Source: Chloroflexota bacterium (GTDB taxonomy: Bacteria; Chloroflexota; UBA11872; VXOZ01). Taken from it: 64,000 nt of DNA. Of the stretch, positions 1-64,000 are shown one piece after another. A program made the position numbers and the translations under genes. The stretch lies in assembly GCA_965221905.1 (NCBI GenBank), contig OZ244922.1, forward strand, positions 3,136,001 to 3,200,000, written 5' to 3'. Each line of letters begins with the position of its first letter. Positions within the stretch are counted from its first letter, which is position 1. The notes under the pieces were generated by a model. The model was not told where the DNA came from, searched no databases, and saw only the letters and a program-made list of their open reading frames with translations.

Positions 1-170
1 TCATCTCCGTCGGACTTGAGCACGCGCGCCGCCGTACCGTATTCCTCATCGGACGCATGGCGCTCATGATGCTTATGATGGTCGCCATGAGCATCATGAT
101 GATGTGGATGATGGGTATGCTGCCGGGGCTTTGAGAGAAGCCTCTTCGCGAATTCTCTCAGCCCGATCAA
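1..170 (-). CDS. 5' part of a gene with a His-rich N-terminus, possibly a metal transporter (CDF-like); runs off the window
   Basis: Manual translation from TTG at 170: MIGLREFAKRLLSKPRQHTHHPHHHDAHGDHHKHHERHASDEEYGTAARVLKSDGD..., open to the window edge. Confidence 0.45.
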   Translation of the reverse strand, partial: MIGLREFAKRLLSKPRQHTHHPHHHDAHGDHHKHHERHASDEEYGTAARVLKSDGD

Positions 171-175
171 CAATG

Positions 176-207
176 GAGAAACCCGGTGCGCTCGCACCGG
201 GTTTCTC
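176..207 (-). terminator. Perfect 15-bp inverted repeat, probable terminator of the 601-aa gene
   Basis: GAGAAACCCGGTGCG-CT-CGCACCGGGTTTCTC, about 45 bp past the stop at 253. Confidence 0.6.
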
Positions 208-252
208 ATCATTCAGCCAGCTATGAGTCTAACCGCTAGCAAGACCGTCGTC

Positions 253-2058
253 CTACTGGAAATGGAACGCCACCTGATGTGAACCAGCGCTAAAGTCGGC
301 TACAGCGAAGACGTGCGACTCTCCACCCACGCTGCGCTGGGTAAGCTCCATGGGCTCCCCATCGAGCAGCACCTGTGCAACCTGCCGGCCGTCATAGTGC
401 GCCGGCAATGCCAACGTGCCACCGGGCAGTGTATCTTGCGCTTCAACGGTCACGTGTAGGACGCCGCCGGCAGCGTCCCAGCGCTGCTCAGTAAGTACGG
501 TTGCCCGCCGCTGCTCGTTGAACGTGCACCACGCATCGGTGCTTGGCACGGGCAATTCCTGCTGTGCCGCGTATTTCAAGACCGCCTCGAACCATCCCGC
601 CGTGCGGATGAACTGCCCGGTGTTCACCTTCACTCCGGTTGCGTAGATCGGGTGGAAGTACAGGTGCACCACCGTATGGAAGTGGTCGCAGGCCGCATCG
701 ATATACTCTTTGGAGGTAGCGATGGCCTGCTCCTCGCTCAACGGCGGCAGGAAGCTCTTGTCCACCAGCACGTAGTCGTCGCAAAAGAGCGTCTCCTGCT
801 CGAAGCATTCGATGAATTCGCCATCCTCATCGATAAACCGCATCGGCAGGCCGCTGCCGGTCAGGTAGCCGTATTGCAGGTGATCGCCCGCCCGGAAGTT
901 CGTATCCATCCGGAAACCGGCGTCGGCCAGTGCCTTGGCGGTTTCCACCCAGCCCGGCCAGATGACGCAGTGGTGGCGCGTGGTCTTAGGTGGATAGCCG
1001 TAGCGCTCCTCGAAGAGCGCGACCTCTTCTTGTATGCGGGTACGCATCTGCTCCACGGTCGGCTTTTGTGAATGCCAGATGTGAGGTCCTGCCGAGTGGC
1101 CCCGTTGCCGGTAGTCGCGCTCCATCTCCGGGGTGAGGTGCGGCAAGTGCTGCTCCATGAGGTAGACGGTGTACTCGCCGCCGTGGGCTTCCACCATGTT
1201 GGTGTACCACTCCATCTGCGGGCGGGTCATGCCGTCGCTATCACCGTTGAAGAGCACCATGGCCGGCGCCGCATCCGGGTAGTACCAGAGACGCGCCAGC
1301 GGCGCTTGCGGCGCGCAGGCCCAATCCAGAACCCGTACAAGCAATTGTTGCTGCAAGTCGGCTTGAGGCAGATCGAGCAATGTGCGGTCGCGGTAACCGA
1401 AGAATAGGTCGCTCGGGCAATATAAGCCATCACCGTCGGCATCGGGATTGGGGCCAGTGCTGGCTTGGTCGCGGCGGCCTTGGTGGAAGAGCACCGTGGA
1501 CGTTGCCAGGTCGTAGGTAAAGACCGCGAAGCGTCCCGCGCCATAGCTGCCGGTGACAATCGCCGGATACGGCAAGGCCCAATCGCGTCCGGCGATCCAG
1601 GCCAGCACGCGCTCACGCCCGCCAAATTCAGCGTACATGTCCGCCGTGCCGTGAAACTGCAAGAAATCGCCTACCGCCGCAAACCAAAGCGGATGATCCC
1701 GCTCCGGCGCGATATAGGCTTCATTCGCTGTGCGCCGCTGCTTTTTGCTAATGCCGAGTTCCGCAGCGGTCGCGGTGGAAGGACGTAAGAATACCACCGG
1801 CGTGCCCTGGCGCAGCGCCTCCAGCGCCGCCGCCTCCGCGCCGGTGTCCTCGCCGCACGGCGCGACAATCACCGCCTGCCTGCCTTCGAGCACACTTGCC
1901 TCCAGTGGCGTTTCCCGCACGTTCTGCTCTTCCGCGCCGGTCAACCCCTCGGCAAAGAGCATCTCCAAAACATAGCGCCCAAGCGGCGCGGCTTGAGGAT
2001 CATAGCAGCACAAAGGGGGGAGCGCAGTTGGCTGGTTACATGGTTTAATGTTCGCCAT
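253..2058 (-). CDS. Conserved hypothetical protein with a polysaccharide-deacetylase-like (NodB/GH57-type) domain
   Basis: 601 aa; NGDSD, H-x-G-x-H, RHH and FHP motifs typical of deacetylase-like barrels; C-terminal beta domain. Confidence 0.55.
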   Translation of the reverse strand: MANIKPCNQPTALPPLCCYDPQAAPLGRYVLEMLFAEGLTGAEEQNVRETPLEASVLEGRQAVIVAPCGEDTGAEAAALEALRQGTPVVFLRPSTATAAELGISKKQRRTANEAYIAPERDHPLWFAAVGDFLQFHGTADMYAEFGGRERVLAWIAGRDWALPYPAIVTGSYGAGRFAVFTYDLATSTVLFHQGRRDQASTGPNPDADGDGLYCPSDLFFGYRDRTLLDLPQADLQQQLLVRVLDWACAPQAPLARLWYYPDAAPAMVLFNGDSDGMTRPQMEWYTNMVEAHGGEYTVYLMEQHLPHLTPEMERDYRQRGHSAGPHIWHSQKPTVEQMRTRIQEEVALFEERYGYPPKTTRHHCVIWPGWVETAKALADAGFRMDTNFRAGDHLQYGYLTGSGLPMRFIDEDGEFIECFEQETLFCDDYVLVDKSFLPPLSEEQAIATSKEYIDAACDHFHTVVHLYFHPIYATGVKVNTGQFIRTAGWFEAVLKYAAQQELPVPSTDAWCTFNEQRRATVLTEQRWDAAGGVLHVTVEAQDTLPGGTLALPAHYDGRQVAQVLLDGEPMELTQRSVGGESHVFAVADFSAGSHQVAFHFQ

Positions 2059-2226
2059 TTCAAGCTAAGTAGCTTCCTTCCTGTTGAAAGACTCCAGTGT
2101 ACCTGCAGCAACACTGGGAATTGGGCATCCCAAAAACCAAGTCAGAAGATTCGCACTCAAGTATTGCTCCGAGGCTTTGGCTCAACTCCCGCGGCTCGCT
2201 TGCCTTACAATGCTCGGCTAGCTAAT

Positions 2227-3657
2227 TCACTTCTTCCAGGGATTTGGCAATCTCTCGAGTGCGTTTATATCATTGCCCACCGTAAGCTCCACCAAACCGA
2301 TTCTCACGTCTTCGCATCCTGATCGACACTCTCCCTGCCATGTGTCTCCTTCGCCGCGATACCAACCTGGGCCATAGCTAAACCAAACTGCGTTGCCCAT
2401 CCGGGACAAGAAGTCAATCTTGTCACGCAGCGGACCGTAGACATCACCTTTCAAGAACGTAGTCAAGATTGGACCTAGAAACACCGTTGACTCTAGATAC
2501 TTGCGCACGGTGCTGTTGACTTCGCTCCGGTAGTCTGAATTCATGAGGTACGCATAGACGAAACTGTCCCAATTCTCTGAATTCCCCACGTCCTTCACTT
2601 TGCCGCCAATTGCATCCAAGTATGCTACGTACACTGGATAAGCGCTATAGGCATACATGCGTAGAGCATCCCTAAGAAAGAGGTACATTGTAGAATCGCG
2701 ACTTAAGCCGCGGCTTTCCAATTGCAAATGAAGCATGTCATCCGGGCTTATGTCTCTGTTCCACGGCCATGTAATCACCTCAGGAGCAGTTGTTGGCGTT
2801 GGCGGCTGGGCAATCTCACCCAGCGATACCCATGCATTGCCGGTCAAGCGGTACGTAAGTTCGACTTCTTGCGAAGGGCAGCAATTGGCATCATCCGGCC
2901 CCAGTTGCCACGTCTGTAACGTAACGATTCCGTCTGAGATCGCCATTGAGTCGATCCGGATTTTGGCGCCTAGCAAGACGGATGCAACGTGCACCGGCAC
3001 GCCGCCTTCATTGCGAAGCGCTGTGAGATAGGTGAAGACGATGTTTCCACCCTCCCAAATGCCCGTTATTACCGCGGCATCGTCTATGCCGTCAGCATTG
3101 AGATCGCCAAAGGCAAAGGGGTGCTCGTCCCACATCCTTATCCATCTTGGGTGCTCGAGAATTGAACCGTTGGACTTATAGTGAAAAACGTCCTCATAGA
3201 TACCGTCTTTCAACCGCACACGCGCGTCATTGAAACCGAAAGTACTATGAAATAAGTCAGTCTGCAACTCCGCATTGCGCAAGGCGTCGCGGGTAAGTGC
3301 ACTCGTTGCTGCCAACCCAGTAATGGCGGCATAGTCGGCTTCCCACTCGAAGCGCTCGGTGTTGAGGCGTTGTTGCAGTCCATTGGGACCGTTCACCCAG
3401 GTGCGGTAGCCGTCAGTGAATGCAGTCCAATTGTCGGCCTTGCGCCAAGCCAGCAGGCCGCCTGTGGTGTGCTGGTTGCTATCGCCGATGACGTTGTAGT
3501 GCTCGTTATCCAGGCACTCACCGACAATGTCGTGTCCAATGAGGTCGCGCAGCGACTTGAATCCGAGCACGAATTGGCAGTCTGCCGCCAGAGAAACGCT
3601 GGGTGTTACCAGCAATAGCGCGATTCCCAGCAAGAGTGCTCTAATGGTTCGGCCCAC
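2227..3657 (-). CDS. Secreted protein: shared N-terminal domain, LppP/LprE-like domain, unknown C-terminus
   Basis: Signal peptide (LLLGIALLLVTPSVSLA); ADCQFVLGF...RLNTERFEWE domain shared with two other genes here; GDLNADG and PDDANCCPS motifs; GTG start at 3657 after GGGAG. Confidence 0.7.
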   Translation of the reverse strand: MGRTIRALLLGIALLLVTPSVSLAADCQFVLGFKSLRDLIGHDIVGECLDNEHYNVIGDSNQHTTGGLLAWRKADNWTAFTDGYRTWVNGPNGLQQRLNTERFEWEADYAAITGLAATSALTRDALRNAELQTDLFHSTFGFNDARVRLKDGIYEDVFHYKSNGSILEHPRWIRMWDEHPFAFGDLNADGIDDAAVITGIWEGGNIVFTYLTALRNEGGVPVHVASVLLGAKIRIDSMAISDGIVTLQTWQLGPDDANCCPSQEVELTYRLTGNAWVSLGEIAQPPTPTTAPEVITWPWNRDISPDDMLHLQLESRGLSRDSTMYLFLRDALRMYAYSAYPVYVAYLDAIGGKVKDVGNSENWDSFVYAYLMNSDYRSEVNSTVRKYLESTVFLGPILTTFLKGDVYGPLRDKIDFLSRMGNAVWFSYGPGWYRGEGDTWQGECRSGCEDVRIGLVELTVGNDINALERLPNPWKK

Positions 3658-3688
3658 TGGCTCCCTTTCCCAAGGCACACTTCTCCAG

Positions 3689-3721
3689 CCGTTCATGCTT
3701 CGAGAGGCTCAGCACGAACGG
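3689..3721. repeat. REP family A copy (CCGTTC...CTTCGAC-GCTCAGCACGAACGG)
   Basis: Same motif recurs about 10 times in the window. Confidence 0.75.
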
Positions 3722-3760
3722 ATAGGAGATGCAAGTAAGCTGGCGTCGAATTAGTTTAGC

Positions 3761-5059
3761 TCAGTTCACTGCGGCCAGTGACCGCAGTTCCGCCGCGTTC
3801 TCCTTCACCTTTACGAAGGCATCGGCGATGTCGTCCATGTCTTGCTTGGTACCCAGGAAGGGCGACTGTCCCATCCAGAGTGTCTCCTCCCGGCAGAGGC
3901 GCTCGGCTTCGGGGCATTCCACCTGGCGGTAGTCCATCTGCTTGCCGTAATAGTGGCTCGTGAGCGGGAAGCCGCTGCGCAGCGCGCCGTGCAGGGCGTC
4001 CTGGAACAGCGGATGCTTGTGCAGCGGACGCACGTAGCCGGTGCTGCAAGGAATCCCCTCGGCATTCACGGCCTTGGCAACGAGCTCGCGCGGCGCGCCC
4101 GCGAATTCCTCAGCGTTCATATACTTGAAGATGAAGATGTGGAGCGCATTGCGCTTCACGAATGGATCGACGCGCACGTTCGCCAGTCCCTCGATCTCAG
4201 CCAGACGTGAAGCGAGATATGTCGAATTCTCCGCCCGACGCGCCGCCCAGCCTTCCAAATGACCAAACTGGGAGTGCAGGATCGCGCCCATGATTTCGGA
4301 CATGCGGTAGTTCCAAGAGAGCACCGGAAACTGCGTGTCCCCCGGCTGATTGTAAATATCGTCCTCGAGCTCCACGTGCGAGCGCCAGAAGTCGTGGTAG
4401 TAGACTGCGCGCTTGTAAATATCCTCGTTGTTGGTCGTCACGCAGCCGCCCTCGCCGCTGGTGAGGTTCTTACCGGCCTGAAAGCTCCAACCGGCCGCGT
4501 CGCCCAGCGAACCGAGCTTGCCCTGCGCATGCATGCCGCCGTGGGCGTGGGCGCAGTCTTCCAGCACGAGCAGATTGTGCTTACGCGCAATAGCGTTGAT
4601 CGCGTCCATGTCGGCGGCCATTCCGCCGAAGTGCACGGCAAAGATCGCCCGCGTCTTATCGGTAATGTGGTCTTCGATCAAGGCGGGATTGAGGTTGTAG
4701 GTTTCCGGGTCGATGTCCACGAAGACCGGTACCGCCCCCACCTGCAGCGGCGCGCTGGTCGTCGCCATGAAGGAATACGGCGGCACGATGACTTCATCGC
4801 CGATCTCGACGCCGGCGGCAAGCACGGCCACCTCCAGAGCGGCGGTGCCGCTGCTCACGCAGAGGCCGTAGTCGCAATCGTGGTAGCGCGCAAACTGCTG
4901 CTCGAACTCCCGCGTGCGCGTGCCGTCGCGCCGCCGGTTCCAGCGCGCGCTGCGCAGCACGTCCGTCACCGCGTCAATCGTCTCTTCCCCAACCTGCGGC
5001 CAGCTCGAAAATCCTGTCTGGCGGAGCTTCGGCCCACCATTGATGGCTAGTTTTGCCAC
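3761..5059 (-). CDS. DegT/DnrJ/EryC1/StrS family PLP-dependent aminotransferase
   Basis: SSGTAAL, EDCAHAHG, SFQAGKNLTSGEGG (PLP lysine) and NYRMSE motifs. Confidence 0.92.
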   Translation of the reverse strand: MAKLAINGGPKLRQTGFSSWPQVGEETIDAVTDVLRSARWNRRRDGTRTREFEQQFARYHDCDYGLCVSSGTAALEVAVLAAGVEIGDEVIVPPYSFMATTSAPLQVGAVPVFVDIDPETYNLNPALIEDHITDKTRAIFAVHFGGMAADMDAINAIARKHNLLVLEDCAHAHGGMHAQGKLGSLGDAAGWSFQAGKNLTSGEGGCVTTNNEDIYKRAVYYHDFWRSHVELEDDIYNQPGDTQFPVLSWNYRMSEIMGAILHSQFGHLEGWAARRAENSTYLASRLAEIEGLANVRVDPFVKRNALHIFIFKYMNAEEFAGAPRELVAKAVNAEGIPCSTGYVRPLHKHPLFQDALHGALRSGFPLTSHYYGKQMDYRQVECPEAERLCREETLWMGQSPFLGTKQDMDDIADAFVKVKENAAELRSLAAVN

Positions 5060-5309
5060 GGCAAATAAGCCTCGCTTTCTAAATGTCACAACATTCATTA
5101 TGGTCGCCAGTGTGCCCTATAGTATCATGACAGCAAGGCTAAGAAAGGAAAGTAAAAAAATGCCCCACACTGAAGCTCTGCGAAGCTGCCCTTTTATCTA
5201 GGTAAAAGGCAGTACAGTCTCAAAACCCAATCGGTACGTATTGAACGAGTGCAAGGTCTTTGGTAGTATGTGCTTCCGGCGTCATCTTGACTCATTAGGA
5301 GTGTGGGTA

Positions 5310-5972
5310 GTGGCAACCAGAATTGTAGACGTACTTAAAGTGGACCTAGCGTTTGCCGGGATTATGCTGCTCAGAGATTTCGATGAAGTAGAGTCATTTA
5401 GACGGTCAATTGATGCTGATGCAGTAGTCAACGATAAAGGACCTCTCAGTTTTAGCAAGCGGATCTTGCTCGGTAGAGAGCGAATAATACTGGAGTCTGA
5501 CATAACCCCTTCATTCCAAACTACACTAAGTAGAGAGTACCCTACATTTGATGGTTTGGGACGCTTAGCTGAAGTTGCGCGCTGTGCAATTGTAGAGACG
5601 AATTTGAGCGACCAACAATTGCAAGGCTACATTTGCAGAATTGACCTAATCTACGATCAAGACTCGGGCCTGCCAGCAGCAACTTACTTGGCAAACCGGC
5701 TATTCGCCCCTAATCTCCAATGCTATGAAGGTTGGGATCTAAGAGAAGGCTCATGTCGAATGATATTTGCGGAAGGTGAGAACCAGTGGGCCATTTTTGT
5801 TGAACCGCGATTTGGCAATGAGGAAACAAATACCGTCTATCTCTCCGTTGCACGTCGCATGGATGAACAGTCTATCCCCGAGCAAAGTCAAATCGAGGAA
5901 ACTCTAAGAGAAGTCTGGATTAAATCCCAAGACTTCATAAACAGACTGGATGAGGAGATTGGCAGTGCTTGA
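5310..5972 (+). CDS. Hypothetical protein, TIGR04255-like; first gene of an AT-richer three-gene cassette
   Basis: ORF track 5241-5972; GTG at 5310 follows AGGAG; family call is by recalled resemblance only. Confidence 0.5.
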   Translation: MATRIVDVLKVDLAFAGIMLLRDFDEVESFRRSIDADAVVNDKGPLSFSKRILLGRERIILESDITPSFQTTLSREYPTFDGLGRLAEVARCAIVETNLSDQQLQGYICRIDLIYDQDSGLPAATYLANRLFAPNLQCYEGWDLREGSCRMIFAEGENQWAIFVEPRFGNEETNTVYLSVARRMDEQSIPEQSQIEETLREVWIKSQDFINRLDEEIGSA

Positions 5973-6639
5973 AAGCATTGTTGCGCCGACAGCTACGAAC
6001 CCCCACAAGTCATCAGTGTTTCATTTTGATAGCCTGAGTCCTTCAGATAACTATTCCCTTGCCACGTCAGTGTTAAGAATCGAATTCAAGTGGCAAGACC
6101 TAAGTACTCACAAAGGGGCTACCGATGCAATTGGTAGGAGCATGCCTATCGCTACTCTGAGGGCGTATCCTTGGAATGACCTCCTCAATGCCAATTTAGA
6201 GCAGAGCGACATCCTTATTCACTCCTTTCAAGTTGGTGTTCCAGCCTCTAGCGTTGCGGGTTTCTCAAGAGGGAGGGCAATCCCTCCAGATCTATCTGAT
6301 GCCCTGGAAGAACATCAACACGCAACCAATGAAGCTGAAGAGGAAGGATTCCCATTACCGTCCGATTTGGCATTGACCAATTCCGAGCGCCTATTGAGGA
6401 AAATGCACAAGATTTCGCCGCAACAATATGAAGTGTACCCCACACCGGACGCTGAAATTGCCATCCGAGCTATGGCTCCGAGAAGGTCAGTCATATTGCT
6501 TTGCGATTCATTGGGGGGAGCATTGTGCCTAGTCAACCTGAACAGTGGTCGTAGGCGCAAAAGGTACCCTAATACCGATGCTTTGCCGGACAGCTTCTTA
6601 GGAGAGGCTCTATTGGACTTGAATAGCGAGAGCATCTAA
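5950..6639 (+). CDS. Hypothetical protein, antitoxin-like middle gene of the cassette
   Basis: 229 aa, overlaps the upstream gene; C-terminal EEEGFPLPS...YPTPDAEIAI domain. Confidence 0.55.
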   Translation: MRRLAVLESIVAPTATNPHKSSVFHFDSLSPSDNYSLATSVLRIEFKWQDLSTHKGATDAIGRSMPIATLRAYPWNDLLNANLEQSDILIHSFQVGVPASSVAGFSRGRAIPPDLSDALEEHQHATNEAEEEGFPLPSDLALTNSERLLRKMHKISPQQYEVYPTPDAEIAIRAMAPRRSVILLCDSLGGALCLVNLNSGRRRKRYPNTDALPDSFLGEALLDLNSESI

Positions 6640-6645
6640 TTCTCC

Positions 6646-7071
6646 ATGGAAGCGCTAGAAGGCATTGAGGCAGCTGAAGAACTTGGCAGAGGCGTCTCAT
6701 CAAGTGGTGACGCAAGGAAACTAAGGAATACAAAGGCTAAGCACTCGCGGGCTAAACACTATTCTTTCTTGCCAAGAAAAGGTGTGGTTGAATTATCAGT
6801 TGACAGGCTAAGTCTTGCGGGGCCTGCGCAGGCAACTGCAATCGCGGATAACCGAGACCGAGCACGTGACCGCAAGTTTTATGGATGGTTGGTTGTTGGT
6901 GCAATGGAGGCAGCGCGTGAGGGACGCTGAGTAGTTGCGTCTCCATTTTCAGGCAACCCATATCACGCTGACATAGTTCTTCCCAGCGAAGCAGCTACAG
7001 ATCGGGACGAACAAAACCACCACGCCCAACAGCTTGCAGACTCCTCATGTTGGCTTGAAGCTATCAGATAG
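6646..7071 (+). pseudogene. ADP-ribosyltransferase-like toxin gene interrupted by an in-frame TGA at 6928-6930
   Basis: Frame continues past TGA: REGR*VVASPFSGNPYHADIVLPSEAATDRDEQNHHAQQLADSSCWLEAIR*; R...F...LSVDR...NPYHA pattern. Confidence 0.6.
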
Positions 7072-7139
7072 CCTGGCTACTTTCCAACGCCATTTGGAAC
7101 GCCTCACTGTGTGCATCTTCGCCCTAAAATGGAGTGCCA

Positions 7140-8279
7140 ATGAAAATCGTAGACATGAACGTACGCACCTTCACGTACTCATCCCACATCGTGCGGGACG
7201 CTGAGGGGCACACACATCCCGGGCCTGAGCACGAGGCCGCCCAATCGCTGCTCACCGTGGTCACGGATGACGGTGCCACCGGCTACTGCTTTGGAGCGCC
7301 AAGCCCTCGCGTGCTGGAGGACGTCATCAAGCCCGCCATTATCGGGGAAGACCCCATGTACCGCGAGCGCATCTGGAAGACTCTCCACCACTGGCAGCGC
7401 ATGTCCCGCGACCTAACCGACCGCGCGCTCGGCGCGGTGGACATGGCGATCTGGGACCTGGTGGGACGCGCCTTGGGCCAGCCGGTCTACAAGCTGCTCG
7501 GCGCGACCCGCGACAAAGTGCCGGCCTACGCCAGCACCATGTGCGGCGACGAGATTCCGGGCGGTTTGAGCACGCCGGAGGAGTATGGGCAGTTTGCGTT
7601 GCAGTGCAAAGAGCGCGGCTATCCGGCGTTCAAGCTGCATACCTGGATGCCGCCTATCGCCTGGGCGCCCGCTCCCAAGATGGATATTGCCGCCTGTGCT
7701 GCCGTGCGTAAGGCCGTGGGGGACGAGATGGACCTCATGCTCGACTGCTATCATTTCTACAGCCGCACGGAAGCGCTCTCCATCGGCAGAGCGCTGGAAG
7801 AGCTAGGCTACTACTGGCTCGAAGAGCCCATGGACGAATTCAGCACGTCGTCGTACATCTGGCTTGCCGATCAGCTCGATATCCCCGTGGTGGGGCCGGA
7901 AACCGCCGACGGCAAGATGTACACGCGCGCTGAGTGGATTGCTCGCGGCGCGGCCGACATCAGCCGGGGCGGCGTGAGCGACGTGGGCGGCATTACGCCC
8001 CTCATGAAGGTCGTCCACCTCTGCGAGGCATTCAACGTACAGATGGAGGTGCACGGCGGCGGGCCCGGCAACTTGCACGCGCTCTGCGCCATGAACTATC
8101 CCGGCAAGTACTACGAGCGCGGCCTGCTGCATCCCCACATTGACTACGAGGAACTCGAGCCCTGGCTGAATAGCAAGACTGACCCCATGGACAACGCGGG
8201 CTGCGTCCACATCTCCCAAGCGCCCGGCCTCGGCTGGGACATCAACTGGGACTACATCGACGCCCACACGGTGTCGTAG
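7140..8279 (+). CDS. Mandelate racemase/muconate lactonizing enzyme family (enolase superfamily) dehydratase
   Basis: AVDMAIWDL-G-ALGQPVYKLLG, KxH, metal ligands D/EEP/E, PGLG. Confidence 0.9.
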   Translation: MKIVDMNVRTFTYSSHIVRDAEGHTHPGPEHEAAQSLLTVVTDDGATGYCFGAPSPRVLEDVIKPAIIGEDPMYRERIWKTLHHWQRMSRDLTDRALGAVDMAIWDLVGRALGQPVYKLLGATRDKVPAYASTMCGDEIPGGLSTPEEYGQFALQCKERGYPAFKLHTWMPPIAWAPAPKMDIAACAAVRKAVGDEMDLMLDCYHFYSRTEALSIGRALEELGYYWLEEPMDEFSTSSYIWLADQLDIPVVGPETADGKMYTRAEWIARGAADISRGGVSDVGGITPLMKVVHLCEAFNVQMEVHGGGPGNLHALCAMNYPGKYYERGLLHPHIDYEELEPWLNSKTDPMDNAGCVHISQAPGLGWDINWDYIDAHTVS

Positions 8280-8434
8280 CTGCAGACAGTGCCAAAGTCC
8301 TCGCTGCAGAGGAGCGGGTCGTTGGGATAGCCTCTCGTCGCTCTTGATCGAGAGGCTTCGCACGCTGTAGAAATTGTGGGCCTGCAAATGGAAGGCCCTA
8401 CTCTCTCAGCTAAACTGACACCGTCACGCGTCAT

Positions 8435-11074
8435 TCAAGAAGGCTGCGGCGTAGGCGACGGTGTAGGTTCTGGAGTTGGCGTCGGTGCAGGCGTAGGTGT
8501 AGGCGTAGGTGTCGGTGAGGGTGTAGGCGTAGGTGTCGGTGAGGGTGTAGGCGTCGGTGTTGGTGTGGGTGTAGGCGTCGGTGTTGGCGTAGGCGTAGGT
8601 GTAGGTGTAGGTGTAGGTGTAGGTGTAGGTGTAGGTGTAGGCGTAGGTGTTGGCGTCGGTGTTGGCGTCGGTGTTGGCGTCGGTGTTGGCGTGGGCGCTA
8701 GTGTCGGTGTTGGCGTCGGTGTCGGCGGGCCATTAGGACAAGAAATCGAGAGGGTGGCAGTCCCACTCCAGTCAGACCATGCCTCACGATATTTTACGCC
8801 ATCACCGTATGCCCGTATACTCCCACCGAAACTATAGCCCTTGCCGAGATCGCCCGGGTAGCAATAATCCAAGGTACTACTCGGTCTTTGATCTCCTGCC
8901 CACGTTATTGTGTGACCTCCGACGGATCTCCATTCTGCCTTCGCGACTCCATCCGCCCACGAAATACTGGATGTGACCGTATATATTGGCAAGTCCGTCC
9001 ACGCGATATAATTCGCTTCGTTTAGTTCAGAGGTAACGGAATACGACGGGACCGGAGGCAGCGGCAGGGCTGCCTGAGTCGGATTTGGCGTGGGTGTCGG
9101 TGATGGCGTTGGGACCACAGTAGGCATGGGTGTTGGCGTTGGTATCGAATTCGGAGGACCCGGACACGTCAGACTGAGCGAGCGTGAGATACCCCATCTC
9201 GACCATGCCGCCCGGAACGTCACGCCATCGCCAAACACCCGCAGTCTTACGCCTACAAGCGCGGTTTTGCCGGCTTCGACAGGCCAACACACCATGATGC
9301 TCGTGGGCAGCGCTTGTCCCGCAGTGTACGTGGCACTGCCGACAATGCCATCGGTCTCTATCGAGGTGATACCGTTCGGCAACCAATAACTCCAACTGAG
9401 CACTACTACAGGCTGGATCGACCACGCATCATAGTTTTCTTGGTGAATTGAATCGCTAAGCCCAAGCACAATCGGCTCCGGCGGAGGAGACAATGGTCCT
9501 GTCGTTGGCGGTGGCGTGGGTGTCGGTGTCGGTGTTATCGTCGGCGTTGGTGACGAGGTCGGCCGATTTGGACAATTCACGGTGATGCTGGCGGGGCTAC
9601 TCCACTCCCCCCATGCCGCTCGGTACTTCACACCATCGCCATACGCCCGGAAGCTCACAGAGTAACTCTTGGTCTTGCCCGCATCCTCGATCATGCACGC
9701 CCAGACGTGCTTTATTTGGGATTGCCACTGTGAATACGGGCCCCCTTGTACATAGATGCCTTCTCTTTCAACCAAGATGACGCCCTCCGGCCACGCAAAG
9801 TCCCACGTAACCACGAGTACAGGACCTTCGGACGACCAATTATAGTAATGCAACTCGACAATGTAATGGTCAAAGGACACCGATAATTGTGGTGGCACCG
9901 GCAAGGCTTCTTGACCCGGAACCAGCGTAGGCGTGGGCGTTGGCCCCGGTACGTGAGGAAGCCCCGGCCACGGGCAAGCCATACGAAGGTTTAGTTCACG
10001 CCTTTCCCCTTGGCCCAATCGGTACGTTACGCCGTCGCCAATGGAGTTTATTCTCACCCAAAAGGTCTGATGCTGACCTGCCTCAGATGCGGTGCAAACG
10101 TAGGCGTGATAGTACTGAGTATTGCCGTCGACTGCGAACAGCGTAAAGCCCGGGCCGCCCGCCCATGTCCAGTCGAAGCCGATGTTGGGCGCCCTTGCAA
10201 TCGCTACCACGACTTCCACCAGCTTGCCCTCCGAGTTTGCGGCGCGGGTGGTGATGCCCGCAGTGTGGGCGGGCGCCAGCGGCAGCGTGGGGTCGACAGT
10301 GCATGTAACTGTGTGTTTCACGGTATGCTCAGGCGACCATGCGGCTTGATAGCGTACACCGTCACCAAAGACCGAGAATGTGACGTCATGCTCCAGCACT
10401 TTGCCGGCCTGGTCGGCACTGCAAACGGTGACGATGATGCCATGAGAAAGGGCGTTGGCACTGTCTCGCGTGACCGGACCCTCGCCGAAGCCGAAGTCGC
10501 TCGTAACTTTGAATGATGAAATACCGTCCAGCCAGGAATAGCTAGCCGTAACACTGATGAGATCCGTGGACGGCGGGAAGACATTAGGCGCATTGGTCAC
10601 TGTCGCGTGGGTGGGGGCCGGCGGCAGCGGCAACGTTCCGTCCGTCGGTGCCGTTGCAGGAGGGGGCAAAGTTATCGGGCCAGGCGTGGTGGGCGCCGTC
10701 GCGCCGGTTTGTGTGGCTATGCCGCCGCCGGGCGCGTAATCCGGCTCCCACGGATACCGCTCGGCGTTCAGGCGCTTCTGCAATCCAATGGGGCCGTTGA
10801 CCCAGGTGTGGTGGCCGTCGGTGAAGGCGGTGTGGTTGTCGGCTTTGCGCCAGACCAGGAGACCGCCGGTCGTCTTCTGCGTGCTGTCTCCATTGTCGCT
10901 GTAGTGCTCGTTCTCCAAGCACTCACCCACAATCTCATGGCCGATGATATCGCGTAGGGCCTTGAAACCGAGGACAAACTCACAGTCGACAGCCATTACC
11001 GACGCCAGCGTCAGTGTCAAGACAAACAGCCCAAGCAACAGCCCTGCAGAGGCCCGCCGCAAGCGTATTGGCAC
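8435..11074 (-). CDS. Large secreted/surface protein: shared N-terminal domain, 5 Cys-pair FN3-like modules, Pro-Thr tail
   Basis: 879 aa; signal peptide; repeated C...AG...GDGVxYR..W..W...CP modules; C-terminal (PT)n tract. Confidence 0.8.
8450..8725. repeat. Hexanucleotide coding microsatellite encoding (Pro-Thr)n
   Basis: Runs of GTAGGT/GTTGGC/GTCGGT, with a perfect (GTAGGT)n stretch near 8596-8640. Confidence 0.85.
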
Positions 11075-11280
11075 CTAGTTACCTACTTCCCTTTGATCAG
11101 TCCGCCCGCGCGAGAAGGCAAAATGTGCTTTAGGCTCCCTGAGACTCCTGTGTGGCACCACTCTACCACACTACTGAGTACCAAAGCACTGGGTACCACA
11201 GTACTGAAGCAATACAAATTCCAATTGCGTCTCGGTCGCACTATGGTGGAATTAACACCTGCCACCCCGCACTTGGACGG

Positions 11281-11412
11281 CTACCACGAGGCGAGTTCGG
11301 CATAAATGTGCGGAGGCACGTGCACCACTTCATCGGTGCGGGATGACTCTTCTCAAGCCAGGGCTACGGCCACAATGTAACGTCCCCAGCGGCCGTCTAC
11401 CACCGTCGGCAC
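11281..11412 (-). pseudogene. Relic 3' end of a Gfo/Idh/MocA oxidoreductase gene, paralogous to 15022-15150
   Basis: VDGRWGRYIVAVALA*EESSRTDEVVHVPPHIYAELASW* aligns with VDGYWGRYIVAVALACEESSQTGEVVHIPPALYADLTSW*. Confidence 0.8.
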
Positions 11413-11433
11413 CCGTGGGCGCTACTTCCCGCG

Positions 11434-14400
11434 CTATGCCGCAGGTTCCACAGTTGGGATAGGTGTTGGGGTTGGTGTAGGTGTTGGGGTTGGTGTAGGT
11501 GTGGGTGTTGGCGTAGGTGTTGGTGTGGGTGTTGGTGTAGAGGTGGGTGTAGGGGTGGGTGTTGGCGTAGGTGTGGGTGTTGGCGTGGATCTGACAGGAC
11601 ACGTTAATGAGTAATTCCTACTGGATGTTGAACTCCACTCTGCGCGATATTCTATACCATCGCCAAATGCTCTAAGGGTAATTGTAAAGTTACGGGTTTG
11701 GCCGTCTTGCGCGGGAGAGCACACGGCCACGTCGTAGCTTACGTCGGTTATGGTCGAGGTCGAGGTTGTTCGTGCCTTATCACCGGAAATGAGGTTGCCG
11801 CCAAACTGTAACGTTTGAATTCCAAGGCCAAAAGTAGTACTTATACTTACCGTGATGCTGTTATCATCATTAGGCTCATTTCTTGAGGAGTGCGATACTC
11901 TCGCGGAATGCGAAGGAGGGCTTTCCAAGTCCAAATTAGGAGTGGGCGTAGGGGTAGGCATAGGTGTGGGTGTAGGAGTAGGAGTAGGTGTAGGAGTAGG
12001 CGTAGGGGTAGGCGCAGGTGCTGGTGTAGGAGTGGGTGTGGGAGTTGGAGTCGGGCCGCTCGGACACACCACTGACCTGTAGAGAGATGAAGTCCAATTA
12101 CCAAACTCGGGCCGGTACGTCACGCCATCGCCAGCCGCGCTCGCCATCAAACGGTATTTCTTAGTTTTACCGGCTTCGCTGGGCCGACACACGACAAGGC
12201 TATCGGTAAACGGCCCTCCTGCTGTCGACTCGGACCAGTTTATGCCCGACGCGTCGTCATCCTTGAAGAGATACCTAATCTTGGTTGCTGATTCTGGCCA
12301 CCCAATACTCGCTTCAACCAACATCACACCAAGGTTTGACCACTCTTGATAGTTCTTCTCAATTATCCGAGCATTGATGGCCACCGACGGCACAGGCGCG
12401 AAGGGCAAAGGGTTCGGTGTTGGTATCGGTGTAGGCGTTGTCCCTGGAACCAAGGTGGGTACAGGTGTGGGTGTTCTATTCGGGCTGCCAGTTGGACACA
12501 CCCAATTCAATCCGGCAGTTGCACTCCAGGGCCCGTAGTCTGTCCGGTATGTCACGCCATCGCCAGCCGCGCGAGCAGTCCAGTTGATATGGCTTGACCG
12601 TGCCGGCTTCGCTCGGCAGGCACCTTGGTACGCTATTGGTAATCGTGCTACCCTGCGTCGAGATAAATTTCCCGCCGCCCCCTTCAAAGAGATACTCTAT
12701 GCTCGACACTGAATCCGGCCACCTAACAGTCGCCGTGACCACTCCGTCAAGAACGTTAATATCCACTGACGGCGCAGGTGCGAAGGGCAGGTTGCTCGGT
12801 GGCACAGCCGTGCTGGTCGGCGAGGGTGTTGGGGTAGGCGTTACACCCGGCACAGCCGTTGGCGTGGGGGTCGGTGTGGGCGTGGGTGTAGGCTGGTTCG
12901 GCGAACTCGGACAGGTCAACGTGAGGCTGGCAGGGGTACTCCAATCCGACCATTCCGCCCGGTAGGTAGCGCTGTTGCCAAACGTCCGCACGCTCACAGA
13001 ATATCTCCACGTGGCGCCGGCTTCATAGGGCCAGCACACTTCGGTGCGCTTAGACGGTGTTTGCCCCGCCGTCCACACGGTGCCTTCGGCAATGCCATTG
13101 GTCTCCAGCTTGGCAACGCCGTCCGGCCACGCATAGTCCCACGTGATCACCATGACTTGGCGGTTCGACCATGCATTGTAGGCCGCTTCGTTAAGTTCTG
13201 AGCTAATGGATACCGAGGGTACCGGCGGCAGCGGCAAGGTTGTTTGATCGGGAACCGGCGTAGGGGTGGGGGCCGGTGTAGCCGTCGGCGTTGCTGCCAC
13301 GGTCGGCGAGTCCGGACACGTCACAGTGACGCTGACATTCGTACTCCAGCCGGACCATGCGGCTCGGTAGGTGACACCATCACCAAGTGTCCGCAAGCTC
13401 ACGGAATATCTTCTGGTGAGACCGGCTTCATTTGGCCAGCACACTTCGGTGCTCTTGTCCGGCGTTTGTCCCGCTGACCATGTGGTGAGCCCGGCAATGC
13501 CTGTGGTCTCTATCTTGGCCACTCCGTCCGGCCACGCATAGTCCCACGTGATTTTAATGACTTGTCGGTCATCCGACCACAGATTATAGGCTTCTTCAAT
13601 TAGCCCATAGCCCATGGATACTGACGGGACCGGAGGTAGCTCCAAGCCCCCATGGATGGGAAGCGGCGCAGGCAGAGTCACAGGCACCGTTTCCGGCGTG
13701 GTGGATGTCGGTGACGGCGATGGTGCGGGCCCCGGCAACGCTGCTCCTGGCGTCGGACACGGCACGGAAAGGGTGAGTTCACGTGTTAGGGCGTCGGCCA
13801 AGGTTTCCCGATACACGTCACCATAGCCGTTTGTGCCTATGCTCACCCAAAGATCTTTCGTCAGTCCTGCCTCTGCCGCCATACACACGTAGGTGTGGTA
13901 GTAGCGGATGTTGCCAATGGTGTGGAACGGCGTGTAGAGCGAGCTGCCACGGTATGACCAACTGAGGAAGAAGTCGGGCGATGTCTCCACCGCAATCACG
14001 ACCTCCACCAAATTGCCCTGCCAGTTGGCGGCGCGGCTGCTGATGCTCGCATTGGGGGCGGGGGCCTGCGGCAACGAGGGGTCAGGAGTTGGGGTGGGCT
14101 CGGGCTTCGGTGTCTCTTTCGGGCACGTGACCGTATGTTTGAAGGTATGAGAAGGGGACCAGTCTGCCTGATAGCTTACGCCATCGCCAAGCGCCGCAAC
14201 TGCCACGTCATATTGAAACTCTTGGCCGGCTTTGTCGGAGGTGCATACATAGGCATTGACTCTGGTGGAAAAAGCCTGTGGGCCTCTTCTTGTTACGGAA
14301 TTGAAGTTGAAAGAAAGGTCTCCACTAAGCTTGACAGTCGATATGCCATCGAGCCAGACCCACTCGGCTTGAACTTTGATGTTTCCCGATGGATTCGGGT

Positions 14401-14827
14401 CGACATGGTTGGTGAGTAGTACGTATGAAGGAGCGGGAGGCAGCGGCAAGACTGCCGAGGTCTCTGTTTGCGTGGTGGTATTGGTGAATGTCCCGTAATC
14501 GGATTCCCAGGAAAAGCGCTCGGTGTTTAGGCGCCTCTGCAATCCGTTCGGGCCATTGATCCACGTTTCGTGGCCGTTGGTGAAGGCAGTGTGGTTGTCG
14601 GCCTTGCGCCAAACCAGGAGACCCCCGGTCGTCTTTTGGGTACCGTCTCCATTGGCGCTGAAGTGCTCGTTCTCCAAGCACTCGCCCACAATCTCATGGC
14701 CGACAAGGTCGCGCAGGGCCTTAAATCCGAGGATGAACTCGCAGTCGGCAGCCATTGCCGACCCCAGGACGAGTGTCGAGACGATCAGTCCGAGTAGCAA
14801 ACCCAATACAGTGCGTCGGAAGCGCAT
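11434..14827 (-). pseudogene. Paralogous surface protein (7 Cys-pair modules, PT linkers) split by a 1-nt frameshift at about 12580
   Basis: ORFs 12476-14848 and 11434-12687 join on removing one G (CAA CTG [G] ACT GCT CGC), giving about 1130 aa and restoring module 5 (YQL-TARAAGDGVTYR). Confidence 0.75.
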
Positions 14828-15021
14828 CGGCGTTGACCCCACCCACACGTCCTAATCACTACGCGCCCGCCACAGAGTGCATGCGTAGTACTGTAGTTCT
14901 TTCGATAGGTACCATTTAGCAGATACCAAGCTACCATACTATCAATTGAACTGCAATTCGGCGCCTTGAGTGGATTGGTAATGTGCATCCAGAAAGCCAT
15001 ACGTAGTCAAGCCTTGAGACA

Positions 15022-16041
15022 CTACCAAGACGTGAGATCGGCGTAGAGGGCAGGCGGTATGTGCACAACCTCACCGGTCTGTGAGGATTCCTCACAGGCC
15101 AGGGCTACAGCCACAATGTAGCGTCCCCAGTATCCGTCGACTGGTGCTTTTGAACCGGTTTCGATTGCGTGCACGAGGCCGGCCAACTCCAGGGTAAACG
15201 AATCTGTGCCGGACACCGGCTGTTCCACGTACCGCGTGCCTTGGCTGAGCCAGAGACGGTCGTCGCGGGTTGCGACACGCACACTCGCCTGGCTGCCAAT
15301 AATCTCGACCTCATTTCGCTCCGGCCCTTCTTGAGGGTAGCCGGTGTGGTGGAGCGTAGCGTGGGCGCCGTTGGCAAAGTCCAGCCACGCGAGGCCGGTG
15401 TCGTCGGTATTTTGGCCCACCATGGGATTGCTCACCCAGGCCCGCACGGCCGTGATTGGGCTGCCGATGAGCCACGTGAGGCGATCGAGCATGTGGACGC
15501 CGTTCATATACCACATGCCGCCGCCTTCAGCACGGTTGAGAAACCAGGGCGGGCGGTTGGCCAGATCGAATGTGCGGTACCAGGTATCGGTGGCAAAGAC
15601 GACCGTGCCCAACTCTCCGTCTTCGATTAGTTGCCTAGCTGCCAGACCGGCCGGCACAAAATGCTCCGTATGCGCCACGAGCAGCTTGACACCCGCTTCT
15701 TCTGCCGCGGCAATGATGGCATCGCAATCGGCAACCGTCATCGCCATGGGTTTTTCCAAGAAGATGTGCTTTCGGGCAGCGCAGGCCGCAAGCGTGATCT
15801 CTGTGTGCAAGAAATGGGGTAGTCCGATCATGACGACATCTACCCGGGGATCCGTGAGTAGATCGTTGTGGCCGGCATAGCCGGTGCACGGGTGCTTGCG
15901 CGTGAACTCCTCGCGGCGCTGCGCATCCGGCTCCGCGACTGCGACCAACTGCGTCTCCGCCACTGCCGCAATTGCCGCGGCATGACCGCCGCTCACACGG
16001 CTTGCGCCAATGATGCCCACTCCGTACGTCATGGGTGTCAC
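15022..16041 (-). CDS. Gfo/Idh/MocA family oxidoreductase
   Basis: GIIGA, EKPMA and GGGxxxxxGVH motifs. Confidence 0.92.
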   Translation of the reverse strand: MTPMTYGVGIIGASRVSGGHAAAIAAVAETQLVAVAEPDAQRREEFTRKHPCTGYAGHNDLLTDPRVDVVMIGLPHFLHTEITLAACAARKHIFLEKPMAMTVADCDAIIAAAEEAGVKLLVAHTEHFVPAGLAARQLIEDGELGTVVFATDTWYRTFDLANRPPWFLNRAEGGGMWYMNGVHMLDRLTWLIGSPITAVRAWVSNPMVGQNTDDTGLAWLDFANGAHATLHHTGYPQEGPERNEVEIIGSQASVRVATRDDRLWLSQGTRYVEQPVSGTDSFTLELAGLVHAIETGSKAPVDGYWGRYIVAVALACEESSQTGEVVHIPPALYADLTSW

Positions 16042-16137
16042 TCCTGATTATCGGTCGACATAGTGTGCAATTGTCCTACCGTCCAATGCATTCTGCTCAG
16101 ACTGCCTTAGAGGATCCTTGCAGAGTCTAGAAAAAAA

Positions 16138-16225
16138 CGTTCGTGCTGAGCTTGTCGAAGCGCGAGCGGGGCGGTCGCCAAACGCGCTAGTTCCGTTCAC
16201 CCTTCGACAGGCTCAGGGCGAACGG
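16138..16225. repeat. REP family A inverted doublet
   Basis: CGTTCGTGCTGAGCTTGTCGAAG ... CTTCGACAGGCTCAGGGCGAACGG. Confidence 0.8.
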
Positions 16226-16368
16226 CTGGTGTGCATCAACCTGTCCATGCCGCCTACACACCGCTGTTCAAGGTGGGTTTCTTCAACCATGAACTGTCCT
16301 TCGTCGGGCCCAGGATCCGTAATTAATTTGGCCGCTGGCCCCAGCGTGAACCACATCTCAGAATAACA

Positions 16369-16406
16369 AAAGAGGTCGGTTCCCGTGCTCAGGAACCGAC
16401 CTCTTT
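16369..16406 (-). terminator. Intrinsic terminator downstream of the tusA-like gene
   Basis: AAAGAGGTCGGTTCC, 8-nt loop, GGAACCGACCTCTTT. Confidence 0.8.
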
Positions 16407-16427
16407 ACAATCTCACTAATTTCGAGC

Positions 16428-16715
16428 CTACTCCGACACGTTTAGCGCTGCGAGTTGCTCCTGCAAGTTGGCAATGAGCTCTTGCGGTTTGGCGGCCTTG
16501 TCGGATTTTCGTAGCGTCAGCCGCCACTCCGAATCAGCCGCGCCCTCGATGCTCGTCTCATAACCGTTCTTTGCCGCTTCCCATGGAATAGTGCCCAGCG
16601 CGGGCGCGTGATCGGTCAGTACTTCCAGAGTCTCGTCTCCCTCGAGATTCTTCAAGGCCTCTGAAGTTTTCATCATGGGGTAGGGGCAGATTTCACCGCG
16701 CACGTCGATTTTCAT
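16428..16715 (-). CDS. TusA/SirA family sulfurtransferase (YedF/YeeD-like)
   Basis: DVRGEICPYP motif, LEVLTD; AGGAG RBS. Confidence 0.9.
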   Translation of the reverse strand: MKIDVRGEICPYPMMKTSEALKNLEGDETLEVLTDHAPALGTIPWEAAKNGYETSIEGAADSEWRLTLRKSDKAAKPQELIANLQEQLAALNVSE

Positions 16716-16996
16716 GGTCTACCGCTCCTTTCAGTGCTCCCAGTCTTACGATGCAGTCAAATCTCATTCAATCATCATCCATTTGGTATCGTAGCACACT
16801 GGCATGACGACTCAGCAGATTCCGCAGTTCATTTAGCATCCAACTGTCGGCCGCTCAAACTAGCTTCGCCGCACGGCACTCTCATTAGGAGGCCGATGCG
16901 TAACTCGAATTCGCGAGCGGGATTGGACCTTCTTGACGAGGATTCGCCCTCACCCCCGTTTCAATTACGGGCCAGGCTCTAGCCCTCTCCCTCGAT

Positions 16997-17198
16997 GAGA
17001 CCTTTGCATAACTCCTTCCCCCTTGATGGGGGTGACGAACTAGCTCACGGCCAGCAATTCCAATCCACCCATGCCCCTCTGGATTCCGGCCCCGTATCGA
17101 GTACGGGGCAAGCTTTTCGCCGGAATGACGGAGTCGTTCAAAGGCTTACTCAATGGAGAGGGGTTTCTGCACCTCTGCCCACGCTATGCAAAGGTCAC
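16997..17198. mobile_element. MITE-like element with IS5/IS1106-type terminal inverted repeats, enclosing REPs
   Basis: GAGACCTTTGCATAAC (16997-17012) and GCTATGCAAAGGTCAC (17183-17198), 14/16 inverted match. Confidence 0.55.
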
Positions 17199-17200
17199 CG

Positions 17201-18457
17201 TTAGGGAATTCGTTTGATCGCCTGCACGCCAAGGTATGCGCCCGGCAGCAGTGATAGCCCAAATATCCAGCCGTTGAGCCCCAGCGAAGGGATGGCGGAA
17301 AAGAATGCGCCAATCGTGCAGCCCACCGCGATACCGGCGCCGTAGCCCATGAAGATTCCCCCGACAGCCGACTGTACGTAGCGTCGTTTCACCGGCGGCA
17401 CCCGCACCTTGAACTCATTGGCGAGCACGGCAGCGACAAGCGCCCCAATAATCAAGCCGGCGTCGACAATCAGGCCCTCGCTCGTCCACCATGAACCGAC
17501 ACCTGCCGTCAGATTGCACCCGGCCAGACCGTCTACACCGAGCAGCGCGGGGGCCTGGATGCGGAACAGACCGCTGGCGATGCGGTCCGACCATGCCGAC
17601 AGCTCGCCGGTGACGCCGAGCGGACGATCGTAGATGTAGAAGAATACGTTGACTACCGCCAGGGCGATTGCGCCGACGGCAAGGGGCCAGCCTTTACCGA
17701 ACACCAAGCCATATACCTGGCGCAACTTCTCGCCCAATTCCATAGCGGGCATCTCACTCTGCTTGCCCAGCGGAAAGCTCGGCATGGGGCCCGAACGGTA
17801 CTCCCACCAGTAGCTCAGGAGCACGATCCCCGCCAGGGCCAGCAGCGTGAGCGCCACAGCGCCGCCGTAGCCAAGCCATCTGGGCAGGAAGACCGTCGGC
17901 ATGTCGCTAATGTGGTTAGTCCACCACCAATTCCAGGTGCGGGCTGAGAGGTACAAGCCAAGCAGGATGCCTGCCATAGTCGCCCACGACGCCACGTACC
18001 CCTCGCCGATGCGGTACATCGTGCCCGACACACAGCCCCCGGCGATCACCATGCCAAAGCCAAAGGCTATACCGCCCACAACCAGGTGCAGACCGATAGG
18101 GATCACGTGCACTGCCGCGGGCAAGGCGCCGCTTGCGGGGTTCGGCACCATCATCTGCATCACAAGCCAGAAGCCGACGGTGGCAATCCCGATGCCCACG
18201 GCAAGGGCGCGCATCGTGCCGGCGTCATGCATTAGAAATATGTCCCGAAAACCGGAGGCGAAGCAGAGGCGGCTGCGCTGCAAAATCACGCCGAACGCCA
18301 AACCAAAGAGCCACATCACGGCGAGCGTCGCGTTGACCGCTGCCAGAAATGCCAAGAATAGGACTACTGCCGCTACGACAACCACGCGCACAACCACACG
18401 CGCCGTAACATGCTGCCTTAGACCGGTTGCCTCGCGTGCTTCAACATTCGAACTCAT
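17201..18457 (-). CDS. YeeE/YedE family thiosulfate (sulfur/selenium compound) transporter
   Basis: LQRSRLCFAS, FGFGMVIAGGCVSG and GIAVGCTIG conserved-Cys motifs; multiple TM helices. Confidence 0.92.
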   Translation of the reverse strand: MSSNVEAREATGLRQHVTARVVVRVVVVAAVVLFLAFLAAVNATLAVMWLFGLAFGVILQRSRLCFASGFRDIFLMHDAGTMRALAVGIGIATVGFWLVMQMMVPNPASGALPAAVHVIPIGLHLVVGGIAFGFGMVIAGGCVSGTMYRIGEGYVASWATMAGILLGLYLSARTWNWWWTNHISDMPTVFLPRWLGYGGAVALTLLALAGIVLLSYWWEYRSGPMPSFPLGKQSEMPAMELGEKLRQVYGLVFGKGWPLAVGAIALAVVNVFFYIYDRPLGVTGELSAWSDRIASGLFRIQAPALLGVDGLAGCNLTAGVGSWWTSEGLIVDAGLIIGALVAAVLANEFKVRVPPVKRRYVQSAVGGIFMGYGAGIAVGCTIGAFFSAIPSLGLNGWIFGLSLLPGAYLGVQAIKRIP

Positions 18458-18539
18458 GATTGCTCCAAGAAACAGACCGATGCATCAAGAAAACGGTCCA
18501 AAACAAAACTGTGCACAGCCCTTCATTCTCAACACTCAG

Positions 18540-18612
18540 CCCGTAATTCCGGACACAGGGTCCGTCATTCCGGACACTGAGCTCGTCTTTCCCGCGCAAG
18601 CGGGAATCCATC
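18540..18612. repeat. REP family B with tandem 21-bp partial copies
   Basis: CCGTAATTCCGGACAC.. CCGTCATTCCGGACAC.. CGTCTTTCCCGCGCAAGCGGGAATCCATC. Confidence 0.65.
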
Positions 18613-19013
18613 TTCTCCAGAGCGCGGGCACTCGGCCTTAAGCTAGATTCAAGCCGCCATACACACCTGGAGTCCTGCATTCAGACTCCGATCCTCACTG
18701 GTATTATGACTTAGTTGCTCCAAATTATCAAGTATCCTTGCCCCGGCGCTTGAAGTGTCAAGCTCGGTCTGAATGCATCGACAGGCTCGGCACAGACAGT
18801 CTTGCTTCTTCGTCATCACTTGGGAGGGGGATCGCGCATACAATGCAACCATGGGCTCCCTCTGCGGCGGCGGTTGACACCGCAAGTTTGCACCAGCTAG
18901 CGTGGTTACGTTCGCTGTGCGCAAAAACTTGCGTATCGACAAAGAGAGAGAAAGCTGCCGTTCAAGCAGAGCACGGCCAAACTATGCATAGGGAATCCAT
19001 GCAGGGAGCAGTA

Positions 19014-19679
19014 ATGACACGTTGGTCCGCAGTGCCGCAGACGCTTTGCCTTGTGCTCTTTCCGCTCAGCTTCATGCTGCTAAGCAATACCGGTCTTCAT
19101 CCGGGCTTTGACGGATCGGCGGCGGAGCAGATCGAAGCACTGGCGGGGAACGCAACGCGATGGCGGTGGGTGCACCTCGGCATGGCTGGGGGCAGCTTGC
19201 TCGGCCTCGTGGTGCTGCTTACGCTTCGGTCCTTAATGCCTCGTTCCCACGTGGTCGTGCATGCGGCCGTAGTCCTCGGCGTCATCGGAGCGGCGGTACT
19301 CTCAGGCATCTTTGCGCTGGAGGCAACGCTTGTGGTCGAGTTGGCTCAAGCGTGCGTGGAATCCGGGGCGTCGTGCCTTTCGTCGGCAAACCAGACGTTT
19401 CTCGATCGTTTCGCCGACCTAGCACTCAACCGCGTCCCGCTCTTGTTCCAAAGCGGCGGCGCGTTGCTGGCAGCGGTATTTGCCCTTGCCGTGATGGGGC
19501 AGAGCATGCGGGCACTCGTCTTGCGCGAGTCATTGCCGATGATGGTAGGATCAGCGGTCGTCTTTCTCTACGGGCCTGCTCTGCACGGCGTGCCGCTGGG
19601 GCTGCCGTTCTTCGGCCTACTCATCATGCTAGCCGGGTCGAGCGCACTTGCATTTCGCTTGTTGCGGACATCCCAATAG
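19014..19679 (+). CDS. Membrane protein of unknown function
   Basis: About 6 hydrophobic segments; ATG at 19014 after GGGAG (ORF track starts further upstream). Confidence 0.65.
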   Translation: MTRWSAVPQTLCLVLFPLSFMLLSNTGLHPGFDGSAAEQIEALAGNATRWRWVHLGMAGGSLLGLVVLLTLRSLMPRSHVVVHAAVVLGVIGAAVLSGIFALEATLVVELAQACVESGASCLSSANQTFLDRFADLALNRVPLLFQSGGALLAAVFALAVMGQSMRALVLRESLPMMVGSAVVFLYGPALHGVPLGLPFFGLLIMLAGSSALAFRLLRTSQ

Positions 19680-19714
19680 GCCCGCCCGCAACGTTGCCTC
19701 GTCTGCCCTGCCCG

Positions 19715-19743
19715 TTGAGCGAGGCGTTGGCCGCTGGTACAAT
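19715..19743 (+). promoter_or_regulatory. Sigma70-type promoter upstream of tRNA-Pro
   Basis: TTGAGC-17 nt-TACAAT with TG extended -10. Confidence 0.5.
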
Positions 19744-19861
19744 AGTGGTGAAACGTGACTTTGCCGGAAGCGGCCCGCCTTCAAGCGGGCATTCATCGGG
19801 AGACCAGCGGCCTATGCCGCGTATTACCGGAATTGGCATTGGCGCGTAAACGGCACGGCAA

Positions 19862-19938
19862 CGGGGTGTGGCGCAGCCTGGTAGCGCGCTTGAATGGGGT
19901 TCAAGAGGTCCCCGGTTCGAATCCGGGCACCCCGACCA
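19862..19938 (+). tRNA. tRNA-Pro(GGG)
   Basis: Cloverleaf; anticodon arm CTTGA-ATGGGGT-TCAAG; GGTTCGAATCC T-arm; encoded CCA. Confidence 0.96.
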
Positions 19939-19977
19939 CAGACGGTCTATCCCCCTCTGGAGTTTCCCTGTCTAGGA

Positions 19978-20373
19978 TTACGCCGGCGCTGCAGGCGCGT
20001 ATTCGGCGAGACTTGCCATTACCAAGTCTTGCAGGGCTGCGACGTCCGGCGTCTGATCCAAAGCGTTGGCCGAGACTACCTGCGTGGTGGCGCCGCCTTC
20101 ATCCATGAAAACCGCCGGAAGCTCGAGCTCCGTGAGTTGCGGGTACGCCACGGTCAGTTCATCGCGATGGAGGAAGACCACACCGTGCGGCAACTCTTGT
20201 GCGAAACGCCGCCAGGCACGCTTCATGCCGAGATTTCCATACGTGATCCGGCACAGGCTACAAGGGTAGGTGTCCGGGGCCACTATCTTGTGCACGTAGT
20301 CCTTGAGCTGTGCGAGTAGAGGAGAATCGGCGTTATAGACGAATAAAATCCGTCGTTCACTATTCATAGCCAC
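19978..20373 (-). CDS. Conserved hypothetical protein (FVYNAD...CxLC family)
   Basis: 131 aa; LFVYNADS, YPCSLCRITYG and FLHRDE motifs; co-oriented with larE. Confidence 0.7.
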   Translation of the reverse strand: MAMNSERRILFVYNADSPLLAQLKDYVHKIVAPDTYPCSLCRITYGNLGMKRAWRRFAQELPHGVVFLHRDELTVAYPQLTELELPAVFMDEGGATTQVVSANALDQTPDVAALQDLVMASLAEYAPAAPA

Positions 20374-20409
20374 ATCCGGCTCCTTGCCGCCTCATGAAAT
20401 GCCTGTGGG

Positions 20410-21255
20410 TCAGACCGTTTGCAGCGGCAGGATGTCGTGGGATGCGAGAGCCTCGTTGAGAGACCCCGAGCGGTAGCCCTGCATATCGAGGGCGACGTAC
20501 TTGAAGCCAATCTCTTTGAGCGCCGCGACAGTCTGCGTATGGGCGTCGTTCTCGAAGAGCCGGGTCAGGTCTTCGGGCGGCGCTTCGATGCGAGCAATGT
20601 CGCCGTGATGACGGACGCGCACCAATCGAAAGCCAAGCTTGTGCAGGAAAAGCTCTGCTTGGTCCACTTGATGCAACTTTTCCAGCGTCACGCGCATGCC
20701 GTATGGGATGCGCGAGGCCAAGCAAGCGCCCCCCGGCTTATCCCACGTCGGCAGCCCAAGCTCTTTGGAAAGCTGGCGAATCTCATGCTTTTGCAACTCG
20801 GCTTCCACCAGGGGCGCGCGCGCATTGAGAAGCTCAGCCGCCTCCATGCCCGGACGATGATCGCCGAGGTCGTCCATGATGCCGCCGTAGACAATTGTGT
20901 CGAAGCCCTCCGCCACGGCAATGAGCTGCATCTCGGTAAAGAGCTCCTTCTTGCAGTGGAAGCACCGATCGGGGTTATTGACGGCGTACTCTTCCTTCTC
21001 GAGCTCGTGGGTCTCGATGAGGCGGTGCTCGATGCCGATCTCTGCCGCATAGAGTTTGGCCTCTTCCAGTTCTGTCGCAGGGTAGGTCGGCGAAAGCGCC
21101 GTCACCGCCACAGCGTCCCGATCTAACACGGCATGGGAAACCTTCGCCAAGAAGGTGCTATCCACGCCACCGGAAAAGGCGATAAGCGTCCGCCCCATGC
21201 CGCCAATGAGTTGCTTTAGATGCTCTTGTTTCTCGTACAAATTTGCAGTCGCCAT
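20410..21255 (-). CDS. larE: ATP-dependent sulfur transferase LarE (PP-loop)
   Basis: AFSGGVDS, NNPDRCFHCK, DxRPG, ACLASRIPYG and RVRHH. Confidence 0.92.
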   Translation of the reverse strand: MATANLYEKQEHLKQLIGGMGRTLIAFSGGVDSTFLAKVSHAVLDRDAVAVTALSPTYPATELEEAKLYAAEIGIEHRLIETHELEKEEYAVNNPDRCFHCKKELFTEMQLIAVAEGFDTIVYGGIMDDLGDHRPGMEAAELLNARAPLVEAELQKHEIRQLSKELGLPTWDKPGGACLASRIPYGMRVTLEKLHQVDQAELFLHKLGFRLVRVRHHGDIARIEAPPEDLTRLFENDAHTQTVAALKEIGFKYVALDMQGYRSGSLNEALASHDILPLQTV

Positions 21256-21320
21256 CCATCAGCCTCCACTTACAATGTGTTCGCACCGCTCATTTAGATT
21301 TGCAATGCTCACTGCGTCTC

Positions 21321-21776
21321 TTAATCAACTGTCACCGTATCAGACACAACCTGCAGGGATACTTCAGTAATCTCACCCTTTATAATTGTATACCCGCGCA
21401 CGTCTGGTTGCGCTGGGTCTGCCAGCGAAATCACCACGTGTACTGCTCCCGGATACCGCTCCGCCGATTCGCCGTTACCCATGTCGAATTCCGCTTCAGC
21501 CACGTCGGTCGCGGACGGGTAGGCCCGGGAAGCGACGTGGGAATGGAAGATGCCTACAATCTGCCAATCGCGCTCATACTCCACCGTGCGCACGATATGC
21601 AGTAGGTCTTCCGGATGTATTATGAAGCGAATAGGGCTAGCGGCCGCGTTCCGTGCCGGAAAGACCGCCAATACGGCGCCGTCCTTGCCGCCCAACATGC
21701 CGCAACCTTCGTTGGGCGACTCCGCCCGTACGTGGGCGATCATCTCTTCACGCTGCTGCGCCGTAATCTGAAGCAT
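21321..21776 (-). CDS. JAB/Mov34/MPN metalloprotease (M67, Mec-like)
   Basis: PNEGCG and FHSHxxxxAYPSxxD JAMM motif. Confidence 0.92.
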   Translation of the reverse strand: MLQITAQQREEMIAHVRAESPNEGCGMLGGKDGAVLAVFPARNAAASPIRFIIHPEDLLHIVRTVEYERDWQIVGIFHSHVASRAYPSATDVAEAEFDMGNGESAERYPGAVHVVISLADPAQPDVRGYTIIKGEITEVSLQVVSDTVTVD

Positions 21777-21779
21777 AGT

Positions 21780-22043
21780 TTACCAGCGCCTAATCTCCTC
21801 ATGGTCGTCGATGAGTTGCAGTATTTCCACGAAGTCTACCGTCTTGTGGGGGTGCACGGCACCATGCTTTTCCCAGTCCGCCCGTGAGGCCACCACCGTA
21901 ACGAAGTCGCGGGGCGGAGAGAGCACGGCCTCCTGCAACAGCACAACCGTTACGAGCCGGTCTTTGCTCTCGGATTCAATTGCGTCCCATGCCGCAGCAC
22001 TATCGGCGTGGGTGAGAATGTGCAGCACCGCCTCCGCAGACAT
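21780..22043 (-). CDS. DsrH/TusB-like sulfur-relay protein (about 87 aa)
   Basis: MSAEAVLHIL...VVLLQEAV...D...G...VDF.EILQLI.....W pattern; probable start ATG 22043, not the longer ORF-track start. Confidence 0.65.
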   Translation of the reverse strand: MSAEAVLHILTHADSAAAWDAIESESKDRLVTVVLLQEAVLSPPRDFVTVVASRADWEKHGAVHPHKTVDFVEILQLIDDHEEIRRW

Positions 22044-22418
22044 TTGGCTAATCCCTGTTGGCAACCGCGCGTTGTTGATTGCCGACTGCATACGCTCACC
22101 AATGTTCGCGCAGTGCGCACCTGCAACACACTTCCACTCTACTGTGTGAACCGGCATCGGACAAGGGCGGAGAGGCTGCAAGGCAATGGAAACATCGCGC
22201 TTGGTGCGAACTCTGTCCCCCACCAGGTGTATGTGCCCTTTCCTCACATAATCTCGAATGGTCGCAAGAGACCTTCCAAAGATGAGGGCTGGGCGATGCT
22301 GGGGCAGCACGTGTGTCCTTGGCAAAGCCGGGACGCGCCAGTCCGTCCGTACTTCGACGAACTCAGCACGAACGGACTGTTGAGTGGCGGCTTCCAATCA
22401 TCTCGCAATTGAGACTTG

Positions 22419-23282
22419 CTACATTGTCGTACCGGAGGTCACGTCCAGCGTTTGCTCCACTGCGGGCATGCCGCAAAATGCCTCGTAGTCGATCAATTCA
22501 GTAATCGTCGGATTGTCGCCGCAGACCGGGCAACTGGGATCGCGGCGCAGCTTTACCTCATGGAAGCTCAGCGCCAACGCGTCGAAGAGCAGCAGCCGGT
22601 TGGTCAGCGTATCGCCAATGCCCAAGATCAGCTTTGCAGTCTCTACGGCCTGAATGCAGCCAACGATGCCGGGCAAGACACCCAACACGCCGGCCTCGGA
22701 GCAGGAAGGCGCCATTTCCGGTGGCGGCGGTTCCGGATAGAGGCAACGGTAGCAGCCCTTGCCCGGCTCAAATACTGTGGCCTGCCCTTCAAACCGGAAT
22801 ATACTGCCGTGCACCACCGGCTTGTTCAGGAAGAATGCGGCATCGTTGACCAGGTACCGCGTTGGGAAGTTGTCCGTGCCGTCAACGATGACATCGTAAT
22901 CGGCGAAGACTTCCATCACGTTATCGGAGTTGAGGTGCTCGGTATGCGGCACCACGTTCACGTCAGGGTTTACTTCTCGCAGGCGATCCTGGGCAGAGGC
23001 TACTTTCAGCCTACCGACGTCTGAGTATCCGTGCAGAATTTGGCGCTGCAAGTTGCTTAGGTCTACCTCGTCGAAGTCGACGATACCCAGCGTGCCCACA
23101 CCGGCCGCAGCCAGATAGAGCGCCGCGGGAGATCCCAGGCCGCCTGCCCCAAGGAGCAAGACCTTGGCATTGAGCAATTTCCGTTGTCCGAGCGGGCCTA
23201 CTTCTGAAAGAATGATGTGTCTGCTGTAGCGCTGCACCTGTTCCGGCGTGAAGAGACTGCGCCGCTTTGCAACTTTGCTCAT
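22419..23282 (-). CDS. moeB: ThiF/MoeB family E1-like adenylyltransferase
   Basis: RYSRH, GAGGLG, SNLQRQ, DGTDNF, CYRC, SCSEAGV and CPVC; GGAGG RBS. Confidence 0.93.
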   Translation of the reverse strand: MSKVAKRRSLFTPEQVQRYSRHIILSEVGPLGQRKLLNAKVLLLGAGGLGSPAALYLAAAGVGTLGIVDFDEVDLSNLQRQILHGYSDVGRLKVASAQDRLREVNPDVNVVPHTEHLNSDNVMEVFADYDVIVDGTDNFPTRYLVNDAAFFLNKPVVHGSIFRFEGQATVFEPGKGCYRCLYPEPPPPEMAPSCSEAGVLGVLPGIVGCIQAVETAKLILGIGDTLTNRLLLFDALALSFHEVKLRRDPSCPVCGDNPTITELIDYEAFCGMPAVEQTLDVTSGTTM

Positions 23283-23316
23283 GTGTTCCTCCTTCATCCA
23301 TTCGCGTCATTAGGCA

Positions 23317-23754
23317 TCAAATGTAGTACACGCTGCGCTCGTGTCGTTCTTTCTCGCGTGCGACCAGATCGGCGATTGTATGGCGGCTCAAGATGGATTG
23401 AAACGCTGACTGAACCTCTTGCCACACTTCACGCTGACCGCACCCTGGCACCAGTGTACAGAACGACACGTTTTCCAGGCACTCTACCGGCGTAAAAGGT
23501 CCTTCGAGCGTCGATACGACCACTTCCATTGTGATTTGCTCGGGCGGACGCGCAAGTTCGTGCCCACCTTGCGGGCCCCGAATGCTGCGCACGATGCCGG
23601 CCTTGCGCAGTGCGGTAAGCAATTGATCCAGATACGCTTCCGGTATGTATTGCCGCTGCGCGATCGCCGCGCTCTGCACGAGCCCCTGCCCGTACCGATG
23701 CCCCAAATCTACCACGGCGCGGACCGCATAGTCCGCTTTCATAGAAATACGCAT
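23317..23754 (-). CDS. Rrf2 family transcriptional regulator with three Cys (probable Fe-S sensor)
   Basis: DYAVRA, YLDQLL..L.KAG.V.S.RGPQGG, C-x6-C-x5-C. Confidence 0.92.
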   Translation of the reverse strand: MRISMKADYAVRAVVDLGHRYGQGLVQSAAIAQRQYIPEAYLDQLLTALRKAGIVRSIRGPQGGHELARPPEQITMEVVVSTLEGPFTPVECLENVSFCTLVPGCGQREVWQEVQSAFQSILSRHTIADLVAREKERHERSVYYI

Positions 23755-24010
23755 AGCGCTGCTACCAGGTGTGCAAGTAACTAATGTTTACAAATTCACT
23801 TAGTTAACATGATACTGGCCGCGCTGTGCGCTTAGCAAGAGTGCAATTGCGCCATGACGAATACATCTGCGGGCAAAGCCGATTGCACCCCAAGCCCATG
23901 CTGACCGCTGGCAGCAGAGCCATGTGCGCTTGGCCCTGACTGAAGGACATCGAAAACAGCCCCGTTCGCTATGAGCGTTTAGCGCTCATAGCATTTGAGG
24001 TGGCGCCAGC

Positions 24011-26167
24011 CTACTTTGCACGGGGGCCGGCCGCTGCAGCGGCCGGCTCAGCGGCCGGCTCAGCGGCAGCACTGTCAGTAGCCTGCGCAGGAACTTCCGC
24101 GGCAATTGGGGCGTCGTCTGATTCGCCGTCAGGTGAAGGAGAAGCAGGTGATTGCTGCGCCTGCGCTCCCTTTACACGGTCGACCAAACGGCGCAGTTGC
24201 TGATCTTCGGGTGCCGCTGCGCGTCCCGCCTCGCCTGCCGCCAAGGCCTCGGCTTCATTGCCGGACTCCAGGTGCGTCCAAACGACCATCCGGTAGAGGA
24301 AAGCCTGCGCCGGTAAATCGTCCGCCCGCTTTGCCAGCTCCAGCGCCTGCGTGAACTGCTCCAGGGCATCTCTAAACTTGCCCCGCTCGTAGCAAATGCG
24401 GCCCAGCACCGCAATCGGCGCGTAGTTTTCCGGGTTATCCAGCACAAGCTGTTCTGCCATCATGGCTGCGCGCGTATGTTCGCCGGAAGCGGCAAGTTGC
24501 TGCGCCAGGGCAAGGGAAACGTCGAGATTTTCCGGCTCCAGTTGTGCCGACTGTTCCAGCGCGGACACCGACTGTTGATGATCGCCTTGCAGCATGTGTT
24601 GGAATGCTAGCGCCATTCCCGTCGACGCTGAAGAGGGAGTTGCCGCAGGCGCCTCAGATCCTTTTGCCTCCACGCTCGCGCTAGGCACAGGCTGCGGTCG
24701 CTTCCGCGAACCGCTTTCACGCGCAACGGGAGCGCTTTCTCCCTGAGATTCTGTTCGCGTTGGCGGCGTAGCTGATTCCGTTCGTACCGGCGGCGTAGCC
24801 TGAGATTCCGTTCGTACCGGTGGCGTAGCTGATTCCGTTCGTGCCGACGCAGCCTGGGATTCCGTTCGTGCAGGCGGCGTAGAAGATTCCGTTCGTGCCG
24901 ACGCAGCCTGGGATTCCGTTCGTGCAGGCGGCGTAGCTGATTCCGTTCGTACCGACGCAGCCTGAGATTCCGTCCGTGCAGGCGGCGTAGCTGATTCCGT
25001 TCGTGCCGGGGCAGCCTGGGATTCCGTTCGTGCTGAGCCTGTCGAAGTACGAGGCGAGCGCGCGGGCGCTGACTGTCGGGATCGCGTTCCCCGTCCACGT
25101 TGGCCTGTCGCCTGACCGTTGCTGCTCTTTACCAAACGCTCCAATTCTTGCTTGCGGTTTTGCACATCCTTGTAGCGGCTATCTAGACTACTGCAGCGTG
25201 CATAGGCCTCAAGCGCCTTATCCTGTGCGCCCAGCTTCTCGTAAACTTGCCCAAGGTCGTAAAGTACCTCAGCATCCTCGACCTCTTGCCGCACCAGGTC
25301 TTCGAGTTCATTTGCGGCGTCCGCATACCGTCCCAAGGCGGCTAGCGTAAGCGCAAGCCAGTGATGGTAGCGAACTTGACGCGGCATCAAGCTCACTGAC
25401 TGTGAAAAGTGATTTAGCGCCTGCGACAACTCATCTCGGTCATATGCGTTGCGACCGAGGCTATATAGCCTGCCGGCAAGCATGTTGCGGTCCACATGCG
25501 TATCGAGGGTTTCGCCAAGCGGCAACTCCGGTTGGTCGAATCGCGACTGCTCCGTCCGGCGCTTCTCTTGTTCGATAACCAATGAAAGCAGCAGCCCCAG
25601 GTTAATGGAGCCGTCGGCAACGAGTTTCAAGCTGGCATCGCTGCCCACGCCAAAATTACCCACCAAGACTTGGACGCCGCGGTCGCGTAGCCGTGAGAAC
25701 ACCGGAATGAAGTCGCCATCTCCGGTCAGCGCAAACGCCTTGTCGTAGAACCCCACGAAATCGAGCATATCCAGCGACATCTCGATGTCCAGGTTGCCCT
25801 TGTAGCCACCACCCGGCAGCTCCTTTGACCGCTTATGGACAACACGAAAGCCGTGCGTTACCAGATAGTCGAGCTGCTGGCGGAAACCCTCCACACGCAG
25901 GTCCGTGCCCGTATAATAATAGGCGCCCACGAGTATATCGTTGCCTCGAAGCTGATCTCGTATCAGATGCCACGGCACACGCATGATACCGATGTCACGG
26001 GCCTGGCGTTCGATGTTGGCCGCATCTATGAAGATCATCAGCCGTTGCGGCTTTGAGGACGGAAGCGGTGAACCGATTGCGGATCGTAGCGTCTCTAGCG
26101 GATGCCCGCAGGCAACACATATGAGGCTATTTCCTTTATTCAAACTCCCACACGTTGGACAATTCAT
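24011..26167 (-). CDS. Zinc-ribbon + NYN (LabA/DUF88) RNase + TPR repeat protein with a 9-aa tandem-repeat linker
   Basis: CPTC...CVAC; IFIDAAN, KGNLD, TGDGDF; TPR-like helices on both sides of (ARTESxxxx)n. Confidence 0.85.
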   Translation of the reverse strand: MNCPTCGSLNKGNSLICVACGHPLETLRSAIGSPLPSSKPQRLMIFIDAANIERQARDIGIMRVPWHLIRDQLRGNDILVGAYYYTGTDLRVEGFRQQLDYLVTHGFRVVHKRSKELPGGGYKGNLDIEMSLDMLDFVGFYDKAFALTGDGDFIPVFSRLRDRGVQVLVGNFGVGSDASLKLVADGSINLGLLLSLVIEQEKRRTEQSRFDQPELPLGETLDTHVDRNMLAGRLYSLGRNAYDRDELSQALNHFSQSVSLMPRQVRYHHWLALTLAALGRYADAANELEDLVRQEVEDAEVLYDLGQVYEKLGAQDKALEAYARCSSLDSRYKDVQNRKQELERLVKSSNGQATGQRGRGTRSRQSAPARSPRTSTGSARTESQAAPARTESATPPARTESQAASVRTESATPPARTESQAASARTESSTPPARTESQAASARTESATPPVRTESQATPPVRTESATPPTRTESQGESAPVARESGSRKRPQPVPSASVEAKGSEAPAATPSSASTGMALAFQHMLQGDHQQSVSALEQSAQLEPENLDVSLALAQQLAASGEHTRAAMMAEQLVLDNPENYAPIAVLGRICYERGKFRDALEQFTQALELAKRADDLPAQAFLYRMVVWTHLESGNEAEALAAGEAGRAAAPEDQQLRRLVDRVKGAQAQQSPASPSPDGESDDAPIAAEVPAQATDSAAAEPAAEPAAAAAGPRAK
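24740..25052 (-). repeat. About 11 x 27-bp coding tandem repeat starting at a REP family A copy
   Basis: GATTCCGTTCGT core repeated on the plus strand; abuts CCGTTCGTGCTGAGCCTGTCGAAG at 25024-25047. Confidence 0.85.
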
Positions 26168-26625
26168 TACAATACGTCATGCCTCCCTGTTTATGAATTT
26201 CATCACACCATTTGGGCCACGTGTCCAGCGCGACCTTAGCTGGTATGATACCATAGCTCATCCGGCACAGTGATACGGCAGTCTTACGGAGGCGCCCCAT
26301 TCTGTCCGTTAGCTTGCCCTGCAGCCAGCAAGACGGCGCAAGCATCACAGAGCTTTGGCAAAGCGGTAGGGACTCTTCGACCGGCTTCTTTAGAGTCAGT
26401 GGCATTGAAGCGCGGACGCGCGGTTTGCGGCTCGTGCCATGTGGTGGAAGAGACCCGATCAAGGGTGCAATCTCGATGACCGCGCGGTGCCATTGGATCA
26501 GTGAACGCATGGTGGGCCGGCTAGCTATGATGATGAGTTTGTGCGGTGGCGCGTCGCTGACGCGTTCGAGCGACCTTCTTTGGTCGCATCCCGGTTTCGG
26601 CACTCTCTATCGGTGAGGAGTATCT

Positions 26626-27495
26626 ATGGCAGCGGCGCGGGTGAGGCATAGAGTTGGCGTTACCGGCTACCCTCTCACGCACACGGTCTCGCCGGCCTTT
26701 CAGCAACCGGCGTTCGACCACTACGGGATTTCCGCCGCGTACCGCACGTATCCGGTTACGGCGGAAGATTTGCCCGCATTGATCGCGACTCTCCGCGAGC
26801 CGGAGTGGCTTGGCCTCAACGTGACCATTCCGCACAAAGAAGCAGTCGTCGCCCTCGTTGACCGCTGTACCGCTACGGCCCGGACCATCGGCGCAGTCAA
26901 CACCCTGTTCAAGGATGGCGGGAGCCTCATTGGCGATAATACTGACGCGCACGGTTTCCTCACCGCGTTGCGCTCCGATGGCGCTACCGATCCCGCCGGA
27001 GCGCGGGTGCTCGTGCTCGGCGCGGGCGGAGCGGCGCGTGCCGTACTCGCGGCCCTTGCGCAAGCCGGCGCACGTCACATTACTCTCGCCAATCGGCATC
27101 GCGCACGAGCCGAAGGCCTGCTGGAGTCGCTTGCGGCGGCGCTAAACGCGCAGGAATGTGCCGTGGTCGATTGGGATAGCACAGCCCTGCATCAAGCGGC
27201 TGCAAGTGCCGACATAATCGTGAACTGTACTGCGGTGGGTATGACCAATGGCCCTGCGCCCCTAGAGTCGCCCCTGCCGCCCCACGTCTTTCGCGGTCAC
27301 CACCTGGTATTCGATCTTGTTTACACGCCAAGTCCCACGCCCTTGCTCCACCACGCGCAGCAAGGCGGCGCAGGCACGCTGGACGGCCTTCCCATGCTCG
27401 TCTACCAAGGCGCGGGGGCATTTGAACGCTGGACAGGAAAGCCTGCGCCCCTTAAACTTATGAAGGCCAAGGCACTGGCCGCACTTGGCGCATAA
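26626..27495 (+). CDS. aroE: Shikimate dehydrogenase
   Basis: NVTIPHK, IGAVNT, NTD, GAGGAA and MLVYQG. Confidence 0.95.
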   Translation: MAAARVRHRVGVTGYPLTHTVSPAFQQPAFDHYGISAAYRTYPVTAEDLPALIATLREPEWLGLNVTIPHKEAVVALVDRCTATARTIGAVNTLFKDGGSLIGDNTDAHGFLTALRSDGATDPAGARVLVLGAGGAARAVLAALAQAGARHITLANRHRARAEGLLESLAAALNAQECAVVDWDSTALHQAAASADIIVNCTAVGMTNGPAPLESPLPPHVFRGHHLVFDLVYTPSPTPLLHHAQQGGAGTLDGLPMLVYQGAGAFERWTGKPAPLKLMKAKALAALGA

Positions 27496-27619
27496 GCCTT
27501 CGTTCGCTATGGGAGACCGCAGTTCCGCGCCGTTACTACAGATCCACACTCAGCCTAGGATTGAGAAGCAGGCGCGCTTAGAACTGCCAAGCGACACACA
27601 CGCAGAGGTATAGGCTACC

Positions 27620-28795
27620 GTGCTACGCGTACTCAAGATTCTTACCGCCGGTGAATCACACGGACAAGCGCTCCTGACCATTGTCGAGGGCATGCCGTCC
27701 GGATTGCCCATATCGGCGGAGGAAATCGGCCGACACATGACGCGCCGTCAAAAGGGGTACGGGCGCGGTCGCCGCCAGCAAATCGAGAAAGACGCCGCGG
27801 AGATACTCTCCGGCGTGCGCCACGGCAAGAGTATCGGCAGTCCCATTGCCATGTTGGTCAACAACAAGGACTGGGAAAACTGGCAACAAATCATGGCGGT
27901 AGAACCCGTCGAGACTCCGGTAAAGAAGGTGACGCACCTGCGCCCCGGCCATGCCGATCTCGTCGGCGTTTTCAAGTACGGCTTCGATGACATTCGTCCC
28001 ATTCTCGAAAGGTCGAGCGCCCGCGAAACTGCTGCGCGCCTGGCTGCCTCCGGCGTGTGCCGCGCCCTTCTAAGTCACTTCGGTATTCAGATCGCCAGCT
28101 ATGTTTCAGTGCTTGGGCCGATTGAGATGGACGGCGCGTATGAGGTTACGCAGCATCCCGAATCCGTAGACTGGGACGCCCTGGAAGAAGACCCGTTGCG
28201 CTGCCCGGACCCCGCTGCCAGCAAGAAGATGGTAACGCTCATCGATGAGATGAAAGCGGCGGGCGACAGCCTGGGCGGTATCTACAACGTCGTTGCCTGG
28301 GGTCTGCCAGTCGGTTTGGGCAGCCACGTCTTTTGGGACCGCCGTCTGGATTCACGTCTGGCGGCAGCAATTCTGTCTATCAACGCCACCAAAGGGGTCG
28401 AGTTCGGTTCAGCGTTCGAAAACGCGCGCCGGCAGGGCTCGCAGGTGCAAGACCAGATTCGCTTCGAGAAGGGCCTGGGATTCTCCCGCTTGAGTAACCG
28501 CGCGGGCGGCCTGGAAGCAGGCATTAGCAACGGCGAACCGCTGCTCGTGCGTGGGGCGCTCAAGCCGATTTCCACTATCAAGAGCCCGCTGCCCTCGGTA
28601 GACTTGGCGACGCTCGAGCCTGCACAGGCCCACTACGAACGCGCTGACACCACCGCCGTGCCTGCCGCCGGGGTAATTGGCGAGGCGATGGTGGCTATGG
28701 TCTTGGCCGATGCGTTTCTTGAGAAGTTTGGCGGCGATAGCATGGCCGAGGTCGAACGCAACTATCAGGGCTACATGGAGGGTCTGCCAAAATAG
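27620..28795 (+). CDS. aroC: Chorismate synthase
   Basis: TAGESHG, RPGHAD, ERSSARETA and KPIST. Confidence 0.97.
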   Translation: MLRVLKILTAGESHGQALLTIVEGMPSGLPISAEEIGRHMTRRQKGYGRGRRQQIEKDAAEILSGVRHGKSIGSPIAMLVNNKDWENWQQIMAVEPVETPVKKVTHLRPGHADLVGVFKYGFDDIRPILERSSARETAARLAASGVCRALLSHFGIQIASYVSVLGPIEMDGAYEVTQHPESVDWDALEEDPLRCPDPAASKKMVTLIDEMKAAGDSLGGIYNVVAWGLPVGLGSHVFWDRRLDSRLAAAILSINATKGVEFGSAFENARRQGSQVQDQIRFEKGLGFSRLSNRAGGLEAGISNGEPLLVRGALKPISTIKSPLPSVDLATLEPAQAHYERADTTAVPAAGVIGEAMVAMVLADAFLEKFGGDSMAEVERNYQGYMEGLPK

Positions 28796-28800
28796 AGAGC

Positions 28801-29313
28801 GTGGTACTCATCGGCCTATCGGGCACGGGAAAATCCTCCGTCGGCAGAATCCTGGCACGGAAACTGCACTGGCGATTCAGCGATACCGATAGCGAAATCG
28901 AGCAGCAGGAAAAGCAGCGGATACCGCAGCTTTTTCAGGACAAGGGCGAAGCGTATTTCCGCTCGGTTGAACAGCGCGTCGTGCAGGAGATTTGTGCTCA
29001 GCGAAATCTCGTCGTTAGTACCGGCGGCGGTGCCGCGCTTGATCCTGTAAACCGCGACGCCATGCGCGCCCACAACCTCGTGATTTGGCTCCGCGCCACG
29101 CCCGAGATCATCTTCAACCGCTTAAAATGGAGCGTACACACCCGCCCCTTGCTCAAAGCCCCCGACCCACTTGCCAGAATCCGCGCCATGGCGGATGAGC
29201 GGCAAGAGTACTACAGCAAGGCGAGCCACGTGGCAGCGGATACGGACGACAAAAGCCACGAGGCAGTGGCGGACATTCTTTGGAAACAGGTGGAAGCATG
29301 GAAGACGCCCTGA
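28801..29313 (+). CDS. aroK: Shikimate kinase
   Basis: GLSGTGKS P-loop, GEAYFR, STGGG and RPLL. Confidence 0.95.
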   Translation: MVLIGLSGTGKSSVGRILARKLHWRFSDTDSEIEQQEKQRIPQLFQDKGEAYFRSVEQRVVQEICAQRNLVVSTGGGAALDPVNRDAMRAHNLVIWLRATPEIIFNRLKWSVHTRPLLKAPDPLARIRAMADERQEYYSKASHVAADTDDKSHEAVADILWKQVEAWKTP

Positions 29314-30347
29314 TCGGTCGCGACATCCTGCCCGAACTGTCGAGCGCCTTGGCGCGCCACGGCATTGAAGGAAGACTCTTCCTCATTGCCGATGAACGTG
29401 TGGTGGAGCGCACCCAAAACAGGCTGGCAGAGACGCTTGCGGAGAACGGCCATACGGTCTTCAGCTATCTCGTGCCGTCCGGTGAAGAGAGCAAAAATCT
29501 CTGCCAGGCCGAAAGCATCTACCATTGGCTCGCCGCGCATCGGGCGGAACGCAAGGAAGTGATCCTGGCGTTTGGCGGCGGGGTCGTCGGCGACCTGGCC
29601 GGGTTCGTCGCCGCCACCTATCTGCGCGGCATGCCGTACGTGCAGATTCCGACGACTCTCGTAGCGCAAATCGACAGCAGCATCGGCGGCAAAGTAGCCG
29701 TAGACCTGCCGGAAGGCAAGAATCTCGTGGGCGCGTTCTACCCGTCGTTGATTACGTGCATCGATACCCGCTTTTTGGAGACCCTTTCCCAACGAGACCT
29801 TCTCGCCGGCTGGGCGGAGGTCGTCAAGACGGCGCTGCTCTTCGATCCGCCGCTTTTTGCGGAGATTGCGAGCCGAGGCCCTGGCGACCTTACCCCGGAA
29901 TTCTTGCTGGAGGTCGTCCCTCGGTGCGTGCGCTGGAAGCAGAAGGTCGTAGCGGAAGACCCCAAAGAGCAAGGCATCCGCGCGCTCCTGAACTACGGCC
30001 ACACCATCGGTCACGCTTTGGAAGCGGCCACCGGTTACCAGACGTACCTCCATGGCGAGGCAGTCGCCATCGGCATGCACGGCGCGGCCCGGATCGCCCA
30101 CCACCTGGGCATACTTGGAAAAGAGGCGTACGAGCAGCAGCAAGCCGTCATCGCCCAATATGCGTTATCCCTCCAGTACACGCAGGTGGATCCCGCCGCT
30201 ATCCACGACGCAATCTCACTAGATAAGAAGAATCGCCAGGGCAAGGTGCGCTGGATTCTCCTAGAAGACATCGGCACGCCGCGCATCGAGAGCGCAGTGC
30301 CGCAATCACTCGTGCGCCAGGTAATACAAGAACTGCGGGCAAGCTAA
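29298..30347 (+). CDS. aroB: 3-dehydroquinate synthase
   Basis: GGGVVGDLAGF, PTTLVAQIDSSIGGK, LNYGHTIGHA and HGEAV. Confidence 0.97.
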   Translation: MEDALIGRDILPELSSALARHGIEGRLFLIADERVVERTQNRLAETLAENGHTVFSYLVPSGEESKNLCQAESIYHWLAAHRAERKEVILAFGGGVVGDLAGFVAATYLRGMPYVQIPTTLVAQIDSSIGGKVAVDLPEGKNLVGAFYPSLITCIDTRFLETLSQRDLLAGWAEVVKTALLFDPPLFAEIASRGPGDLTPEFLLEVVPRCVRWKQKVVAEDPKEQGIRALLNYGHTIGHALEAATGYQTYLHGEAVAIGMHGAARIAHHLGILGKEAYEQQQAVIAQYALSLQYTQVDPAAIHDAISLDKKNRQGKVRWILLEDIGTPRIESAVPQSLVRQVIQELRAS

Positions 30348-30410
30348 CTAGCAAATGCAGCGCTGACAAGCGGAGACCAGGCAGAGAAGCAAAGGCACTG
30401 TAGTGGGTAG

Positions 30411-30734
30411 TCCGTTCGTCCTGAGCATGCTTGTCCTGAGCATGTCGAAGGTCGAAGGGTCGAAGGATAAACGGACTTGCTTTCTCTTGATAGACGTGGT
30501 TCTAGGCGAGCTTCTTAGAGCTTGTGATGTAGTGGCTTTGCAAGTGCACCTGCTCACAGTGCTTTCGGCGCGGGTATCCCTCCCAATTGGCTAGGGTTAT
30601 TCGCTAAGAGCGGGGGACAAGCCCCCGCGCTACAAGGAACGGAGCATTTCAACCCGTCATTCCCGCGCCCGCGGGAATCCATCCTTCCCAGCCAATAGAG
30701 TCCTCCACGGGCGGGGGTCAAGTCCCCGCGCTAC
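30411..30734. repeat. Cluster of REP families: nested A, GGGGGACAAGCCCCCGCGCTACA pair, and B
   Basis: Palindromes at 30411-30465, 30609-30634, 30655-30683 and 30711-30734. Confidence 0.7.
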
Positions 30735-30873
30735 ATTCCAGACAATACCGGTGCGCCTGGTTTGCCTCCAAAGGGCCGCCTAGCTCGCAGACCAATCGAA
30801 GCACAATGTCTGCCCTTAGCTGCTAAAATGTAGAGAGTGAATCTCGTCCAATCTTTGTACCCTGAGGAAATTA

Positions 30874-31209
30874 ATGGCACAATTCATCTTCTTCTATCGC
30901 GCGTCGCCGGAAGCCATGCAGCGGATGGGAAGCGCTTCGCCCGAACAACAACAAGCACACATGGGTAAATGGCAGGCGTGGACGGAAAGCAATGCGGAGT
31001 CGCTGCTGAATGCCGGGACGCCCTTCAGCGGCGGGCAAGTGCTGTCCGGAGCCGGAAGTTCTGACGTAGACGGCACCATGATGGGATTCGCAATCCTGCA
31101 AGCAGAGGATATGGCGGCGGCCGAGGCGATATTGAGGACTGATCCTTTCCTTGGCCAGGGCGAGGGCTGCACCATCGAGGTCTACGAGTGCATGTCCATG
31201 CCGGGATAG
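30874..31209 (+). CDS. YciI/DGPF-like small protein
   Basis: 111 aa; W..W....G.P, GF.I.QAE, P....G..IEV pattern. Confidence 0.7.
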   Translation: MAQFIFFYRASPEAMQRMGSASPEQQQAHMGKWQAWTESNAESLLNAGTPFSGGQVLSGAGSSDVDGTMMGFAILQAEDMAAAEAILRTDPFLGQGEGCTIEVYECMSMPG

Positions 31210-31275
31210 GCTCGATGTCTGCGTTGCGCCAACCTACCGTGGCGGTAACGTAGCCGCAGTTGATGTGAGGGCAGC

Positions 31276-32256
31276 ATGGAATACCGGCAACTAGGCACAA
31301 CCGGCGTGCGCGTCTCTGAAATTGCGTACGGCACGTTTCCGCTTGGAACCTATACCGATACGGACGCGGGCGCAGCGATGATTCACACCGCTATGGACCG
31401 CGGCGTAAACTTTATTGATTCCGCCAACGTCTATTTTAAAGGCCGATCGGAAGAAATCGTTGGCGCAGCGCTGAAGGGACGGCGCCAAGAGGTCGTCCTC
31501 GCCAGCAAGTTTGGCCACCCGATGGGAGCGGGCCCCAACGAAAGAGGCTCCTCACGCTACCACATCTACCATGAAATCGAGGATTCGCTGCGGCGTCTGC
31601 AAACCGACTACATCGATGTTTACTACTTCCACATCCCGGACCCGACCACGCCCCTCGAAGAGTCCATCCGCGCCATGGACGACCTGGTGCAACAAGGCAA
31701 AGTGCGCTATATCGGCACCTCCCACTTTGCCGCCTGGCAGATCGCGCACGGCCTGCGGCTGGCAGAGCGCAACCGGCTTGCGCCCTGGGTGGTGGAGCAA
31801 CCGCGCTACTGTCTGATAGACCGCGCGATCGAACAAGAGGTGGTACCCATGGCGCAGTCACTTGGAATCGGCATCGTGGCGCACAGTCCGCTCGGCGGCG
31901 GATTCCTCACCGGCAAGTACAAACCGGGTCAGCCGCCCCCGCCGGATTCCCGCTTTGCTGCCCGGCCCGACGGCATTAGCTCACTGCCGCAGCACTACGA
32001 TCTAATGATGACAGAGCCCAATCTCAGGGTTGTGGAGGCGGTGCGGACACTCGCGCAAGAGTACGACACCACGCCCAGCGCTATCGCCTTGGCGTGGGTG
32101 CTGGCGAAGCCATTTGTGTCATCCGCCATTATCGGGCCCAAGAATTCGATGCAACTGGAGGACAACCTGGCAGCGGCAGATGTGACACTCGCGCCCGAAG
32201 AGGTTGCACAGCTCGATGCAGTCTCCGACTTTGCCCGCAACCACGTACGTTGGTAA
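31276..32256 (+). CDS. Aldo/keto reductase
   Basis: IDSANVY, SLRRLQTDYID, GKVRYIG and SPLGGG. Confidence 0.95.
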   Translation: MEYRQLGTTGVRVSEIAYGTFPLGTYTDTDAGAAMIHTAMDRGVNFIDSANVYFKGRSEEIVGAALKGRRQEVVLASKFGHPMGAGPNERGSSRYHIYHEIEDSLRRLQTDYIDVYYFHIPDPTTPLEESIRAMDDLVQQGKVRYIGTSHFAAWQIAHGLRLAERNRLAPWVVEQPRYCLIDRAIEQEVVPMAQSLGIGIVAHSPLGGGFLTGKYKPGQPPPPDSRFAARPDGISSLPQHYDLMMTEPNLRVVEAVRTLAQEYDTTPSAIALAWVLAKPFVSSAIIGPKNSMQLEDNLAAADVTLAPEEVAQLDAVSDFARNHVRW

Positions 32257-32472
32257 GTGCGGCAACGTAGAGTGGTTCGCAACGACATTACGTCCTTCTT
32301 CGCGAAATTGCCTTGCTCCGTTCCCGGCTTCAAGCTTATCGTCTTAGCCCGCTGCACAGATTCTTACCGGCTCAAACCTCTTATCGGAATCGTTACGGTG
32401 TGTGCCTCGGCAGCGCAATTGGGCTACTCTTAAAGCTATGCAGACTGCTAGCACCACACCGGCGGGCGCGCC

Positions 32473-34224
32473 GTGAATAGGCTTTTCACGTTACTTGCAA
32501 ACAGGACGCGCCTGTTACTCGCGTTCCTCATTTGCTTGGGGGTGCTCTTGGGCGCGCTCCAACTCCACCCGCACCTGGGGCTCTTCAACGACGACGCCGA
32601 GTATCTCGTGCTTGGAGAGGCCCTCGCCAGCGGACAGGGTTACACGTGGGCGAACGATCCGCTGCAGCCGCCGCACAACAAATACCCACCGGGATACCCG
32701 CTAGCGGTCGCGGGTGTACTGCTGCTTACCGGCCACGCCGACGACGCCAACGGCGGCATCATTCCCGCCAAACTGCTGACTCTCTTGGCCTTTGCGGGGG
32801 CACTAGTCCTGTTGTGGTTGCTGTTATCCCGCACGCAGCGCGAGCCGGGATTCGAGCCATTGCTCGCGGTGGGGCTATTCGCCGTCAACCCCTTCGTGCT
32901 TGAGTACGCAGTGCAGATCATGTCCGAACTGCCCTACACGTTGCTCTCGCTCCTCGCCCTCTGGGCAGCAACACGCTACGGCCCGGAACGCCATGCCTCA
33001 GCGAGACAAAACCCCCACCCAGACCCGCATACCCACTCAAACATCCAATCCTCTGCACTCCGTCATTCCCGCGAAAGCGGGAATCCACCGTCCGATAGAG
33101 GCGAAAACTCGATTGCCGCGAGCCAAGCCCCACCAATCGCCGCGACCGAACGCACAACGACCCGGCGCCGCATCCCGTGGCGCCAACTCCTGTTGCTCGC
33201 CATTTTGGCAGTGCTCTGCTATTACGTGCGAGGCGTGGGTGCAACTGTGGTGGTCAGTTTGGTACTTTGGCTGCTCCTTCACCGTCAGATGCGCGGAGCC
33301 ATCGTGATCGGAGGTGTGAGTGCGGTGCTCATCGGCCTGTGGCAGGTGCGCAACGCTATTACCTTGCCCGTCACGATCTACTCATATCAGTTCTTCCTGA
33401 AAGACCAAGAGAACTTTTCCGCGGGCACCATTGGATTCACTGATCTCCTTGCGCGCATTGCGAGCAACATGGAGCACTATGTGCTGGCGGGATTCCTGGA
33501 TGTCGATCGGCCCGGACTCGGCATTATCGTTAGTGTGATCGCGGGAGTAGGCTGGCTAATCGCCGCATTCGGCTGGGGCATCCAACTCAGGCGGCAGTTC
33601 TCGCTCGTGGCCGTATACACATTCGTCTACCTGGGCGTCGTGTTCATCTGGTCCTATGCCAGTGGGCGCTTTCTCATCCCAGTCATCCCGTTTCTGGGCT
33701 ACTACGGTCTCATTGGCGGACGCGTACTCTTGGAGCGCGCTTTCGCCCCGCGCGCGACGCAGGGCATCATAGTGACCGGCGTCTCCCTCTTGATCGCCAT
33801 GCTGGTCTTGGCAAACGGTGTGTACATTCGCACCAATGTCGAGCGTTGGAGCAGCGACCCAGCCCAGTACTACCGTTTCGATTCGCAGTGGTCGTCGTAT
33901 ATCCAATCAGCACAGTGGCTCCGGGAGAATCTCAGCCAGGAAGACGTCATCTTGGCGCGGCGCCACTTTGCTATGTATGTGTACAGCAGCCGCTTGACTG
34001 CAAAGTACCGTTACGACACCGACGACTATGAGATAGGCTACTTGCTGAGCGGCACGGCGACCAAGTTTGTGGTGGAAGACGCATTCGCCGGCGCGCGGGG
34101 CGACTTTTCATTGCTGCCGCCGGCATTGGCAGCAATTGACGGCGGTCTGGAGCTCGTCTACACCACGCCCCGCGATCCTCCCGTCCGTGTGTGGCGTCTG
34201 GAGCGACCTCCAGGCGCAAGATGA
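32473..34224 (+). CDS. GT-C fold membrane glycosyltransferase (ArnT/PMT-like)
   Basis: NDDAEY, YPPGYP, MSE and RFLIP motifs; many TM helices; hydrophilic insert containing a REP. Confidence 0.75.
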   Translation: MNRLFTLLANRTRLLLAFLICLGVLLGALQLHPHLGLFNDDAEYLVLGEALASGQGYTWANDPLQPPHNKYPPGYPLAVAGVLLLTGHADDANGGIIPAKLLTLLAFAGALVLLWLLLSRTQREPGFEPLLAVGLFAVNPFVLEYAVQIMSELPYTLLSLLALWAATRYGPERHASARQNPHPDPHTHSNIQSSALRHSRESGNPPSDRGENSIAASQAPPIAATERTTTRRRIPWRQLLLLAILAVLCYYVRGVGATVVVSLVLWLLLHRQMRGAIVIGGVSAVLIGLWQVRNAITLPVTIYSYQFFLKDQENFSAGTIGFTDLLARIASNMEHYVLAGFLDVDRPGLGIIVSVIAGVGWLIAAFGWGIQLRRQFSLVAVYTFVYLGVVFIWSYASGRFLIPVIPFLGYYGLIGGRVLLERAFAPRATQGIIVTGVSLLIAMLVLANGVYIRTNVERWSSDPAQYYRFDSQWSSYIQSAQWLRENLSQEDVILARRHFAMYVYSSRLTAKYRYDTDDYEIGYLLSGTATKFVVEDAFAGARGDFSLLPPALAAIDGGLELVYTTPRDPPVRVWRLERPPGAR

Positions 34225-34328
34225 AGAATCATTCGGATATCTCGTAGGATGCCTACGCTCCCGAAAGCAGCCTATCAGTCACAGGGCGGCCGGACGTTAA
34301 AGGACATCAGTCGGGACGATTGAAAACG

Positions 34329-35258
34329 TCAATCGGGGCGACTGAAGATGTCAATGAAAAAGGCGGCGACGCGCTCGACGTATGCGTCGCCAAGCACTTG
34401 ATGTGAGCGGACGTGGCCGGCGTCCGGTACAATCAAAATCTCCTTTGGCCCCTCTGCAGCCAGATAGAGTTGGTAGGCATCTTGCACGAAGACGACGTCG
34501 TCTTCCGTACCGTGAATGATCAGAATAGGGCAGGGCGCGATCTGCTTGATCCGAGCCAACGGTTGTACGACGCCGAGCACCTCATTCAGTCCCACACCGG
34601 CAAACCGGCTTGCAAACCATACCGTCGGTGTGCGAAATACAGACGGCGGCAGATTGGCAATTCTGCGAAAGCCGTGGTCTATAGCTCCTTTGAGTGTCGC
34701 GAACGCGCTGTCGGTCACTAAGGCGCGGACCCCACGCCCCTCCTTGATCGTGAGGAGCGCCGTCGCAGCACCCATTGAAACACCGTACACGCCGATGCGG
34801 TCCGGGTCCACGTCGCGGCGCGAGCGGAGGTATTCCAGCGCTCCCAGCACGTCCCGCTGCTCCCACAGCCCCAGTGTCGTCGCATCTCCTTCGCTCATCC
34901 CATGTCCGCGAAAATCAAGTAGAAGGCACTGTAGATCCTGCGCGAACAGGTCGTAAGCCAGGTGCACCAATCCGAAGTGATTTGTGCCAAAGCCATGGAG
35001 CATCAGCAAGGTACCGCGGGGCCGCGGATGCGCGAGAAACCAACCGGCGAGCCGCGTGCCGTCGGTAGCCGGGAAGGCCAGCGGTTCTAGCGCAGGCTCC
35101 GCTGCGGGCAGTTCATCGAGCCGCCAGCTACGGTTAGGGTGAATGAGGTTATTCCCTGTGCGCGCAGATATTCTTAGCACCGTGCCGACCGCTACAATTG
35201 CGACCAAGCCGACAACCACGATTATCTGAATGTAAAGGCCGGTTAACGCTTGAAGCAC
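34329..35258 (-). CDS. Alpha/beta hydrolase with N-terminal TM helix
   Basis: HGF, DFRGHG, GVSMG, HGTEDD and GH catalytic triad. Confidence 0.9.
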   Translation of the reverse strand: MLQALTGLYIQIIVVVGLVAIVAVGTVLRISARTGNNLIHPNRSWRLDELPAAEPALEPLAFPATDGTRLAGWFLAHPRPRGTLLMLHGFGTNHFGLVHLAYDLFAQDLQCLLLDFRGHGMSEGDATTLGLWEQRDVLGALEYLRSRRDVDPDRIGVYGVSMGAATALLTIKEGRGVRALVTDSAFATLKGAIDHGFRRIANLPPSVFRTPTVWFASRFAGVGLNEVLGVVQPLARIKQIAPCPILIIHGTEDDVVFVQDAYQLYLAAEGPKEILIVPDAGHVRSHQVLGDAYVERVAAFFIDIFSRPD

Positions 35259-35551
35259 GCTCTTCTACTCTCTTCACTCAGACTTTCAAATTCATCGTAT
35301 CAGTAATCTTTGCTTCGTCGCTTGCGGCTGCCTGGGAGACCAGACAGTCTCCCAGTGAAGAGGCATGCAATGGGAAAACGAGAGAGTGCGAATTGGACGG
35401 ATGAATTGGTGTCATGTCAACTGCCGGCATAGTGGGCGCCGCAACGGGGAAGTCGATTGAGCCGAGATCGAGGGCAACTCTGCATGGGCGTATCGGCACG
35501 CCGCGCCACCTGCCAAGCAAGCAATGTCGGCGCGTGATATTCAGCATCACA

Positions 35552-35581
35552 CGTAGGGGCACGACAGGTCGTGCCCCTACG
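35552..35581. repeat. GTAG-type REP palindrome (family C)
   Basis: CGTAGGGGCACGACAGGTCGTGCCCCTACG; further copies at 45752 and 52721. Confidence 0.8.
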
Positions 35582-35638
35582 GTGGCAGACCCAGCACAAT
35601 TGGGAGCGGAAGGGATCGGAGGCGCTGCTCGGACGTAC

Positions 35639-35667
35639 TTGACGCTCCCCTATGGCGGGGATATGAT
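35639..35667 (+). promoter_or_regulatory. Sigma70-type promoter of tRNA-Gln
   Basis: TTGACG-17 nt-TATGAT, 8 nt before the tRNA. Confidence 0.7.
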
Positions 35668-35675
35668 TAAGCAGG

Positions 35676-35747
35676 TGGGGCGTCGCCAAGCGGTAAGGCA
35701 CGGGCCTTTGGAGCCCGCATACGTAGGTTCGAATCCTACCGCCCCAG
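35676..35747 (+). tRNA. tRNA-Gln(TTG)
   Basis: Cloverleaf; anticodon arm CGGGC-CTTTGGA-GCCCG; CCA not encoded. Confidence 0.95.
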
Positions 35748-35899
35748 CCGCGAGTATGCGAGCGGCGCAAAAGGAGGAAGGGTGTAGGCGGATTGCGCGT
35801 CCGTAGGACGACAGACTGCGTCCGTAGGACGACAGCAACGCTAAGCGACACGAATCCGGCACATGCTGCCGGGGCGTGGTACGCGCTGCCTTCTAACCC

Positions 35900-37306
35900 A
35901 TGACAGAGAGCGACCCGGACCCTCACCAATCCACTGCCGCTATCATCTTGGCTACCGGCCAATCAGAGCGGATGCAGTCTCAACGCGCTACGGTCTTGCA
36001 TGCGCTTGCCGGTCGCCCCATGGCTGTATACCCTGCGCAATCAGCGCGTAAAGCTGGCTGTTCTCCCCTGGTAGCAGCCTGTACTGCTGACACTGTTCAG
36101 TTGCAGGACTTCTTTGGCCCCGCAACTACCTGTGCGCTCCCGACGGACGTGAACCGGCTGGAAGCGGCAGTCGCCGCGATACCGGATACCCGCAGTTCGC
36201 TCTTGGTTGTCTCGGGCGCCATGCCGCTCCTCTCCCATGAGACGATGTCTCGTCTCATTCAGTGCCGGCAAGAGACCTCCGCTCCGGTTGTATTGCTTTC
36301 AAATCCGCACCCAGACCCCACGTACGGTGGTTGCGGCATCATTCGCGACTCCACCGGTCGAGTCCGATGTGTGCTTGCGGATGAAGACCCGAGCGTTGGG
36401 GACGCTCCGTTGGAAATCGTCAGCACCGGCGTGGCGTGCGTAGCGCGTGCATGGCTTTGGGAACACCGCAGCGCCGTGCAGGCGCAAGACGAACTCTTTG
36501 TCGCTTCCCTTCTGGCGCTTGCCATAGCCGAGGGAATCCCTGTGGAAACAGTGTGCCTTACGGGCGCGGCAGTCGAATTGCTCCAAATCAGGGACCGTGC
36601 AGACTTGGCCCTCGCCGAGAGTACGCTGCGCAAACGGATACGCGCGCGGGCGATGCGCGGCGGCGTAACCCTGGTAGACCCGGCGACGACCTGGATCGAT
36701 GACACGGTGACGTTCGGGCAGGACATTACGGTATTGCCGAACTGTCACCTGTACGGCGATTCTGCCGTAGGAGACAACTGTACGATCGGGCCCGGTACCC
36801 GTCTGCAGGACACACGCCTCGCGGCTAATGTAACCGCTATGGAGTCGGTGCTGGAGGGCGCGGAAGTCAGCGAAAACGTGCGCATCGGCCCTTTCGCCCA
36901 CCTGCGGCCGGGGACAGTGATCGGCCACGATGTGGAAATCGGCAACTACGCCGAACTCAAGAATACCCGGGTTAGTCCCGGCGCTAAGATACACCACGTG
37001 GGCTACCTAGGTGATACAGTAGTCGGAAACAACGCAAACATTGGCGCCGGCGCCATCACATGCAACTATGACGGTGCGGTGAAGCATGAGACCGAGATAG
37101 GAGACGGCGCTTTTGTGGGCAGCGGCACGTTGCTGGTAGCGCCGGTGCGGGTGGGCAGCAATGCGATGACGGGTGCGGGTTCCGTGGTCACGCGGGATGT
37201 GCCTCCGTCGGTGAAAGCCTATGGCGTGCCGGCACGCGTGCGGGGGATGCGCGCGCTGCCTGCGGAAGACGAGCAGCCGCTACCGGACGAAAAGCGTGGC
37301 GCATGA
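35900..37306 (+). CDS. glmU: GlmU-like protein: intact acetyltransferase (left-handed beta-helix), degenerate uridyltransferase domain
   Basis: GPFAHLRPG, HHVGYLGD and NIGAGAITCNYDG intact; N-terminal catalytic motifs altered. Confidence 0.85.
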   Translation: MTESDPDPHQSTAAIILATGQSERMQSQRATVLHALAGRPMAVYPAQSARKAGCSPLVAACTADTVQLQDFFGPATTCALPTDVNRLEAAVAAIPDTRSSLLVVSGAMPLLSHETMSRLIQCRQETSAPVVLLSNPHPDPTYGGCGIIRDSTGRVRCVLADEDPSVGDAPLEIVSTGVACVARAWLWEHRSAVQAQDELFVASLLALAIAEGIPVETVCLTGAAVELLQIRDRADLALAESTLRKRIRARAMRGGVTLVDPATTWIDDTVTFGQDITVLPNCHLYGDSAVGDNCTIGPGTRLQDTRLAANVTAMESVLEGAEVSENVRIGPFAHLRPGTVIGHDVEIGNYAELKNTRVSPGAKIHHVGYLGDTVVGNNANIGAGAITCNYDGAVKHETEIGDGAFVGSGTLLVAPVRVGSNAMTGAGSVVTRDVPPSVKAYGVPARVRGMRALPAEDEQPLPDEKRGA

Positions 37307-37396
37307 AAGACTAACGGTCAGAGGTGTGTTTTAGAGACGTACTCGTTTGCGTCCAGGGGTGGTACGGCAGGAAGGGTGTGCTTTAGTAAGGAGTAA

Positions 37397-38713
37397 TTGA
37401 TTTTGGATCCGTCAAGTTGGGGTCAGATTCTCGGCATTCTTATCCTAACGCTATTCAACGGGTTCTTTGCAGCGACAGAAACCTCGGTTATTTCCGTAAG
37501 CCGCGCGCGCATCCAGCAACTGGCGGATGAGGGCGTTAGAAACGCGCGCATCGTTAAGGGCTTTCACCAGAATATCGAGCGATTCCTCACGACTATCCAG
37601 ATCGCGATCACGACGGTCGGGTTCCTCGCGTCCGCTATTGGCGCAGTGAGCTTCTCGGACGACCTGGGTCGCGTCATCGGCAACGACCTGATCGCCCTCA
37701 TTTTGATCACGATGACGATTGCCTTCGTCAGCATTGTCTTGGGCGAAATCGTGCCCAAGACAATGGCTATCACCCATGCCGAGCGCTTTGCCTTGCTCTC
37801 GGCACGGGTGATATTGGTCACACAATCGGCCTTTCATCCGCTCGTCTGGCTAATTTCCCACGCGAGCAATCTCATCACGCACCGCTTTGGACGCGAGGCG
37901 CTGACTGCGGTGCCCACGGTCACGGAAGAAGAGATCAAGCTGATGGTGGACACCGGCGGCAAGGAGGGAGTGATCGAAGAAGGCGAGCGCGAGATGATCC
38001 ACGGCGTGTTTGAACTGGGCGAGTTGACCGTCGGTGACATCATGTCTCCCCGTGTCGATATCGTGACCTTGGAGGGTGACAGCACACTGTCCGATGCTAT
38101 CCGCACTTCCTCTGAACATGGCTATTCCCGCATCCCGGTCTATGAAGAGACGATTGACAACATAAAGGGGGTAGTTTATGTCAAGGACATGCTCCCCTAT
38201 GTGGAAGCGGACAAGCTCGATACGCTCGTGCGTGACGTGATGCGTGAGCCGTACTTCGTGCCTGAATCGAAAAAGCTAAGCGACTTCTTGCAGGAGATGC
38301 AGCAGAAGCGAGTGCACGCCGCGATTTGCGTTGACGAGTTCGGCGGCGTTGCCGGCCTCGTGACCATTGAAGACGTGCTTGAAGAGATCGTGGGGGAGAT
38401 TCAGGACGAGCACGACGCGGAAGAACCGCGCGTCGAAATGGTGAATGATTTGGAAGCCGTGGTGGACCCAACGGTCAGCATGCACGACTTGAATGATATA
38501 CTCGGCATCAGCCTTGAGAATGAAGAGGTGGATACCCTGGGCGGAGTGATCTTTGCGCACCTCGGCCGCATGGCTGACGAGGGAGATGAACTCAAATTCG
38601 ATGGCGTTACGGTCTCAGTGTTAACCGTCGAAGGTACGCGCATCAAGAAAGTTCTCGTGCGCAAGGAGCCGCGCTCAGGACAGGATCAAGAAGGCGCTGA
38701 GACGAATGATTGA
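37397..38713 (+). CDS. CNNM/DUF21-CBS-CorC domain (hemolysin/TlyC family) protein
   Basis: NGFFAATE, GEIVPK, YSRIPVY and DEFGG..GLVTIED.LEEIVGEI.DE. Confidence 0.93.
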   Translation: MILDPSSWGQILGILILTLFNGFFAATETSVISVSRARIQQLADEGVRNARIVKGFHQNIERFLTTIQIAITTVGFLASAIGAVSFSDDLGRVIGNDLIALILITMTIAFVSIVLGEIVPKTMAITHAERFALLSARVILVTQSAFHPLVWLISHASNLITHRFGREALTAVPTVTEEEIKLMVDTGGKEGVIEEGEREMIHGVFELGELTVGDIMSPRVDIVTLEGDSTLSDAIRTSSEHGYSRIPVYEETIDNIKGVVYVKDMLPYVEADKLDTLVRDVMREPYFVPESKKLSDFLQEMQQKRVHAAICVDEFGGVAGLVTIEDVLEEIVGEIQDEHDAEEPRVEMVNDLEAVVDPTVSMHDLNDILGISLENEEVDTLGGVIFAHLGRMADEGDELKFDGVTVSVLTVEGTRIKKVLVRKEPRSGQDQEGAETND

Positions 38714-39032
38714 GGCGAGATGGGATAGCCAAGAGCGAATGTATATCCTTTATCCCATCACGAACACGGCCAAACGAAATAAGTGATGTGGGCAAGATTG
38801 CGTGTCCAACTTAAAGGAGCCCACGGTATTGCTGAACCCTTGCGGCTCTGCATTTGAGAAACGCAACAAGGCTGTGAGTGAGACAACTCGCAGCCTTACG
38901 TAATTCAGACAGCAATTGGTAAACGGAGTGCGGTTGAGAGGGACACGAGGCAAACACCAAGCACACCGCTTTACCGCTGTTTGGCATGTGCGTCTGGCGA
39001 TCTCGCTTTTCTGCGATACTTGATGAAGCTCT

Positions 39033-39797
39033 ATGGCGAAAGAACGTACCTACATTGCGGAAGCGCTAGTTCTGCGGCGGTCGGACTTCTTAGAAGCAGA
39101 TAGGCGCCTGACGCTGCTTACGCCCGACCGCGGACGGCTGAACGTGGTCGCCAAAGGGGTGCGCAGGCCGGCAAGCCGCATGGCGGGGCACCTGGAACTC
39201 TTCACGCTCGCCAAGGTGTTTGTAGTGCGACGCCGCAGCCTGGACCTGGTGGTGCAGGCCGAAACCGTGGAAACCTTCCCCCATCTGCGCACCGACCTCA
39301 ACCGCTTGCCATATGCCTATCAAGCCATAGAGACGGCCCATATCCTGGTTGAAGAAGAGGTGGAATCCCACACGGAGTTCATCTTGCTACTAAAGGCCCT
39401 GGGCGCGCTGGCAGCAACCAATGCCTTGCCGCTGGTCTTAGTAGCCTATAAACTACAACTATTGGCAAGTCTTGGGTATCAGGCCCAACTCCAAGAGTGC
39501 GCGCGGTGCGGCAAGCCGCTCTCAGATGACGGCAACCGGGTGCGCCCGGATACCGGTGGCGTGGTGTGCGCGCCCTGCGGTGGAGTCTCCGGCCTGGCGA
39601 TTGCGGTGCGCACGATCAAGTGCCTACGCTGGTTGGCGCGCGAACCCCTGCAGACCGTTGAGCGCCTGCAGGTCGACCCGGCTACAACCGTCCAACTTGA
39701 ACAGACCGCAGATGCGTTTGTGCGCTACATCGCCGAGCAGGACTTGAAAACCGCGCCCTTTATGGAACGTATGCGTGCGCTAAAGACTCAGTCGTGA
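39033..39797 (+). CDS. recO: DNA repair protein RecO
   Basis: EADR.LTLLT..G.....AKG.R, plus Zn finger CARC...CAPC. Confidence 0.95.
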   Translation: MAKERTYIAEALVLRRSDFLEADRRLTLLTPDRGRLNVVAKGVRRPASRMAGHLELFTLAKVFVVRRRSLDLVVQAETVETFPHLRTDLNRLPYAYQAIETAHILVEEEVESHTEFILLLKALGALAATNALPLVLVAYKLQLLASLGYQAQLQECARCGKPLSDDGNRVRPDTGGVVCAPCGGVSGLAIAVRTIKCLRWLAREPLQTVERLQVDPATTVQLEQTADAFVRYIAEQDLKTAPFMERMRALKTQS

Positions 39798-39808
39798 AGG
39801 GAATCACG

Positions 39809-41146
39809 TTGGCAGCAAAATCAGATGTAATGGAAGAAATCGTTAGTTTGTGTAAGCGGCGGGGATTTGTCTATCCCTCCAGCGAAATCTACGGTGGTTT
39901 CGAGAGCTTCTGGGACTACGGGCCGCTGGGGATTGCGCTGAAACGCAATGTGCGCGAGGCCTGGTGGCACAATACCGTCCGTGCGCGAGAGAATGTGGTC
40001 GGCATTGAGACCGGAGTCGTGATGAACCCCAATGTGTGGCGGACAACCGGCCACGCCTCCCACTTTGCCGATACGCTGGTGGAGTGCACGAGTTGCAACC
40101 AACGCTTTCGCGTGGACCATTTGGAAGGCGAAGAGTGTCCCAATTGCGGCGGTGACTTCACTGAGCCCCGCCGCTTCTTGACTATGTTCAAGACGTTCGT
40201 CGGCCCGGTGGAGGATGATTCTGCCGTTGCCTACCTGCGTCCCGAAACCGCCCAGGGCATGTTTGTGAACTTCAAGAACGTGCTCAATACGTCGCGGCTG
40301 CGTCTGCCCTTTGGCATCGCCCAGATCGGCAAGTCATACCGCAACGAGATTACGACCGGAAACTTCATCTTTCGCCAGCGGGAGTTCGAGCAGATGGAGT
40401 TGGAATTCTTCTGCGAGCCCGGCACCGATGACGAGTGGCACGCGTATTGGCTCGAGACTCGGCGCCAATGGTACCTAGCTTACGGCGTGAAAGAAGAAAA
40501 TATACGCTTGCGCCAGCATGGGGATGACGAACTTGCCTTCTATGCCAAGTACTGCTGGGACATCGAATATCAGTTCCCCTTTGGCTGGGGCGAGTTGGAG
40601 GGCATCTCCAACCGCACCGACTACGACCTGCGCAATCACAGCGAAGCCACCGGCCAGGACCTCACCTTCTACGACGAAGAGAAGAAAGAACACATCGTCC
40701 CCTACGTGATCGAGCCCGCCGCCGGAGCGGACCGCGCGCTGCTGACGTTCTTACTCGAAGCCTACGATATAGACGTAGACGCGAAAGGCGATTCACGTGT
40801 CGTGCTGCGGTTCCATCCGTTTCTCGCGCCGATCAAGGCGGCGGTCTTGCCGCTGGTGAAGAAAGGCGGCCTGCCGGACATCGCCAAAGAGATCGTGGCG
40901 GAATTGCAATTGCAATGGGAAGTCTTCTACGACGAAAGCGGCAGCATCGGTCGCCGCTACCGGCGGCAGGACGAGGTAGGTACGCCGTTCGGCATTACGG
41001 TGGACTTTCAAACCAAAGACGACGACACAGTGACCGTGCGCCACCGCGACAGCATGGAGCAGGAACGCGTGCCAATTGCGGAACTCACGGCCTTTATGGC
41101 ACAACACATTCGCCCTGAGCCGAATCCTGAACTGCCTTGCGGTTAA
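39809..41146 (+). CDS. glyQS: Glycine--tRNA ligase (alpha2 type)
   Basis: SEIYGG, LRPETAQG, FIFRQREFEQME and SIGRRYRRQDE. Confidence 0.96.
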   Translation: MAAKSDVMEEIVSLCKRRGFVYPSSEIYGGFESFWDYGPLGIALKRNVREAWWHNTVRARENVVGIETGVVMNPNVWRTTGHASHFADTLVECTSCNQRFRVDHLEGEECPNCGGDFTEPRRFLTMFKTFVGPVEDDSAVAYLRPETAQGMFVNFKNVLNTSRLRLPFGIAQIGKSYRNEITTGNFIFRQREFEQMELEFFCEPGTDDEWHAYWLETRRQWYLAYGVKEENIRLRQHGDDELAFYAKYCWDIEYQFPFGWGELEGISNRTDYDLRNHSEATGQDLTFYDEEKKEHIVPYVIEPAAGADRALLTFLLEAYDIDVDAKGDSRVVLRFHPFLAPIKAAVLPLVKKGGLPDIAKEIVAELQLQWEVFYDESGSIGRRYRRQDEVGTPFGITVDFQTKDDDTVTVRHRDSMEQERVPIAELTAFMAQHIRPEPNPELPCG

Positions 41147-41274
41147 GGGCCCCTCGTGATTCTTTCTGAAGATCTGGCACGCTCGTCGCCTTGCATCTGC
41201 ACTAAAGAGTAGGCTTTAGGCGTATGTTATACTGATATTGACGATAACTCAAAGTAGTTGCTTAAGGTCTGTCT

Positions 41275-41529
41275 ATGGCGATGTTTGATACGCACAAGGC
41301 GATAAAAACCCTTACGGGCACGGGCTTCAATGAATCCCAGGCTGAGGCGCTCGTGGACTTGGTGGGCGCAGAGCGAGGCGAACTCGTTACTAAGTCAGAC
41401 CTCCGGACAGAACTACAGGCGTTGGAATTGCGTATTGAAAAGCGATTTCACCAGTTAACGATTCAGCTTGTTTTGTTGTTTGTCGCGTTAGCAGGTGTGT
41501 TAACCGCACTGGAGCTAATACCGCAATAG
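41275..41529 (+). CDS. Small coiled-coil protein with C-terminal TM (DUF1640/CCDC90-like)
   Basis: FDTH...K.L...GF...QAEA, LVTK.DL. Confidence 0.75.
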   Translation: MAMFDTHKAIKTLTGTGFNESQAEALVDLVGAERGELVTKSDLRTELQALELRIEKRFHQLTIQLVLLFVALAGVLTALELIPQ

Positions 41530-41595
41530 CCTCTGGATTCATTTGGCTTCACCCGCGAAGGGCTTGAAGCGAGCAAGACACGTGAACGAGAATCT

Positions 41596-41628
41596 AAAAG
41601 CCCGCTACTGTCGTAGCGGGCTCTTTTT
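41596..41628. terminator. Bidirectional intrinsic terminator
   Basis: AAAAGCCCGCTAC-TGTC-GTAGCGGGCTCTTTTT between convergent genes. Confidence 0.8.
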
Positions 41629-41650
41629 CCTAAAATACGGGCACACTCTT

Positions 41651-42115
41651 TCACCCAGCCTTGAGGCTCTCCGCGTATTCAGAAATGAATGCGTCGACCT
41701 TGTCGCCCTTCAAGTCTCCCGGGCGAAAGTCGCGCAGCGCTTGCACCGCATCCGCCGGCGCGTAGCCTTCGTACTTCACCAAATAACCTGCCAGGACCGT
41801 ACCGGCCCCGCCGAATCCGGAGCCTCAGTGGATGAGGGCTTTGTCGTCGCGCATGGCCGCCGCGTGCAGGGACTCAATGGCGGCATCGAGCGTCGCCAAA
41901 TCGCTGCTGGCGCCATCAAACTGATCGACGGTCATGCCCAGGCGTTCGATGGCGGCCGTATCCGGGTCCTTACTCGACGCGGCGACGATGTGCGTAATGC
42001 CCTGTGCTGCCACCGCGCGCAGTTCCTCCTCGGTATCCGGAAAACCGGAGGCGGCGAACTTGCCTTCCTCGAACCACTTGAAGATCTGTGGCAACGTCTG
42101 TGCATTCTCAGCCAT
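41651..42115 (-). CDS. Dual-specificity/PTP phosphatase-fold protein with in-frame TGA (codon 97) at the catalytic Cys; candidate selenoprotein, 154 aa
   Basis: KALIH-U-GSGFGGAGTVLAGYLVKYEGYAPADAVQALRDFRPGDLKGDKVDAFISEYAESLKAG*; N-terminal F.W...G.FAASGFP. Confidence 0.75.
41792..41810 (-). promoter_or_regulatory. Candidate bacterial SECIS hairpin
   Basis: CGGGGCCG-GUA-CGGUCCUG; apical loop begins with GU, 22 nt after the UGA. Confidence 0.55.
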
Positions 42116-42286
42116 AATCCCCTTCCTTTCAATTCAGCAATACAGTAAGACTACAGTACGATTCAAAGCTGCAATACTCTCTCGTTGTAGTGTTGGTGCT
42201 CCTCATGCGGAGCGGTTCAGCCCTGCTACTTTCTCATCGAGGTCCACTTTTGCCTTATCGCATCGTCCTCAGACCGGAGTAAGTCC

Positions 42287-45200
42287 TTAGGCGCGCACCA
42301 CACCGAGGGTAACCGACAAGCCGTTGAGATCCACGACTTCCTGATGAGCCCCGTCGGGAGCAAAGGACGACTCCACACGTACGGATAGCGTTTCCTGAGC
42401 AACGGCCTCACTATGCGTGCGCAGCATCGCCGCGACGTTAGCGCGTCCTTCCGCGCCGTCGGCTACACCGATATAGGTCACGATGCGGTCGGAGAGGTTG
42501 AAGTCAGCCTCGCGCCGCAGATTCTGGACGTGATGAATGAGTTCACGTGCCATGCCTTCCCGCTCGAGGTCCGGCGAAATCTCCGTGTGGAGAGCGACGA
42601 GATACCCTTCTTCAGTTGCCACGCTATAGTCTGCGCGCTCCCGCGCCTGCACGTCCACTTCCTCGGGCCGCAGCTCGATAGGTTGTCCGTCCACTACAAC
42701 CGCGATCGGCTGACCTTCCGCTACCAGTCGCGCGCCGACCTGGGCGTCGCTCTGTCGGAGAGCCGCCGCGATTGCTTTCACCTGCCTCCCATACTTGGGG
42801 CCGAGCAAATTGAAGCGGGGCTTGAGTTCGTACGTTACAAGCTCCTCTTCCGGCCCGACGAAGCGGAGCGACTTCACGTTTAGTTCACTGAGGATGTGGT
42901 CTTGCAGGCGTCCTAGCCCCTCCAGCTCGTCGGCGGTCTTTGCGTGGACCAGCATCTCCGGCAGGGGTTGGCGCACTTTGATCTTGCTGGTGCTGCGCGC
43001 GGCGCGACCCAGGCCTACGATGCGTTGCGCGAGCTCCATGTGGACAAGCAGGTCTTCGTCAATGAGCGATGCGTTGTAGCGCGGCCACTCCGTATGGTGA
43101 ATGCTCTCCGGCGCGGCGCTATCCACCGAGCGCACGAGATTCTGGTAAACCTCTTCACTGAGGAACGGCATGATGGGCGCTATTGTGCGCGTCAGCGTGG
43201 TGAGCACCTCATAGAGTGTGACATATGCCGACATGGTGTCCCGGTCCTGCCCGGACTTCCAATACCGTCGGCGACCTCGCCGCACGTACCACGTGGATAA
43301 CTGCTCGATGAAACTGTTGACCCGCCGTGCAACGCTGTAGGCATCGAACTGCTCCAGGTCGTTGGTTACGTCCCGCACGAGTTTGTGGAGCAGCGCAATA
43401 ATCCAGCGGTCCATCAGCGACCGCACTTCGAGCGGCACACTGACGTTGGTAGGGTCAAAGTCCTCCAAGCGGGCATACGTCACGAAGAAATTATAAATAT
43501 TCCAGAAGAGCAGCAGCCGCCGCTTAACGTCTTGGGCCACCGCGTAGCCAAAATTCAGGTTCTGCTGGGTATTGCTCTCGCAGTACAGCCAGCGCATCAC
43601 GTCCGCGCCCATCTTCTCCACGGCTTCATCGAACCAGATGGCATTGCCGTGGCTCTTGTGCATCGGTTTGCCATGCTCATCATTGACTTTTTCGTAGATG
43701 AGCACGTTGCGGTAAGCACGAACGTCTTCCAAGGTAACGCTCATGAAGGCGAGGGCGTAGAACCAAAGGCGAATCTGCTCGCGCATCTCGCTGATGAAGT
43801 CAGCAGGGAACCAGTTGCCCCACTCGCTGCTGCCCTCCAGGTAGCCGTTCGTGGAAAAGGGCACGATTCCGGCATCCAGCCAGCAGTCGCCGACTTCCGG
43901 GATACGCGCGGTCTCGCCGTTGCACTGCTCGCAGTGGACTTTGATTTCATCGATCCACGGGCGATGGAGTTCCGGCAGCGCGCGCACCTTTGCGGCGTCA
44001 ACTGCCCGCTCTTCAAGCTCCTGCACAGTGCCGACGATTGTGACGTGGTCGCAGCTCTCGCAATGGTAGAATGGCAGCGGCAGGCCCCAGAAGCGCTTGC
44101 GCGAGATGCACCAGTCGCCCATGTTGTTTAGCCAGTCGTCCATGCGCTTCCCACCGTACTCAGGCACCCACTCCACGGTCTGGTTTTCCGCAAGCATACG
44201 CTCGCGGATCTCCTCAGCGGAAATAAACCACTCTTCTACCAGGCGAAAGGCGACTTCCGCCCCGCAGCGCCAGCACACCGGGTAGCGGTGGGTATAGTCC
44301 TCGATGCGGTAGACCAACTCGGCTTTGCCAAGCGCGTCGAAGATCATCTCATTCGTATCGGTTATGCTTCGGCCTGTGAGTGGGCCGAACCCATCGACGT
44401 AGTTGCCGTCGCCGTCAATCGGCACGATGACGTGGAGCCCATATTCCTGCGAAAGCTCGTAGTCTTCCGCGCCGCACCCCGGCGCGATGTGGACGATGCC
44501 GGTGCCCTCTTCCTCGCCCACGTTCTCCCACGCGACCACCTTGGTGAGGAAGTCTTGCTGTACCGGTAAATCGTGCCAGGGCCCTGTGTACTCAAGACCA
44601 ACCAGTTCGGCGCCTTTGAGTTCGCGGACAGCGGTGAGCTTGCCGCGCCCAACGCTCTCTAGCGTGCCTTTCGAGAGGTAGTACGTGTTGCCATCGGCTT
44701 CGGCAGCCACATAGGTCAAGTCGGGATGCACGGCCAGCGCGGTGTTTGCAGCGAGCGTCCACGGCGTAGTCGTCCAGACGAGAATGTACTCGTTCGCGCG
44801 GCCCTTAATCGGAAGCCGCAGCGTGATGCCCGGGTGGGTGACTTCGCGGTAGGTGTCGGTACCAACCAACTCATGCTGCGAGAGGCTGGTGCCGCAGCGG
44901 ATGCACCAGGGCATCGAGCGCCAGCCCTTGTAAAGCCAGCCCTTCTCGTGGCAGCGCTTGAGGAAATACCAAATATGCTCGATATTGGTATCGTCCATGG
45001 TGTAGTACGAGTTGTCCCAGTCCATCCACTGGCCGAGCCGGATGGACTGGTTCGTCTGCACGCTGGAGAAATGCTCCACCCGTTTGCGACACTCGCGGGA
45101 GAAGTTATCGAGGCCGAATTCCTCAATTTCATGCTTAGAATCGAAACCGAGGTCGCGTTCGACCTCGACTTCCAGCCAAAGTCCCTGGCAATCGAAACCG

Positions 45201-45454
45201 TTTTGGTAGCGCTGCACGTAGCCTTGCATGGCTTTAAAGCGCTGGTAGACATCTTTGTAGGTGCGTCCCCACGCGTGGTGAACGCCCATGGGGTTATTGG
45301 CGGTAATGGGGCCGTCAATGAAAGACCAGCGAGGGTTGCCGCTATTCTTCGCGACAAGCTTCTCAAAGGCATCGGTATCCTGCCAGAACTTCAGAATCCG
45401 ATGCTCCATACTGGGAAAGTCGAGGTCTCTACTGACTTCCTTGAACCCGGCCAA
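42287..45454 (-). CDS. ileS: Isoleucine--tRNA ligase, type 2
   Basis: DGPITAN, WTTTPWT, GTGIVH, DWCISR, PMHKS; C-terminal EG.AREL...Q.LR...DRI domain of IleRS2. Confidence 0.96.
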   Translation of the reverse strand: MAGFKEVSRDLDFPSMEHRILKFWQDTDAFEKLVAKNSGNPRWSFIDGPITANNPMGVHHAWGRTYKDVYQRFKAMQGYVQRYQNGFDCQGLWLEVEVERDLGFDSKHEIEEFGLDNFSRECRKRVEHFSSVQTNQSIRLGQWMDWDNSYYTMDDTNIEHIWYFLKRCHEKGWLYKGWRSMPWCIRCGTSLSQHELVGTDTYREVTHPGITLRLPIKGRANEYILVWTTTPWTLAANTALAVHPDLTYVAAEADGNTYYLSKGTLESVGRGKLTAVRELKGAELVGLEYTGPWHDLPVQQDFLTKVVAWENVGEEEGTGIVHIAPGCGAEDYELSQEYGLHVIVPIDGDGNYVDGFGPLTGRSITDTNEMIFDALGKAELVYRIEDYTHRYPVCWRCGAEVAFRLVEEWFISAEEIRERMLAENQTVEWVPEYGGKRMDDWLNNMGDWCISRKRFWGLPLPFYHCESCDHVTIVGTVQELEERAVDAAKVRALPELHRPWIDEIKVHCEQCNGETARIPEVGDCWLDAGIVPFSTNGYLEGSSEWGNWFPADFISEMREQIRLWFYALAFMSVTLEDVRAYRNVLIYEKVNDEHGKPMHKSHGNAIWFDEAVEKMGADVMRWLYCESNTQQNLNFGYAVAQDVKRRLLLFWNIYNFFVTYARLEDFDPTNVSVPLEVRSLMDRWIIALLHKLVRDVTNDLEQFDAYSVARRVNSFIEQLSTWYVRRGRRRYWKSGQDRDTMSAYVTLYEVLTTLTRTIAPIMPFLSEEVYQNLVRSVDSAAPESIHHTEWPRYNASLIDEDLLVHMELAQRIVGLGRAARSTSKIKVRQPLPEMLVHAKTADELEGLGRLQDHILSELNVKSLRFVGPEEELVTYELKPRFNLLGPKYGRQVKAIAAALRQSDAQVGARLVAEGQPIAVVVDGQPIELRPEEVDVQARERADYSVATEEGYLVALHTEISPDLEREGMARELIHHVQNLRREADFNLSDRIVTYIGVADGAEGRANVAAMLRTHSEAVAQETLSVRVESSFAPDGAHQEVVDLNGLSVTLGVVRA

Positions 45455-45751
45455 TTCGTGCCTCCTCGATGCCGCAATTGTGCGGCTGGGAATCTATTAG
45501 AATGTTATGTTGCCTTCGGCACTTTGTGATTGAGAAGTTGTCTCTAGGTAATGCTGCTTTAGAAAAGACTGAGAGCGGGTGAAAGTGCAGCGCTGTTGCG
45601 AAGTGCTTCGAGCACGGCACAAAGCGCTGGCAAGCTGCTCCTACCCATGGAATTTTGTCACGGACGTATGCCGGGCGTCAAGCCTGAGCGAGCGTTGGTT
45701 CCTATACTCTCGGTCGGTATCCGATCCTTGCTCATTCAATTGCGCGAGGAT

Positions 45752-45779
45752 GTAGGGGCACGACATGTCGTGCCCCTCC
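45752..45779. repeat. GTAG-type REP palindrome (family C)
   Basis: GTAGGGGCACGACATGTCGTGCCCCTCC. Confidence 0.75.
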
Positions 45780-46179
45780 GTGTCAATTTACTCTCGAGGC
45801 GGACAAGTTCAGGGTGGCACGAACCCAAAGCAAAGTGCCTGACAAAATGGACGTGGCAGATTTCGTACAGAGATTTCCTCAAAAGAGAGGAGGAAACCAA
45901 GCCTACTCGTATGCTTTAGAGAGATAGCGGCACAAGGAGTCCCTTTCGCAGAGGGGACGCAGGTTGCAAACCTGCGCTACCGGAGTTGACGGCTATCGCG
46001 GCCTGGGTTGTTCCTACGCAGCGTATATGACAGCATTGGTTCTGTATCCACCTCTCAGCATGCATCGAGGTCCGCGAACCGGAAGTGGCGGACTGCCTAG
46101 GTCGTCCACCACTCCCGCAATCACGTGAGATATGCATCTAAAATTTGAGGAAACTAGACCATTACGCTAATCAGGAGGG

Positions 46180-46950
46180 TTGCTCGTGAGCGAGATTGGG
46201 TTTTCACTGACCGACAAGGTTGCCTTGGTCACCGGCGCCAGCCGCGGCATCGGGCGGGGCATTGCCCGGGCGCTCGCCGAAGCCGGTGCGGACGTGGCGG
46301 GCGTGTCGCGGTCCGCTTCCACCGAGACGCAAGCCCAGGTCGAGGCTGCGGGGCGGCGTTACCTGTCGTTGCAAGCCGATTTGGCGACGGCTTCGGTTGC
46401 CGATCTCAGAGGGCTCGTTGACCAAACGGCGGCGCACTTTGGCCGAATCGACATCTTGGTGAACAATGCCGGTATCACCTGTCGCAAGCCCGCGCTTGAG
46501 CTTACGGAAGAGGATTGGAACACCGTGCTACAGGTGAACCTCCATGCGGTATTCTTCCTCTGCCAGGCCGCGGGACGCTACTTCGTGCCTCAGGGCCGAG
46601 GCAAGATCGTCAACATCGCTTCGCTCATGTCGTTTCAGGGCGGCGTGCACATTGCGCCGTACGTCACGAGCAAGCACGGCGTGGCCGGCATCACCCGCGC
46701 CTTGGCCACGGACTGGGCGCCGCACGGGGTCAACGTCAACGCGATCGCGCCGGGCTACATCGATACCGACATGACAGAAGCTTTGCAGCAGAATCCCGTC
46801 CGTGCTCCCGAAATCAGGAGCCGCATTCCCGCCGGCCGCTGGGGCACAGCAGAGGACATCGGCAAGCTGGCAGTGTATCTCGCCTCAGACGAGTCCGATT
46901 TCATGCACGGCTCGATCGTGCCCATAGACGGCGGCTGGCTGGCGCGGTAG
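46180..46950 (+). CDS. kduD: SDR oxidoreductase, KduD-like 2-dehydro-3-deoxy-D-gluconate 5-dehydrogenase
   Basis: TGASRGIG, NNAG, ASLMSFQGG, YVTSK and DGGWLAR. Confidence 0.8.
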   Translation: MLVSEIGFSLTDKVALVTGASRGIGRGIARALAEAGADVAGVSRSASTETQAQVEAAGRRYLSLQADLATASVADLRGLVDQTAAHFGRIDILVNNAGITCRKPALELTEEDWNTVLQVNLHAVFFLCQAAGRYFVPQGRGKIVNIASLMSFQGGVHIAPYVTSKHGVAGITRALATDWAPHGVNVNAIAPGYIDTDMTEALQQNPVRAPEIRSRIPAGRWGTAEDIGKLAVYLASDESDFMHGSIVPIDGGWLAR

Positions 46951-47009
46951 GTTTCGCTGGCTTGTGTTGGTTATCCGTCACGATGGTGTTGACATTTAGA
47001 CGTCATTCC

Positions 47010-47327
47010 TGTAAGTGTTGACTAATTCGTTGACAGATTCGTCAATCCAGTTAATGCCCTGGAAAGTTGAGGACGGTCAGCTCCGTCATTCCGGCGAAAG
47101 CCGGAATCCATCTTCACTGCACCCCCTAGACCCCGGCCCCGAATCAACCAGAGGGCAGGCTTTGCGCCGGAGTGACGGTTTTCGTGCCGCCTACCATGTT
47201 CATCTTTCATGCACGAGCTGTCTCTGCTCGTGACAGAATTACCCATTGGGTAAGGCAGCCGATTGGTAGCCATTTCTTCCTGCCGTTTCATGCTCCCAAT
47301 CTGTCAACGAATTACCTGACGCTTACA
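47010..47327. mobile_element. 318-bp MITE with about 30-bp TGTAAG...CTTACA terminal inverted repeats and 5-bp ATTCC target duplication
   Basis: Left TGTAAGTGTTGACTAATTCGTTGACAGATT, right (reverse complement) TGTAAGCGTCAGGTAATTCGTTGACAGATT; ATTCC at 47005-47009 and 47328-47332. Confidence 0.85.
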
Positions 47328-47556
47328 ATTCCCGCGAGTAGTTGTCTAATAGTCGACTTTCCCGCTTCCGCGGGAACCCATCTTTGCTCGACGCCAGGGC
47401 AAAGGGTGGGGCACTTCCCGATAATCGCGGCTACCGGTGGCTGCGCCGATAGAGATCGCTTCACTGGGACTCTAGATTCCTCGAACTCTGGTTCGCCGCT
47501 GCGCTCAGAATGACACGCCAAAGCAACGAACAAAATAAACGAAGTCTCAACAGAAC

Positions 47557-48783
47557 CTAGTCTGTCCATACAACTCCCGCAACGGATACTACGGATCCCG
47601 CCATACCATCGGCGGGACACTGGGCGTAGTCCAGGACGCGGCCGGAAGTAGGGCCAAGCAACTGCAAGGCGGCGTATATGGGCGGGAGGCCGCACACCTT
47701 CTGTTTGTCTTTGCTCTGACGCAGAAGCCCAAGGAATGACTCCGCATCGCCGTGGCACATGGCATCCAGCATCTCACGGTCAAAGCCCTTAAGAACCTCT
47801 TTCTCTTGACGATCCAGAGGCTGCGGGTCGCCAAAGGCCGGACCCATGTGCGCCAGGTCGGCTGCGGCAACGACGAGCACGCGTTTGCCCCCAAGGCCAT
47901 CACTAAGTGCGGCGATACTCTCTGAGAGTTGAGGGCGATCCTGGGGGTGCGCGTCACCTGCCGTGAATGGCAAAAAAGAGCCGCAGAGAATCGGCACTAG
48001 CGCCACGGGATCGCCTTGACGTATGTAGTGCAGCCAAACGGCGGCAAGCTCGATAGAGTGTTCTCGGCGATGGTGGAGCTCCTCGTCGTACAAGGATTTG
48101 TCGCCCCAGGCTGCTTCTAGCCGGTCAACAGCCCCCTGATCCGTCGGTAACGTGCCCCACGGCGTGGCGTAGTCCTGGCGCGTGGGTGTCAGCGTGCCCG
48201 GACTGCCCGCATGATCGGTGCCGAATATAACGACAACGTCTGCTTCCCACACGGCTTGTTGAGCGTGCTGCCAGGTGTGCGCGTAGACAGGCCCGCCGCG
48301 CTCGTAGTCGATGTGCGGGCTCAAGATTCCCCGTATGGCCGACTGATCATACTGAGGATCGGGTGCTACCGCAGCAACGAATCCATCGAGCATAGACGTA
48401 AGTGCGTCAGGATCGGCAGGATACGAGGTCCCGGCGAGTGCAGGCGGGCGAAACGGCGCGTTCCGGTACGCTTCACGGGCATCGTGCCGCGCCGCCTGCA
48501 CACGTTCGCTTTCCAGAATCAGCGCCTCATCAAGTTGCGATATGAGGGATTCGAGCGTCGCGGTCGGCAGCGACATGCCATACCGCACGGAAAGCGCCGC
48601 TTGCATCGCGGCAAGGGTGTGTTCGCCATCACAGAGTTCGAGCACGGGCGCGAGGCCGGCGGGGATAAGGGCAGTGCCCGCGAGCAGTTCATCAGGATCG
48701 CGCAGCGCAAGGCACATATCGCCATTGGCCGTTACCCACTCTGATATGAGCGGTCGTACTTTGGGCTGTGCTAGCGTGGACAT
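47557..48783 (-). CDS. amrB: AmmeMemoRadiSam system protein B (MEMO1 family) with N-terminal extension
   Basis: R.P..AG..YP, PHIDY, GTDH, EHSIE, DLAH.G and CG..P. Confidence 0.85.
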   Translation of the reverse strand: MSTLAQPKVRPLISEWVTANGDMCLALRDPDELLAGTALIPAGLAPVLELCDGEHTLAAMQAALSVRYGMSLPTATLESLISQLDEALILESERVQAARHDAREAYRNAPFRPPALAGTSYPADPDALTSMLDGFVAAVAPDPQYDQSAIRGILSPHIDYERGGPVYAHTWQHAQQAVWEADVVVIFGTDHAGSPGTLTPTRQDYATPWGTLPTDQGAVDRLEAAWGDKSLYDEELHHRREHSIELAAVWLHYIRQGDPVALVPILCGSFLPFTAGDAHPQDRPQLSESIAALSDGLGGKRVLVVAAADLAHMGPAFGDPQPLDRQEKEVLKGFDREMLDAMCHGDAESFLGLLRQSKDKQKVCGLPPIYAALQLLGPTSGRVLDYAQCPADGMAGSVVSVAGVVWTD

Positions 48784-49051
48784 GCACGACACCAGGGCTA
48801 CACGCGATGAATATTGCCAGTGCCCTAGTATAGGGAAGTACAAGCAGGCTGGGCAACCGCTCTGAGCACGCTCAATTCTTCACGCCTCAGCCAGGGCTTG
48901 CTACAATGGGAAGACGCGAACGATCTCGCGGGCTTGGCACGGTGCCACTTGATTGTAAACACTACCAGCTAGGCTTAAATGGGCGATGCTCATCGGATTG
49001 CAGAGCAGATGGCCGTAAGCCGCGAAGAGACGGAATAAGGTACTTGAACTC

Positions 49052-50347
49052 ATGGACCTGCGCTATCACCTAATCACCTACGGGTGCCAGATGAACAAAG
49101 CCGATTCCGAGCGGCTGGGCGGCTCATTGGAGGCGCTGGGGTACACATGGGCGGACGAGCCGGCGCAGGCAGACCTAGTCGTCGTGAATACGTGCGCCGT
49201 ACGCCAGAGCGCAGAAAACCGCGCCCTGGGGCAGCTTGGCTGGCTCACCGGCATGAAGAAGAAAAACCCCCAGCTCTCAATTGCGATGATGGGTTGCATG
49301 GTGGGTGAGGACAGCCTGGAGCGCTTGCAGGCGCGCCTGCCGCAGGTTGACGTCTTCACCAAGCCGGTGGAGTATGAGCCGATCCTGGAATTCGCGCAGC
49401 AGAAGGCCGGCAACCGGGGCATGCTGGACGAGGGCTGCTTAGAGGGATCGCCTCTTGCGATTGGTGGGCCGTGCCGCTGGGTGCCGGTGATTTACGGCTG
49501 CAACATGCGCTGCGCCTTTTGCATCGTGCCGATTCGGCGGGGTGCTGAGCGCAGCCGTCCGATACCGGAGGTCGTGCGCGAGTTGCGTTGGATGGTACGG
49601 CACGGCACGCGGGAAGTCACGCTCTTGGGGCAGACGGTCGACGACTACGGCCGTGACCTGGAAGGACGCCCGGATCTGGCGGACTTGCTCACAGCGTGCA
49701 GCGAAGTACCGGGCTTGGAGCGTATTCGCTTCCTCACCTCGCACCCGCTCTTCATGTCCGACCGCATCATCGAGGCGGTGGGCAGCCTGCCTAACGTCTG
49801 CGAGCACTTCAATATTGCCGTGCAGAGCGGTGATGACATCGTGCTGCGGCGCATGAAACGCGGCTATCCCGCCCGCAGATACGTGGACTTGGTAGCGCGC
49901 ATTCGCGACATCATCCCCCACGCATCCATTGCCACGGATATCATCGTCGGATTCCCCGGTGAATCGGAGCAACAATTCCAGAATTCGCTCGCAATGCTGG
50001 AGCAGCTTGAGCTCGACGTAGTGCACGTAGCCATGTACTCGCCGCGGCCGGGCACTAAAGCCGGCGAGGAGATGGCGGACGACGTGCCGCGCGAGATGAA
50101 ACATCAACGGTTGCTGGCAGTGGAAGCACTGCAGGAACGGATCGTCTCAGCAAAGAATATGCGGCTGCGCGGCCGGACGCTGGACGTGCTGGTGGAGGGT
50201 CAGAAAAACGGCAAGTGGTGGGGCCGCATTCGCACCGACCGCGTGACGTTCTTCACCGATCCCCGCGAGAACCTGGTGGGCCAAATCCTGCCCGTGCGCA
50301 TCGACGACACGACGGCGTACTCGCTGCGCGGCACGGCGGTCGCTTGA
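49052..50347 (+). CDS. miaB: tRNA-2-methylthio-N6-dimethylallyladenosine synthase
   Basis: TYGCQMN, NTCAVR, GCNMRCAFC, TDIIVGFPGE, YSPRPGT; TRAM domain. Confidence 0.93.
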   Translation: MDLRYHLITYGCQMNKADSERLGGSLEALGYTWADEPAQADLVVVNTCAVRQSAENRALGQLGWLTGMKKKNPQLSIAMMGCMVGEDSLERLQARLPQVDVFTKPVEYEPILEFAQQKAGNRGMLDEGCLEGSPLAIGGPCRWVPVIYGCNMRCAFCIVPIRRGAERSRPIPEVVRELRWMVRHGTREVTLLGQTVDDYGRDLEGRPDLADLLTACSEVPGLERIRFLTSHPLFMSDRIIEAVGSLPNVCEHFNIAVQSGDDIVLRRMKRGYPARRYVDLVARIRDIIPHASIATDIIVGFPGESEQQFQNSLAMLEQLELDVVHVAMYSPRPGTKAGEEMADDVPREMKHQRLLAVEALQERIVSAKNMRLRGRTLDVLVEGQKNGKWWGRIRTDRVTFFTDPRENLVGQILPVRIDDTTAYSLRGTAVA

Positions 50348-50565
50348 GGGCTTTCCCGGGCGGACAGCGTGCGCTTGATTCAGAGAAAAAGCGCAACCCG
50401 ATACCCATGAAGCAACGCATCCGTTCATACTTCGACAAGCTCAGCACGAACGGACGCGGAATTCCACTAGTCCCGTTGTGAAGCGTAGTCTATCCGCTGG
50501 CAGTTTTGCAGCGGACCTATTGTCTAGGGTCTTCATTCGAACAACGACGAGATCAAGGTAACACA

Positions 50566-51564
50566 ATGAAATTACGGGTGGCGGGTATCGGTGCCGGACG
50601 CCGTGCGCAGGCGCACTATCGCGCGCTCCAGGAAGTCGAAAATGCTGAAGTGGTAGCAATTTGCGACCTGGACGAAGCGCGTGCCCGGGAGGCCGCCGCA
50701 CCCTTTGGCGCGGAGACCTACGCAGACTACCGCGACATGCTCGATACCGAGCAGCCCGACGCCGTCTACATCATCACACCGCCGAATCTGCATGCTGAAC
50801 AGGTGGAATATGCCGCCACGCAGAAGGCAGCGATCTTCGTGGAAAAGCCGGTAGCGCTTAGTGTACTGGACGCCCGCCGTATTCGCATGGCGGTCGAGCA
50901 GGGCGGCGTGCTCTGCTGCGTCGGCTACCAGCAACGTTACGGCAGTCTGGTAACCCGTGCCCGAGAACTCTTGGCAGGGCGCGACTTGGGCCTCGCTCGC
51001 ATTTGGTGGTATCAAGGCGTACCGAAAGTGCCTTGGAATCTTGATTCCGCCCAAGGCGGCGGCCAGATCGTGGAGCAAGCCACGCACCTGCTCGACCTGT
51101 GTCGACTCTTCGGCGGCGAGGTAGACGAGGTCTATGCACAGTTCGGCCGCAGCGCCTGGAAAGACGATGAATCTTTCCAGAATTGGGATGTCTATTCGGG
51201 TGTGTTTGCCTTCAAGACAGGCGCGGTCGGCAGCGTGGCTACCACGTATGCGCTTTTCTTCGGCCTGCCGCAGAGTTCAGGGCTCGATCTCGTTAGCGAG
51301 GAAATGCTGTTGCGCTTTGCGCAGGGAGAACTCCAGGAGATTAGGCCGAATGGGACCGAGGCGCATAAGGCCGAAAGTCCTTCCGCTGAAGTGCGGTTGG
51401 CACAGGCGTTCCTAGAGGCCGTTGAGGCGGACGATCCCTCATTGATCCAGTCGCCTCTCGATGAAGCCCTCAAGACTCTGGCGCTCACCTTCGCCTTCAA
51501 TCGCTCCGCAGCCGAGGGCCGCGCAGTTACCCCCGCCGAGATCGAAGCGGAAATCTTCGCGTAG
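50566..51564 (+). CDS. Gfo/Idh/MocA family oxidoreductase
   Basis: GIGAG, EKPVA and GGQIVEQATH. Confidence 0.9.
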   Translation: MKLRVAGIGAGRRAQAHYRALQEVENAEVVAICDLDEARAREAAAPFGAETYADYRDMLDTEQPDAVYIITPPNLHAEQVEYAATQKAAIFVEKPVALSVLDARRIRMAVEQGGVLCCVGYQQRYGSLVTRARELLAGRDLGLARIWWYQGVPKVPWNLDSAQGGGQIVEQATHLLDLCRLFGGEVDEVYAQFGRSAWKDDESFQNWDVYSGVFAFKTGAVGSVATTYALFFGLPQSSGLDLVSEEMLLRFAQGELQEIRPNGTEAHKAESPSAEVRLAQAFLEAVEADDPSLIQSPLDEALKTLALTFAFNRSAAEGRAVTPAEIEAEIFA

Positions 51565-51669
51565 TAGGCATTGGTGGGTGATACGGGTAGGCGGAATTGC
51601 GTGGAATTGCTGAGCCTGCCGCTGTGCATTTCCTCCCGTCACTGAGAAACTTGAGGGGCAACAGACCCG

Positions 51670-52677
51670 ATGCGTGATGCGAAAACCTACCACTTTCCCG
51701 CTACGCTGTTCGATCCGGAGACTGCGCACGTTGTGCTGGAGCCGCTGGAGGCGGGGAACGGTCATTGGGTCGGCGCGCCTTGTGTAATCTACCTCCCTGA
51801 CGAAAAGGCGTTCTATCTCTACTACCGGCGGCGGCGTCCGCGCGGTCAGGAGCCTGATCGCGGCTTTGCGTGCTTCGTGACGCGCAGTGAGGATGGTAAG
51901 CACTTCGAGACTATCTGGTCGGCGTCCAAGCACGAGTTCGGTGACTCACCCTCCGTTGAGAAAAGCAGCTTGGTGAGGAATGCCGACGGGCGCTTTCTGC
52001 TCTTCGTCTCGTTCGTGGATAGTGCGGATCACCGCTGGCGCATCGACGTGCTGGAAGCCGATACACCGGCGCAGTTCGATCCGGCATCGCGCCGACCGGT
52101 GCTCACGGCGGCGGACATTCACGCTGAAGGTGTGAAAGACCCCTACGTCATCAACGTGGGCGGGCTATGGCACATGATTGCAAGCTATGCGCCCGCTCCC
52201 GTCTTGGTAGATGACCCGGCGCGTGAAGCGATGCATGCCACAGCCGACGTCTATAACACCGGCATTGCAAAGTCGAGCACGGGCCTGGCGGTGAGCGCCG
52301 ACGGCCGGAACTGGGAGTGGCAGGGCGACATCTTTGCACCCCGCGACCGGGGCTGGGATAGCTACTGCAGCCGCATCTCTTCCCTCGTGCGGGTGGGCCA
52401 GCAGTGGCTCGCGTTCTACGACGGTTCAGCCGATGTCTCGCAGAACTACGAGGAGCAAAGCGGCTTGGCGCTGTCCGCCGACGTTCGCAACTTTGTTCGT
52501 CTGAGCGTGAACGGGCCGGTGGTGCAATCGCGCGGCGGCTCACGTTCGGTGCGCTATGTAGACGTGGTGCCGGTGGGAGAAAAACTCTACTTCTATTACG
52601 AGTGCGCCCGCGCCGACGGTGCCCATGATCTTCGGCTGAGTATCCTGCCGCGCGATGTCTTCTGCCCCAAATGCTAG
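51670..52677 (+). CDS. Five-bladed beta-propeller glycoside-hydrolase-like protein
   Basis: GAP, Asp-box-like SEDG/SADG, KDP and RY motifs. Confidence 0.65.
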   Translation: MRDAKTYHFPATLFDPETAHVVLEPLEAGNGHWVGAPCVIYLPDEKAFYLYYRRRRPRGQEPDRGFACFVTRSEDGKHFETIWSASKHEFGDSPSVEKSSLVRNADGRFLLFVSFVDSADHRWRIDVLEADTPAQFDPASRRPVLTAADIHAEGVKDPYVINVGGLWHMIASYAPAPVLVDDPAREAMHATADVYNTGIAKSSTGLAVSADGRNWEWQGDIFAPRDRGWDSYCSRISSLVRVGQQWLAFYDGSADVSQNYEEQSGLALSADVRNFVRLSVNGPVVQSRGGSRSVRYVDVVPVGEKLYFYYECARADGAHDLRLSILPRDVFCPKC

Positions 52678-52720
52678 AAGGCCAGACGGACTCCGTCACA
52701 CCGGACTCGCTGCGACGACA

Positions 52721-52752
52721 GCGTAGGGGCACGACATGTCGTGCCCCTACGC
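52721..52752. repeat. Perfect 32-bp GTAG-type REP palindrome (family C)
   Basis: GCGTAGGGGCACGACATGTCGTGCCCCTACGC. Confidence 0.85.
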
Positions 52753-52827
52753 GCCATGCATGACTATGCAACCCGCATTCGTTCATCCGTTGTGGGGCGG
52801 AACTAACCGTGCTACTATTTTGAAGCC

Positions 52828-53310
52828 ATGAATTCAGTTCCAATTTGGCGCTACATTGCCGTGGGCGTTGCCGGCGGTACGCTGTCCGGTCTCGCCGGTG
52901 TGGGCGGTGGTGTCGTTATCGTTCCCTTGATTACTGCCTACCTGGCTTTATCGCAGCGCCAGGCCCACGCGGTTAGCCTGGGCGCCATCGTGCCCACGGC
53001 GATTGCCTCTGCCTTAATCTATTCCTTGTGGCCCCGTGACGAGCCGCCTGGCAACGAAGTGCCAGCGTACATTGCCGGGGCCGGTTTCATGATCAGCGCC
53101 GTCATCGCGGCTCCGATCGGCGTGCGCATCTCACACCGCATCAATCAAAAGCAATTGCGCCGTCTCTTTGCCATCTTGCTCACGGCGGTCGGTCTCCGCA
53201 TGTTCTTGCAGCACCCGATGATCGGCAATGCGATCTTGATTGCCGGCCTCGTCTTGATGGTAATCATGGCGATTTGGAGCCTGGTATTGCAACGGGAGGA
53301 GACGGAATGA
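52828..53310 (+). CDS. Half-size TauE/SafE (TSUP) membrane transporter
   Basis: G.LSGLAGVGGG..IVP, A.A.SL; about 4-5 TM helices. Confidence 0.85.
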   Translation: MNSVPIWRYIAVGVAGGTLSGLAGVGGGVVIVPLITAYLALSQRQAHAVSLGAIVPTAIASALIYSLWPRDEPPGNEVPAYIAGAGFMISAVIAAPIGVRISHRINQKQLRRLFAILLTAVGLRMFLQHPMIGNAILIAGLVLMVIMAIWSLVLQREETE

Positions 53311-53750
53311 CCCTCGACCCCGAAATCGGCGTATTCCTCTTAAGTCTCTTCATTGGCTTTGGGGTCGGTCTGGTGAGCGGCACCATGGGGGTGGGCGGCG
53401 GTATCATCATGGTACCGGCGGCCGTACTTATTCTGGGATACGGCCAGCACATCGGACAGGGTATTTCGCTGGTAGTGATGATTCCCACCACGCTGGCCGG
53501 CGCCATAACCCACTACCGCATGAAGAACCTGGAACTGAGGCCCGTGCTGCTCATCGCGATTGGCGCGGTTGCCGCCGGATTGTTGGCTGCTCTAGTTGCG
53601 CAACAGCTCTCGCAGGCAACGCTGCAGCGCGTCTTCAGTATCTGGGTGCTCTATTCCGCCATCCGCGCCTGGGGTGTCAATGACTGGATAATGCGCCGCT
53701 TCTTCGCTCGTGCGCCTGAGGAAACCCCTGAAGAACCCCCGGAAGAGTGA
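53307..53750 (+). CDS. Second half-size TauE/SafE (TSUP) membrane transporter
   Basis: GLVSGTMGVGGG..MVP, QGISL; ATGA overlap with the upstream gene and GGAGG RBS. Confidence 0.85.
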   Translation: MTLDPEIGVFLLSLFIGFGVGLVSGTMGVGGGIIMVPAAVLILGYGQHIGQGISLVVMIPTTLAGAITHYRMKNLELRPVLLIAIGAVAAGLLAALVAQQLSQATLQRVFSIWVLYSAIRAWGVNDWIMRRFFARAPEETPEEPPEE

Positions 53751-53813
53751 GCAGTGAGAACGCACAGGGTGGCGCATAGAGCACTCTCTTGATGCGGCTC
53801 GCGCCTACTTCAA

Positions 53814-53897
53814 CGTTCGCCCTGAGCTTGTCGAAGGGTGACACGTGCAAACACACCGCTCTTGCCGTTCATGCTTCGACAAGCTCAGCACGAACGG
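53814..53897. repeat. REP family A inverted doublet
   Basis: CGTTCGCCCTGAGCTTGTCGAAG ... CTTCGACAAGCTCAGCACGAACGG. Confidence 0.8.
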
Positions 53898-54011
53898 GTT
53901 GGGTAGTCTCAGCCCCGTTGCAATCGGTACTACTTCGAAAAAACGCTTTACTGGGCGGAATGTTGTCCAGCAAGGCAAAAAGAAGAAGATAGCCCTGCCC
54001 TATTTAGGAGC

Positions 54012-54851
54012 TTACTCAAGCCCCAGCAGCGTCAGGCTCTCCCGGTGAATGATCTCCTCGATTACGTTGTCCGGTACACGCGGCAGCGCCGTGCCTGCCA
54101 CGAGCGCGTTCGCGTTGCGTAGCCCGGCCATCGTGTCGGCGGCACTGAAGAGCGGGAAGTCCGTGCCGAAGAGCACCTTATGCGCCGCGCCGTATTCAAC
54201 GGCGGTCATGAGGGCGTTATAAAACTGCCAGGGACGGGGGTAAAGGCCGCTGATGTCGGTGTAGACATTGGGGTGCTTGCGCACTACCGAGACCGTTTCC
54301 CCGATCCCGGGGTGCCCCATATGCGCCACGATGATCTTCAGGTCCGGGAAGCGAATCGCGACCTCATCCACCTGCCAGGGTTGGGCAAACCTGAGCGGCG
54401 CTTTGCGGACGAATGTCGTCCCTTGGTGCCACATGATGGGAATGCTTAGCGCGTCGGCTTTGGCGAACATGGCGAGCGCTCCATTGGAAAGCGGGTCGTA
54501 TCCCTGGTAGATGGGGCCGATCTTGAGGCCGCGCAGCCCGAGCTGCTTGACCGCATGCTCTAGCTGGTCGGGCGCTGCCGGATCGTTGGCGTCAACGCTG
54601 GCAAAACCGATCACGTTCCCGCCGGCTCCGCGCACGTAGTCAGCCACGTATTCATTGGGCACAACGATACCGCTATACCGGGCGTTGAGCGGAAAGACGA
54701 TGATGGCGTCTACGCCGGCGACGGCTTGCCGGTGCACCTCAGGCGGCGCGTGAATGGTGTGGTCTTTCCACGATGCATCGAGATCGGCCTTGAACTCGTC
54801 GCTAAGGTGTAGCGACGAATCTACCATGTGCGAGTGTACGTCTACAATCAT
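54012..54851 (-). CDS. Amidohydrolase family protein (Amidohydro_2)
   Basis: DVHSH, WHQG, AHMG and LFGTDFP. Confidence 0.9.
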   Translation of the reverse strand: MIVDVHSHMVDSSLHLSDEFKADLDASWKDHTIHAPPEVHRQAVAGVDAIIVFPLNARYSGIVVPNEYVADYVRGAGGNVIGFASVDANDPAAPDQLEHAVKQLGLRGLKIGPIYQGYDPLSNGALAMFAKADALSIPIMWHQGTTFVRKAPLRFAQPWQVDEVAIRFPDLKIIVAHMGHPGIGETVSVVRKHPNVYTDISGLYPRPWQFYNALMTAVEYGAAHKVLFGTDFPLFSAADTMAGLRNANALVAGTALPRVPDNVIEEIIHRESLTLLGLE

Positions 54852-54972
54852 GCTACCTACCATTCTCAAGTGTGGCGACGTGTGTGCGTGTCCGCTGCTT
54901 ACGTAGCACTAGAATACCACGCGCTAGGAAGCGATACGCAGGAGAGATTGCCTGGTTAGTCGTAGCCGAGGC

Positions 54973-55001
54973 TTGAAAACGAGGGCGCTACAACGTAGTA
55001 T
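54973..55001 (+). promoter_or_regulatory. Sigma70-type promoter upstream of argS
   Basis: TTGAAA-17 nt-TAGTAT. Confidence 0.55.
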
Positions 55002-55138
55002 GGAGATTACAGATAGCGGCCACCAAGCGGTCGCTTTCTTAATTTGGCACCGTCGACTCTGAACGGACGGCAACGGTCCCGCACGAGAGAGTCGTTACCA
55101 AGCCGTCGCGCGATTATGAGCAGGATTCAACTCAATTC

Positions 55139-56806
55139 ATGAACAGAGAATCGGCACGGACGCACATTTGCGGGCTCCTGGTGCAAGCACTCGGCGTGGC
55201 GCAGCAGCAGAATAAGCTGCCGCCGCTGGCGAATACCGACGTGACCGTTGAGTACGCCCCGCCGGAGAAGGCCGACTACGCGTCAAATCTCGCTTTGCGT
55301 CTCTCACGCGCCGTGCGCATGCCGCCCATGCAAGTTGCCGAGGTGATTGTGGCGGCGCTGCCGGAGAGCCCATACCTTGGAGAGATCAACGCGGCCCCGC
55401 CGGGGTTCATCAACTTCCATCTGGATGAGACGTGGCTGGCGCGGCAGGTACAGGAAATCGTGGATCTGGGTGAAGCCTACGGCAACTGCGACGTGGGGGC
55501 CGGCGCTGCGCTTCAGATCGAGTTTGGCAGCGCCAATCCTACCGGCCCGCTGACTATTGGCAGCGGACGCAACATCGTGCTTGGCGACACGCTGGCGCGC
55601 GTGCTGGAGGCTGCGAACTACGCCGTGCAGCGGGAGTACTACGTGAACGACGTTGGCAGCCAGATGGATACCTTTGCCCGTACGCTGCTGGCGCGCTACC
55701 AACAACTACACGGCACCGATGCCCACGTGCCTCCCGACGGCTACGCCGGAGAGTACATGGTGGACCTTGCCGCTCAGATCAATGAAGAATTGGGAAACGC
55801 CCTGCTCCAGTTGCCGGAGGGCGAGGCACTACAGAAGCTGCACGAGCGCGGCCTTGTCCTCATGTTGGCATCGATTCGCGAGGATTGTGCGCTGATGGGT
55901 GTGCAGTTCGACGAGTGGCTCTCCCAAGCCTGGTTGGAAGATGAAGGCCGGGTTCAAGCAGCCATCGATACGCTGCGCGAACACGGGCGCGTGGCCGAGC
56001 GGGAAGGCGCGACCTGGTTCGTTTCGAGCGACGTCGACGAAGACAAAGATAACGTGCTCGTGCGCAGCAACGGCGAACCCACGTACTTTGCCGCCGATAT
56101 CGCCTACCATGCCTACAAGCTGGAACGGGGCTACACCAGTCTCATCGACGTTTGGGGCGCGGACCATCACGGCCACGCGCCGCGTGTAAAAGCGTCGCTG
56201 GCGGCCCTCGGGCACGACCCGGAACAGCTTACGATCCTCCTCTATCAGCTTGTGCGGGTGATACGGGGCGGTGAAGAGGTGCGCATGTCCAAGCGCACCG
56301 GTGACGTAGTAACCGTGCGTGAGGTGGTCGAAGAGGTAGGGGTAGACGCGAGCCGCTACTTCCTGGTCGCGCGGTCGCCGGATACCGCCATGACCTTCGA
56401 CCTGGACTTGGCGCAGGAGCAGTCGGACGAGAATCCGGTGTACTACATCCAGTATGCCCACGCGCGCACGGCGAGTATTTTAAAACGCGCGCGGCAAGAC
56501 GGCATCGATCTTGGTGGCGCCGACCTCGACCTCTTGCAGCATCCGGCGGAGATTGCACTGCTGCGCCTGATGATTCGCTTACCGGAACTCGTAGAAGACG
56601 TCGCCATGCAGCATGCGCCGCACCGGCTGGCGTTCTTTGCCCAAGAGTTGGCGGCGCTCTTCCACGCCTTCTATCGCGATTGCCGCGTGATAGACTCCGA
56701 CAACCTGGCACTCTCGCATGCCCGCCTGCAACTCGTGCTTGCAGCCAAGCTTGTGCTGGCGCGCTGCCTGAGCTTGATGGGAATGTCCGCCCCGGACCAC
56801 ATGTAG
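55139..56806 (+). CDS. argS: Arginine--tRNA ligase
   Basis: EFGSANPTGP, EYYVND, TYFAADIAYH, MSKR.G and YIQYAHAR. Confidence 0.97.
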   Translation: MNRESARTHICGLLVQALGVAQQQNKLPPLANTDVTVEYAPPEKADYASNLALRLSRAVRMPPMQVAEVIVAALPESPYLGEINAAPPGFINFHLDETWLARQVQEIVDLGEAYGNCDVGAGAALQIEFGSANPTGPLTIGSGRNIVLGDTLARVLEAANYAVQREYYVNDVGSQMDTFARTLLARYQQLHGTDAHVPPDGYAGEYMVDLAAQINEELGNALLQLPEGEALQKLHERGLVLMLASIREDCALMGVQFDEWLSQAWLEDEGRVQAAIDTLREHGRVAEREGATWFVSSDVDEDKDNVLVRSNGEPTYFAADIAYHAYKLERGYTSLIDVWGADHHGHAPRVKASLAALGHDPEQLTILLYQLVRVIRGGEEVRMSKRTGDVVTVREVVEEVGVDASRYFLVARSPDTAMTFDLDLAQEQSDENPVYYIQYAHARTASILKRARQDGIDLGGADLDLLQHPAEIALLRLMIRLPELVEDVAMQHAPHRLAFFAQELAALFHAFYRDCRVIDSDNLALSHARLQLVLAAKLVLARCLSLMGMSAPDHM

Positions 56807-56960
56807 GTTTTCAAGTAAGCCACCGCTGACGCCCTTTCTCTTTGCAGCTTCTCGCAGGGTATCTTTCTTGCTCTTGGACATCTGTGAGTGCCGAGTTGTG
56901 AGACGGTTCGGCAGTGCCTTTCGATTTTTCTTCAGAGAGAGTGCCATCCCGCACTTTCAT

Positions 56961-57104
56961 CCGTTCACCCTAAGCGCCAAACCCGTTCACCCTAAGCTTG
57001 CCTGTCCTGAGCTTGTCGAAGGGTCGAAGGGCAAAGCGTGGCGGTACCTTAGCCGCAGTACGTACGCACTAACGTTCATGCTTCGACAGGCTCAGCACGA
57101 ACGG
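56961..57104. repeat. REP family A doublet with internal partial duplications
   Basis: CCGTTCACCCTAAGC twice, then CCTGAGCTTGTCGAAGGGTCGAAGGG ... CTTCGACAGGCTCAGCACGAACGG. Confidence 0.75.
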
Positions 57105-57213
57105 AAAGATGAGCGTGCATATTGGAATGCGAATTAATGGCTCTCTTGCCGTAGGACAGAGACTAATCCCACGCTTCGTGGCGTGAAAAGCAAACACCAT
57201 CTCAGGCAAGATC

Positions 57214-58356
57214 TTAGGCGACCTCCTCGAGCACGGCGGCCACGTGCCAAAAGAGATTCCACACCTCGCGCACGAAGATGAGCCGGTTGGCGTCATTCGT
57301 GGGATAGAGGTGCGCAAAGAGGACAAATGACCGAAACACCACGGTCGTGTGTTCTTTGGCAGCCTCCGCAAGGAGAAGAGACTCACTAAAAGGCAGGTAG
57401 GCGTCGGCGTGGTCGTGGGCGACGTACAGCCGAGCGCGCACGTCCTGCATGGCGGCAGAGGGCGAAATTTCTTGCAGCCAACCCACGAGCGCCGGATCCC
57501 TCGCCAGAATCTGCTGGGTGCGGTGGGGGTCTTTATTCTCGTAGAGAGCGAGCAGGGTTCGACCTCGCTGTGAAAGCCTTTTCGGCGGCTCACCCTCGCC
57601 CGCGAGCGCGACACGGAGCTGCGCTCGTTCAGTCTCATTCTCAACGGTAGCCAGCAGCGCATTCTGAAACAGGCTGGAGGCAAGCGGGTCCGGTACCCAA
57701 GATTCAGTCTTGCCACGCACGACCACTTGCTGCGTGGTCACCGCACTGAGCACACTTGCCGCGTCGAAATAGCCCCCAAAGCTATGCACAAACGCCACGT
57801 CGTCGCGGACTCGGGGATCTGCCGCCGCCCGCAGCGCCAGGCCCGCCCCCACCGAAAACCCCAGAATGCCGATGCGCTCGCGGTCAACCTCCGACCGTTC
57901 CCGCAAGTGAAGTAGCGCCTGTACGATACCCTCGATCTCAATGGGGTCGATAATGCCCGCTTCCATACGGTGCGATTGGTGGACGAGTACCACCATGCCT
58001 TGTCGCGCCAAACCGCGCACGAGCGCCTGAGCATATGGATCGTCCGCCGGGGACGCGATACCCAAGTAAATGAGAATCGCGCCATACGGGCCTTCGCCCT
58101 CCGGCAAATAGAGATCGCCAACTAACGCTGAGTCTGTGCCGCTGTACACGGTTCGTTCTTGGCGAATGGGATTGCCAATGGTCTCAAGCGGCTTGATGGG
58201 AATCTGCGGCAGCACTTCGGTAAGCAGCAGCGCCGACTTCAAAATGGAGCGCTCCTGAGCAGCGCTAAGACAGCTAGTGAGTAACAGGCCGAAGACCAGC
58301 AGGAGGAGGATAGATGGACGGAGAATTCGCATCGGATTGATCGGCATCGCTTGCAA
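57214..58356 (-). CDS. Alpha/beta hydrolase-fold probable lipoprotein
   Basis: LLTSC lipobox-like motif; RIGILGFSVGAG nucleophile elbow. Confidence 0.7.
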   Translation of the reverse strand: MQAMPINPMRILRPSILLLLVFGLLLTSCLSAAQERSILKSALLLTEVLPQIPIKPLETIGNPIRQERTVYSGTDSALVGDLYLPEGEGPYGAILIYLGIASPADDPYAQALVRGLARQGMVVLVHQSHRMEAGIIDPIEIEGIVQALLHLRERSEVDRERIGILGFSVGAGLALRAAADPRVRDDVAFVHSFGGYFDAASVLSAVTTQQVVVRGKTESWVPDPLASSLFQNALLATVENETERAQLRVALAGEGEPPKRLSQRGRTLLALYENKDPHRTQQILARDPALVGWLQEISPSAAMQDVRARLYVAHDHADAYLPFSESLLLAEAAKEHTTVVFRSFVLFAHLYPTNDANRLIFVREVWNLFWHVAAVLEEVA

Positions 58357-58657
58357 TCAAGTCTCGAAGGTTGGACTATGATAGCCGTTCCGTCTTCATT
58401 GTATGTCAATCAAAGGCTAGGGGACACACGCGCGATTTGTCAGCGGCCGGAGGCCTTTCCGTTCGGCCTTCGACCCTTCGACAAACTCAGGACAGGCAGG
58501 CTCAGACCGAACGGAACAATGTCCGTCCAGTCGGATGGTGTCGCACGCGTGCCGGCTAAATTCCAATTCTCAGTGCAAACAGAAATCCTAGTCAGGGTGC
58601 TCACCGAATTATGCTGCCTTAGCGTTTGCAAGCGTAGGAGCCGCGGCCCTTCCATAC

Positions 58658-58686
58658 TTGACCGGCAGGGCCTCTTCGCCTATACT
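58658..58686 (+). promoter_or_regulatory. Sigma70 promoter of tRNA-Glu
   Basis: TTGACC-17 nt-TATACT. Confidence 0.75.
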
Positions 58687-58720
58687 CAGATTAAGTTGCC
58701 TGTGTCCTCAAGGCAGGCGT

Positions 58721-58797
58721 GGCGCATTCGTCTAGAGGCCAAGGACACCGCCCTCTCAAGGCGGAGATCACGGGTTCGAATCCCGTATGCGCTACCA
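58721..58797 (+). tRNA. tRNA-Glu(CTC)
   Basis: Cloverleaf; anticodon arm CCGCC-CTCTCAA-GGCGG; encoded CCA. Confidence 0.95.
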
Positions 58798-59005
58798 AAC
58801 AGGGCTTTGTGGGAGCGTAGCATGCGACCCTAGCGGTAGTAAACAATGCCGGTTGACTGGGCATGATTAGACTGGAGAGATTGCTCATGGGCAGTGGGGT
58901 ATTTGAGCCAAAGGAAGACGTGCAAAGAGCTTGATCGGTTTGCGTTGCTGCGTTTGGCTGCATGCGCGGCAATCGCTTGTAAAGACCGCAAAGAGTGCAT
59001 TGGGG

Positions 59006-59040
59006 CCGCTTTCGTCAGGTGATGAGAGCGGGTTTTTTGT
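59006..59040 (+). terminator. Intrinsic terminator between tRNA-Glu and valS
   Basis: CCGCTTTCGTC-AGGT-GATGAGAGCGG followed by GTTTTTTGT. Confidence 0.7.
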
Positions 59041-59103
59041 TGCTCAATAATGAGAGTCTTGACGCGAAACGAATAAGTGATGACGAGAAAGGATAGCGCG
59101 AGG

Positions 59104-61800
<2,697 letters not shown>

Positions 61801-61880
61801 AAATGAGTATCAAGAATCAACAATAACCCGTGGCGGAATTAGTAGATATAGGCTTGAAGCTTTTGCGAGGCAGCGGTTCT

Positions 61881-61972
61881 TGTCATTCCGAGCGTAGCGG
61901 CGAACCAGAGTTCGAGGAATCTAGAAAGCTCCTGACTCTAGATTCCTCGTCGCTGCGCTCCTCGGAATGACA
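61881..61972. repeat. REP family B-like inverted doublet; a related copy lies at 47472-47514
   Basis: TGTCATTCCGAGCG...GAGGAATCTAG ... CTAGATTCCTCG...CTCGGAATGACA. Confidence 0.75.
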
Positions 61973-62096
61973 GTTTGAGAATCTGGCTTTGGCCTGGGTA
62001 CGGCCACGTGTCTTGCATGTGACCCATGTATGCCTAAATCTACTAATTCCCACCCGTGGTTGAATGGACTCTTGATTATCAGACTCAATTTTCAGC

Positions 62097-62203
62097 CTTC
62101 GACAAGCTCAGGCCGAACGTGTTGGGACTGCCGAACGGGGGTCGGGACTGCCGAACGTGTTTGGGGTGCCGAACTGATTGGGAGTGCCGAACGGTTTGGG
62201 AGG
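62097..62203 (+). repeat. REP family A end followed by 5 degenerate 18-20-bp tandem units (GCCGAAC...GGG)
   Basis: GCCGAACGTGTTGGGACT / GCCGAACGGGGGTCGGGACT / GCCGAACGTGTTTGGGGT / GCCGAACTGATTGGGAGT / GCCGAACGGTTTGGGAGG. Confidence 0.75.
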
Positions 62204-62428
62204 ACCAAAGGGGTAGGTGGCAGCTACGAGTAGCCTTTCTCCCCTAAGCCTGGGATAATCTGAATGGTTCGGGCCCATTGCCAGTGCGTTTGGCACAGGT
62301 GGCAAATCTGGGCTACGTTGCGAAGAACATAGTAAATTCAATTGGGCAATAGATACTTTCTTAGCATGTCTGCAACGGACGCAAGAGCATCAATTGCTCC
62401 CAAAAAGAATGAGGATGAGAATCTTTCG

Positions 62429-63145
62429 ATGATTACGTTAGTTTGGAACGACATAGCGGCCACGCAGCTTATCACGGCCGCGCAGGAAGCAAAGCGCTTG
62501 GCGGATGGGGCAACGGATAAGGAAGGGGCACAGAGCTGGGCGCGTGCCGCGATAGCGGCCGCTGTGGCGCTCGACCCCGCTGAATGCGATCTCGCACCCT
62601 TTCAGACGTTCGCCGCTGCCTTGGTCGCCGTGGGCGACGAGCAGCTCGTAAAGGACGCCGCCGAGGCGCTAACAAGACACCCGAAGGCGCTGTTCGCTCT
62701 TGCCGCCGCCGCCCGGGAAAATAAATGGGAAGACCTTGCGAATGTGACAATGGCGCGGTGCCTTGCGCAAACGGGAGCTTCGTCCTGGCCGGACGAGTTT
62801 TCGTATCAGCAAGCTTGGAAGCAGGAGTACGAGGAGCAACTGGTCGGCACATTGCTGAAAGTTTGGAAGAAGCGCGCCTCGCGCACCGTGGCGAAGGACG
62901 CGGTAGCACTCGCTGCGAAGTCCGATGATCTTGACGCCAAGCAGGTAGAAGACTCGCTCAAAGCGCTACTTACACCGGCAGACTTGTGGCCGCGGCCGAT
63001 CCAAAGACGTAGGCCGGCGCGCGGTAGGCAGGCCTCGTCCGGTCGTCCCCGCAGTGGCGGCCGCCGACCGGCAGCCGCTGGTCGTTCCCAGCAGCCTTCC
63101 CGCTCGCAGACGGCGCGGAAGCCTGAAGGCGGCGAGGCAAACTAG
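62429..63145 (+). CDS. Hypothetical helical protein with an Arg-rich disordered tail
   Basis: ORF track 62342-63145; probable ATG at 62429. Confidence 0.6.
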   Translation: MITLVWNDIAATQLITAAQEAKRLADGATDKEGAQSWARAAIAAAVALDPAECDLAPFQTFAAALVAVGDEQLVKDAAEALTRHPKALFALAAAARENKWEDLANVTMARCLAQTGASSWPDEFSYQQAWKQEYEEQLVGTLLKVWKKRASRTVAKDAVALAAKSDDLDAKQVEDSLKALLTPADLWPRPIQRRRPARGRQASSGRPRSGGRRPAAAGRSQQPSRSQTARKPEGGEAN

Positions 63146-63353
63146 CCCTATAGGGCGCATGTTGTGTTCACTTGCGCGGTGGCCGAATGCTGCTCCAGCC
63201 TACACGAGCGGGGACGCCTTCACGCCACCAGCGTTGGTTTCAGACTGACGGTACTTGACGATTCTTAGATTTCAGGAGCGGCACCAGACCTGCTGCTTGG
63301 CTTTGTCACGAATAGCATGATCCCGTCACAGGTCTCAGTCCACTACTTGCCTC

Positions 63354-64000
63354 ATGGCGAATGTCATTACGCTCACCACTGACTTTGGGACTGCCGACGG
63401 GTTCGTGGGCGCGATGAAGGGCGTGATACTGAGCCTGGCGCCCCACGCAACCGTCATAGACATCACACATGGTATCCCGCCACATGACATTCGGGCGGGT
63501 ACGTTTGCGCTCGAGACGGCGCTGCCCTTCTTTCCACAAAACGCAATCCACGTCGTCGTTGTGGACCCGGGCGTGGGCAGTGAGCGCGCGGCCATTCTCG
63601 TCGAGACTGAGCGGGGCCGGTTTCTGGCCCCTGACAACGGGGTGCTGACGAGCGTTGTACCGCACGATAGTTCCGCCCACGTTTACTCACTGGACAAACC
63701 CAATTACTGGCGGCGGCAGGTGAGCGCGACCTTCCACGGGCGCGACGTCTTTGCGCCGGTAGCGGCGCACCTCGTGCGGGGTGTCCGGCCCGCTTTGCTG
63801 GGGACACCGCGTGCCGAAATGGTGCGCCTTCCATGGCCGCAGCCGCACCAGTGCGGAGATGAAATCAGGGGTGAAGTAATCCACGTCGATCGTTTTGGGA
63901 ACTTGATTACGAACGTGCGGTTAGAGGACCTCGGCCCGGAACCCCAGCACGCTCGATTTCGCATTCGTGACAATACGGTGTGCGGCATCACGCCGCACTA
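63354..64000 (+). CDS. SAM hydroxide adenosyltransferase / SAM-dependent halogenase family (DUF62); 3' truncated
   Basis: MANVITLTTDFG, VVDPGVGS.R, PDNG, TFHGRDVFAP and HVDRFGN. Confidence 0.92.
   Translation, partial: MANVITLTTDFGTADGFVGAMKGVILSLAPHATVIDITHGIPPHDIRAGTFALETALPFFPQNAIHVVVVDPGVGSERAAILVETERGRFLAPDNGVLTSVVPHDSSAHVYSLDKPNYWRRQVSATFHGRDVFAPVAAHLVRGVRPALLGTPRAEMVRLPWPQPHQCGDEIRGEVIHVDRFGNLITNVRLEDLGPEPQHARFRIRDNTVCGITPH

Follow-up and report, generated by a model that had tools for sequence, protein, structure and literature searches.

On the minus strand of the window, i.e., the whole stretch of 64,000 nucleotides under analysis, a gene at 42115-41654 is predicted to encode one 154-residue cytoplasmic selenoprotein with a fold like that of DUSP23/VHZ, an atypical dual-specificity phosphatase (DSP). 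We are confident, though short of certain, that it is a genuine selenocysteine (Sec) protein on a DSP fold and that it is no longer a conventional phosphatase. An earlier note, made from the letters alone, had proposed a Sec-containing protein of the PTP/DSP fold, and the conservation of the TGA, the selection on the downstream half, the hairpin, the Sec machinery, the fold and the alignment with Cys homologues all agree with that reading. The coordinates of the relevant features are summarized in Table 1.

Table 1. Sequence features of the Sec-containing gene and its surroundings; positions refer to the window.
Feature	Position	Strand	Remarks
Shine-Dalgarno-like purine-rich stretch AAGGAAGGGG	42119..42128	-	ends 3 nt ahead of the ATG; candidate, from sequence
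154-residue Sec-containing DSP-fold protein (predicted), full coding sequence	41654..42115	-	ATG 42115-42113, Sec codon 97
Shortened D-loop Q65-F-D-G68	41912..41923	-	3-residue deletion in Sec forms
Active-site loop codons H96-U97-G-S-G-F-G-G103-A104-G-T106	41798..41830	-	
In-frame TGA, predicted to be read as Sec 97	41825..41827	-	position of the catalytic Cys in HCxxGxGR phosphatases
Candidate bacterial SECIS core	41792..41810	-	stem CGGGGCCG/CGGUCCUG, 8 bp incl. 2 G-U, loop GUA
Last sense codon of the 154-residue frame	41656-41654	-	
Terminal TGA of the read-through frame	41651..41653	-	
10-bp G+C-rich palindromic hairpin	41599..41622		between two convergent genes

The minus-strand open reading frame at 41825..42115 comprises 96 amino acids (42115-41828) and ends with ...KALIH-TGA. 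When the TGA is read through, the frame gives GSGFGGAGTVLAGYL...AVQALRDFRPG... and runs for 57 further codons to the TGA at 41653-41651; both the short frame and this continuation, as the earlier note had described them, are present. In contigs of related strains, the match was lost exactly at the terminal TGA (loose ends at 41651; X4 and X17). The note had also placed a terminator after the extended stop and not after the internal TGA, and the palindromic hairpin was found at that place. It was terminator-like on the plus strand in the scan, with the tail CTTTTTCC, and is followed on the minus strand by TTTAGATT; judged by its sequence, it is probably a bidirectional terminator. In the source genus, the gene comes after ileS and faces, in convergent orientation, an 84-aa open reading frame without a Pfam match; in the second genus its neighbors are a DUF2961 gene on one side and a GFO/IDH/MocA oxidoreductase gene on the other. 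The comparison of these two neighborhoods gave no common context and no functional hint.

The in-frame TGA was kept in all 26 orthologues, which belong to two families of the class: 17 from the same genus including the source genome (77-99% identity, the other 16 genomes at 77-95%; these genomes are not independent of each other) and 9 from the second family (43-45%). As claimed from the single sequence, the TGA falls exactly on the catalytic Cys, and all 72 aligned Cys homologues carry Cys in this column. The downstream half is under purifying selection, with a same-genus dN/dS of 0.097 beyond the hairpin (43 codons) vs. 0.110 upstream of the TGA (87 codons), and the amino-acid identity between the genera was 45% on either side. 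A TGA restricted to this strain with a decaying sequence behind it, which the earlier note had named as grounds for giving up its proposal, was thus not found. The same applies to an assembly error hiding TGC or TGT: the contigs of four sequencing runs covered both halves and showed no other letter at the TGA position. Two of these runs were metatranscriptome libraries from different studies; contigs of such RNA libraries indicate presence only, may include DNA and are silent on decoding.

These data have to be weighed against the view that the TGA is a true stop, with the 96-residue fragment as the product, or that a pseudogene or an assembly error has left a relic downstream frame. The read-through query retrieved 25 database proteins, each called in a truncated form (24 of 96 aa and 1 of 114 aa), and the same goes for 43 of the 46 found by a profile of the N-terminal half, but such calls come from gene callers and not from experiments. 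The fold energy behind the TGA is unexceptional as well for a sequence this rich in G+C: for the following 60 nt, z was -0.14 and 72 of 200 shuffles were at least as stable. However, a fragment of 96 residues would stop one residue short of the nucleophile, with half of the fold missing, and the related strains remain similar past the first TGA and up to the second. With the TGA retained down to 43% identity, both halves under equal purifying selection and the contigs from all four runs in accord, a true stop is extremely improbable, and a nonsense mutation, a pseudogene and an assembly error are countered alike. A global reassignment of UGA is disfavored by the gene's own terminal TGA, where the match of the strains ends, and by the tRNA-Sec with a full Sec pathway.

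The earlier note had further described a hairpin with a G-first loop 22 nt past the TGA. It consists of the arms CGGGGCCG (41810-41803) and CGGTCCTG (41799-41792) around GTA (41802-41800), the loop beginning 22 nt after the UGA. Taken alone, it reached -11.1 kcal/mol in the source genus (8 bp) vs. -11.9 kcal/mol in the second genus (7 bp), where it reads GGGGCCG-GUA-CGGCCCU. The bSECIS model as outlined in the legend of Fig. 2 of PMC13188914 provides for an apical loop of 3-9 nt, an upper stem of 4-16 bp, a G within the first two loop positions, a distance of 16-37 nt from the UGA and an MFE of at most -7.5 kcal/mol. With a 3-nt GUA loop and a spacing of 22 nt, the hairpin agrees with all of these published constraints in 26 of 26 Sec forms, vs. 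1 of 18 Cys homologues serving as control.

The hairpin is identical in all 17 same-genus genomes, and codons +6 to +9 (GGG GCC GGT ACG) are identical in all 26 orthologues. Its synonymous sites are frozen: across the 17 genomes, synonymous change was seen in none of the eight hairpin codon columns (+5 to +12) vs. 65 of 74 columns elsewhere (Fisher p = 6.8e-7). The arms differ between the genera at a single place, where a change from GTC to GCC (Val to Ala) replaces a G-U pair by G-C. As the DNA obtained held only two hairpin variants, covariation support amounts to one one-sided change, and the evidence is mostly that of conservation. In the comparison of orthologues, the conservation of the TGA together with the hairpin is far beyond chance. 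An Rfam scan of 41600-42200 returned nothing at the SECIS position, bacterial SECIS elements possibly not being modelled there; its five matches were weak, far under their gathering scores, and each of them fell on the terminator hairpin.

With regards to the decoding machinery, the earlier note had suggested looking for selA, selB, selC and selD, and would have taken a lack of Sec machinery as a refutation; all four were found in the genome: selA (E = 6.1e-170), the SelB wing domain (wing 3, 62.6 bits), a tRNA-SeC with the anticodon TCA and a Sec-type selD (380 bits) with an in-frame TGA of its own. A similar hairpin, CGCGCAG-GUU-CUGCGCG, follows the UGA of this selD at a distance of 33 nt. 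A codon-usage screen for other genes with in-frame TGA gave 377 candidates, mostly antisense artefacts; at least two UxxC redoxin-like candidates were picked by eye among those listed, which is not an inventory.

The assignment to the PTP/DSP fold was borne out by profile and structure comparisons. Two Pfam models, PTP-SAK PF22784 (5.8e-15, residues 10-123) and DSPc PF00782 (1e-8, residues 34-133), matched above their cut-offs and both span the TGA. Profile searches led to PDB 25xa (4.5e-20) and DUSP23 (5.7e-18). The AF2 model of the 154-residue protein had a pLDDT of 82.2 and a pTM of 0.79, and its top Foldseek matches were 2img and 4erc (human DUSP23/VHZ, TM 0.80-0.83), ShufPTP, SsoPTP and Tk-PTP; the best 50 matches listed were phosphatases of the PTP/DSP superfamily. 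The rhodanese fold (PF00581) gave no Pfam match at E <= 1, and no NCBIfam model scored above cut-off for the read-through protein.

For the residues of the active site, whose geometry we infer from homology, 11 Sec forms and 72 Cys forms were aligned. The loop motif HCxxGxGR, present in all 72 Cys homologues, is HUGxG[FY]GGAG in all 11 Sec forms. The missing P-loop Arg reported in the earlier note is real: in this column, each of the 72 Cys homologues has Arg and each of the 11 Sec forms Gly (Gly103), which all 26 orthologues share. The following column is Thr in 66 of the 72 and Ala in every Sec form (Ala104). Elsewhere in the alignment, a Ser shared by 65 of the 72 Cys forms is replaced by Asp and a Gln shared by 68 by Val, in each case in 11 of 11 Sec forms. 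The deletion in the D-loop takes out the P[VI]xD general-acid segment, the flanking residues being variable; the general-acid Asp is present in most of the 72 Cys homologues, and in the HMM alignment to PDB 25xa the residues 'lpd' are inserted with respect to the Sec profile. Since Arg, Thr, the general-acid Asp and Gln are lost in the Sec clade, its members are probably not phosphatases, or phosphoester hydrolases in general. The suggestion of a chemistry other than phosphate hydrolysis, formerly based on Arg, has been strengthened by the further losses. As the Gly and Ala at the Arg and Thr positions are encoded by the 5' arm of the hairpin, RNA constraints may have contributed to both changes; the losses of Asp, Ser and Gln all lie outside the hairpin.

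In the tree, the Sec forms group together, and a long stem leads to them (SH-aLRT 99, length 0.97). The second genus has retained a canonical Cys/Arg paralogue in addition to the Sec form, so the latter is not merely a replacement of the canonical enzyme. A Cys-containing orthologue with the Arg-less loop was not found, the nearest Cys homologues being canonical phosphatases of at most 37% identity, and we know of no Cys-containing equivalent of the Arg-less Sec form. The databases hold only truncated "hypothetical" forms of the Sec protein, and in the divergent truncated lineages P0031, P0038, P0068 and P0185-P0189 the protein records end at ...L[IVL]H. A metagenome scan returned 28 loci with one Sec form (L064), which says little on abundance because one of the two patterns held Cys and was unable to match TGA. 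The 2026 inventory comprises 119 prokaryotic selenoprotein families or subfamilies (PMC13188914, Table 1). None of these 119 is a PTP/DSP entry and the word 'phosphatase' is absent from the main text, though the supplementary tables may list more; within that scope, the earlier note was right in not recognizing a standard family. Likewise, no natural Sec version of a Cys-based phosphatase was found in this inventory, in NCBIfam or in the literature searched, and the supplements may differ. Read against the published list, the Sec protein points to a selenoprotein family absent from these 119.

Compared with the DUSP23/VHZ-like enzymes (2img, 4erc, 25xa, SsoPTP, Tk-PTP), the Sec protein shares the fold (TM 0.80-0.83), the length of about 150 aa, the order of strand, nucleophile, Gly-rich loop and helix, the His before the nucleophile, the loop residues G-x-G and G-T, the conserved Trp14 and, in the last helices, the R..R motif. 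It differs in having UGA/Sec, a chemically analogous nucleophile, in place of Cys, in the changes of Arg to Gly and Thr to Ala, in a D-loop that is three residues shorter and lacks the general-acid Asp, in D-L-x-G..V in place of S-[IV]-E-T..Q, and in the SECIS hairpin within its P-loop codons. Rhodanese/Cdc25 and LMW-PTP/ArsC resemble it in that the nucleophile starts an anion-binding loop at the N-terminus of a helix, but their folds are different. Some enzymes with such a cradle loop carry out sulfur transfer or arsenate reduction and not phosphate hydrolysis. Enzymes of the ArsC and Cdc25 type keep the loop Arg, and ArsC of the LMW-PTP type needs further Cys residues, whereas the source-genome protein and the inspected second-genus Sec proteins are without any Cys. 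Pseudophosphatases of the STYX type likewise combine the DSP fold with missing catalytic residues; however, they lose the nucleophile, while the Sec protein keeps this position as Sec (26/26) and loses the phosphate-specific residues. With the bacterial selenoproteins described in PMC13188914 (SelD, Prx-like UxxC, rhodanese-like UxxG), it has in common the UGA at the catalytic Cys of the homologues, a small hairpin with a G-first apical loop 16-37 nt downstream, the occurrence only in selABCD genomes and the truncation by automatic annotation. Unlike most selenoproteins in the main text of that source, no Cys orthologue sharing its Arg-less loop was found for the Sec DSP form.

In the mechanism we propose, SelB and tRNA-Sec would recode UGA 97 to selenocysteine, directed by the 8-bp GUA-triloop hairpin that lies 22 nt downstream inside the active-site-loop codons. 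The selenol would then take the position of the catalytic thiolate, where the strand-loop-helix anion cradle begins, and the backbone amides of the glycine-rich loop and the helix dipole may activate it. Possible reaction partners of Sec97 are oxidants and chalcogen donors such as a peroxide, a disulfide or persulfide, or a selenium or sulfur species. A selenenic acid, selenenyl-sulfide or perselenide would result, or perhaps, in analogy to the sulfenamide of oxidised PTPs, a cyclic selenenylamide formed with the nitrogen of Gly98. Because no Cys was present in the protein of the source genome or in the second-genus proteins inspected, an external thiol would be needed for recycling. A redox function specifically is a reading that we hold tentatively and that may well turn out to be wrong.

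A rather unlikely alternative, though one with points in its favor, is a sulfur or selenium carrier or transferase, in which Sec97 accepts sulfane sulfur or selenium and passes it on in a rhodanese-like manner, with selenium delivery to SelD or detoxification as possible roles. Rhodanese and Cdc25 have the same strand-loop-helix cradle geometry with the nucleophile at its start, and a carrier would fit with the loss of the phosphate-specific loop residues and with the lack of a resolving Cys. Five rhodanese-like selenoprotein forms are included in PMC13188914, several of them with UxxG, which can be compared with the UGSG found here. However, the fold is that of a DSP and not of a rhodanese, the best 50 Foldseek matches listed being of the PTP/DSP superfamily, and no gene of sulfur or selenium metabolism adjoins in either genus.

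That the protein still is a phosphatase or phosphotransferase, with Sec97 attacking phosphorus, Lys13 (FKWF) or Asp72 substituting for Arg and Asp, and perhaps an unusual substrate, is improbable. The backbone amides of a PTP loop are able to bind an anion, the whole fold and the nucleophile position have been kept, and Asp72 in the shortened loop does not vary among five divergent lineages compared over their N-terminal halves. Against this stands the joint loss of four hallmarks, including an Arg that is invariant in 72 of 72 Cys homologues, and the canonical Cys/Arg paralogue retained in the second genus. Lys13, moreover, is Gln in some members and thus no essential substitute. A non-catalytic redox sensor or binding module, i.e., a pseudophosphatase with a reactive selenol whose oxidation state controls partner binding, seems quite unlikely too. 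Pseudophosphatases of the DSP fold are common and PTP active sites are well-known redox switches; a close structural match, PDB 9e9m, names a cyclic sulfenamide in its title. Yet a costly Sec recoding maintained in 26 of 26 genomes argues for the reactivity of the selenol over mere binding, and no conserved partner gene lies nearby.

Returning to the redox reading, one may think of a peroxidase or reductase that works via a selenenic acid or a cyclic Se-N selenenylamide with Gly98, which would be a natural counterpart to ebselen-type catalysts and to the sulfenamide of PTPs. Whether this would be the first natural selenoenzyme on a PTP/DSP scaffold, in which Sec was gained just as Arg, Asp, Thr and Gln were discarded and the cradle was turned into a site for selenium redox or chalcogen-transfer chemistry, is a bolder proposal that we regard as doubtful though worth stating. 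Few enzyme superfamilies have been studied as thoroughly as the Cys-based phosphatases, whose catalytic Cys is a textbook example of a redox switch. The gene is a good example of a candidate SECIS element that sits within the codons of an active-site loop and evolves together with them. Should the predicted protein be produced, it would add a new fold class to the selenoproteome, correct no fewer than 43 database clusters now entered as truncated "hypothetical protein", and offer a natural experiment on a selenol placed in a PTP cradle without the phosphate-specific residues. Such an experiment would bear on the questions of why organisms pay for Sec and how scaffolds change their chemistry.

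Re-reading the region bore out every coordinate and sequence statement of the earlier note (ORF end, read-through frame, hairpin and place of the terminator). The palindromic hairpin 3′ of the extended stop is common to the selenoprotein gene and a convergent 84-aa ORF, and, judged by its sequence, is likely the bidirectional terminator of both. The 84-aa ORF had no Pfam match at E <= 1e-5. In the window's genus the selenoprotein gene is placed after ileS, and in a second genus, from a different family of the same class, it is flanked by a DUF2961 gene and a GFO/IDH/MocA gene; neither context gives a functional pointer. In a related-strain contig of run X17 (an RNA library), 104 unrelated letters stand in place of the 106 bases that separate ileS from the selenoprotein gene, with both coding regions retained, so this spacer diverges fast.

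Features of the Sec-form gene, its surroundings and other Sec loci (window positions unless a genome is named)
Feature	Position	Strand	Detail
96-codon ORF	ATG at 42115	-	ends ...DDKALIH-TGA
In-frame TGA	41827-41825	-	codon 97
Read-through frame	past 41827-41825	-	GSGFGGAGTVLAGYLVKYEGYAPADAVQALRDFRPGDLKGDKVDAFISEYAESLKAG
Second TGA (extended stop)	41653-41651	-	
Candidate SECIS, 5′ arm	41810-41803	-	CGGGGCCG, from sequence
Candidate SECIS, loop	41802-41800	-	GTA, from sequence
Candidate SECIS, 3′ arm	41799-41792	-	CGGTCCTG, from sequence
Codons -5, -4, -1, +1	41828-41842, 41822-41824	-	AAA, GCC, CAC, GGC
Palindromic hairpin	41599-41622		10 bp
Convergent 84-aa ORF	41275-41529	+	
ileS/selenoprotein gene spacer	42183-42290		
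selD (locus L007)	G000:C1:1231935-1232864	-	window's own genome
Redoxin-like TGA gene	G000:C1 near 415027	+	
Redoxin-like TGA gene	G000:C1 near 2782195	-	
selA in two pieces	G043:C1:2965091-2966415		related genome

Among 61 related genomes, the in-frame TGA was found in the window's own genome, in 16 of the 16 other same-genus species (77-95% identity) and in all nine species of the second genus (43-45% identity). Examination of 98 genomes of the class returned the same 26 Sec forms, with none in the remaining 72. In an even sample of 401 phylum genomes, the TGA form occurred only in the sample's 11 members of the window's genus, and Cys homologues without stops in 13 others. For the 17 same-genus genes, whose genomes are not independent, the mean dN/dS was 0.110 over 87 aligned codons upstream of the TGA and 0.097 over 43 codons downstream of the hairpin, with a dS of approximately 0.9 on both sides. 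Between the genera, amino-acid identity was 45% in either half. From these matching values it can be concluded that translation and selection act on the downstream half just as they do on the upstream half. A strain-specific TGA followed by decaying sequence is not what the 26 orthologues record. Nor did an assembly error come to light: in four runs of different studies (two metatranscriptome libraries, one run probably the assembly source), the Logan contigs carried many third-position differences across the region and none at the TGA, which speaks for its presence only, not for translation. The related-strain match stops at the last base of the second TGA, 41651.

The host, a Chloroflexota bacterium, is represented by metagenome-assembled genomes only, and its 3.52-Mb single-contig genome holds the full Sec pathway: selA (PF03841, 468 bits; TIGR00474, E = 6.1e-170), SelB (its specific wing domain within a 626-aa frame), tRNA-SeC with anticodon TCA, and selD, which has its own classical in-frame TGA (...CAG-U-AGKLGP). 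As selA was found in 86 of the 98 class genomes, the Sec trait itself does not explain the narrow distribution of the Sec form. The selA of one related genome matched the model in two neighbouring stretches (positions 1-258 and 253-454), which points to a gene that is frameshifted or split there. In-frame TGA was also seen in two paralogous thioredoxin-fold genes (TlpA/redoxin-like) whose products look secreted; judged by the motifs WTYG-U-INC and WTYT-U-PVC, both probably encode UxxC selenoproteins of a known type.

The loop of the candidate SECIS starts 22 nt past the TGA, and the hairpin is identical in all 17 same-genus genes. The second genus has GGGGCCG-GUA-CGGCCCU at the same spacing, and the sole arm difference between these two variants, one per genus and the only ones compared, is GTC to GCC (Val to Ala), which turns a G-U into a G-C pair. 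All 26 genes share the same codons at +6 to +9 (GGG GCC GGT ACG), each of them four-fold degenerate, while adjacent Gly codons vary freely. Synonymous change in amino-acid-invariant degenerate codons affected 0 of 8 at +5 to +12 versus 65 of 74 elsewhere (Fisher p = 6.8e-7; 17 same-genus genes, not independent). The codons at -5, -4, -1 and +1 showed no synonymous variation in the same 17 genes, which hints at constraint on the UGA context outside the hairpin as well. With an MFE of -11.1 kcal/mol in isolation (-11.9 kcal/mol in the second genus), the hairpin falls within the consensus bacterial SECIS model quoted in the Fig. 2 legend of PMC13188914, whose limits are 3-9 nt for the loop, 4-16 bp for the stem, 16-37 nt for the spacing and -7.5 kcal/mol or lower for the MFE, together with G in the first two loop positions. 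At the equivalent place, 18 Cys homologues gave one hairpin within SECIS limits, six weaker ones and 11 without any. The selD of the same genome has a very similar element (CGCGCAG-GUU-CUGCGCG) 33 nt past its UGA. A genome-wide scan for TGA flanked on either side by an open frame and combined with a GU-loop hairpin of 7 bp or more gave 33 places, of which only selD and the Sec-form gene appeared coding by eye.

Three observations count against a SECIS: the 60 nt past the UGA folded no better than shuffles (z = -0.14), the comparison covers just two sequence variants of the hairpin, and Rfam had no match at the hairpin. A true stop, with the TGA not decoded, would leave the 96-residue ORF on its own, which in the model ends one residue short of the nucleophile and lacks three of the fold's helices; set beside the selection on the downstream half, we regard this as extremely improbable. 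SelB-dependent Sec insertion at codon 97 is strongly supported by the sequence comparisons.

For the read-through product, Pfam matches to PTP-SAK (PF22784, 5.8e-15, residues 10-123) and DSPc (PF00782, 1e-8, residues 34-133) both cross the TGA. Among solved structures, a ten-orthologue profile matched 25xa (4.5e-20), entered as a "dual specificity protein phosphatase family protein", and human DUSP23 (5.7e-18). The AlphaFold2 model built on the alignment behind this profile (mean pLDDT 82.2, pTM 0.79) was closest in the PDB by Foldseek to DUSP23/VHZ (2img, 4erc; TM 0.80-0.83), followed by ShufPTP, SsoPTP and Tk-PTP. A DSP fold is strongly supported.

The catalytic residues were compared in an alignment of 11 Sec forms with 72 Cys homologues, 18 from phylum genomes and 54 being single-domain matches that ranked near the top (P0033-P0109) in a search of 1.84 billion representative proteins. 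One Cys row comes from an unpublished genome (G264, locus L041), on which no claim rests.

Residues of the phosphatase active site in Cys and Sec forms
Site	Cys forms	Sec forms
P-loop Arg column	R 72/72	G 11/11
Residue after P-loop Arg	T 66/72	A 11/11
D-loop	H-[LI]-P-[VI]-x-D-F-[TS]-A-P-T	3-residue deletion, Asp segment gone
S-[IV]-E-T segment	S 65/72	D-L-x-G
Conserved Gln	Q 68/72	V 11/11

The missing P-loop Arg of the earlier note was thereby confirmed, and the D-loop deletion is also seen in the HMM alignment with 25xa. All 26 orthologues keep the loop H-U-G-[SGA]-G-[FY]-G-G-A-G-T. There is no Cys in the window's protein or in the second-genus proteins inspected; some same-genus orthologues have a single one at variable position 34. 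Since the Gly-Ala replacing Arg-Thr is encoded by the hairpin's 5′ arm, RNA constraints could have contributed to these two losses. The Asp loss (30 codons upstream of the UGA) and the Ser and Gln losses (37-43 codons downstream) all lie outside the hairpin, which speaks for a genuine functional shift in the Sec clade. That the Sec forms lack the residues for binding and hydrolysing phosphate esters is strongly supported by the alignment.

In a maximum-likelihood tree (quick method, loop columns included), the Sec forms grouped together at the end of a long stem (SH-aLRT 99, 0.97 changes per site). Each of the nine second-genus genomes has a canonical Cys/Arg/Asp paralogue beside the Sec form (e.g., L056-L058 in G050, G040 and G020), with 32-37% identity to the query and placed elsewhere in the tree; in the 17 genomes of the window's genus, that query brought up nothing but the Sec form. 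The representative search returned 850 matches at E <= 1e-3; of the best 150, 148 were scanned for the motif, and none of these was a Cys version of the Arg-less form. HCx5R was present in every full-length protein scanned (152 instances) except P0144, which lacks an HC motif; the others without it were one C-terminal fragment and four proteins truncated at ...L[IVL]H (P0031, P0035, P0038, P0068), an ending shared by the two remaining proteins of the best 150, P0004 and P0026. Queried with the read-through product, a word-indexed set of 5.8 billion proteins gave 25 matches, all of them truncated (24 of 96 aa, one of 114 aa). When five divergent N-terminal halves were combined into a profile, 46 proteins matched at E <= 1e-10; none exceeds 115 aa, 43 end in L[IVL]H and every one is named "hypothetical protein". 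These short matches indicate several further lineages of the family (39-55% identity, protein sequences only).

A selenol at the start of a strand-loop-helix cradle is strongly supported. In the proposed chemistry, read from what the active site has lost and not from a positive signature, the selenolate would owe its stability to backbone amides and the helix dipole, react with an oxidant or chalcogen donor, and be regenerated by an external thiol. In oxidised PTPs, a cyclic sulfenamide is formed with the next backbone nitrogen; such a species is named in the entry title of 9e9m, which closely matches the model in structure. By analogy, the selenium of the Sec form could plausibly, on chemical grounds, bond to the nitrogen of the invariant Gly98. 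A sulfur or selenium carrier is, in our view, unlikely but the strongest of the alternatives on function. A residual phosphatase, with substitute residues for those lost, is a rather improbable reading. Marginally less probable still is a redox-sensing pseudophosphatase, which would combine the same losses with an oxidisable selenol.

Table 1 of PMC13188914, a 2026 inventory of 119 prokaryotic selenoprotein families, has rhodanese-like, ArsC-like and many thioredoxin-fold entries, but no entry is assigned to PF00782 or PF22784 or described as PTP/DSP; nowhere does the paper use the word "phosphatase". In the parts available of two further papers, the GOS paper (PMC2398784) uses it only for a PP2C domain fused to a peroxiredoxin, and deep-Sep (PMC12013277) lists no phosphatase. 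A full-text search of main texts gave 0 papers for "selenocysteine" plus "CX5R", further literature searches brought up nothing of relevance, and NCBIfam has no model for the Sec form. Selenoproteins and DSP-fold proteins are each known, and we rate their combination as undescribed in the literature searched, with prior mention elsewhere possible. All public entries of the family that were found are annotated as truncated proteins. Judged from the sequences, what we rate as new in the Sec form is the combination of selenoprotein and DSP fold together with its remodelled active site.
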